Source: Dehalococcoidia bacterium (GTDB lineage: Bacteria > Chloroflexota > Dehalococcoidia > Bin125). Taken from it: DNA of 37,351 nt. A program made the position numbers and the translations under genes. The notes under the pieces were generated by a model. That model worked only from the letters and a program-made list of their open reading frames with translations, did not search any database and had not been told where the DNA came from. This document shows, piece after piece, positions 1 to 37,351 of the stretch; positions within the stretch are counted from its first letter, which is position 1, and the number at the start of each line of letters is the position of its first letter. The stretch lies in assembly GCA_963663235.2 (NCBI GenBank), contig CAXXNO010000014.1:1-37351 (forward strand). Reading direction: 5' to 3'.

Positions 1-529
1 TCGTCCACGAGCGGACGCAGGACGGCCGGGCCCTGCGCCTGCGGACCATCGTGGACGCGTGCCCGCGGGAGTGCCGCAGCAGCGACGTCGCCCGGCGCCT
101 GCGCTCCGACGACGTCCTCGCCCGGCGGACGGCGCTCTTCGTGCAGCGCCGCCCGCCGGCCTCCCTCCGCTCCGACAACGGCCCGGCGTGCACCGCGAGC
201 GCGGTGCGCTCCTGGCGGCAGCGGCGCGGCGTGACCACGCGCTTCATCGCACCGGGCAGTCCCTGGGAGAACGGGTCTGGGGAATCCTGCAACGGCACGC
301 TCCGCGACGCGGGTCTCAACCCGGAGATCTTCACCACCCGGACCGAGGCCCAGATCCTCATCCAGCGCTGGCGCCGCCAGTACAACCAGGTCCGGCCCCA
401 CAGCGCCCTCGACTCCCGCCCGCCCGCCCCAGAAACGCTGGAGATCCGACCTCCCCACCCCGCCCCCTGGGCAGACCGGAGGGTCGCAGCACTCACTTCA
501 CGACTGGCACAACAATCGGGGGCAGGTCA
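1..529 (+). mobile_element. Right end of a degenerate IS3-family element (OrfB integrase core plus right terminal inverted repeat); continues off the window
   Basis: The frame from nt 3 reads ...LRSDNGP..., ...PGSPWENG.GES.NG.LRD..., ...YNQVRPHSAL..., colinear with OrfB of the IS at 9712-10955. It ends in GGGGGCAGGTCA (518-529), the same terminus as that IS. The stop codon position (ALT-TGA in the other copy) reads TCA here, so the ORF track runs through the IR. Confidence 0.93.
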
Positions 530-735
530 GAAGCGCCTTCGGACCTGGGGGGAGGAACTTAGATTGGGCGAGCCACCAGATCGCCCGCCCCGGCACCGTC
601 TCCGGGACCAGCGTCACTCGGGACACGGCCGACATCGCCATCTCCAGGCCGCGTAGGGCGCGGCCTCCGCGAACCACGACAGCGCTCGCCACGTCGAGTC
701 GCGGGGTACGCTGGGCGAAGACTCTCCCAATACGG

Positions 736-1125
736 ATGACGATGGCCCTCCCGAGTCTCCCCGGTGGCACCGCATCGAAGGTCGCCGACCTCTACGAGGC
801 GGCGTGGACGGTCGACCGCCTGCTGGACCTGCTCGCCGGCGAGATCACCGCGCTGCACCTTGAGCCGCCGGGAGAAGACGGACTCGGCGTCGAGTTCTAC
901 ACGGTCCTCCCCTCCGGCGCGCGCGAGTACCACTCGGTCAAGCGCCAAGCGCCGGCGTCTTCGAGCGCCTGGACCCCCTATCAGCTCACCCACGCCACCC
1001 CGACCCCTGGCCGGAGCGTTCTTGGCGACCTCTTCCGCCACCTCGACGGGAACGACCAAGCCAAGGCAGTGTTCGTCAGTCAGGACAGCGCGCGAGACAT
1101 GCGGGAACTCGCCGAGCGGTCTGCT
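736..1125 (+). pseudogene. N-terminal fragment of a PD-(D/E)XK nuclease-like protein of the type usually fused to a large NACHT/ATPase (defence-like); truncated
   Basis: PGG..SK..D.YE..WTV..LL..L.G....L.LEP.G....GVEF......G..EYHSVKRQ pattern recognised by eye. Protein-like sequence stops after about RELAERS and turns into low-complexity read-through. Confidence 0.5.
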
Positions 1126-1163
1126 GGCTGCCGGCTGAGCGCCCCCCGGCCCCCAGAAGGCGG

Positions 1164-1214
1164 CTTACCTCCTTACCAACCCCCCATTCGATACCAGAGG
1201 TATCGAATGGTAAG
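1164..1214. other. Perfect hairpin with flanking CTTACC/GGTAAG repeats (origin-like or terminator-like site)
   Basis: CCATTCGATACC-aga-GGTATCGAATGG (1184-1210, 12-bp stem); CTTACC at 1164 and 1172, GGTAAG at 1209. Confidence 0.5.
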
Positions 1215-1246
1215 CGCTGCTATCGGGTCGGGGCCCGGCCGGGCCC

Positions 1247-1969
1247 TTACCAGCTCGCCTCCTCCGAGTCCTCCTCGGGGCGGCAGCGCGCGGCGACCGC
1301 GGCGACCGTGGCGTCGGACGGCTCGGTCAGCACGATGGGCGGATCCAGCGTGATCTGATCGATGAGCGCCGCGAGTTTCGTACGGCAGCGGTCCGCTTGG
1401 GCGTGGAGTGCGGCGTCGAGCGGATCGGCGTTGAGTTCCGCCGCGAACGCGGCGACCTCGATCGCCAGCGCGCGCAGCAGATGGTGCGCGTTGCGGACGC
1501 CGTCGCGGAGCAGGGCGTCCATCGGCGGATACGGCCGTTCTGGCGGCGCGGTGCTCTCCATGTCCGTCATGAGGAACCGCAACCCCTGCAGGACTTGGCG
1601 CGCCGCCCCGTCGAGGTATCGGTCGGCCGCCTCCGCCCGGCCGTGACGGGGCTGCCAGCCGTCCAGCGCGTCCTGCAGGCTCTCCACCAGGATGGCGAGC
1701 TGCGTGTTCGTGATGCGCCGGTAGGCGATCCACTGGAGCATGTCGATCTCGGACTCGGCCCGCGTCAGGCAGGCGCGGACGGTCGCGTTGAGCTGATCGA
1801 GCCGATCGGCGTAGCGGTGGAGCTCGGCCCAGCCGGCCGGCGTCAGCCCGCGCCCGATGTCGTCGTAGACGGCGGTGTTGCCGGGTCCGGCCGCCAGCAT
1901 CGCGGCGATCCGCTGCCGCACCGTCATGCGGGTCGCGACCGTGCGCAGGCGGCGCTCACGGTCCCGCAT
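1247..1969 (-). CDS. Hypothetical helical protein, last gene of the phage-like operon
   Basis: 240-aa ORF with normal composition. The ATG overlaps the end of the upstream ORF 1956-2351. Confidence 0.7.
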   Translation of the reverse strand: MRDRERRLRTVATRMTVRQRIAAMLAAGPGNTAVYDDIGRGLTPAGWAELHRYADRLDQLNATVRACLTRAESEIDMLQWIAYRRITNTQLAILVESLQDALDGWQPRHGRAEAADRYLDGAARQVLQGLRFLMTDMESTAPPERPYPPMDALLRDGVRNAHHLLRALAIEVAAFAAELNADPLDAALHAQADRCRTKLAALIDQITLDPPIVLTEPSDATVAAVAARCRPEEDSEEASW

Positions 1970-2351
1970 CGGGGGCCTCCCGCCACACGCCCGCCTCCAG
2001 CGCCCGCAGGCGGGCCTCGAACTCGCTGGTCTCCTGGACTCGGGCCGCCACGGACACCAGATGGGCGAGGGCCCGCGTGCGCGCGATCGAGTTCTCCAGC
2101 TCCAAGGTGTCCGCCAGCGCCAGCTCCAGGACGCGCTGCAGATCCGCGCCCGTGCCGAACCCCTCCAGGGCGTAGGCGCCCCCGACCGTCCCCTCGCGCC
2201 GGCGGCGCAGCCCCCCGAGCCGGCGCGCCTCCGCGGCCGCCGCGCGGGACTCGGGCGCGTGCCAGAAGCAGGCGCTACCCGCGCGCAGGGCCGGCGCCCG
2301 GCAGGGCCGCCCGTTCGGCTTCAGCGCCCGGCAGGCGGGACGGTCAGGCAT
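1956..2351 (-). CDS. Small Cys/His-motif protein (C-x9-C-x-A-P-A..C-x-x-H), resembling phage/satellite small-terminase-associated proteins
   Basis: CRALKPNGRPCRAPALRAGSACFWH...ARRLGGLRRRRE...E.EARL.ALE. Start overlaps the methylase stop. Confidence 0.7.
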   Translation of the reverse strand: MPDRPACRALKPNGRPCRAPALRAGSACFWHAPESRAAAAEARRLGGLRRRREGTVGGAYALEGFGTGADLQRVLELALADTLELENSIARTRALAHLVSVAARVQETSEFEARLRALEAGVWREAPDAGP

Positions 2352-3568
2352 CGGTGGCCTCCCCCGGGTCCAGCGGCACGGCCGCCTCGCCCGTGAACGC
2401 CTCCCAGCGCGCGATCGTCGCCGCCACGTAGCGGGGGTCGATCTCGATCCCGACGCCGCGGCGCCCCGTGCGCTCGCAGGCGATCAGCGTCGTGCCCGCG
2501 CCGCAGAAGGGGTCCAGGACCGTGGCGCCGGGGGGGCTGGAATGCTCGATCGCCCGCTCGACCAGGGCCAGCGGCTTCTGGGTGGGGTGCAGCGGCGAGG
2601 CGGTGGGGCGCGGGATGGGCCAGACGTCGCCCTGGTCGCGCCCGCCGGCCCAGTGCCGCTGGCTGCCGTCCGGCCAGCCGTACCAGATCGGCTCGTACTG
2701 CCGCTGATAGTCGGCGCGGCCCAGCGTGAAGCGGTCCTTGGCCCAGATGATCGTGTCCGACCAGTGGGCGCCGGCCTCGGCCAGGACGCGGCAGACGACC
2801 GGCCACTCTCGAGAACTCATGCAGATGTACAGGGCGCCGGCCGCGTTGGCCGTCAGGCTCGCCGCCCAGGCCCGGCAGAAGCGCTCCCACGCCTCGGCCG
2901 GCAGGGCGTCGTTGATCAGGCGCCGGGCGGGCCTGTCGGCGGCCTTCCCACCATGGGCGCCGTAGGACACGTTGGAGGGCGGGTCGGTGAAGACCAGGTC
3001 CGCCGGCCGGCCGCCCAGGCAGCGGGCGACGAATGCCGCGTCCGTGGCGTCGCCTTGGAAGAGACGGTGGGCGCCCAGCCGCCAGCCGGCGCCGGGGGCG
3101 ATCCCGCTGGTCGAAGCGGGTCAGCAGATCCTGGAGATCGGGCTCGGCGAAGCCGCTCAGCGTGAGGTCCCGGGCCGCCGTGGCACGCAGGTCGATCAGC
3201 AGGCGGGCCAGCAGGTCGGCGTCCCACTCCCCGCCGATGCGGTTCAGGGCGACGTTGAGCAGGCGGGCATCCTCCTCGGCGATGTCGAGCAGGATCACGG
3301 GGACGGTCGTGAGGCCGGCACGGCGGGCGGCGACGAGCCGCTGGTGGCCCGCGATCACGCGCCGGTCGGCGCGCCGCGCGAGCACGGGGTCGACGACCCC
3401 GAACGTGGCGATCGAGCGGGTCAGGGCGGCCAGCTCCGCCTCCCCGATGCGGCGCGGGTTGCCCGGATCGGGGTGCAGGGCCTCGATCGGCAGCTGTTCC
3501 ACGATGAGGGCGGCGGCGGTGGTGGGCACGGATCCCTCCGCTTGCGCGTCGCCGCCCTGGGCGGTCAT
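2344..3568 (-). pseudogene. ParB-N domain fused to an N4/N6 DNA methyltransferase (phage type); frameshifted at about 3095 and catalytic motif altered
   Basis: ParB-like N-terminus (LHPDPGNPR, FGVVDPVL, VIAGHQRLVAAR, LNVALNRIGGEWD). After a frame change: WRLGAHRLFQGDATD, VFTDPPSNV (motif IV is normally DPPY), HPTQKP, VLDPFCGAGTTLIA, GIEIDPRY. The interdomain linker looks shortened. Confidence 0.9.
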
Positions 3569-3813
3569 CGGGACCCGCCCGTCCCGCGCAGGTCCCCGAG
3601 ACCCGGCTGGGGGTGGAGGACGCTCCGATCGCCCGATCGGTCCACGATCAGGAAGCCCTCAGCCTCCAACTGCGTGACCAGCGCGGCAATGTTGACGCCG
3701 ACCGCCGTCGCGATGCGGTCCAGCCCCGGCCGCTCGGCCTGGGTGCCGAGGCGCCACCGCTTCGGGCGGTGCAGCCGCCCGATGGTCTCGCCGAGAGTGA
3801 GCGCAGTCTCCAT
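3565..3813 (-). CDS. Small hypothetical protein (possibly DNA-binding), first gene of the operon
   Basis: ATG at 3813; the stop overlaps the ParB ATG (ATGA). Lies about 50 bp downstream of a LexA box. Confidence 0.6.
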   Translation of the reverse strand: METALTLGETIGRLHRPKRWRLGTQAERPGLDRIATAVGVNIAALVTQLEAEGFLIVDRSGDRSVLHPQPGLGDLRGTGGSR

Positions 3814-3863
3814 GCCGCCATCTCTAGTGCTCGTGCGTGCGTCCATTAGGCCATTAGGCCATT

Positions 3864-3877
3864 AGAACTGATGTTCG
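3864..3877. promoter_or_regulatory. LexA/SOS box upstream of the ParB-MTase operon
   Basis: AGAAC-tgat-GTTCG matches the GAAC-N4-GTTC box of Gram-positives and Chloroflexota. Adjacent to a CCATTAGG x3 tandem (3843-3865). Confidence 0.7.
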
Positions 3878-4149
3878 CATCGTAGGGAAGGCCTGTTCTG
3901 TTAACTCGAATACGCTCAAGATCAGCAAGGTGCGCTTGTTGACTCGGTCGGCGACGACCGACACTGCCGCCGCGCTCGGCTACGTCGCCGCCAGCATGGC
4001 CCTGCCGATGCTGGTCATGGCGCCCATCGGCAGGGAAGAACAAGGCCGCGAAGGTGTCGGTGGCTGCCGAGTCCAGCGAACTCGACTCGCCCCTCCAACG
4101 CGCGGTCTGTGCGGTGGGAGTGGTGGAAAGCATAAATGCCTGCATTACC

Positions 4150-4301
4150 AGAGAAAACGCGGCCGCCCGCCGACTCCGATGCCGGAGAAGATTCCCAACA
4201 CGCCGCAGAACATCGCCCGCGCGGTGCTGACGACGAAGCCGAAGCCCACGGAGGCGTGGCGGTTCTACCGGGAGTGGAAAACGAAGCGGTCCGCGCGCTA
4301 G
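4150..4301 (+). pseudogene. Remnant of a small RGRP...MPE.IP.TP.NIARA.L protein, a type I associate with IS1595-like elements
   Basis: KRGRPPTPMPEKIPNTPQNIARAVLTTKPK...WRFY. No clear start codon; family assignment is from memory only. Confidence 0.35.
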
Positions 4302-4370
4302 GCCCGCACGTGGGGAAACGGGTCTCTAAGCCCCTTCCGCAATCCCGAAGTGTTCGGCTACTTCCCATGA

Positions 4371-4736
4371 TTGGAAAGGGCCCTCAGCACGGAGCGAGCC
4401 GTGCTGAGGGCCGAGCGAGTCCAGCTCTCCACCAGGCCGACCAACCGGATGGCCCTCGCACCCGTCACTGCCGACATGCCGAGATTTCTGGAGGCCGTCC
4501 GACGGTGGATTGCCGAAGCCGAGGGGGATGATCTCGATCTCCTGCTCACGGCTGTAGGCGCGAGAATTACGGCCTCGCGGGAGCAGGCCGAGATTCCAGG
4601 ATCGGTGTCAACCTATGAGAGGGTGGCTCGTGTAGATTTAGTCACCACTGCACGAACATCGGGATGTCTGTTCAATCAGGACGAAAACTCGGTGGGGATT
4701 CCGTTTCGCATTGAGCTGTCAGAGGCGGGTCTGTAG
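4371..4736 (+). pseudogene. C-terminal fragment of a large serine recombinase-like protein
   Basis: Coiled-coil-like start, then ...LDLLLTAVGARITAS....EI.G.V....LVTTARTSG, a tail seen in large serine recombinases. No catalytic N-terminus. Confidence 0.5.
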
Positions 4737-4785
4737 TCCGCCAATCGATGCCGACGCTCGATGTATCCAAGGATCTCGGAGTCCC

Positions 4786-5433
4786 CTACCGCTGTCGCGA
4801 AATGGAGGAATGCCGAACGCTTGAGACGGGTGTTCGTTCGGCGTCCGGCTCGGGATTCGTCATCGGTGGCCACTCGATGGAGGAACCCTCGCTAACGAAC
4901 ACCCAGAGCGGATCGTACGCGGCGATTTCGCGGAGCGAATTCAGATTCGCGGGCAGGCCAGAGACGTATGACGAAAAGGTCAGCGTCGAAGTCTCGTAGC
5001 GGAAAATCCCAGATACCCGATCAGATATCTGTTCGAAGGCGGCCTCTGCGCTCGCAGATTGGAGGGACCAGCTCGTGAAGTTCCAGCCGGGTCGAAGCGC
5101 GCCGACGGTGTTCCATCCTTCGGTCAGAGGAACGTCCCGCGTATTGGTACTGGCTGCGGCCAACATCAAGAATGTGAAGGCGCCGCTTTCGATCGTGAAC
5201 TCACCTGGCGACGGATGCCCACCGACGCTGAAGTGCGTAGTCGCTGCCGCGTCCGGGTCAATTCGGATCAGCCACAGACCATCGACGACTTTGGTGCTAG
5301 CGACCAACTCTCCGTTCTCGTTCCAGGCCTCAATGACTGTTCCGTTCTCTACGGGAACCCCATCGATCGTAGCTCCGACGCCGTCGGCTTCACTGTCGAA
5401 GAACTGGTGTGGGACGCCCTGCGCCCGCGCCAA
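4786..5433 (-). pseudogene. Fragment of a secreted/surface protein (PHQFF...IDG.PV..GT.I.AW domain plus L..GWN repeats); signal peptide cut
   Basis: Begins at ARAQ (signal-peptidase-like site) directly after the DUF262 fragment. Contains LTEGWNTVG and LRPGWNFTSW in close succession. Confidence 0.55.
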
Positions 5434-5445
5434 AGTGGGAAGGCT

Positions 5446-6114
5446 CTACAGAGGCAGCGATCGAAACGCCTCTCGGAGGCGATGATCGTCCGGCCAGAGC
5501 CGTGCGTCGGAAGTTTGAGCGGCGAGGTACGCGATAATCGTGCGGTCTGCATTGGTCGGATCGTCCGCCGACTCCAAGTCGCTGATCAGGTCAACGAAAA
5601 GCTTGTTGTAGTCCTTGGTCGTCATCCGGCAAAGCATCCGGCGGACCAAGAAGCTCTCGATCGCCGCGAGGCAGCGGTCGAGGGTGTCATCCGGGATGAC
5701 GTTGCTGCGGGAGAACAGCCACAGGAGGAGGGGAGTTGACACACCGGCGTCCATCACCTGCCAGCGGTACATGAACGTCCCCTCCGTGGTGAAGGGTTCG
5801 TATTCCTCGAATTGGCGGTAGGCGCCGCCGACCTCGTGCAGATCCACGACGACATCTTCGACTGAGTAACCGTCGACCTCGACGCGGCGGCGGAACGAGG
5901 CGAAGACGTCATCTGATGAGACCTCCGCGCCGGTTCGCATGATCAACCAGTAATTGAGAAAGACATCGATTCGAGGGCGGACCAGACGCCCTTGGCGGAT
6001 CTCGTTGCGCCACCAAGCCTGATCGAAAGCCAGCCACCGCTCCTGGTAGATCGCCTCGGCGTCCAAACCTTTCTGGGCGATGCTTTGGAGCACGAATAAA
6101 ATGTCGCGGACCAA
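5446..6114 (-). pseudogene. Internal fragment of a DUF262/DUF1524 (GmrSD-like) restriction protein
   Basis: WW..EIRQGRL.RPRID.FLNYWL, PLLLWL, IESFLVRRMLCRMTTKDYNKLF, RLWPDD. Both the N-terminal DGQQR NTPase motif and the C-terminal HNH part are missing. Confidence 0.75.
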
Positions 6115-6333
6115 GTGGAACGCGATGAGGGGATGCGCGGCTACTATCTGGAGTACCAGCGTGGGGAGGTCCCTTTCCTGGCGCATCAGCAGCCCTTCAC
6201 CTGGAACCGCGAACGGCTCCCCACTCGGCCTTCGCCGGGCCTGGGAGAGCACAACGTGGAGATTCTGCAAGGGGAACTCGGTCTGGACTCCGAGACCGTC
6301 GCGGACCTCGTGATCCGGGAGATCGTCCATTAG
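6115..6333 (+). pseudogene. C-terminal fragment of a CaiB/BaiF class III CoA-transferase
   Basis: ...RPSPGLGEHNVEILQGELGLDSETVADL... is the typical CaiB C-terminus. The upstream part is absent. Confidence 0.75.
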
Positions 6334-6390
6334 GTGATCGCGAACCAGTCAGGCGGCGCGAAGGGGTGCGTGTCTGATCGGGGAAGCTTG

Positions 6391-7860
6391 CTAGCCCTCG
6401 AAGAGGACGGCGTCCGGCGCCTGATTGACGATCGCGAACCAGAAGGCGTTGTGCCCGTTCAGCCGCGGGAGCGTCGCGCCGCCGGGCCCGTGCAGAGCGT
6501 CCTCGGCGACGGTCCAGGAGCCACCCTCCGCATCGGTCAAGCTGCCGGCGACTGGGTCGGCCGCCACGAACGGAACCTCGCCGGCCTCGTACGCCCGCCC
6601 GCCCAAGCCGTTCCCCGTGGCCACGATCACCAAGTCCAACCCACCGACGGTGTCCTCGATCAGCCCCTCAGCGGCCAGCAGCGCGATGGGGTAAACGCCC
6701 AGCGCCTCTCCCAGCCGCACCACGTACACATCCTCCTTGGACGGCAAGCGGTCGTCCCGCGACGAGACGGCGAAGATCGGTTCGGGGTTCGCGTTGTACG
6801 AGGCATACGCGACGCCGGGACCGTAATTGCGCGTGAATCCCGTTTCGATGCTGAGGACAGTCGAATCCGGGTGGTTGGCGCGCCAGTCGCCCCAGGTCGT
6901 GTAGACGACCGGCAAGCTTGTCAGGCGCAGCCCTTGCCCCACCAGCGGACCCCATGCGGGCTCCCCCGTGAACTGGTTCCAGAGTGTCCGCGTCGTGCGG
7001 TCGTACATCAGCTTGTTGGAGCGGTACAGCAGCCCGCTGGTCCCGAAGCGGTACAGCGCTCCTGCCAGGCGCCCGTCGTAGAGGATGGCGGAGCCGCACA
7101 ACGTGCAGTAAGCGAGTGAGACCGGCACGCCCCCAATCGTGTCGTTGACCATCTCGTGCCAGGCAATGATCCGGATCGGATAGGCTCGCGCGTCGCCGTT
7201 GATCGAAACGCCGATCACCGCATCGCTCTCATTGATCCACCCGTCCGCGTCCTCGGCGGAGACTTGCGTTGGGAACTCGAGAGGCGGAATCCCGTCCACC
7301 ACCACCCCGCCCCAGGCCACCTCACGCGCGTCGATCGTGCGCGCGGAGCTCGGGTCGATGAACGCCGCCATCTCCGAAAGACGCCCGGCGATGAGCGCGT
7401 GTTTAAACTCGACGTAGCCATCGGTGTCTGTATCGGCCGGATCGAGCTCGAAGATCTCGGGGAAGTTGTAGACGGAGTTGAAGGGGACCGTTTCGAACCG
7501 CGCGCGCAGGTAGTCGATGACCTGCAGCCGGTAGGCGTTGGGAAACGCGCCGAGGTCGACCAGGTACTTGTCGATCGCGGGATCGTCCGAGGCGAGAAGC
7601 TGGTCGAACAGCTCCTGCTGCTCATCAGGGATCTCCACCAGAACCAGGCTGTCGCGTTCGTCCCAAAAGATCAACTGCGCGAGGTTTGCCGCATCCGGAT
7701 CGAAGGGCTGAACGGCCTGGCCTGGGTTCTCCTCACTGTCTGCTTGAGGCTCCGCTGCCGGCGGCGCCACGTCCCCTGGGCTCGATGCCGTATCGCTTGG
7801 CCCTCCGCCGCACCCCACCAGCAGGAGCGCGGCCACTGCGAGCAGCCACCGACGTCTCAC
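6391..7860 (-). CDS. DUF3179-family lipoprotein
   Basis: Lipobox LLLVGC; WGGV..DGIPPL, ARAYPIRIIAWHEMVND, YCTLCGS, FGTSGLLYRSNKLMYD, FWFA motifs; 489 aa and intact. Confidence 0.9.
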   Translation of the reverse strand: MRRRWLLAVAALLLVGCGGGPSDTASSPGDVAPPAAEPQADSEENPGQAVQPFDPDAANLAQLIFWDERDSLVLVEIPDEQQELFDQLLASDDPAIDKYLVDLGAFPNAYRLQVIDYLRARFETVPFNSVYNFPEIFELDPADTDTDGYVEFKHALIAGRLSEMAAFIDPSSARTIDAREVAWGGVVVDGIPPLEFPTQVSAEDADGWINESDAVIGVSINGDARAYPIRIIAWHEMVNDTIGGVPVSLAYCTLCGSAILYDGRLAGALYRFGTSGLLYRSNKLMYDRTTRTLWNQFTGEPAWGPLVGQGLRLTSLPVVYTTWGDWRANHPDSTVLSIETGFTRNYGPGVAYASYNANPEPIFAVSSRDDRLPSKEDVYVVRLGEALGVYPIALLAAEGLIEDTVGGLDLVIVATGNGLGGRAYEAGEVPFVAADPVAGSLTDAEGGSWTVAEDALHGPGGATLPRLNGHNAFWFAIVNQAPDAVLFEG

Positions 7861-7945
7861 GCGGCACCCCCATCCGGTCAGAGGACATACGGCCGGCGGT
7901 GCTCGCCGGACGCATAGGGCAGTTTGGCACGAAGAGAGCGACTAA

Positions 7946-7995
7946 GGGAAGATCGGCACTCCACGACCCTATACCAGATGGGAAGATCGGCACTC
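7946..7995 (+). repeat. 16-bp direct repeat upstream of the tyrosine recombinase fragment
   Basis: GGGAAGATCGGCACTC at 7946-7961 and 7980-7995 (34-bp period). Confidence 0.8.
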
Positions 7996-8024
7996 AGCTT
8001 GAGCTTTCTCTGGATGGGTTGGAC

Positions 8025-8790
8025 GTGTCGCCGGTCTCGAAGGAGAAGCGCAAGCGCGCGGCTAAGAGACCAGCCCGACACGACGAGCTGTTCGATCTCT
8101 ACCAGCGTCGGATCGCCGGCCGCGTCGCACCCGCGACAGTGACGAAGTACGCCTGGACGCTCGAACAGTGTCTTCGTCTGGCCGAGGAGCGAACCTCCCG
8201 GCCGGTGAGCATAGCGATGCTGTTGACTGACGGAACGGCGCTGGGATACGTCTGTTCCACGACTCGACGCCCTGGTGGCGGACTCCCCATCTCGGCATGG
8301 ACCGCCGCGCATCGAAGGACGGTCTTGCGGTCCGTGGCCGGGACTCTCGCACCGGAACTCAGGTCTTTGGGCCTGAACGACGCGATCCAACACGTCGATC
8401 TCGCGATCCGGCGAGTGGCCGAGAGGGTGGGCGGTGGATCTCGCTTGCCGGTCGGAACGACGCGGAACAGAGGCCGGCCCGTGCCGTCGACGGCGGAAGT
8501 GAGCTCGCTACTGAACGTCGTAGGAAGCGACGAAGGCTGGGCTGGTCAGCGAAATGCGCTGTTCTACGGAATCCTCGCCGCGACGGGCACGCGCGTCGGC
8601 GCACTTCTTGTACTGGATGGCCAAGACTTGTGTCTGACTCCGGACGGTGCCGTCCGGCTTTCTCTCCACGACAAAGCCTCCGGTGGGCGGTTCGAGCTGG
8701 AACTTCCGGATCGCTTCCACGCACCGCTAGATGCCTACTTCGAGGCTACCAATCTGTCGCCTCGTCTGGATGGCCGTCGTTCCCGGGTTG
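8025..8790 (+). pseudogene. Tyrosine recombinase/integrase, N-terminal two-thirds; truncated before HxxR/H/Y
   Basis: APATVTKY (core-binding start), QRNALFYGILAATGTRVGALL (box I Arg), HDKA (Lys). Ends at a 15-bp tandem repeat fused to the pirin fragment. Confidence 0.7.
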
Positions 8791-9012
8791 GCTGCCTTCG
8801 GGCTGGCTGCCTTCGGGCTGGAACTGGCCCGCGCCGTCGATGACGTAGGCGAAGACGGTGTGACCGGCTGCGACGTCGTGGTCGAAGCGGGTTCCCGCTG
8901 GGAGTGAGACGTCGAGGTATGCGGGGTCCGTGATGACGTCGTGCACAGGACCCTGGACGCCATCGACCGTCCCGGCGATCACGCGGACCGTGGCACCGTC
9001 GGTCGTCGTGAC
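8790..9012 (-). pseudogene. Pirin-family C-terminal fragment
   Basis: GATVRVIAGTVDGVQGPV.D..TDP.YLDVSLPAG..F...V..GHTVFAYVIDG. Confidence 0.75.
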
Positions 9013-9150
9013 TTGCGAAGTCCGCAGGAAGGTCTCGCCAGGGCGCCAGGGCGCCAGGGCGGAGCACCCAGAGAATCCCCTCCAACGTCTTCCGCTTGTC
9101 CACGCTGGTCCGACCCGGGTCCGTCACTTTCCCTGGGAGCAGAGACCTGT
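9013..9150 (-). pseudogene. IS5-family transposase N-terminal (DUF4096-type) remnant
   Basis: LLPGKVTDPGRT..D.R..LEGILWVLR.GA..PWRDLP.DF. Contains a CGCCAGGG x3 tandem (9036-9059). Confidence 0.75.
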
Positions 9151-9192
9151 CATCAGGTCGGGAGAGCATTAGCGCGCATCCGCTCCACAAGG

Positions 9193-9245
9193 GGGGATCA
9201 GCAGGGGATCAGCAGGGTATCAGCAGGGGATCAGCAGGGGAGCAG
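9193..9245 (+). repeat. 11-bp tandem repeat GGGGATCAGCA, about 4.5 copies
   Basis: Units start at 9193, 9204, 9215 (GGGTATCAGCA) and 9226, with a partial unit at 9237. Confidence 0.9.
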
Positions 9246-9298
9246 AAAGCGAAGTGGATGATCAGCGTGCCGGTCCCGTAGCCCGCATCATGCGCGTC

Positions 9299-9312
9299 AG
9301 AACACATGTTCT
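9299..9312. promoter_or_regulatory. LexA/SOS box
   Basis: AGAAC-acat-GTTCT, perfect arms. Confidence 0.75.
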
Positions 9313-9330
9313 CATGCGGCAAGGGCCCTG

Positions 9331-9359
9331 TTGTTAAGCCGCTTATGCTGACGCATAAT
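9331..9359 (+). promoter_or_regulatory. Putative sigma70 promoter overlapped by a palindrome
   Basis: TTGTTA(9331)-17 bp-CATAAT(9354); TTATGC-tgac-GCATAA palindrome at 9343-9358. Confidence 0.5.
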
Positions 9360-9389
9360 TGTCCAGACCGTCGACATCTCCGCCGATCT

Positions 9390-9588
9390 GCTGGTCCCGC
9401 CGGGTAGCGCCGGGCGCTATCCCGTCGGGCGGGGCGCTGCCCCTCGCTCAGGGCCGGCGGCGCCCTTGCCGGCGGGCTTCACCCACTGCTACCCGCGGTA
9501 CCAGCCCCTGGCCCGCCCTCCTCCTGGCCGGAGCGAGCAATGCTTCGGAAGCTTCGGTCGCCCGGGGCTGACTGGATAGCGCCCGACG
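9390..9588 (+). ncRNA. Candidate structured (pseudoknotted) non-coding RNA, family unknown
   Basis: Interleaved long stems 9390-9408/9488-9505 and 9411-9422/9574-9585 plus internal hairpins. No credible ORF. Lies downstream of the putative promoter. Confidence 0.45.
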
Positions 9589-9740
9589 TGGGCACTGCGA
9601 TCTCTTCCGCCCATCCTTGACGTCTTCGTACAGGATGCGACACGGACACCATCAGAGCAGGAATCGGGACGTCTGTGCATCGCACGGAACAGGGACATGA
9701 CGTCATGCCCCTGACCTGCCCCCCAGCTTTGTACCACGTT

Positions 9741-10625
9741 TCAAGTTAGTGCTGGGACGGCTTGCAGCGGCTGGAAGGCTGCGTGCGGCCGCACCTCGAG
9801 GGTGGGTGGGGCGGGGGGCCGGTAGCCGAGGGCGCTGTGGGGCCGCCGCTGGTTGTATTCCCGCCGCCAGCGTTCGATGAGGACTTGGGCCTCGACCAGG
9901 GTGGTGAAGATCTCCCCGTTGAGGCACTCGTCGCGTAGTTTGCCGTTGAAGGACTCGACATAGCCGTTCTCCCAGGGGCTGCCTGGTTGGATGAAGAGGG
10001 TGGTCACGCCGACGCGGGGCAGCCAGGCGCGGACCGCGTGGGCCGTGAACTCCGGGCCGTTATCGGAGCGCAGATAGGCGGGCGGCCCGCGCTCGACGAA
10101 GAGCTGGGTGAGGCAGGCCAGCACGTCATCCGCCCGCAGGCGGCGGGCGACGACGATGGCGAGGCACTCGCGGGTGTACTCGTCCACGATGCAGAGCAGC
10201 CGCAGCGGCCGCCCGTCGTGGGTCCGATCCTGGACGAAGTCGTACGACCAGACGTGGTGGGGGCGGGTGGCCCGCCGCCGCGTGGTTGTGCCGTCCGCCA
10301 ACCACAGCCGCCGGCGCCGTGGCGGCTTCGGGGGCACGCGCAGCCCCTCGCGGCGCCAGCGCCGCTCGACCCGTTTGTGGTTCACGCGCCAGCCCTCGGC
10401 GCGCAGCAGGGCGGTGATGCGACGGTAGCCATAGCGCCCGAAGCGCTGCGCCAAGGCGACGATCCGCGCCACCAGGGCAGGCTCATCCGGGGCCGCCCGC
10501 GCGGGATAGCGTTGCGTGCTCCGTGCTTGCCGCAGGACGCGACACGCCCGACGCTCCGAGACGTCCAGGGCAGTCTGCGCGTGGCGGACTGCCTGGCGCC
10601 GGCGCGCCGGGCTTAGAAGTTTCCC
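9741..10625 (-). CDS. IS3 transposase OrfB (DDE integrase core), probably expressed by -1 frameshift
   Basis: RYGYRRI, WSYDFV, LRSDNGPEF, WENGYVESFNGKLRDE motifs. Slippery heptamer G GGA AAC (10625-10619) is followed by a GC hairpin CCGGCGCGCCGG. Confidence 0.93.
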   Translation of the reverse strand, partial: GKLLSPARRRQAVRHAQTALDVSERRACRVLRQARSTQRYPARAAPDEPALVARIVALAQRFGRYGYRRITALLRAEGWRVNHKRVERRWRREGLRVPPKPPRRRRLWLADGTTTRRRATRPHHVWSYDFVQDRTHDGRPLRLLCIVDEYTRECLAIVVARRLRADDVLACLTQLFVERGPPAYLRSDNGPEFTAHAVRAWLPRVGVTTLFIQPGSPWENGYVESFNGKLRDECLNGEIFTTLVEAQVLIERWRREYNQRRPHSALGYRPPAPPTLEVRPHAAFQPLQAVPALT

Positions 10626-10891
10626 GAGGCCACTTCCTTCAAGATCGCGTTGTCCAGCGCCTGATCCGCCACCAGTCGCCGCAGGCGCTGGTTCTCCTTC
10701 TCCAGCTCCTTCAGCCGCTTCGCCTGGTTGACCTGTAGTCCGCCGTACTCCCGCCGCCAGCGGTAGGAGGTCTGTTCGGCGATGCTGAGCCGCCGCGCGA
10801 CCTTCGCCACGCTGTCCCCCTGGGCCAGGGCGACCTCCGCCTCCCGCAGCTTCGCAATGATCTGCTCCGCCGTGTAGCGCTTCCGTGCCAT
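10613..10891 (-). CDS. IS3 transposase OrfA (HTH)
   Basis: MARKRYTAEQII.KLREAE...EQT.YRWRREYGG....AKRLKELEKEN.RL...VAD..LD..ILKE. Confidence 0.93.
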   Translation of the reverse strand: MARKRYTAEQIIAKLREAEVALAQGDSVAKVARRLSIAEQTSYRWRREYGGLQVNQAKRLKELEKENQRLRRLVADQALDNAILKEVASGNF

Positions 10892-11158
10892 ACCTGCTCC
10901 CTTCGCGACCCCGATCCTCGCATGGGACCTGGATCAGTTCTCGGGGGGCAGGTCAGTTCCCCCTGGTATTCTCGGAGTGCGCATAGAGCGTCACAGTGAC
11001 CGCTTCCCTCTCGGCACCTCGCTCCCAGGTGGGCGACCGGGCCGTTCGGGCAGTCTACCGCTAGAACGTCAGCGTGAACCTCAGAACGAGGGAGGGCGTC
11101 CTGGGCGATGGCGCGCAGGTCCAGGTTGCTGAGGTTCTGGGGGTCGGGCATGCGTCGG

Positions 11159-11340
11159 TCAGGCGGGGGCGTCGGCGACCGCGGACTCGAATGCGCTGAG
11201 GAAAAGGTCGGCGTGTTCTTGTTCGAAAATGAGCGGCGGGCGCAGCTTGAGGACGTTGCCGTTTTCGCCTGCGCGGCCGAGCAGAAAGCCGGCGTGGCGG
11301 AGGCGGTTGACGATGACGTCGGCGCCGTCTGGGTCGGGAC
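11159..11340 (-). pseudogene. Class III aminotransferase C-terminal fragment
   Basis: IVNRLRHAGFLLGRAGENGNVLKLRPPLIF...HADLFL. Confidence 0.75.
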
Positions 11341-11754
11341 TACTACGCCACAACCAAGGTGTTCTCCTCCTGGTGGAGCGCCGCCCTGGCGCGCCAGTAC
11401 GGAGACCGCCTCTCGGCCTTCACGGTCTCGCCGGGCGCGAACATGAAGACCAACGCGGGGCGCCATGTGACCGGGATCAAGGGCTTCATGTTCACCAAGG
11501 TGATGCCGGCCATCGGCGGTCCGCTGGGGATGCACATGCCGACCTCGCAAGGCGCGAAGCGCTACATCGATGTCCTGCTGGATGAGAGCGGCGAGTTCGA
11601 GAACGGCGCGACCTATACCTCCGCGCCGAAGAAGATGGTCGGGCCGCTGCACAAGGCCAGCTACCCGCACCTGCTCGACGAAGAGCGGCAGGATACGGCC
11701 TGGCAGGTGCTGAGTGAGCTGACCGGGACCGCCGAGCCGGCGGGAGCGGGGTAG
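11341..11754 (+). pseudogene. Short-chain dehydrogenase/reductase C-terminal fragment
   Basis: Starts at the catalytic YATTK motif; TVSPG, ...AWQVLSELTG. The Rossmann fold is missing. Confidence 0.7.
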
Positions 11755-11770
11755 GACCACTACCCCTCTC

Positions 11771-11820
11771 CCGGACTGGGATTCGAACCCCGAACCGACG
11801 GACTCAAAAGTCCGCTGCCC
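11771..11820 (-). other. Degenerate tRNA-Lys(UUU) 3'-half remnant (att-like scar)
   Basis: Reverse complement GGGCAGCGGACTTTTGAGTCCGTCGGTTCGGGGTTCGAATCCCAGTCCGG has an anticodon stem-loop and T-loop GTTCGAATC. No 5' half. Resembles 34795-34847. Confidence 0.65.
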
Positions 11821-12066
11821 GTCCGAGGGCGCGCACCGCGCCGCCCCAGGTGAAGTGGTTCGCCTCCGCGGTCATCCCCGTGGCGACCGAGGTCTCACTC
11901 CAGCTGTCCCTGGGAATCGTCGAAGGTCTTGCGCGAGATCCCGTTGGCGGAGTCGTCCCAGTAGATCGCGATCGCGTCGCGCGAGTCGGCCGCCGTGCCG
12001 GGGAAAAGCGGGATCGCGAAACGGCGCACGCCGAGTTACGATCGATCCGCCCGCGTGCGGGTGCGC

Positions 12067-13701
12067 TTAGACCGTGTCCCCCTCCGCCACCAGCACGCTC
12101 ACGATCGTGCCCTGGATCGGCGCCGGCAGGCCGATGGAGCCATCCGGTCCCTGCAGATCGGCGGACTCCGTTGCGGTCGCCCCGTGCGACTCCTTCACTG
12201 CACGGTCGTGCGCGAACAACCCCAGCGGGTCCGCCGTGCCCACTTGGGCCCCAGCGAAGCCACCCCCACTGGGCCCCTCCGTCGCCACGAAACGACGCGG
12301 GTGCCCCCCCTCGTCGACCAGCTCTGCGATCCGCTCCTCCACGAAGCGCGTCTCGATCCGCCCCGCCACGAAGTCCGGGTGCGCCAGGACGTTCTGCAAG
12401 AAGCCGACGTTCGTTGCCACCCCTTCGATGCGGAACTCGCTCAACGCCCGCGACGTGCGTCGCACGGCGTCGGCGAAGTCCGCGGTCGGCGCGTGTCCGA
12501 TCACTTTCGCCAGCAGCGAGTCGAAAGCCGGGTTGGTCGTGTAGCCCGTGTAGCCGTAGGTGTCGGTCCGCACCCCCGGGCCCGTGGGCGGCTCGAACGC
12601 CGTCAGCGTGCCGCCGCCGGGCCGCGTCTGGCCGTCGGCGCTCAGGGTCTCCATGTTCACCCGCGCCTGGATCGCGTAGCCGCGGGCGGGTGGGATCTGA
12701 TCTTGGGTCAGCCCCAGCTCTGACAGCGTCGCGCCGCCCGCGATGCGCAACTGCGCCTGCACCAAGTCAACGCCGGTCACGGCCTCGGTCACGGTGTGCT
12801 CCACCTGCAGCCGGGCGTTCGTCTCAATGAAGTAGAAGGCGGCATCATCGCCCTGATCGGCGGCGTCGACCAAGAACTCGACCGTGCCCAGGCTCTCGTA
12901 CCCGCTCGCGACGGCCAGCCGCTGCGCCGCCGCGAGCAGTCGCGTCCGCAGTCCCGCCGCCAGACCCGGCGCCGGAGCGACCTCCAGCAGCTTCTGATAG
13001 CGCCGCTGCACGCTGCACTCGCGCTCCCCAAAATCGACGACGTCCGTGCCATCGCCCAGCATCTGCACCTCGACATGCCGCGCCCGCTCGAGCAGCTGCT
13101 CCACGTACAAGGAGCCATCCCCAAACGCGCCCTCTGCCTCCGAACGGCAGCGTTCGAACGTTGCGCTGATCGCGTCCGCGCTGTGCACCGCTCGCGTGCC
13201 CCGGCCGCCGCCGCCCGCGACCGCTTTGATCATCATCGCCGCGCCGTCCGGCAGGCTGGCGAAAAACGCCTCCGCCTCTTCGACGCTGGTCGGTCCGTCC
13301 GTCCCCGCCAGCACCGGCACGCCCTCCGCCGCCGCCAGTTGCCGCGCTTGCACCTTGTCGCCGAACAGCGCCAGCGCGTCCACGCTCGGCCCCACGAAGG
13401 TCAGCCCGGCTTCGGCGCATTGGCGGGCGAAGTCGGCGCTCTCGGCGAGAAAGCCGTAACCCGGGTGCACGGCGTCGGCACCCGATTCCCGGGCCCGTTC
13501 GATGATCTGGGCCCCGTCGAGGTAGGCCGCCACGCCGCGCCCCTCCAGCGCGATCGCCTCGTCCCCCTGGGCCACGTGCAGCGACGCGGCGTCGTCCGCC
13601 GAGTGAATCGCCACCGTCGCGATGCCCAGGTCCGCCGCTGCCCGGAGCACGCGAATCGCGATCTCGCCCCGGTTCGCCACTACCAGCTTGGTTACGCTCA
13701 T
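12067..13701 (-). pseudogene. Biotin carboxylase of a multidomain acyl-CoA carboxylase, truncated at the start of the biotinyl domain
   Basis: VANRGEIA, HPGYGFLAES, KAVAGGGGRG, RECSVQRRYQK, ETNARLQVEHTVTE, FDSLLAK. Ends APIQGTIVSVLVAEGDTV* before the MKM biotinylation site. Confidence 0.85.
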
Positions 13702-13829
13702 CGATTCCTCCCGGCGACTATTCCTACATGGCTGATCTTCCGCCGCCCTCTGGAGGGCTCTGATCGAGCGCGTCTCTTGGATTCCGGGTATGGCGGAGCC
13801 TGAACGGCTCCGAGCTGAGCGAGCAACTG

Positions 13830-14125
13830 ATGAGCCAGCACACAGGCCACCGGGCCGAGCTGAACCGCGCTTCCTGCGCCAACATCATTCTTGCCTCGCT
13901 GCCCTCGTCCGCCCGGCTGACCCTGCTCCGGAACGCGAAGCTGATCCGTCTCGAGCAAGGCTTGGTGGTCTACGGCCAGGGCGCCAGCAACCCGGACGTC
14001 CTTTTCCCAATCAGCGGGCTGCTCAGCGGGATCGACGCCGGTGCCAACGGTGCCCCGCTCGCCACCGCGTTTCGGGGCCGGGAAGGCGCCTACGGTGCGA
14101 TGATGGCCGCCAACGGTCCCCGCGC
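13830..14125 (+). pseudogene. Crp/Fnr-family regulator N-terminal (cNMP-binding) fragment
   Basis: N.ILASLP....L......I.LEQG.V.Y..G.....V.FP.SGL.S......G.......GREG..G. No HTH. Confidence 0.6.
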
Positions 14126-14229
14126 CGTCGACGCGGCGCATGAGGTGGTCTGCGAGCGGCGCCTGACAGTCTGGCTGCCCATGGCCGCGGGGACGCTGGA
14201 GTTCACCGAATGCGGGCGTCAACTCCCTG

Positions 14230-15441
14230 TCACGAGAGCGAGGGGCTCGCGATAAGGCCCTCGTCATCATCGTCCGGGTCCAGCGTGCCGATCGAGGCGG
14301 CGAGGTCGTCGGCGCCGACCGGCAGCGCGGACACCACCGCCTCGCTGGTCATCGCCGGGCGTGCGCTCGCGGGCAGCGGCGTATCGAACTGGTAGCCCGG
14401 CTGCGTACGTTGCCGTTTGCCGATGGCGCGCATCTCCCGCCAAGCGCCCAGGAGCGACCGGGGCTCTGGAAGATCGTCGGCGATCTCCTCGCGCAGGCGC
14501 TTGAGGCGGTAACAGGGCACGCCGGCGAACATGTGGTGCTCAATGTGCCATTCCATGTGCCAGTAAAAAAACGAAGTGATCGGATCGAGACGGACGGAGC
14601 GGCCTGAGAGGCGAAAGTCGGGCACGTTGTCTCGCAGCCCGGAGTGCTGCGTGCTGGTCACGCTGTACTTCCACCAGTTGCCCACGAAGACGGCGCCGCT
14701 CAACACGATCGACAGCCACCACAGCTGGAAGACGATCGAGACCACCAGCACCGTCCCGTGAAAGACGAGCAGGAATCGCGCCCAGCGCACCGCCGCGCGG
14801 TACGTCTCCGGGTGCACGTCGGACAGGGCGGCGGTCCACTGCGTCGCCCCTTGCCCGCCAATGCTGCACACCTGATTCATATCGAAGCGCGCGGCCGCCA
14901 TGCGGATCGTGGACCGCAGCACCCGGATCATGCCGCGGACGTTGATCGTTAGCATCTCCAGCAGCACGAGCGGGTGCAGGGAAGGGTCGCGGGGCAAGCA
15001 CACCTCGCGGTCGCCGTCCGGGAAGAGCGTGTAGCGATGGTGGAACGCATGGCTCATCCGTGCCTCGTTGTAGTTTTGCCAGGCTGGCACACTCATCAGC
15101 CGCATGAACGCCCGATTCAGCATCGGGGTTCGGAAGACGGTGCCGTGCTGGAGCTCGTGCATCGCCGCGCCCGGGATGAACGCAGCAACGGACCCCATCG
15201 CCCAGAGCGCTACGCCGAAGACCGCCCACCAGCCCTGCTCAAACGCGACCGCCGTCAGCGCGCCCAGGCCGACGACGAGCCCGAGATGCCCGAGCGTCTG
15301 GATAAAGCCGCGGCGGTCGCTGCGCTCCATCAGTGCCCACAAGGTGGGCTTGTCGATCGGCGAGCGATACCACTTGATGCGCAGGCTCTTGCGCACCTCG
15401 CTGAGCGGCTCCCAGGTGCGAGCCGAGGTGGCTGTGGACAT
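14230..15441 (-). CDS. Fatty acid desaturase-family membrane di-iron enzyme
   Basis: His boxes HELQH, HAFHH, QH and HIEHH; TM segments; RBS GGGGGTGA; 37 bp downstream of the arylsulfatase. Confidence 0.9.
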   Translation of the reverse strand: MSTATSARTWEPLSEVRKSLRIKWYRSPIDKPTLWALMERSDRRGFIQTLGHLGLVVGLGALTAVAFEQGWWAVFGVALWAMGSVAAFIPGAAMHELQHGTVFRTPMLNRAFMRLMSVPAWQNYNEARMSHAFHHRYTLFPDGDREVCLPRDPSLHPLVLLEMLTINVRGMIRVLRSTIRMAAARFDMNQVCSIGGQGATQWTAALSDVHPETYRAAVRWARFLLVFHGTVLVVSIVFQLWWLSIVLSGAVFVGNWWKYSVTSTQHSGLRDNVPDFRLSGRSVRLDPITSFFYWHMEWHIEHHMFAGVPCYRLKRLREEIADDLPEPRSLLGAWREMRAIGKRQRTQPGYQFDTPLPASARPAMTSEAVVSALPVGADDLAASIGTLDPDDDDEGLIASPSLS

Positions 15442-15478
15442 ATCGATTCACCCCCTTGCCGCGGAGTCCGCGGGCGAG

Positions 15479-17797
15479 CTAATTCGCCGTGCTCTGGTCC
15501 TTGATTGAGCCGGGAGCGCTGCCGCCGCCGGGATATGGCTGGATCTCCAGGTCCACAGAGTGGATAGTTCCTGTGAACGGGAACGGCGCGGCATAGCCGT
15601 TGGCGACGGGCGAAAGCCGGTCGAAACCGATGTCCGCCCCACCCCGCCCCACGCCGCCCACCAGCGATGGAATCTTGGTCCTGCCCGCCTCTTCCCCGGC
15701 CACCGTGAGGACGATCGTCCCGGCGCCGTCCCCGCGGTCGGCCTCCAGGCGAGCGCCCACCTGGACGCGGCCGGCAGGAAGCTCCGTCGTGGAATCCGCG
15801 ATCGTGACCTTCGTCATGGCGTTGTAAGCGACGTGCAGCCGATTGTCCTGCACATAGACCGAGATGCCGCCGTTCATCGATCCGACGGCGAAGATTACGC
15901 CCTCCGTCTCGCTGCCCGCGCGCTCGACGTCGGCCATCAGGGCCCACTCGCCCATCCCGAGCGGCGGAGCGACGCCGGACGGCATGTGTGAGATCGGTGG
16001 CGTCCAGTGGTAGCGCAGCTGCTCATGCAGCCCTCCAGGCCGCTTGCTGGGCCCTCTGAGTACCCACGTGCGGTCGTCCAGCGGAAGCACGCCGTTGCGC
16101 CCGGCCTCCACCCACCAGCGGTCGATGAGCTCGCGCAGGCGCTCCGGCTCCGCCTCGGAAAGGTTGTGCACCTCCGAGAAGTCCTCGTCGACGTGGTACA
16201 GCTCCCACTCTTCGTCGCTGAAGGGTGTTGTCGGGATGTGGCGAGTGACCGCCTTCCATCCGTCGGCCCAGATGCCGCGATGCCCGACGCATTCGAAGTA
16301 CTGCACGGGCTTCTTCGAGGCGTCGTCGCTCGCATCGATAACGTAGGCGAAACTGGTCCCGGTGACCGGCATCTGTGAGAGACCGCGGTAGTCGTCGGGT
16401 GCCGCGAGGCCGGTCATCTCCAGCACCGTCGGCAGCACGTCGCTCACGTGGTGAAACTGGTGCCGGATGCCCGCCGCCGCGATTCGATCCGGCCAGTGCA
16501 GGATCAGCGGCACACGCACGCCGCCCCCGTGCACGTCCTGCTTGTACCAGCGCAATGGGGTGTTGCCGACCTGCGCCCAGCCCCAAGGGATATCCGTGTA
16601 GCTCTGGGGGCCGCCGATCTTGTCAAGGTCCACCGCGTCCACATCGTCGACGACGAGCGTGCGGGGATTGGCGGGATCGGTCTCGGCAACCATGCGGCCG
16701 TCGTTGGAGGCGCTGCGCTCGCTGCTCATCCCGGCATGCATCACGCCGGTCGGGCCAGCCGCCTGGCTGGTGCCGTTGTCGGCGGTGAGGACCAGGATCG
16801 TGTTGTCCAGCTCGCCGGCCTCCTCCAGGTAGCGGATCAAGCGGCCGATCTGCGCGTCGGTGTGTTCGAGGAAGCCAGCGAACGCTTCCTGCAGTCGCAA
16901 CCCGAACCGCTGCTCGCTCTTCGGGACATCGTCCCAGGGGAGCACGCCCGGATTGCGTGGGGACAGCTCCGCGCCGGGCGGGAGAATGCCGCTTGCCTGC
17001 TCGCGCTCGTAGTAGGTCTGGCGCACCGCGTCCCAGCCAGCGTCGAAGTGACCGCGATACTTGTCGATGTATTCTGGGGGTGCCTGATGCGGCTCGTGCA
17101 TCGCGCCCGGCGAAAAATACATGAAGAACGGTTGCCGGGGCCGGTTCGACTGCTTGTCGCGCAGGAAGCCGATCGCGTGATCGACCAAGTCCTCCGTCAC
17201 ATGGTAGCCGTCCTCCGGCCGTGCCGGCGGATCGACGTGATGGTTGTCGTAGGTCAGTTCTGGATAGAACTGGTCTGTTGCGCCGGGAAGGAAGCCGTAG
17301 TAGCGGTCGAAGCCACGCTGCAGTGGCCAGTCGTCGTAGGGGCCGGCGGCGGAGTTCTCCTCCGACGGGTTGAGATGCCACTTGCCCAGGGCGAAGGTGG
17401 CGTAACCTTCCTGCTGCAGCATCTCCGCCAGCGTGGCAGCGTGGCGGCTGACCGAGCCGCGCATATTAGGGAAGCCGCCGTCGTGGTAGTTCGCGACGGT
17501 GCGCATGCCGACCGCGTGGTGATTGCGCCCGGTCAGCAGCGACGCTCGTGTGGGCGAGCACAACGGCGTGACGTGGAAGTTCGAGAAGCGCAGGCCTTTG
17601 GCCGCGAGCGCGTCGATGTTCGGCGTGTCGATTGTGGAGCCATAGCAGCCGAGCTGGGCGAAACCCGTGTCGTCGAAGAGGATGACGACCACGTTGGGCC
17701 TGGGCCCGTGCGCGTCTTCGGGGAGAAGCGGCCACCAGGGATCGGAGTCCTGATAGGTCCGCCCGATCCGGCCCCCGAACCGTTCACTGGACGCCAT
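15479..17797 (-). CDS. Arylsulfatase (Cys-type formylglycine sulfatase) with C-terminal beta-sandwich domain
   Basis: PNVV.IL.DD.G, LCSPTRASLLTGR, GKWHL, DNG, GGVRVPLI; no signal peptide; 772 aa. Confidence 0.95.
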   Translation of the reverse strand: MASSERFGGRIGRTYQDSDPWWPLLPEDAHGPRPNVVVILFDDTGFAQLGCYGSTIDTPNIDALAAKGLRFSNFHVTPLCSPTRASLLTGRNHHAVGMRTVANYHDGGFPNMRGSVSRHAATLAEMLQQEGYATFALGKWHLNPSEENSAAGPYDDWPLQRGFDRYYGFLPGATDQFYPELTYDNHHVDPPARPEDGYHVTEDLVDHAIGFLRDKQSNRPRQPFFMYFSPGAMHEPHQAPPEYIDKYRGHFDAGWDAVRQTYYEREQASGILPPGAELSPRNPGVLPWDDVPKSEQRFGLRLQEAFAGFLEHTDAQIGRLIRYLEEAGELDNTILVLTADNGTSQAAGPTGVMHAGMSSERSASNDGRMVAETDPANPRTLVVDDVDAVDLDKIGGPQSYTDIPWGWAQVGNTPLRWYKQDVHGGGVRVPLILHWPDRIAAAGIRHQFHHVSDVLPTVLEMTGLAAPDDYRGLSQMPVTGTSFAYVIDASDDASKKPVQYFECVGHRGIWADGWKAVTRHIPTTPFSDEEWELYHVDEDFSEVHNLSEAEPERLRELIDRWWVEAGRNGVLPLDDRTWVLRGPSKRPGGLHEQLRYHWTPPISHMPSGVAPPLGMGEWALMADVERAGSETEGVIFAVGSMNGGISVYVQDNRLHVAYNAMTKVTIADSTTELPAGRVQVGARLEADRGDGAGTIVLTVAGEEAGRTKIPSLVGGVGRGGADIGFDRLSPVANGYAAPFPFTGTIHSVDLEIQPYPGGGSAPGSIKDQSTAN

Positions 17798-17998
17798 CGT
17801 GCTCCCTTAGTCGCGACGTGGTGATCGCATTGCGGCCGCCGATGCGCTCCGCCACGTTCCCTATGCTTGGCCGAATGGTAGAGATCCAAGAAACCTGGTG
17901 AAAAGCGAAGTAAGCCGGCAAGAAAGGAATCGCATTTTGACCGCGTTGCCCTGCTGCGCGAGCAGCTGCGCGGGAAGGTCGTCTTTCTGAGCTGTTGT

Positions 17999-18044
17999 CG
18001 GATCGGGAGATGGGACTCGAATCCGCGACCCTCTGCTTGGGAAG
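17999..18044 (-). other. tRNA-Gly(CCC) 3'-half remnant (att-like) next to an integrase remnant
   Basis: Reverse complement CTTCCCAAGCAGAGGGTCGCGGATTCGAGTCCCATCTCCCGATCCG has anticodon loop TTCCCAA, T-arm and acceptor 3' strand. Confidence 0.7.
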
Positions 18045-18052
18045 TCGGAGGG

Positions 18053-18510
18053 TCAACCGGAAGAGACGCCGAGTTTCGCTATTGAGCTCCGCGAACCCAT
18101 TAGGCGCGCGGCGGGACTGAACGCGGCGTGCGCGTCCGCCGCCTTCGCCGCGTCGTAGGTGGCCGAGTAGCGCCGCACCATCGCGGAGGTGGAGTGGCCC
18201 AGCAGGTATTTCACATCCAGCTCGCGGGCATGGTTCTCGATCGCCCAGGTGGCGCAAGTGTGGCGGAAGCGATGCGGGTTGGCGTGCACGCCAGCCCGCC
18301 GACCGAGCCGCGCGAAGGGGGTGCCCAGGAGGTACTTGTTCATCGGCCGCCGCGGCTCCCCCCAGCGTGAGATGGTCAGAGACCGCGACCCGGCGTCCTC
18401 CCCCACGGAACCCCTCGACGTACTTGCGGAACGCCGCTTCCGGCCCGTCCCCGAATGGCACGACCCGTTGCTTGCGCCTGTGCGGTGTCTTTCTTCGATC
18501 CGCACCCCGT
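18053..18510 (-). pseudogene. Tyrosine integrase C-terminal fragment, frameshifted
   Basis: G.KQRVVPFG in one frame, then NPHRFRHTCATWAI...YLLGHST.AMVRRY (HxxR, H, Y) in another. Confidence 0.85.
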
Positions 18511-18584
18511 TTGACGGGACCGCGAGCGCCATCGACGCTTCCGGCGTGGCGGGAGGCGGTGATGCTGAACCTGCTGCGAGACAG

Positions 18585-19403
18585 TCAGAACCCCGTGAAA
18601 CGCGGCTCGCGCTTCTGTTGAAAGGCCTGCACCCCCTCCGCGTAGTCCTCCGAGAGCCACACGAGGGGGGAAACCATGCCGGAGAACTCCATCGCGCTGT
18701 CGAAGTCCATGGTCGCAGTCTTGTAGGCCATGACTTTCCCCACCTTCTGGCCGATTGGGGGGCCAGCCTCGATTTCCTGCGCATACGCTCTCAGTCGGTC
18801 CGCGAAGTCCTCCGCCGGGACGAGAAGGTTCGTGACACCCGCGGCATGGGCCTCCTCGGCCGTCATGAAGCGCCCGGTGAACATCATGTCCATCGCCTTT
18901 CGCAGGCCGAGGATGCGCGGGATGACCCAGAAGCCACCGAGATCCGCATGCGCTCCCCGTTTGGCGTACGCGACCTGATAGCGCGCGGCGGTCGATCCGA
19001 CGGCGAGGTCGCAGAGACAGGCGAGATCGAAGCCCGCGCCAACGCATGGTCCGTTGATCCCGGCGATGACCGGGATCTCCAGGCGGCGGAGCGCCGTAAA
19101 CGTGTTGATCGAGTGGCGAAAACGGAGGCGTGCGAACTCGGGATCGGGACCGTCGCCCTTGGGGGGCTCGGCGACATTGCGGGCCCCGCCGCTCATGTCC
19201 ATGCCCGAACAGAAGCCTCGTCCTGCGCCCGTGATCACCAGGCAACGTGCACTGCGGTCGTCGCGGATGACGTCGAAGACCTGCTTCATCTCGGCCAACA
19301 TCGACGCGGTCAGTGCGTTTAACTTCTCCGGCCGGTTCAGAGTGAGCCAGACGATCCCGCCCGTGGCGCCACGGCGGTCAACCTCGATGAATTCGTACTC
19401 CAT
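18585..19403 (-). CDS. Enoyl-CoA hydratase/isomerase (crotonase) family protein
   Basis: LTLNRPEKLNAL, ITGAGRGFCSGMD, PVIAGINGPCVGAG, EGVQAFQQKREPRF; RBS GGGAGG before ATG 19403. Confidence 0.92.
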   Translation of the reverse strand: MEYEFIEVDRRGATGGIVWLTLNRPEKLNALTASMLAEMKQVFDVIRDDRSARCLVITGAGRGFCSGMDMSGGARNVAEPPKGDGPDPEFARLRFRHSINTFTALRRLEIPVIAGINGPCVGAGFDLACLCDLAVGSTAARYQVAYAKRGAHADLGGFWVIPRILGLRKAMDMMFTGRFMTAEEAHAAGVTNLLVPAEDFADRLRAYAQEIEAGPPIGQKVGKVMAYKTATMDFDSAMEFSGMVSPLVWLSEDYAEGVQAFQQKREPRFTGF

Positions 19404-19658
19404 GCGCAGCCTCCCGTTCTTCTTAATGCATTTCAAGTCGATCATTCACGCGCAAGAGCGTGCGACCCCCGGACATCAGTCGAGCACCCGAACCGCTTTC
19501 CAGCATCCGTCAAAGGACGGATCGATCCGCAGCGCACCTCTTCTCGATAGCTACGACGTTCACCTCCTGCCGCTCGGACACCCCCCTTTCACCCCCTCGA
19601 CGCCAACCACGCGCTCGCCCCGCGGCACCAGTCGCGGAGGCCGCACAGCCCCGGGGCA

Positions 19659-21218
19659 TCAGGGCAGGTAAGGCGCGACGGGTGGCCCTACCTGTGCCGC
19701 CAGGATGCGCTGCGCGTCGTGGACGAACTCGACGGCCAGGGGACGGGTGTTGCGCGGGTCGATGATCTCCTGGCCGGTTGCCTCGGCGGTGCGGAAGGGA
19801 GAGGCGATCGTCTTGAGCCGCGCCTCGATCTTGCGCTCCTCCTCTGCCGGGTCCGGCGCTTCCTCGATCTGGCGTCGGTAGGCGGCGTGGGTTCCGCCCT
19901 CGATGTGCATGGAGCCCCAGCCGGCCGAGGGCCAGATGTAACGCTCGAACATCCCACTGGGCCGGTGCTGGCACGTGCCCGCCACGCCGTAGAGCTGGCC
20001 GACGACGATCGACAGCCAGGGCATCCGGCTGGCGAAGACGGAGATCATGAGGCGTGCGCCGGCGCGTTCGATTCCCTGCTTCTCCGATTCCAGTCCGACG
20101 AGGAAGCCGGGCTCGTCGGCGAAGGAGATGATCGGCAAGTGGAAGGTGTCGCAGAGCGAGAGCAGGCGGATCACCTTCTCGCCCTCGGCGACCCCGGTGG
20201 CGCCACCCTGCTGGTGGGGGTTGTTGCCCATCACCGCCACCGGATACCCATCCACGCGGGCAAGCCCGGTCACGCGTGCCGTGCCGTAGGTGGGCGAGAT
20301 CTCGAAGAAAGACCCCTCATCGACGACGGCGTTGATGATCTTGCGTACGTTGTACGGACGGCGCCGGTTGCGCGGCACCGCCTCCAGCAACCACTCGTCG
20401 CGACGCTGCGGATCGTCCGTCGGCTCCCCCCGCGGCGCCATCTCCCAGACGTTGGAAGGGAGATAGCTGAGGAACTGGCGGATCATCTCGAACGCCTCAT
20501 CCTCCGTCTCGGCCAGGTTGTTGATGGAGCCGCTCTGGTAGACGTGGATGCGCTGGTCGCCGAGATCCTCCTTGGTGATGTCGTAGCCCAGCGCCGCCTT
20601 GACCACCGGTGGGCCGCCGGGGAAGAGCTGGCTGATGCCCTCGACCATCAGGTTGAAGTGCGAACAGCAGGCCCAAACTGCCGGGATGCCCGCGACCGAT
20701 CCGAGCGCCGCCGAGACCACCGGTACCTCGTTCAGCGCCAACGTCTCATCCGCGATGGTGGGGCCGCCGTCCGGCACGTAGGTCCGCCCCATCTCCTCGA
20801 ACGTTCGCACGCTGCCCCCGGCCGCGTCGAGCAGCCGCACGTAGGGGATGCGCCATTCACGCGCGCGCTCAACCGCATGGGGCTCCTGCCCATCGCCGCC
20901 GAGATGACGCCCTCCCGATCCCCCACCGATGGTGAAATCGTTCGCTACGAGCGCCACCTTGCGGCCGTCCACGCGGCAGATCCCCTCGACACTCGTGCTG
21001 GGCACGAAGTCCGTCAGGTTGCCCTCGTCGTCGTATGTGCCCCACCCGGAGAGCCCCCGGATCTCCTGAAACGATCCCGGGTCGCCGAACCGGTCCACTC
21101 GCTCCCGCACCGTCAGCTTGCCACGCCGTCGCTGTCGCTCGATCCCACGCGGGCCGCCCATCTGGGCGGCGAGCGCGCGTCGACGCTGAATCTCGTCGAC
21201 TTCGGGTTGCCAGGACAT
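19659..21218 (-). CDS. Acyl-CoA carboxylase carboxyltransferase (beta) subunit
   Basis: MGG..GIERQ...GKLTVRER, NDFTI.GGS, GGPPVV, DEPGFLVG.ESE..G, IIDPR.TR; RBS AAAGGAG before ATG 21218. Confidence 0.92.
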   Translation of the reverse strand: MSWQPEVDEIQRRRALAAQMGGPRGIERQRRRGKLTVRERVDRFGDPGSFQEIRGLSGWGTYDDEGNLTDFVPSTSVEGICRVDGRKVALVANDFTIGGGSGGRHLGGDGQEPHAVERAREWRIPYVRLLDAAGGSVRTFEEMGRTYVPDGGPTIADETLALNEVPVVSAALGSVAGIPAVWACCSHFNLMVEGISQLFPGGPPVVKAALGYDITKEDLGDQRIHVYQSGSINNLAETEDEAFEMIRQFLSYLPSNVWEMAPRGEPTDDPQRRDEWLLEAVPRNRRRPYNVRKIINAVVDEGSFFEISPTYGTARVTGLARVDGYPVAVMGNNPHQQGGATGVAEGEKVIRLLSLCDTFHLPIISFADEPGFLVGLESEKQGIERAGARLMISVFASRMPWLSIVVGQLYGVAGTCQHRPSGMFERYIWPSAGWGSMHIEGGTHAAYRRQIEEAPDPAEEERKIEARLKTIASPFRTAEATGQEIIDPRNTRPLAVEFVHDAQRILAAQVGPPVAPYLP

Positions 21219-21296
21219 TGGTATCACTCCTCTTTCTGCGGCCGGCCGGCGATCGGACCGCGCCGACCACCGGTGTTCCAATTAATCGGCCCCGCC

Positions 21297-21437
21297 CACT
21301 CCGCCGCAACTTCTGCGCCTACATGAACGTCCCTGCCGCCGCCAAACACCAGGCATGGCTCGGGCAGGGAGAGCAGTTGGAGCCCATGTGGGAGACTTGG
21401 TCCTCCGGGGATCGCAAAGCCGCCGTCGCCGCCGCCG
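21297..21437 (+). pseudogene. Internal fragment of an LLM-class (F420/flavin) oxidoreductase
   Basis: RR...AYMNVP......WLG.GEQL.PMWE.W..GDRKAA.A. Confidence 0.55.
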
Positions 21438-21630
21438 CCAGCGCACCCAGGTTGTGCGTGTCGATCGTCGAGCCGTCGCAACCGAGATGCGCAAATCCCG
21501 TGTCGTCCGGCAGCACGATGAGGACGTTCGGATGCGGTCCATGCTCGTCCTCGGGGAGCAGCGGCCACCAGGGCTCGGAGTCCTGATAGGTCCGCCCAAT
21601 GCGGCCCTCGAGCGGTTCAGAAGGTCTCAT
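21435..21630 (-). pseudogene. Arylsulfatase N-terminal remnant (about 66 codons)
   Basis: MRPSEPLEGRIGRTYQDSEPWWPLLPED.HGP.PNV....DDTGFAHLGCDGSTIDT.N..ALAA, closely matching the N-terminus of 15479-17797. Sits directly after the permease genes. Confidence 0.9.
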
Positions 21631-21669
21631 CGAGTCCTCTCAATCGGCGGCTGCGCCGATGCGACCTCG

Positions 21670-22581
21670 CTAGCGATTGATGCTGTATGGGTTCGTCGCC
21701 TCGACGATGGCGTCGGCGAGGAAGTTCAGCGAGATCAAGATCAGCGACAGCATGCCGGTGGGGAATACCAGGTACCACCAGACTTCGCTGGTGAGCCAGC
21801 GCCGCCCCTCTGCCAGGAGGATGCCGATTGTTGGCGTCGGCGGTGAAGCGCCCAGGCCGAGGAAGTTCAAGGTGGCCTCGGCGATGACGGCGAACGCCAT
21901 GACCAACGCTGCCTGCACTAGAAGCGGCGGCAGCGTATTGGGCGCCGCGTGCCGCAGGACGACGCGAAGAGGGCTCGCCCCGAGGGCGCGTGCCGCCATC
22001 ACGTAGTCGCGCTCCTTCTCTTGCAACATCTGACCGCGTGCAAGCCGGGCAAAGACGGGAATCGCGCCGATGCCAAGGGCGAGCGCGACCTCCCTGGTGC
22101 CGGTACCGAGCACCGACAACACGATGATCGCGGTGAGGATGCCAGGAAACGCAAGCATGGTGTCGATCAGCCGCATCAGGACCGCCTCGGTCCAGCCGCC
22201 AAAGTACCCGGCCGCATACCCGATCGCGATGCCGATCGGCGCGCCGATTGCAACGGCCAGCCCGCTCACCCAGAGGGAGACCCGGAGGCCCATCGTCGTG
22301 CGCACGAGCAGGTCCCGGCTGAGTTCGTCGGTCCCGAATGGGTGGGTCCATGTGGGCGCCTTGAGGCGTTCGTCACGAATCTGCTGCTTGAAATCGAACT
22401 CCGACACCGCGGGGACCAGGAACGCGCTCACGATAAGTAGCACTATGATGGTGACCGCGATCTGACCGCGGCGTTCGCGCAGCACCCGGTAGGACACATC
22501 GAAGAGTTGTGAGCGTTTGCGACGCTCCTGGATGCGTTGGCGCATCGTGCGCGGGAAGGCAGGGCCGCTTGCCGCCATCAA
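21670..22581 (-). CDS. Peptide/nickel (Dpp/Opp) ABC transporter permease, DppC-like
   Basis: HPFGTDELSRD, DYVMAARALGAS..RV.LRH..PN, LNFLAD; overlaps the upstream permease stop. Confidence 0.93.
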   Translation of the reverse strand: MMAASGPAFPRTMRQRIQERRKRSQLFDVSYRVLRERRGQIAVTIIVLLIVSAFLVPAVSEFDFKQQIRDERLKAPTWTHPFGTDELSRDLLVRTTMGLRVSLWVSGLAVAIGAPIGIAIGYAAGYFGGWTEAVLMRLIDTMLAFPGILTAIIVLSVLGTGTREVALALGIGAIPVFARLARGQMLQEKERDYVMAARALGASPLRVVLRHAAPNTLPPLLVQAALVMAFAVIAEATLNFLGLGASPPTPTIGILLAEGRRWLTSEVWWYLVFPTGMLSLILISLNFLADAIVEATNPYSINR

Positions 22582-23525
22582 TGCACCCTGATCCGTGGGT
22601 CGGCAAAGCCGTACAGGATGTCAGCCAGTGTGTTCGCGGTGATGAACACCACTACCAGTACCAGCAGCATCGCCTGCACCAGCGGGAAGTCCCGACCGGT
22701 GACCGCGCCGACGATCAGGCCCCCGAAGCCCGGCCGGGAGAAAACAATCTCAATCACCAGCGCGCCCGAGATCAGCCCGCCGACCTGCAAGGCCGCCACC
22801 GTGATCACTGGAATCAACGCGTTACGCAGCACATGCCGCAACACCACCTGGCGATCGTGCAGGCCCTTCGCGCGCGCGGTCCGCACGTAATCCTGATTCA
22901 TGACCTCCTGCACCGATGCGCGCACGAAGCGCGCCAGTACCGCCGCCAGGGAGGACCCCACGGCAATCGTGGGTAGGACGAGGAACTTCATCGCCCCGAT
23001 CGGATCCTCGCCCACCCCCACACGACCCGAGACCGGCACCCAGTCCAACTGCACGCCCACGATCCAGAGCAGCAGCAGCCCCAATATGAAGTTTGGAATC
23101 CCCAGCGTGCCGATCGTGAAGAGCGTTGCGAAGTAGTCGGCAGGGCCCCCGGGTCTCAGCCCAGCGAATAATCCTAAGGGCACGCCGACGATCAGGGCAA
23201 AGAGGTAGCCCGCGACCGCGAGCTCGAGCGTGGGCACGACCGCCTGCTTGAGCAGATCGGAGACCGGGAGCGTTCGTGTGAAGGATCGCCCGAAGTCGCC
23301 CTGGAGGGCGTTCGCCAGCCAGTCGAAGTACTGCTCGTGGAGGGAACCGCCCAGGCCCAGCTGGCGGCGGGTCTCTTCCACCTGTTCGGGCGTCGCGTCT
23401 TCACCGGCGCGCTGCACGGCCGGGTCGCCGGGGATCAGGCGGATGACGAGGAAGATCGTGATGCTGGCTAGCAGCATGACGATGAGACCTTGACCAAGCC
23501 GACGAACGAGATACGCCGCCATCAC
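22578..23525 (-). CDS. Peptide/nickel (Dpp/Opp) ABC transporter permease, DppB-like
   Basis: YLVRRL, PGDPA, QGDFGRSF, DYVRTARAKGL, RHVLRNALIP, RDFPLVQ, DPRIR. Confidence 0.93.
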   Translation of the reverse strand: MMAAYLVRRLGQGLIVMLLASITIFLVIRLIPGDPAVQRAGEDATPEQVEETRRQLGLGGSLHEQYFDWLANALQGDFGRSFTRTLPVSDLLKQAVVPTLELAVAGYLFALIVGVPLGLFAGLRPGGPADYFATLFTIGTLGIPNFILGLLLLWIVGVQLDWVPVSGRVGVGEDPIGAMKFLVLPTIAVGSSLAAVLARFVRASVQEVMNQDYVRTARAKGLHDRQVVLRHVLRNALIPVITVAALQVGGLISGALVIEIVFSRPGFGGLIVGAVTGRDFPLVQAMLLVLVVVFITANTLADILYGFADPRIRVH

Positions 23526-24279
23526 CGCTCACCCTGGTCCAGCGCCAAGCAGACGCGGGTTCAGTATCCTCCCCCGTCGGGGGCACCGCGCGCGTCGCTA
23601 CCCGTGGTCGGACTGCGGAATCCAGTGACACCGCCCACCGATCGAGTCGAGCCGAGGATGGTAGATGCAGGCTAGGTGACCGACGATCGGCGCTGCTAGC
23701 GAGATAAACGTCTGGGTAAGCAAACGTATGCGGGAACGAAACCACGCAGAACCATTGCCGATCTGGCCGGGTGGATGGCCAACACGTCCGCGCGCCAGTG
23801 ACCTGCCTCGGCCGGCCCAGAATCCTATCCGGGTGACCAAAGATCGACCGGCGCAGACTTCCGCCCGGATCCGAACCATAGAATCGGAATCAATGCAGCA
23901 ATCGCGCCGTGTGGCGGACCAAAGCCCCGTCCGGGCTCAGGCCGCCCAGCGGTAGGTGTGATGGAGCCTGCCGAGCACCGGTTCGCCGACGACCCGCGAG
24001 CCCGGCTGCCGCATGAACGGTTGTCGGCCGGTGGCTGTGGGACCACAAAACCCGGATCGGCTCCCGTTTACCAGATAGGGAACTCTGCCGGTCCCCAACT
24101 CCGTCCGCGGTGCCTGAGCGCCCGGCGACACGGAGCCTGCGGACGGAGGTGATCGGTGTGGGACCACAAGAAGCGGATCGCATCTGAAATTGCGCCGCAA
24201 CGCCCGCTCGTCGAACCTCTGCAGCACGACTACGGGATCGCGTGCGGATGCTCGCGCCTACGGCCGCTCAATTACCCGT

Positions 24280-24700
24280 GGGGGGCAAAACCTTACGCCG
24301 CCTACTGATACTCGTGATGGAGGCCGCTTAACACCGCGTGCCGATGCAGCTTGGCGCCCGGGAAGCGAACGATCCGTGGTCGTCCCTCAGGGGTATCGAG
24401 CCCGAGGGAACGATGCAGTCGCACGGTGTCGTAGTGCCCCACGTACCCGCGCACCACGTGGAGCAGATACCGCTCGTTGATCGGGATGAGGTGGTCGAAG
24501 CGCTCGCGCCTGAGCGTCCCGATGACCCGCTCCGCGATGGCGTTCGCGTTGGGCGCCTGGACGGGCGTCAGGAGGCTGGTGATGCCGATGCCCGCGCCGC
24601 GCGCCGCGAAGTCGCCGCCGTAGCAACGGTCGCGGTCCCGAATCAGGAAGCGCGGCTGGCGGCCCCAGGCCGTGGCCTCCATGACTGCTGCCACAGCCAC
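24280..24700 (-). pseudogene. Degenerate integrase-core (rve, IS481/IS3-like) transposase 3' fragment
   Basis: PRFLIRDRD..YG.DF, TP.QAPNANAIAERVIGTLRRE..DH, HRSLGL.TP, VLSGLHHEY*. Confidence 0.85.
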
Positions 24701-24965
24701 GCGGCCGTCGGATGGCGGGCGCCGCCCCCCGCTGGTGCTGCACCCCACGCTCTCCCCCGAGGAAGAGAGCGCCGTTCGCTAGCGGCGCCGGCCTCAACGC
24801 GACATAATCAAGCATCAAGGGACGACCGCGACAAGGGGCGGAGGCACCGACTACCATTCGGGCCCGGGGGAAAAGTAGGGTCTCTAGGCAACTCCCTTCC
24901 GACCAGCGTCGTTCTGTCTCTGTCTGGGAAAACGGCATGCCACCCGCGGGTCGCGAACGGAAGTC

Positions 24966-25877
24966 ATGAACCTCCAGCTGCTCCGAACCCTCCTTGCGGT
25001 CGCCGAACACGGGAGCTTCAAGCAGGCAGCCGCGATGTTGAATTTCACGCCCCCGGCCGTCTCCCAGCAGATGCGCCGGTTGGAGGCTGAACTTGGGGTG
25101 GCGCTTTTTGAGCGCCGTGCGACCGGGGTCGCCCTAACACACGCCGGAGAGCAGCTCCTTCCATTTGCGGCCCGGATCGAGGAAGAGATGTCGAACGCGA
25201 AGCGTGCGCTTCGCGAGTCCGCAGCGGATGCGGAACACGTCCGGATCGCGGCGTCCCCGTCAATGGCCCGCTACGTGCTGCCGTGGCTCCTGGATGATGC
25301 ATTGCGACGCCACCGATTCGGGCTTACGACGGTGGTCACGGACAACCACCGCATCGTCCTCGCCGAGGAACGAGAGGTCGACTTCTGCATCTGCCATAGT
25401 TCCTTGGTCTCACGGAAGTTGGAGAGCAGACACCTCCTCTCCGCGCGTCTCGTCATGATTGGGCGCCCTGACCACTATCTGAGCGGCAAGCGGCGCGTAT
25501 CAGCCCAAGAGGTCGCCGCCGAGACGCTCATCAGTGTCGAGTCTCGAACTCCGATCGCGAGGCTTGTACATGACTGGGCTGCTGCGCAAGGGGTGGACCT
25601 TCGGGCGTCGCTCGAGATCGACAGCTTCGACGCGGTCAAGGATGCTGTGGCACGCGGCAGCGGGATCGCCGTCGTGAGCGAGGTCTCCAGTGCGAAAGAG
25701 GTTCGGGCGGGAGACCTCAGTGTGATTCCCGTCATCGGTTTTCCCCTGGCCTATAGCCAGTCGATTGCCTGGCACCGCGGAGCCGAACACTCCCGCGGCG
25801 CCCTCGCTCTGCTTGAGGCGGTAGAAACAGGGGAATGGACCGATCGCGTGCCGGGACTTCGGCACGAGATGGCCTAG
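24966..25877 (+). CDS. LysR-family transcriptional regulator
   Basis: MNL.LLRT..AVAE.GSF..AA..L..T.PAVSQQ.RRLE.ELG..LFER HTH plus substrate domain. Confidence 0.95.
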   Translation: MNLQLLRTLLAVAEHGSFKQAAAMLNFTPPAVSQQMRRLEAELGVALFERRATGVALTHAGEQLLPFAARIEEEMSNAKRALRESAADAEHVRIAASPSMARYVLPWLLDDALRRHRFGLTTVVTDNHRIVLAEEREVDFCICHSSLVSRKLESRHLLSARLVMIGRPDHYLSGKRRVSAQEVAAETLISVESRTPIARLVHDWAAAQGVDLRASLEIDSFDAVKDAVARGSGIAVVSEVSSAKEVRAGDLSVIPVIGFPLAYSQSIAWHRGAEHSRGALALLEAVETGEWTDRVPGLRHEMA

Positions 25878-26051
25878 GACGATCACCAGGCGCTCGGCTC
25901 GCGGGGTCCACTCGGCGCTGCCGTCTCGTATACGTTTGCTTATTCGCACGTTTACCTCCCTGGCATCCGTCAGCATCGGTTCCTTAGCGTTCGGAAAACC
26001 CTTCGTGGCTGAGCCTGCAACGCGCAGTATCTCCACGCAGAAAGGACCGAC

Positions 26052-27725
26052 ATGAGCGAGTACAACAAGTGGAATAGGGCACGAAACAGCCGCATCAGCC
26101 GGCGCACCCTGCTCCGGGCGACCGGCCGCGCAGGCGTCGGCGCGGCCGGCTTGGGGCTGGTCGGCTGCGGCGACGACGACGACGATGCCGCCACCGTCGC
26201 CACGGAGCAAGCGGAGGAGGAGCCGGAAGAGCAGGCCCAGGCCGAAGAGCAGGCCGTGGCGCAGCCGGTCGCTCGCGGCGGCCACCTGATCTGGGGGACC
26301 CGCACATCGTTCGAGACCTGGCGCGGGCCCTACCGCGCCAGCGGTCAGTACAACCACGTCACCCATGGATTCTGGTCCACGCTGACTCGTTACAGCGAGG
26401 ACTCCCTGGACCCGGTGCCGCAACTGGCCGAGTCTTGGGAGTTCAACAACGACCAGACCTCGCTGCAGGTCAAGCTCCGCCCTGGGCAGGAGTTCCACAA
26501 CGGCAAGCCGCTCGACGCGGAGGCGGTCAAGGCCAGCATGGAGCTGATCTCCGCCGAGGGCACGAACACCAGCCAGGTCCGCGGCGTGATGAAGTACATA
26601 GACAGCATCGAAGTCGTGGACAAGACCACGCTGACCTTCAACCTGGCCTGGCCGGGTCCGCTGATCTTCGACGTCTTTGAGTACGCTACCGTTCACGACC
26701 CGGACGATCTGGAGTCGTACCAGAACGTCGAGAGCTTGAACGGCAGCGGTCCGTTCAAGTTCAACTTCGACGAGTTCCAGCCGGGCGAGTCCTTCCTGGG
26801 CGAGCGACACGAGAACTTCTGGAGCCCGGCCGTCCTGGACTCCATCGAGTGGCGCGTCTTCCAGGACCAGGAGACGATCGGGCTCGCGCTGGAAGCGGGA
26901 GAGATCCACGCCACGGACGCCCTCACGCACGCCGACTTCCTGCGGCTGCGGGACGACGACGACCTCGTCATGCGGCTCGCCAACTTCGGCGCTGGCATGA
27001 ACGTGCTGGGCATGGTCACCACGAACAACGGGGGCGGGCACCCGGCGCTGGACGATCCGCGGGTCCGCCGCGCGATCTACCGCTCTATCGACAGGCAGAC
27101 GATCGTCGACAACGCGTTCTCCGGCGTGCCGGAGCGAATCAACTACATGTGGCCGACCTTCTCGGACGGCTACGTCGCGGAGTTGGACCGCGACTACTAC
27201 AACCCCGACGAGGCGCGCGCGCTGATGCAGGAATCGGGCTGGGAAGGGGAGGAGATCCCCATCGTGGCGCGAATTGGCAACGCGGGCGAGAACGCGATGG
27301 CGCAGATCATCCAGGCCCAGGGCGCTGACGCTGGAATCAACTTCGTCATCCAGGGCATGGAACCGGCAGAGCGGGGCGAGAAGTTCGTCGCGGGCACGCT
27401 GCCCGGCTGCTACGTCGGCGGCTTCGGCTTCTACGGGCTCCAGCCCGAGACGCTGTTGAATATTAACTTCCAGATGCGCATCCCCAACTCCTGTGCCTAC
27501 GACACGCCGGAATACCGGGCGGTGATCGACGGCCTGGGCGCAGCTCCGTCGGCCGACGAGCGGGCGGCGCTCCTGGCCGACGCCAACGAGATCTTGTCGC
27601 GCGAGCCATGGATCGTGCCGCTCGCGACAACGAGTTGGGTGTACGCCTGGTCCAGCCGGGTCTCCGGCTGGAAGTTCGACGTGGACATGTACATGGACAT
27701 GTACAACCTCGCGATCGAGGCCTAG
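26052..27725 (+). CDS. Family 5 ABC transporter substrate-binding lipoprotein with Tat signal
   Basis: SRRTLLR twin-arginine, LVGC lipobox, PQLAESWE, LRPG..FHNGKPL.AE.VK.S, GSGPFK, D.RVRRAI; RBS AAAGGA. Confidence 0.93.
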   Translation: MSEYNKWNRARNSRISRRTLLRATGRAGVGAAGLGLVGCGDDDDDAATVATEQAEEEPEEQAQAEEQAVAQPVARGGHLIWGTRTSFETWRGPYRASGQYNHVTHGFWSTLTRYSEDSLDPVPQLAESWEFNNDQTSLQVKLRPGQEFHNGKPLDAEAVKASMELISAEGTNTSQVRGVMKYIDSIEVVDKTTLTFNLAWPGPLIFDVFEYATVHDPDDLESYQNVESLNGSGPFKFNFDEFQPGESFLGERHENFWSPAVLDSIEWRVFQDQETIGLALEAGEIHATDALTHADFLRLRDDDDLVMRLANFGAGMNVLGMVTTNNGGGHPALDDPRVRRAIYRSIDRQTIVDNAFSGVPERINYMWPTFSDGYVAELDRDYYNPDEARALMQESGWEGEEIPIVARIGNAGENAMAQIIQAQGADAGINFVIQGMEPAERGEKFVAGTLPGCYVGGFGFYGLQPETLLNINFQMRIPNSCAYDTPEYRAVIDGLGAAPSADERAALLADANEILSREPWIVPLATTSWVYAWSSRVSGWKFDVDMYMDMYNLAIEA

Positions 27726-27856
27726 TGCACTGCGACGAGGACAAGACGAGGGGCGGTCGCTGCCTGGCGACGCGCCCGTCGCCGTCTCTGCCGAGGATCG
27801 TCCAGACCGAAGCGGGCGACCCGGCGGGGACGTGAGAGCGGGAAGCGAAGGCGTCG

Positions 27857-28150
27857 GTGGAGGCGTTCGGCGAGCGGATCGGTCGCACGTTCCGGGAATC
27901 GGAGCCCTGGTGGGCGACGCGGCGGTCGGTGAGACGCGCATCCCGGAGCTGGCCGGCCGCACCATCCACCAGCGCCGGGGTGGCGGGTCGTTCGGGCTGG
28001 ACCGGCTCTCCCCCGTCAGCGACAGCTATGAGGCGCCATTCCCGTTCAGCGGCACGATTCACGTTGTGGAGATGGGGATCACCCCGGTCGCTCGTGCGGC
28101 CGGCGCGCTGGCGCAAGCGGGGGCGCAGTCAGGAGATTCGCGATGGCGTC
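27857..28150 (+). pseudogene. Internally deleted arylsulfatase copy (N-terminal ~18 codons fused to the C-terminal ~78 codons)
   Basis: ...FGERIGRTFRESEPWW joined at GTGG (27910) to a near-identical copy of 30225-30457. Confidence 0.85.
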
Positions 28151-28400
28151 AACGGAGCGGTTCGAAGGCAAGATCGGGCGAACCTACCGGGAGTCGGAGC
28201 CGTGGTGGTCGCCGCGCCCGGAGGACGCAGAAGGCGAGCGCCCGAACGTGGTCATCGTGCTGCTGGACGACACGGGCTTCGCGCACCTGGGCTGCTACGG
28301 CTCGACCATCGACACGCCCAACATCGACGCGCTCGCGGCCAACGGGCTGCGCTTCTCGAACTTCCACGTGACGCCGCTCTGCTCGCCCACGCGCGCCGCG
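27910..28400 (+). repeat. Direct repeat of about 0.4-0.5 kb, second copy at 30225-30715 (period 2315 bp)
   Basis: Only 2 differences seen over 27910-28142 vs 30225-30457. Similarity stays very high through the sulfatase 5' ends and then decays. Confidence 0.9.
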
Positions 28401-30461
28401 CTGCTGACCGGGCGCAATCCCCACAGCGTTGGCATGGGCAAGATCTCCTCCTTCAACGACGCCGGCTATCCCGGCATGCGCGGCCGGATCAGCAACCACG
28501 CCGCCACGATCGCCGAGATGCTGCAGTCCGATGGCTACGCGACGTACGCGCTGGGGAAGTGGCACCTGGCGCCGTTCGAGGCGACCTCCCCCGCCGGCCC
28601 CTACGACGACTGGCCGCTGCAACGCGGGTTCGATCGCTACTACGGCTTCTTCCCCGGGCAGACGGACCAGTTCTATCCGGAACTGACCTACGACAACCAT
28701 CCCGTCGATCCGCCGGCACGGCCGGAGGAGGGCTACCACGTCACGGAGGACCTGGCCGATCACGCGATCAGCTTCCTGCGCGACAAACAGTCGCACCGGC
28801 CGCGACAGCCGTTCTTCATGTACTTCGCGACCGGCGCCATGCACGAGCCGCACCAGGCGCCGCAGGCCTACCTGGACAAGTACCGGGGCCGCTTCGACGC
28901 GGGCTGGGATGTGCTGCGGGCGGAGTGGTACCAGCGCCAGCTGGCGAGCGGCCTCATCCCGCCGGACACCACGCTGGCCCCGCGTAACCCCGGGGTGCAG
29001 CCCTGGGATTCGCTGCCGGCGAACGAGCGTCGATTCATGGCGCGACTGCAGGAAGCGTTCGCTGGCTTCCTCGAACACACCGACGCGCAGATTGGGCGGC
29101 TGATCGAGTACCTGGAATCGTCTCGGCAACTGGACGACACCATCGTGATGGTGCTGGCCGACAACGGCACCAGCCAGGGCGGCGGCCCCACGGGAATCAT
29201 GCGCGCCGGCCCCGACGCGCGCGGCGCCACCAACGACGGCCGCGTGGCGGGCGAGGTGAACCCGGCCAACCCGCGCACGCTCGTCGTGGACGACGTGGAC
29301 AGGGTGGACCTGGACGAGATCGGTGGACCGCGTAGCCACGCCGATATCCCTTGGGGCTGGGCGCAGGTCGGGAATACGCCGCTGCGTTGGTACAAGGGCG
29401 ATGTTCATGGCGGCGGCGTCCGCGTGCCGCTCATCGTGCACTGGCCGGCGCGGATCACGGTGCCCGGCATTCGCCAGCAGTTCCACTACGTCAACGATGT
29501 CGTGCCGACGGTGCTGGAGCTGACCGGCGTGGAAGCGCCGGGGACGTACCGGGGCGTTGGCCAGATGCCCGTCTCCGGCACGGGCTTCGCGTACACCTTC
29601 GACGACCCGGAAGCGGCCTCCCGCAAACCGGCGCAGTATTTCGAGATGTCCGGGCATCGCGCGATCTGGGACGACGGCTGGAAGGCGGTCACCCGCCACA
29701 GCCGCGGCGCCCCCTTCTCCGACGATGAGTGGGAGCTGTACCACCTGGCCGACGACTTTTCGGAGTCGCGTAACCTGGCCGGGCGAGAGCCCGAGCGGCT
29801 GCGCGAGCTGATCGACCGCTGGTGGGTGGAGGCGAGTCGCCACGGCGCGCTGCCGCTGGACGATCGGGCCTTTGTACCGGCCGAGTCGCGCCGGCGCGGC
29901 GGCGGCGGACCGACGCGCTACCGATTCACGCCGCCCCTCTCGCATCTCCCCTACAGCGCGACCCCGCCCTGGAACGCCGGAGACTGGACGCTGACGGCCG
30001 ATATCGAGCGGGAGAACGGGGCGCAGGAGGGGGTGATCGTGGCGATGGGTGGGATCATCAACGGCGTCTCGCTCTTCGTCCGCGGCAACCGCCTGCACGT
30101 CGACTACAACGTGCGCACCGCGATCACGCGAGCGCGGTCATCGCTGGAACTGCCGCCGGGCCGGATCAGCGTCGGCGCGCGCCTGCAGGCGGAGCCGGAC
30201 GGCGGCGGCACGCTGACGCTGTTCGTGGGCGACGCGGCGGTCGGTGAGACGCGCATCCCGGAGCTGGCCGGCCGCACCATCCACCAGCGCCGGGGTGGCG
30301 GGTCGTTCGGGCTGGACCGGCTCTCCCCCGTCAGCGACAGCTATGAGGCGCCATTCCCGTTCAGCGGCACGATTCACGTTGTGGAGATGGAGATCACCCC
30401 GTTCGCTCGTGCGGCCGGCGCGCTGGCGCAAGCGGGGGCGCAGTCAGGAGATTCGCGATGA
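28143..30461 (+). CDS. Arylsulfatase (Cys-type)
   Basis: LCSPTRAALLTGR, GKWHL, ADNG motifs; 772 aa; stop overlaps the next ATG. Confidence 0.95.
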   Translation: MASTERFEGKIGRTYRESEPWWSPRPEDAEGERPNVVIVLLDDTGFAHLGCYGSTIDTPNIDALAANGLRFSNFHVTPLCSPTRAALLTGRNPHSVGMGKISSFNDAGYPGMRGRISNHAATIAEMLQSDGYATYALGKWHLAPFEATSPAGPYDDWPLQRGFDRYYGFFPGQTDQFYPELTYDNHPVDPPARPEEGYHVTEDLADHAISFLRDKQSHRPRQPFFMYFATGAMHEPHQAPQAYLDKYRGRFDAGWDVLRAEWYQRQLASGLIPPDTTLAPRNPGVQPWDSLPANERRFMARLQEAFAGFLEHTDAQIGRLIEYLESSRQLDDTIVMVLADNGTSQGGGPTGIMRAGPDARGATNDGRVAGEVNPANPRTLVVDDVDRVDLDEIGGPRSHADIPWGWAQVGNTPLRWYKGDVHGGGVRVPLIVHWPARITVPGIRQQFHYVNDVVPTVLELTGVEAPGTYRGVGQMPVSGTGFAYTFDDPEAASRKPAQYFEMSGHRAIWDDGWKAVTRHSRGAPFSDDEWELYHLADDFSESRNLAGREPERLRELIDRWWVEASRHGALPLDDRAFVPAESRRRGGGGPTRYRFTPPLSHLPYSATPPWNAGDWTLTADIERENGAQEGVIVAMGGIINGVSLFVRGNRLHVDYNVRTAITRARSSLELPPGRISVGARLQAEPDGGGTLTLFVGDAAVGETRIPELAGRTIHQRRGGGSFGLDRLSPVSDSYEAPFPFSGTIHVVEMEITPFARAAGALAQAGAQSGDSR

Positions 30462-32776
30462 CGTCAACGGAGCGGTTCGAAGGCAAGATCGGGCGAACCT
30501 ACCGGGAGTCGGAGCCGTGGTGGTCGCCGCGCCCGGAGGACACAGAAGACGAGCGCCCGAACGTGGTCATCGTGCTGCTGGACGACACGGGCTTCGCGCA
30601 CCTGGGCTGCTACGGCTCGCTGATTGAGACACCTAACATCGACGCGATCGCGGCCAACGGGCTGCGCTTCTCGAACTTCCATGTGACGCCGCTGTGCTCG
30701 CCCACGCGCGCGTCGCTGCTGACCGGTCGCAACCACCACTCGGTGGGTATGCGCACGCCAGCGAATCTGCCCGACACCGGCTTCCCCAATATGCGCGCCT
30801 CCGTGACGAAGCATGCGGCGACGCTCGCGGAGATGCTGCAGGCGGAAGGCTACGCGACGTACGGGCTGGGGAAGTGGCACCTCAACAATTCGGAAGACAG
30901 CTCCGCCGCCGGGCCATTCGACAATTGGCCGCTGCAGCGCGGCTTCGACCGCTACTACGGCTTCCTGGCCGGGGCGACGGATCAGTTCTATCCGGAGCTG
31001 ACGTACGACAACCACCACGTCGATCCGCCCAAGACGCCCGAGGAGGGCTACCACGTGACGGAGGACCTGGCCGATCATGCGATCGGCTTCCTGCGGGACA
31101 AACAGTCGAACCGGCCGCGGCAGCCCTTCTTCCTCTACTTCGCGACCGGCGCCATGCACGATCCGCACCAGGCGCCTCGCGAATACATCGAGAAGTACCG
31201 CGGGCGCTTCGACGCCGGATGGGACGTCGTCCGGCAGCAGGTCTATGAGCGCCAGCTGGCGAGCGGGGTCATTCCCGCGGATACACAGCTGGCGCCCCGT
31301 AACCCCGGTGTCGTTCCCTGGGACGAGACGCCGGACGAAGAGAAGCCCTTCATGCTGCGGCTGCAGGAGACGTTCGCCGGCTTCCTGGATCATACGGACG
31401 CCCAGATCGGGCGGCTGATCGACCACCTGCGGGCCTCCGGCGAGCTGGACAACACGATCCTCCTGCTGCTCCACGACAACGGCACCAGCCAGTCCGGCGG
31501 ACCGACGGGTGTGCTCCACGCCGGCGGCAGTCCGGTTCGCGGCGCAACCAAAGACGGCCGGATCCTGGCAGAGTCTTACCCCGGCAAGCCGTACAAGATC
31601 TATGTGGACGACATCCCGAACGTGGATCTGGACGAGATTGGCGGGCCGCGCAGCTCCGCCGATCTTCCCTGGGGCTGGGCGCAGGTGGGGAACACGCCGC
31701 TGCGCTGGTACAAGGCGGACGTGCATGGTGGGGGCGTGCGCGTGCCCCTGATCGTGCACTGGCCGCAGCGCATCAGCGTGCCCGGCGCCCGCCACCAATT
31801 CCACCACGTCAGCGACATCGTGCCGACCGTCCTCGAGCTGCTCGGTCTGGAGGCGCCCAGCCAGTATCGCGGCATCGACCAGATGCCGGTACATGGCACC
31901 CCGCTGGCCTACACCTTCGACCACCCGGAAGAACCCTCCCGCAAGCCGGTCCAGTATTTCGAGATGGACGGACACCGGGGCATCTGGGCGGATGGCTGGA
32001 AAGCCGTCACGCGGCACACCCGCGACACGCCGTACGGCGACGACGAGTGGGAGCTCTACCACCTGGCGGAGGATTTCTCCGAGCTGCGCGATCTCGCCGC
32101 GGCGGAGCCCGAACGCCTGCGCGAGCTGATCGATCGCTGGTGGGTGGAGGCCGGCCGCTACGGTGTGCTGCCACTCGACGATCGCCACGAGCGGCTGCGC
32201 GGCGTCAGCCTGCGGCCCGGCGGGATCCACGCCCGGCTCCGCTACCACTACACGCCCCCGATCTCCCACCTGCCCACCCGCGCCGTCGCGCCCGCACTGG
32301 GCGTGGGCGAGTGGGAGATCACGGCGGACATTGAGCGGGCCGAGACCACGCTGGACGGCGTGCTCTTCGTGGAGGGGGGCATGACCGGTGGCATCGCGTT
32401 CTACGTCCAGGACAACCGGCTGCAGTTCGCCTACAACTCCCGGTCGGTGGTCACCAGCGGCAGCGCCGCGGTGGAGCTGCCCGCCGGTCGCGTCACGGTG
32501 GCGGCGCGGCTCACGGCTGCGAAGGCAGAGGGGAACGGCCGCGTAACCTTGGTCATGGACGGCGCCGACGTGGGATCGATCGACGTGCCGTCGCTCGCCT
32601 GGGGCGCGGGGCGGGGCGGAGCGGATGTTGGGCTGAACCGCCTCTCCCCCGTCACGTCCGCCTATGAGCGGCCGTTCCCGTTCGGCGGCACCATCCACAG
32701 CGTCGATATTGTGGTCACACGCTTCCCCGGACCCATCGCGCCGCCCTCGCCCGAGGAAGCGAGCATGGACAAATGA
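30458..32776 (+). CDS. Arylsulfatase (Cys-type)
   Basis: LCSPTRASLLTGR, GKWHL, HDNG motifs; 772 aa; stop overlaps the FGE start. Confidence 0.95.
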   Translation: MTSTERFEGKIGRTYRESEPWWSPRPEDTEDERPNVVIVLLDDTGFAHLGCYGSLIETPNIDAIAANGLRFSNFHVTPLCSPTRASLLTGRNHHSVGMRTPANLPDTGFPNMRASVTKHAATLAEMLQAEGYATYGLGKWHLNNSEDSSAAGPFDNWPLQRGFDRYYGFLAGATDQFYPELTYDNHHVDPPKTPEEGYHVTEDLADHAIGFLRDKQSNRPRQPFFLYFATGAMHDPHQAPREYIEKYRGRFDAGWDVVRQQVYERQLASGVIPADTQLAPRNPGVVPWDETPDEEKPFMLRLQETFAGFLDHTDAQIGRLIDHLRASGELDNTILLLLHDNGTSQSGGPTGVLHAGGSPVRGATKDGRILAESYPGKPYKIYVDDIPNVDLDEIGGPRSSADLPWGWAQVGNTPLRWYKADVHGGGVRVPLIVHWPQRISVPGARHQFHHVSDIVPTVLELLGLEAPSQYRGIDQMPVHGTPLAYTFDHPEEPSRKPVQYFEMDGHRGIWADGWKAVTRHTRDTPYGDDEWELYHLAEDFSELRDLAAAEPERLRELIDRWWVEAGRYGVLPLDDRHERLRGVSLRPGGIHARLRYHYTPPISHLPTRAVAPALGVGEWEITADIERAETTLDGVLFVEGGMTGGIAFYVQDNRLQFAYNSRSVVTSGSAAVELPAGRVTVAARLTAAKAEGNGRVTLVMDGADVGSIDVPSLAWGAGRGGADVGLNRLSPVTSAYERPFPFGGTIHSVDIVVTRFPGPIAPPSPEEASMDK

Positions 32777-33759
32777 GCGATTGCTGCGCTCCCGGGAGCG
32801 GCGGATACGGCCGGCCGATCGCGGCCCGCCTCCGGTCTGCACCGAACGTCGTCGCCGCCGGGGACAGGTCCGGTGGGCCCATGGTGTCCATCCCGGGCGG
32901 AACCTTCCAGATGGGGGCCGACGACGCCATCTCCTACCCCGAGGACGGGGAGGGTCCGGTCCGGCCGGTCACGCTGTCGCCCTTCCAGATCGATGTCCAC
33001 GCCGTCACAAACGCTGAGTTCGCGATCTTCGTCGAGCGGTCGGGCTATCGCACCGAGGCCGAGCGCGAGGGCTGGTCCTTCGTCTTTGGGGGCCTGCTGC
33101 CGGACGACTTCGCGCCAACGCGGGGCGCGGCGGACGCGCCCTGGTGGCGGCGGGTGGAGGGCGCGTGTTGGTCGCATCCTGAGGGTGCGGGAACGAGCGT
33201 CGTAGGGCGCGAGGACCATCCCGTCGTGCACGTGAGCTGGGCGGATGCCGCAGCGTACGCGGCCTGGGCGGGGCGCGGATTACCCAGCGAGGCGCAGTGG
33301 GAGTGCGCGGCCCGCGGTGGGCTGGACCGTCGCCGCTACCCCTGGGGCGACGAGCTGGAACCCGGCGGCGAGCATCGGATGAACGTGTGGCAGGGGGACT
33401 TCCCCTCGCGCAACACGCAGGACGACGGCTGGTACGGCACCTGCCCCGCCGATACGTTCCCGCCCAACGACTACGGTCTGCGCAACATGACCGGCAACGT
33501 CTGGGAGTGGTGCGTCGATTGGTTCGACGTCAACGCGTCGGTCTCCCAGGACTCGGTCGATCCTACCGGCCCGCCGGACGGCGACCTGCGCGTGCTCAAG
33601 GGGGGCTCCTTCCTCTGCCATGCGAGCTACTGCGCGCGCTACCGCCCCGCCGCGCGCATGGGCCTCCCACCAGACAGCAGCACCAGCAACGTGGGCTTTC
33701 GTTGTAGCCGCCCAGGGACCGGACCGGCCCTTCCGGGGACGGTTGCGGATCAAGGGTGA
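32773..33759 (+). CDS. Formylglycine-generating enzyme (SUMF1/FGE, sulfatase maturation)
   Basis: F.MG, VTNAEF, HPVVHVSW.DA.AYA.W.G..LPSEAQWE.AARGG, GNVWEW, KGGSFLCHASYCARYRPAAR with both catalytic Cys. Confidence 0.95.
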   Translation: MSDCCAPGSGGYGRPIAARLRSAPNVVAAGDRSGGPMVSIPGGTFQMGADDAISYPEDGEGPVRPVTLSPFQIDVHAVTNAEFAIFVERSGYRTEAEREGWSFVFGGLLPDDFAPTRGAADAPWWRRVEGACWSHPEGAGTSVVGREDHPVVHVSWADAAAYAAWAGRGLPSEAQWECAARGGLDRRRYPWGDELEPGGEHRMNVWQGDFPSRNTQDDGWYGTCPADTFPPNDYGLRNMTGNVWEWCVDWFDVNASVSQDSVDPTGPPDGDLRVLKGGSFLCHASYCARYRPAARMGLPPDSSTSNVGFRCSRPGTGPALPGTVADQG

Positions 33760-33799
33760 GGGCGCTGGGCTCGCGAGCCCGGTGCCCAATCCCGGGCTG

Positions 33800-34612
33800 A
33801 TGAGTCCTGAACAGGCCATCATCTTTGCGCTGCTGGGGGCCGGGATCTCGATCTACGCCATCAGCGTGGGGGCGGGCGGTGGCTTCCTGTTCACGCCACT
33901 GCTCCTGCTGTGGTACGAGGACGCGGACCCGGCAGCGATCACCATGGCCGCCCTCTCCGTGGTCGCGCTGAACAGCGCTGCGGCCGCCGCGCTCGCGGCC
34001 CGGGCCCGGCTGCTGGACTATCCCGTCATCCTGGTGTTGCTGGCGGCAGCCCTGCCCGGATCGTTGATCGGCGCCTTGGGTACCTCGGTCCTCCCGCGCT
34101 CAGCCTTCGCCGCGATCTTCGCCGCCCTGCTCATCGCCGTGGGTGTGCATCTGATCTGGCGTCCTGTGCATCACTTCGGTGGCCCGCTACGCCACGGATG
34201 GCCACGACGATTCCGGGACGGCGAAGGGAATAGATTCGCCTACCGGCTGCCGCTGCGACGCTCCCTCATGGCAACAACTGCGACGGCGGCTGTTGCATCG
34301 CTGACAGGGATCGGGGGCGGCCTGCTCTACACGCCCATGGCGATGAGCGTCATGCGGATGCCCCACGCCCTCGCCGCGCCGACGGCCTACGCCGTGATCG
34401 CTGGCATGGCGCTGACCGCCGTGACCGTCCAGGCTGCGTTCGGCAGCGCCGCACAGCCCATGTGGGCCGTCCCACCGCTTGCGGCGGGCGCGCTTGTCGG
34501 CGGGAGTGTGGGGTGGCGATTCCAGCGCCGGAGTCGCCAGTCGACCTTGACACGCTTGCTCGCGGTCGGCCTGATCGCCATCGGCGTGCGCAGCGCGCTG
34601 CTGGCCTTCTGA
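33800..34612 (+). CDS. TauE/SafE-family sulfite exporter
   Basis: Two G.GGG motifs (VGAGGGFL.TP.L; GIGGGLL.TP); about 8 hydrophobic segments. Confidence 0.88.
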   Translation: MSPEQAIIFALLGAGISIYAISVGAGGGFLFTPLLLLWYEDADPAAITMAALSVVALNSAAAAALAARARLLDYPVILVLLAAALPGSLIGALGTSVLPRSAFAAIFAALLIAVGVHLIWRPVHHFGGPLRHGWPRRFRDGEGNRFAYRLPLRRSLMATTATAAVASLTGIGGGLLYTPMAMSVMRMPHALAAPTAYAVIAGMALTAVTVQAAFGSAAQPMWAVPPLAAGALVGGSVGWRFQRRSRQSTLTRLLAVGLIAIGVRSALLAF

Positions 34613-34794
34613 CCCGGAACCCAATCCCCCCATGCAGGCGCCCCCACCGTTCGGTCTGGTGACAGGCTTCCCCGTCGTCGAACGGCTGCTCGTCGCGAAC
34701 GTGCTGCCCGTCGACTGACTGTATCTAAGCCACAATCAGGAGGACTTTGATCGACTGATCGGATGGGGCCACGACGGCGTCCAGGGGGGAGGAC

Positions 34795-34847
34795 TGGTGG
34801 GCCCTCTGGGATTCGAACCTGAGCGACGGATTAAAAGTCCGCTGCTC
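34795..34847 (-). other. tRNA-Lys(UUU) 3'-portion with CCA (att-like remnant, not a full tRNA)
   Basis: Reverse complement GAGCAGCGGACTTTTAATCCGTCGCTCAGGTTCGAATCCCAGAGGGCCCACCA. The 5' acceptor strand and D-loop are absent. Confidence 0.8.
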
Positions 34848-35253
34848 CGATCCCAGAGGCGTCTCCGCCCGGTAACACGGGCGGAACAGTCCTGGAGACC
34901 GACGGACTGCAACTCAGCAGGTCTGCCAGACTCCCGAGGGCTGAGGTCGCCGGCGCGCGTCTCCCGCTCACAAGTTCGCGGGATTCCGGGCGCGATCTAA
35001 TATTCGTGCCCCACACCGAGGGAAGCGGGACGTGGGCCAGGTGCCGAACGGCGCCCTGCGATCCAGGCCATGCCCATGCGATGCTCCGCCGACGTGGGTC
35101 ACAGCCCGGGTGGCGCGCGACCCGCGCACATTCGATAGACCCGCGCCAGGGGCACGGCGTAACGCGGTGACGTTCCGTCCGCGCCCTGCAGGTCGTAACC
35201 AAGGCTTGACTCCGGATGAGGTTTTGGGCCTGTGTGTCAATCTGGACGGATGT

Positions 35254-35272
35254 AGGACGTATGTTCTATCCT
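35254..35272 (+). promoter_or_regulatory. Near-consensus LexA box overlapping a -10 element
   Basis: AGGAC-gtat-GTTCT (35254-35267) running into TATCCT; RBS GGAGGA at about 35289. Confidence 0.5.
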
Positions 35273-35297
35273 GCGACCGGCCGGTGGCGGAGGAACC

Positions 35298-35621
35298 GTG
35301 ATGCGCGACGACAGCATTGAGATGCGCCCCTTTCGCGGGCGACCCGGGGTTCCTCCCTGGAGCGCCCCCCCGTCACTTCACCAGCAACGGCTCGCGCTGC
35401 AAGCCGAGGCGGCCGCGCTCATCGTGGCGGCGTGGGAACGCATCCACGAAGCCGACGTCCTGACCACCCGGATGCCCCATGCCGCCGACGGCGAGCTGGG
35501 CATTGAGGACGCGCTGGCCGAGTTAGCGACGGTCGCGGCGCGCCTCGACCGCACGGTCATCCAACCCGCCTTGCGGGCAGACCACCAGCCAGTTCCAGCC
35601 CGCAGGGCGCTCGCCTCGTGA
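35298..35621 (+). CDS. Small hypothetical protein
   Basis: 107 aa, good RBS, helical composition. Confidence 0.5.
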   Translation: MMRDDSIEMRPFRGRPGVPPWSAPPSLHQQRLALQAEAAALIVAAWERIHEADVLTTRMPHAADGELGIEDALAELATVAARLDRTVIQPALRADHQPVPARRALAS

Positions 35622-36093
35622 GCCGCCTCTGGCGCCAGGAACTCGCCGCGTGCGAGCGGCGGCCCCCTGCTTGCTGGTGCAAGACCGATTGGCGGCATGG
35701 CCGTGAGCTGTACTTCGTCCGATCGTCTTCGTCCAGGCTCAAGGTCGTATCGTCCTGTTCCATTGGCTCAGTCATGATTCTCCTCTGCCTCGAGTTCAAG
35801 CGTTTTTATTCGGACGTCCACCCTTGCCTCCCTTGGGGGCCCGCCCGATCCCCGTTGCGATCTTCGGTTCCTGAGTGGACCAGGCGAGGTGAGCGCTCGG
35901 CCCACCAAGAACGCCAGTAGCGGCGCCAGCCACACGATATTCCCATGGTGTGCCGAAACACGTCCGGTTGACCTATACGGGGGCCGGTCTGACGGTGCGA
36001 TCGCGGTGCGCTCAGGGGGGCGGGCCGCCTCCGTATCGCACTCGGGAGCAGCGACGAGTTCCAGGCGGGCCGCGGCTCGGGAGGGCTTCCGCA

Positions 36094-36218
36094 CCACCAT
36101 GGGCGCCGTAGGACACGTTGTAGGGCGGGTCGGTGAAGACCAGGTCCGCCGGTTGGCCGCCCAGGCAGCGAGCGACGAATGCCGCGTCCGTGGCGTCGCC
36201 CCGGAAAAGGCGATGGGC
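36094..36218 (-). pseudogene. Isolated ~125-bp fragment of the ParB-MTase gene (paralog of 2948-3072) with intact DPPY
   Basis: HRLFRGDATDAAFVARCLGGQPADLVFTDPPYNVSYGAHGG; DNA highly similar to 2948-3072. Confidence 0.9.
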
Positions 36219-36860
36219 AAGATAGAGCGGCATGAGCGATCCTTCCGACCCCAGATGGTCGCGGATCGGCCCGGTTCAGGGGCCGGATAGAGTTTTGCCT
36301 CCCCCCGCCCATCCCCAGCAGTAGCAAACACAGCCCGACGATGAGCGGAGGTCGTACTCATCCCACCATCCTCACCTCATCACGCTCGCCTCCGGCTTGC
36401 TCAGGAGTCTAGCCGTCAGGGGTCGAGTCGGGACGCGTCGTGATAGTTCGCACAAGGACAATCTTGACAAGCCCGGACCGCCCGGCCAGATTGCAGGCAG
36501 GGCTGGCCGCGCCTCGCACGGGGCCAACGGCCAGGGCCGGCGAGCGGCGGCGGACCGGACTCCGCCGGTGCACCGAAAGGAGGGTGTCATCCTGTTGGAC
36601 GACAGTCCGCCGCGCAGCGGCGGGACGCTCCTCCTGCGAGCCGCGGGGTTGCTGGACGAAGCGAACGTGAACCCTATCCCCCGCCCGAGAGGCGGCGCGA
36701 CGGAGCCGTTCGGAGCGGACAACCGCTCACCACCGCGAACGTAGCGATGAGCGTCGGAACCACGAGAAGCGGTGCGAGGGCCCGGTGTTGCACGCCGGGC
36801 CTCGCCGATCTCCGCGCCAGCGCACAGACCGGGAGCCGCATCCGCGAGAGGAGACGCCTG

Positions 36861-37287
36861 ATGGTGATTCGCTACGCACATCCGGAGGATCACGATGGCG
36901 CGGTGCAGCTCTGGGCGGCGGTCGGGTTTCCGACCATGTCGGACGACGAGGTGGGAGGTGATCGTGCGCAGCCAGACGACGTTCGCGCTCGTCCGTCGAC
37001 GAGGCCGGTCAGCTGATTCGGCGCGGCCCTGGCAACGTTCGACGGCTGGCGCGCGTTCCTCTATCACGTGGCGATCGACGAGGCGTATCGGGGGCAGGGC
37101 GTGGCGAAAGCCCTCATGGCGGAGGCCGAGGCGCGAGTTGCCGCTGCTGGCGCGCACTACCTCTATGCCCTCGTGCATGAGGAGAACGCCGCCGGGCTTG
37201 CCCTGGCCACCGTGATGGGATTCGAACCGGGAGGGGGACCTGGTGCTCGTGAAGGACCTCGTCGCAGACGATCCCGAGGCCGGATGA
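36861..37287 (+). pseudogene. GNAT acetyltransferase broken by several single-base indels (pseudogene or sequencing errors)
   Basis: MVIRYAHPEDH..AVQLW.AVG / ...ATFDGWRAFLYHVAIDEAYRGQGVAKALM.EAE...VHEEN..G......GF pieces lie in different frames. Confidence 0.75.
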
Positions 37288-37351
37288 TTCGCGGCACAGC
37301 TCCCAGGTACAGACGTATCGGGTGTGGCGGGAGCGGCCCAACGGGCAGACG

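What the first reader, a model, noticed from the sequence alone, without database searches (positions are those of the whole stretch)
1..529. IS3 copy saturated with A:T>C:G transversions: possible mobile-element-directed hypermutation (RIP-like)
Seen: aligned by eye to the IS3 OrfB at 9741-10625 and the family consensus, about 20 conserved residues in ~145 codons are replaced, and nearly every one is explained by a single A>C or T>G change. Examples: E>A GCG (57, 186, 309), F>C TGC (189, 288), T>P CCG (63), Y>S TCT/TCC (276 and two more), V>G GGG (279), K>T ACG (297), C>G GGT (312), I>S AGC and several L>R CGG/CGC. There are no indels or internal stops. Known: ordinary pseudogene decay is dominated by transitions and indels, whereas A:T>C:G is the MutT-deficiency (8-oxo-dGTP) signature. 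Inference: neighbouring non-mobile fragments (DUF262, CaiB, pirin, SDR, biotin carboxylase) keep their motifs, so the mutagenesis looks concentrated on the IS. That would fit a host process that inactivates transposons by biased mutation. The two IS copies are different elements (synonymous differences), so ancestral codons are inferred.
Basis: partly seen in the sequence, partly recalled or inferred. Interest (0 to 1): 0.85.

Follow-up and report, generated by a model that had tools for sequence, protein, structure and literature searches.

The report
Transposon copies riddled with A-to-C changes
A dead copy of a bacterial jumping gene, and a whole family of its relatives in the same genome, carry one rare kind of base change (A:T to C:G) that other repeated DNA in the genome does not show in excess, which points to mutagenesis confined to this element.

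Summary
Window 1-529 is the 3' end of an IS3-family element, cut by the contig start, with an open frame and no indels. Of 49 polarised changes on its branch, 23 are A:T>C:G. Its intact sister has 0 of 12. Of 17 replaced family-conserved residues, 13 need a single A:T>C:G change, against 18 of 352 in 80 distant homologues. All ten example codons I checked match.

The signature is wider than this copy. A 17-copy IS3 family in the same genome differs almost only on this axis (1861 of 2212 pairwise mismatches). Polarised, 60 of 81 changes are A:T>C:G.

It is not genome-wide. The other 32 repeat families, an intact IS6 family, four-fold sites and unassigned DNA in other duplicates all show ordinary spectra. 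The flank of the window does too.

The mutagenesis is concentrated on certain IS3 lineages, but it is not RIP-like repeat sensing.

A:T>C:G variants are mostly shared between copies, while ordinary changes are private. The IS left end is spared.

I therefore favour mutagenesis tied to propagation of the element (confidence 0.4). Biased gene conversion, in-situ defence, import from a mutator host and artefact remain open. Three literature searches found no precedent.

The parts
1..529 (+). 3' part of a degenerate IS3-family element ('Q'), cut by the contig start. It carries 23 polarised A:T>C:G changes.
3..497 (+). OrfB (rve/rve_3 transposase) remnant. It aligns to residues 116-280 of intact relatives with no gap and no stop. 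17 of 73 conserved residues are replaced. By my own reading of the alignment, the D, D and E of the catalytic triad are still present (IVD, SDNG, GES).
518..529 (+). Right terminal inverted-repeat core GGGGGCAGGTCA. The element ends at 529.
9711..10957 (-). Second IS3 copy in the window ('C14b'). It looks intact, with orfA at 10613-10891 and orfB at 9744-10577, and has the same inverted-repeat core. 9 of 135 conserved residues are replaced, only 2 of them A:T>C:G-only. It served as the unmutated comparison and is a possible source of transposase in trans.
530..3557 (.). Non-IS flank with an ordinary substitution spectrum. This was measured against other strains (586-1083) and against a paralogue on contig C11 (1119-3557).

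Best explanation
Window 1-529 is a dead copy of an IS3-family insertion sequence. Its lineage has undergone real A:T>C:G hypermutation, and that hypermutation is confined to certain IS3 lineages of this bacterial family. It is not a property of the genome at large.

I think the changes most likely arise while the element is propagating, not while a copy sits in the chromosome. IS3 elements move by copy-out-paste-in, which re-synthesises the element from end to end. My proposal is that this element-bounded synthesis, or another one like it, is done under conditions that place G opposite template A. That could be oxidised dGTP, the 8-oxo-dGTP route that MutT normally blocks, or a low-fidelity polymerase with the same bias. 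The mispair is then fixed.

Copies whose transposase is already dead keep their conserved ends. An intact relative can therefore move them in trans, and the mutations pile up along lineages of non-autonomous copies.

Shown: the spectrum, its direction, its restriction to IS3 lineages, and how variants are shared among copies.
Inferred: the link to transposition, the oxidised-nucleotide chemistry, and mobilisation in trans.
For: 1. Spectrum and direction.
- Q has 23 of 49 polarised changes A:T>C:G, against 0 of 12 in its intact sister.
- 13 of Q's 17 replaced conserved residues are A:T>C:G-only, against 18 of 352 in controls.
- The main family has 19 of 20 fixed and 41 of 61 polymorphic changes A:T>C:G when polarised by G003 copies.
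- Private changes per lineage: main consensus 35 of 49 A:T>C:G, G005b 48 of 107, intact lineages 9 of 144 and 18 of 168, the 2-copy 'sub' lineage 2 of 55.

2. Restriction.
- IS3 main has 1861 of 2212 pairwise mismatches on the A<->C/G<->T axis. All 32 other repeat families at 90% identity or more are ordinary.
- The IS6 family (7 intact copies) has 101 transitions against 47 on that axis.
- Four-fold and unassigned sites of other duplicates give 49:114 and 59:172, against 1744:214 for IS3.
- The flank is ordinary.

3. Propagation rather than in-situ decay.
- Only 5 of 41 polymorphic A:T>C:G variants are singletons. 14 of 20 variants of other classes are singletons (p=1e-5).
- The first 100 nt (left inverted repeat and leader) have 0 of 31 A/T sites hit, against 60 of 354 overall (P=0.003).
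- The inverted-repeat core is conserved in Q, main, C14b and the G003 element.
- The main consensus is itself dead (SDNG>SANG, PWENG>PWANG, and a frame change shared with G003 copies), yet it has 17 copies.

4. Both strands are hit about equally. That fits double-stranded DNA synthesis and not a one-strand RNA or cDNA route.

5. Not an assembler error. Logan contigs built from raw k-mers match window 106-288 and 348-502. Large near-identical duplicates in the same assembly show no such bias.
Against: - Five copies of the intact G003 element have 0 mismatches over about 1250 bp. Transposition of a close relative can therefore be faithful.
- The sharing pattern is far from tree-like. 319 of 703 site pairs are incompatible (null 421 +/- 11). 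This needs mutational hot spots, recombination between copies, or mosaic assembly.
- Hit positions overlap between lineages more than chance, for example Q and G005b share 8 against 2.1 expected. Yet the sequence context is weak.
- I saw no target-site duplications at the main copies.
- No polymerase or nucleotide-pool defect is tied to the element. mutT status is uninformative. DinB-like and ImuB-like genes are present, but also in G003.
- Pairwise counts are not independent, so their p-values are overstated.
- The sequencing platform is unknown. Cross-platform support covers only part of Q.
Confidence: 0.4

Rival explanations
1. Host-directed hypermutation in place, the reader's RIP-like idea. 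A host function would recognise resident IS3 copies and mutate them where they sit, which inactivates the transposase.
For: - The excess is confined to IS3 lineages and stops at the element's end as far as can be seen.
- It destroys conserved and catalytic residues.
- The 17-copy family is hit, while the 2-copy 'sub' lineage is not.
Against: - In-place mutation of separate copies should give mostly private variants. Only 5 of 41 A:T>C:G variants are singletons.
- The IS6 family and duplicates up to 10 kb are spared, so there is no general repeat sensor.
- The left end is spared.
- A low-copy tandem pair in G005 is heavily hit.
- From my own knowledge, no DNA-editing enzyme is known to make A>C or T>G. 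Deaminases make transitions.
Confidence: 0.15
2. Biased gene conversion among copies, without hypermutation. Frequent heteroduplex formation between IS copies, plus repair that resolves A:G mispairs towards C:G (MutY-like), would drive rare A:T>C:G alleles through the family and erase G:C>A:T changes.
For: - There is strong homoplasy and mosaic sharing (319 of 703 incompatible pairs).
- A:T>C:G alleles sit at intermediate to high frequency, while other classes are singletons.
- The effect is largest in the 17-copy family.
- A MutY-like glycosylase gene is present at 205 bits, below the equivalog cut-off.
Against: - Conversion cannot create mutations. 60 of 354 A/T sites are hit, while only 1 change of any other class is fixed between G000 and G003 copies.
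- A:T>G:C, which general GC-biased conversion would also favour, is not driven (5 variants, 4 of them singletons).
- Q is single-copy here at 71-74% identity to all other copies. G005b sits in a genome with only two matches. Both carry the signature.
Confidence: 0.15
3. A mutT-type mutator acting on the whole genome, now or in a past episode, or in a former host from which the copies were imported. It would be visible only where selection is absent.
For:
- In this genome A/T sites lie mostly at codon positions 1 and 2, so selection would hide such changes in working genes.
- Four-fold GC is already 87%.
- No genome of the clade scores over the mutT cut-off.
- IS copies move between genera. G003 copies are 95% identical to the G000 main consensus.
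Against: - Four-fold sites and unassigned DNA of other duplicates are older by the transition clock (0.6-1.1% against 0.18%). Their A<->C/G<->T to transition ratios are 0.43 and 0.34, against 8.1 in IS3.
- A dead fragment of another IS3 lineage (C4:694270-694581) has 8 replaced residues of ordinary classes.
- The A:T>C:G differences are polymorphic among copies inside this genome.
- The mutT search does not separate hit genomes from unhit ones.
Confidence: 0.15
4. Sequencing or assembly artefact confined to this repeat.
For: - The assembly carries indel errors. rpoB has 3 frame changes at G runs.
- The damaged protein relatives come mostly from one source class of assemblies.
- The mosaic sharing among copies could partly be consensus mixing.
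- The platform is not on record.
Against: - Contigs built directly from read k-mers match Q at 106-288 and 348-502. One comes from an older run that shows an Illumina-type adapter.
- A partly damaged relative (P0030) is also held from Logan assemblies.
- Duplicates of 3-10 kb in the same assembly differ by only 0.2-0.5%, mostly by transitions.
- rpoB differs at 1 of the 124 columns that are invariant among the fetched relatives. One of the eight fetched ORFs was a wrong frame.
- Errors would not be directional at conserved A/T sites only.
Confidence: 0.1

Closest known systems
IS3-family insertion sequences (copy-out-paste-in DDE transposons)
   Same: Q has rve and rve_3 domains. Full copies in the genome have orfA plus orfB. 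The terminal inverted repeats run TG...CA. The closest annotated relatives are 'IS3 family transposase' at 64-69% identity.
   Different: Q and the 17-copy family are transposase-dead and carry a one-class substitution load. My three literature searches found no report of this for IS3 elements.
MutT-deficiency (8-oxo-dGTP) mutator spectrum
   Same: The changes are almost exclusively A:T>C:G and fall on both strands.
   Different: A mutT mutator acts on the whole genome. Here the excess is limited to IS3 lineages. The mutT gene status could not be resolved.
Repeat-induced point mutation (RIP) of fungi
   Same: Copies of a mobile element are inactivated by a dense, one-directional substitution load.
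   Different: As I recall it, RIP makes C:G>T:A transitions in any duplicated DNA before meiosis. Here the changes are A:T>C:G transversions. Other repeats are spared, and the variants are shared between copies rather than private.
Diversity-generating retroelements (adenine mutagenesis)
   Same: The mutagenesis is local, templated and specific for adenine.
   Different: As I recall it, DGRs change A to any base on one strand through an RNA and reverse transcriptase. Here A>C and T>G are balanced (11 and 12) and almost only C/G is produced. I did not look for a reverse transcriptase.

Membership tests
IS3 family insertion sequence | DDE transposase with integrase-core (rve) fold | tested here: met
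   Pfam rve_3 82.3 bits and rve 41.1 bits, both over their cut-offs. Q is 78% identical to an intact 280-aa relative over residues 116-280.
IS3 family insertion sequence | orfA and orfB in different frames | not testable with these tools
   The 5' part of Q lies beyond the contig start. The sister copy at 9711-10957 and the main family do have orfA plus orfB.
IS3 family insertion sequence | Terminal inverted repeats shared with family members | tested here: met
   The right end GGGGGCAGGTCA at 518-529 is identical to the right-end core of the main family, C14b and the G003 element. The left end is not on the contig.
RIP-like repeat-triggered mutagenesis | Acts on duplicated DNA whatever its sequence | tested here: not met
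   32 other repeat families, including a 7-copy IS6 and duplicates up to 10 kb, have ordinary spectra.
RIP-like repeat-triggered mutagenesis | C:G>T:A transitions (recalled definition) | tested here: not met
   3 of 49 changes on Q's branch are G:C>A:T. 23 are A:T>C:G.
MutT-type genome-wide mutator | A:T>C:G specificity | tested here: met
MutT-type genome-wide mutator | All weakly selected DNA of the genome is affected | tested here: not met
   Four-fold sites give 49:114 and unassigned DNA 59:172, against 1744:214 for IS3 (A<->C/G<->T to transitions).
MutT-type genome-wide mutator | Loss of mutT | tested here: inconclusive
   TIGR00586 is over its cut-off in 0 of 13 genomes of the clade, and in only 3 of 14 control genomes. 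Nudix-type matches are present in all 13.
Diversity-generating retroelement | Changes at adenines of one strand only | tested here: not met
   A>C 11 and T>G 12 on Q's coding strand. Among the informative main-family sites, 14 are A>C and 19 are T>G.

The most novel reading that the evidence does not exclude
Bacteria of this family, or the element itself, have a dedicated process that hypermutates one transposon lineage by A:T>C:G within the bounds of the element. It would be either a prokaryotic genome-defence analogue of RIP or APOBEC editing with new chemistry, or an error-prone synthesis step built into IS3 copy-out transposition. Either way it would turn active elements into a swarm of dead, trans-mobilised copies.
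Probability: 0.3. Interest if true: 0.9.

Novelty: categorically new. Interest (0 to 1): 0.75.

Why it matters
Biased hypermutation confined to a mobile element is known to me from eukaryotes and their viruses: RIP, APOBEC and ADAR. I know of no case for a bacterial DNA transposon, and none based on transversions. Three full-text searches found none.

If the process is real, it bears on four questions:
- How insertion sequences die, and why bacterial genomes hold so few old copies.
- How non-autonomous IS derivatives arise.
- Whether the fidelity of transposition-linked DNA synthesis differs from that of chromosome replication.
- How much mutation pressure, rather than selection, can raise GC content locally.

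The finding is also a practical warning. Such copies keep long open frames, because A>C and T>G changes almost never make stop codons. Gene callers therefore report them as transposases.

Tried and rejected
- Genome-wide mutator. I rejected it as the main cause on the spectra of non-IS3 duplicates, though not absolutely.
- The mutT search cannot discriminate. The model scores over its cut-off in only 3 of 14 control genomes and in none of the 13 clade genomes.
- The MutY and Y-family polymerase searches give context only.
- Sequence motif. The context of 60 hit sites against 292 unhit A/T sites shows only a weak preference: C or G at -1 in 85% against 67%, and T avoided at +1. It fits no defined motif. 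By eye it does not fit neighbour-copying (dislocation) either, but I did not count this.
- Segmental duplicate holding an IS3 main copy plus flanks, which would have given same-age inside/outside DNA. None was found. The only such pair holds the unmutated 'sub' copies.
- Target-site duplications. I saw none at 12 full copies. I did not follow this up.
- The genome-contig scan with P0012 returned only distant relatives (59-73%), chosen through intact peptide patterns. The control set is therefore biased towards undamaged copies.
- The first rpoB comparison was weakened by one wrong-frame ORF, L007. I did not redo it.
- L102 looked degraded, but it is a recombinant with an ordinary spectrum.
I could not use them as neutral controls.
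- Runs with small shares of words, and parts of the window without cover, are not used as evidence of habitat or absence.
- I asked for no supplementary files of papers. All papers were seen as search listings and abstract starts only.

Full report
WHAT IS THERE

The window is a whole 37,351-bp contig (C14) of a 2.75-Mb, 68% GC genome in 14 contigs. Bases 1-529 are the 3' end of an IS3-family element, here called Q. Frame +3 is open from base 3. It matches Pfam rve_3 and rve. It aligns without gaps to residues 116-280 of intact 280-aa IS3 OrfB proteins. The element ends at 529 with GGGGGCAGGTCA, the inverted-repeat core that all related copies share. The contig start cuts the element. Plasmid records annotate the nearest named relatives as 'IS3 family transposase' at 64-69% identity.

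CHECK OF THE OBSERVATION

Q is only 71-74% identical in DNA to about 20 other IS3 copies of the genome. Closer relatives exist elsewhere. The protein search found relatives up to 90% identical. Aligned, they fall into two groups. The first is intact-looking forms with DEYTRECLS, NGPEFTA and GYVESFNGK. The second is many damaged forms, each with its own set of W>G, Y>S/D, F>C/V, L>R, V>G, E>A, H>P, N>T and Q>P replacements.

The nearest DNA in hand is an intact element of genome G003, a different genus of the same family, at 83% identity. I polarised with 8 outgroups.
- Q's branch has 49 changes: 23 A:T>C:G, 18 G<->C, 5 A:T>G:C, 3 G:C>A:T and no G:C>T:A. Another 29 sites were unresolved.
- The sister branch has 12 changes, none A:T>C:G (p=0.002).
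The other examples were not checked one by one.

As a second test I took the 135 positions conserved in at least 85% of 80 distant IS3 OrfBs.
- Q has 17 of the 73 it covers replaced. Thirteen can only be explained by a single A:T>C:G change.
- In the 80 homologues themselves, 352 of 10,792 such positions are replaced. Eighteen are A:T>C:G-only, and 10 of 176 in the 35 GC-rich loci.
- That control set was chosen through intact peptide patterns, so it leans towards undamaged copies.

A>C (11) and T>G (12) are balanced. Twenty of the 23 lie at codon position 2, more than the share of A/T sites there (83 of 153; p=0.001). This agrees with a weak preference for A/T flanked by G/C. The open frame is not evidence of function. 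By simple codon logic, A>C and T>G can make a stop only from TTA or TAT.

THE SIGNATURE IS WIDER THAN Q

A 1245-bp IS3 family ('main'; 15 copies aligned, 17 intervals in the clustering) is 96.6-99.4% identical among copies. Of 2212 pairwise mismatches, 1861 are A<->C or G<->T and 224 are transitions.

Copies in G003 that are 95% identical to the main consensus allow polarisation.
- 20 changes are fixed in all main copies, 19 of them A:T>C:G.
- 61 are polymorphic, 41 of them A:T>C:G.
- 26 sites could not be polarised.

The main consensus is itself dead. It has SDNG>SANG, PWENG>PWANG, and a frame change at residue 134/135 that G003 copies share. Main copies have about 28-30 of 135 conserved residues replaced, and about 21-23 of these are A:T>C:G-only. 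A tandem copy in G005 has 34 replaced, 28 of them A:T>C:G-only. The intact-looking copy in the window (9711-10957) and the G003 element have 9 replaced, 2 of them A:T>C:G-only.

Private changes per lineage over the full element:
- main consensus: 35 of 49 A:T>C:G
- G005b: 48 of 107
- 'sub' lineage of the same genome: 2 of 55
- intact lineages: 9 of 144 and 18 of 168

IT IS NOT GENOME-WIDE

The genome is 18% repeats. All 32 other repeat families at 90% identity or more have ordinary spectra. These include an intact 7-copy IS6-type element (101 transitions, 47 A<->C/G<->T, 13 G<->C) and duplicates of 3-10 kb.

A/T sites of working genes lie mostly at codon positions 1 and 2. Selection could therefore hide a genome-wide A:T>C:G pressure. 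To allow for that, I split the non-IS3 duplicates (93% identity or more) by site class.

| Site class | A<->C/G<->T | Transitions | Transition divergence |
|---|---|---|---|
| Four-fold sites | 49 | 114 | 1.1% |
| Unassigned DNA | 59 | 172 | 0.61% |
| IS3 copies | 1744 | 214 | 0.18% |

The other duplicates are older by the transition clock, yet they lack the excess. These pair counts are not independent, so the p-values are overstated. The size of the contrast, 19- to 24-fold in odds, is the point.

Next to Q, 25 differences from other strains are listed for places 586-1083. They are 17 transitions, 7 A<->C/G<->T (5 in the direction expected for A:T>C:G in the window) and 1 G<->C (the table is truncated to the best-supported rows). 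The paralogue of 1119-3557 differs by 138 transitions, 132 G<->C, 81 A<->C/G<->T and 9 A<->T. The density therefore falls at or near the end of the element. A same-age unmutated flank was not available.

IS IT AN ARTEFACT?

The assembly has indel errors. rpoB shows three frame changes, all at G runs. Its substitutions are not unusual: 1 of 124 columns invariant among the fetched relatives, with one wrong-frame ORF in that set. Large duplicates differ by only 0.2-0.5%, mostly by transitions.

Contigs built from raw k-mers of public runs match Q. Window 106-288 matches exactly in run X8, which may be the source sample. Window 348-502 matches exactly, apart from a 4-base gap, in X1. X1 is an older sponge-metagenome run with an Illumina-type adapter. 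That covers about 10 and 2-3 of Q's 23 sites respectively. A partly damaged relative is also on record from Logan assemblies. I put artefact at about 0.1.

HOW IT MOST LIKELY WORKS

Three observations point away from mutation of resting copies.
1. A:T>C:G variants are shared among subsets of copies (5 of 41 are singletons). Other classes are mostly private (14 of 20 are singletons).
2. The first 100 nt, holding the left repeat and leader, have none of 31 A/T sites hit, against 60 of 354 overall (P=0.003). The inverted-repeat core is conserved across lineages. This is as expected if only mobilisable lineages persist.
3. Dead elements reached 17 copies here. They also occur in another genus at 95% identity.

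I therefore favour mutagenesis coupled to propagation of the element. The most likely step is the end-to-end re-synthesis of copy-out-paste-in transposition (established for IS3 elements, from my own knowledge). G would be placed opposite template A through oxidised dGTP or a biased polymerase. Dead copies would be moved in trans by an intact relative such as the copy at 9711-10957. These steps are inferred, not shown.

Against it:
- Five intact G003 copies are identical.
- The sharing is far from tree-like: 319 of 703 incompatible pairs, null 421 +/- 11.
- Hit positions recur between lineages that are 12% apart on other substitutions. Q and G005b share 8 against 2.1 expected.
- I saw no target duplications.

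Recurrent hot spots, recombination between copies, or consensus mixing must be added to the model.

RIVALS

- MutY-like biased gene conversion would explain the homoplasy and the allele frequencies. A MutY-like gene is present. It cannot create 60 hit sites while only one change of another class is fixed. It also does not explain the single-copy Q.
- In-situ host targeting fits the restriction to IS3, but not the sharing, the spared end or the spared IS6.
- A genome-wide or imported mutT-type spectrum fits the chemistry, but not.
- The mutT search does not discriminate. DinB-like and ImuB-like genes are present in both hit and less-hit genomes.

COMPARISON WITH WHAT IS KNOWN, AND NOVELTY

Q is a member of the IS3 family. 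The mutational pattern has the specificity of a MutT-deficient mutator but not its genome-wide reach. It resembles RIP only in outcome. It is not DGR-like, because both strands are hit. Three full-text searches returned nothing on element-restricted transversion hypermutation in prokaryotes (I saw listings and abstract starts only). That does not prove absence from the literature.

LIMITS

- The sequencing platforms are not on record.
- All evidence is comparative.

Noticed in passing
G000 contig C4:535112-538711 (outside the window): rpoB is read in four frame pieces. The three frame changes all sit at G runs, so the assembly carries homopolymer indel errors. Frame shifts elsewhere in this genome are therefore weak evidence of pseudogenes.
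   Followed up: partly
whole genome G000: About 506 kb of 2.75 Mb is repeated DNA. This includes large paralogue families: a hydantoinase-B-like protein of about 590 aa in 16-17 copies, and a luciferase-like oxidoreductase of about 340 aa in 13-15 copies. The protein names are my own reading of the sequences, not a search result.
   Followed up: no
G000, e.g. C11:47105-48192 and C8:63742-64698: An IS6-type element of 1087 bp with a 278-aa intact DDE transposase, in 7 copies about 99.5% identical. Its substitution spectrum is ordinary. The family name is recalled from the sequence, not tested.
   Followed up: partly
window 2321-3568 (-): A ParB-like N-terminal part and an N6_N4 DNA methylase (PF01555, 104 bits) lie in two different frames of one stretch. 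A paralogue at C11:36720-39230 is 83-88% identical.
   Followed up: no
G000 C12:57236-57634 and C9:142331-142729: Two ImuB-like Y-family polymerase matches lie in a 9.3-kb segmental duplicate that directly adjoins an IS3 main copy (C12:52951-54203).
   Followed up: no
IS3 main, 'sub' and G003 copies, OrfB residue 134/135: All these copies share a frame change in the middle of orfB, yet the lineage has spread within and between genomes. Possible readings are trans-mobilisation of a dead element, a second recoding site, or a shared consensus error.
   Followed up: partly
alignment of 12 full main copies, columns 738/739: At an ancestral TA step, every copy has either T>G at 738 or A>C at 739, never both and never neither. 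This is the same change on one strand or the other of a palindromic dinucleotide.
   Followed up: no
L091 (G005:C1), locus positions 1129-2361 and 2365-3613: Two IS3 copies lie head to tail about 3 bp apart and are 82% identical. The second is the most heavily A:T>C:G-changed copy seen (48 private changes).
   Followed up: partly
L110 and L112 (G003) against the G000 main consensus: IS copies in two different genera are 95% identical and differ mainly by A:T>C:G changes. This implies recent transfer of the element between symbiont lineages.
   Followed up: partly
window about 33500-37351: No reading frame shows the usual GC3 coding signature here. GC is about 0.65-0.7 at all three positions. 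It may be non-coding or degraded DNA.
   Followed up: no
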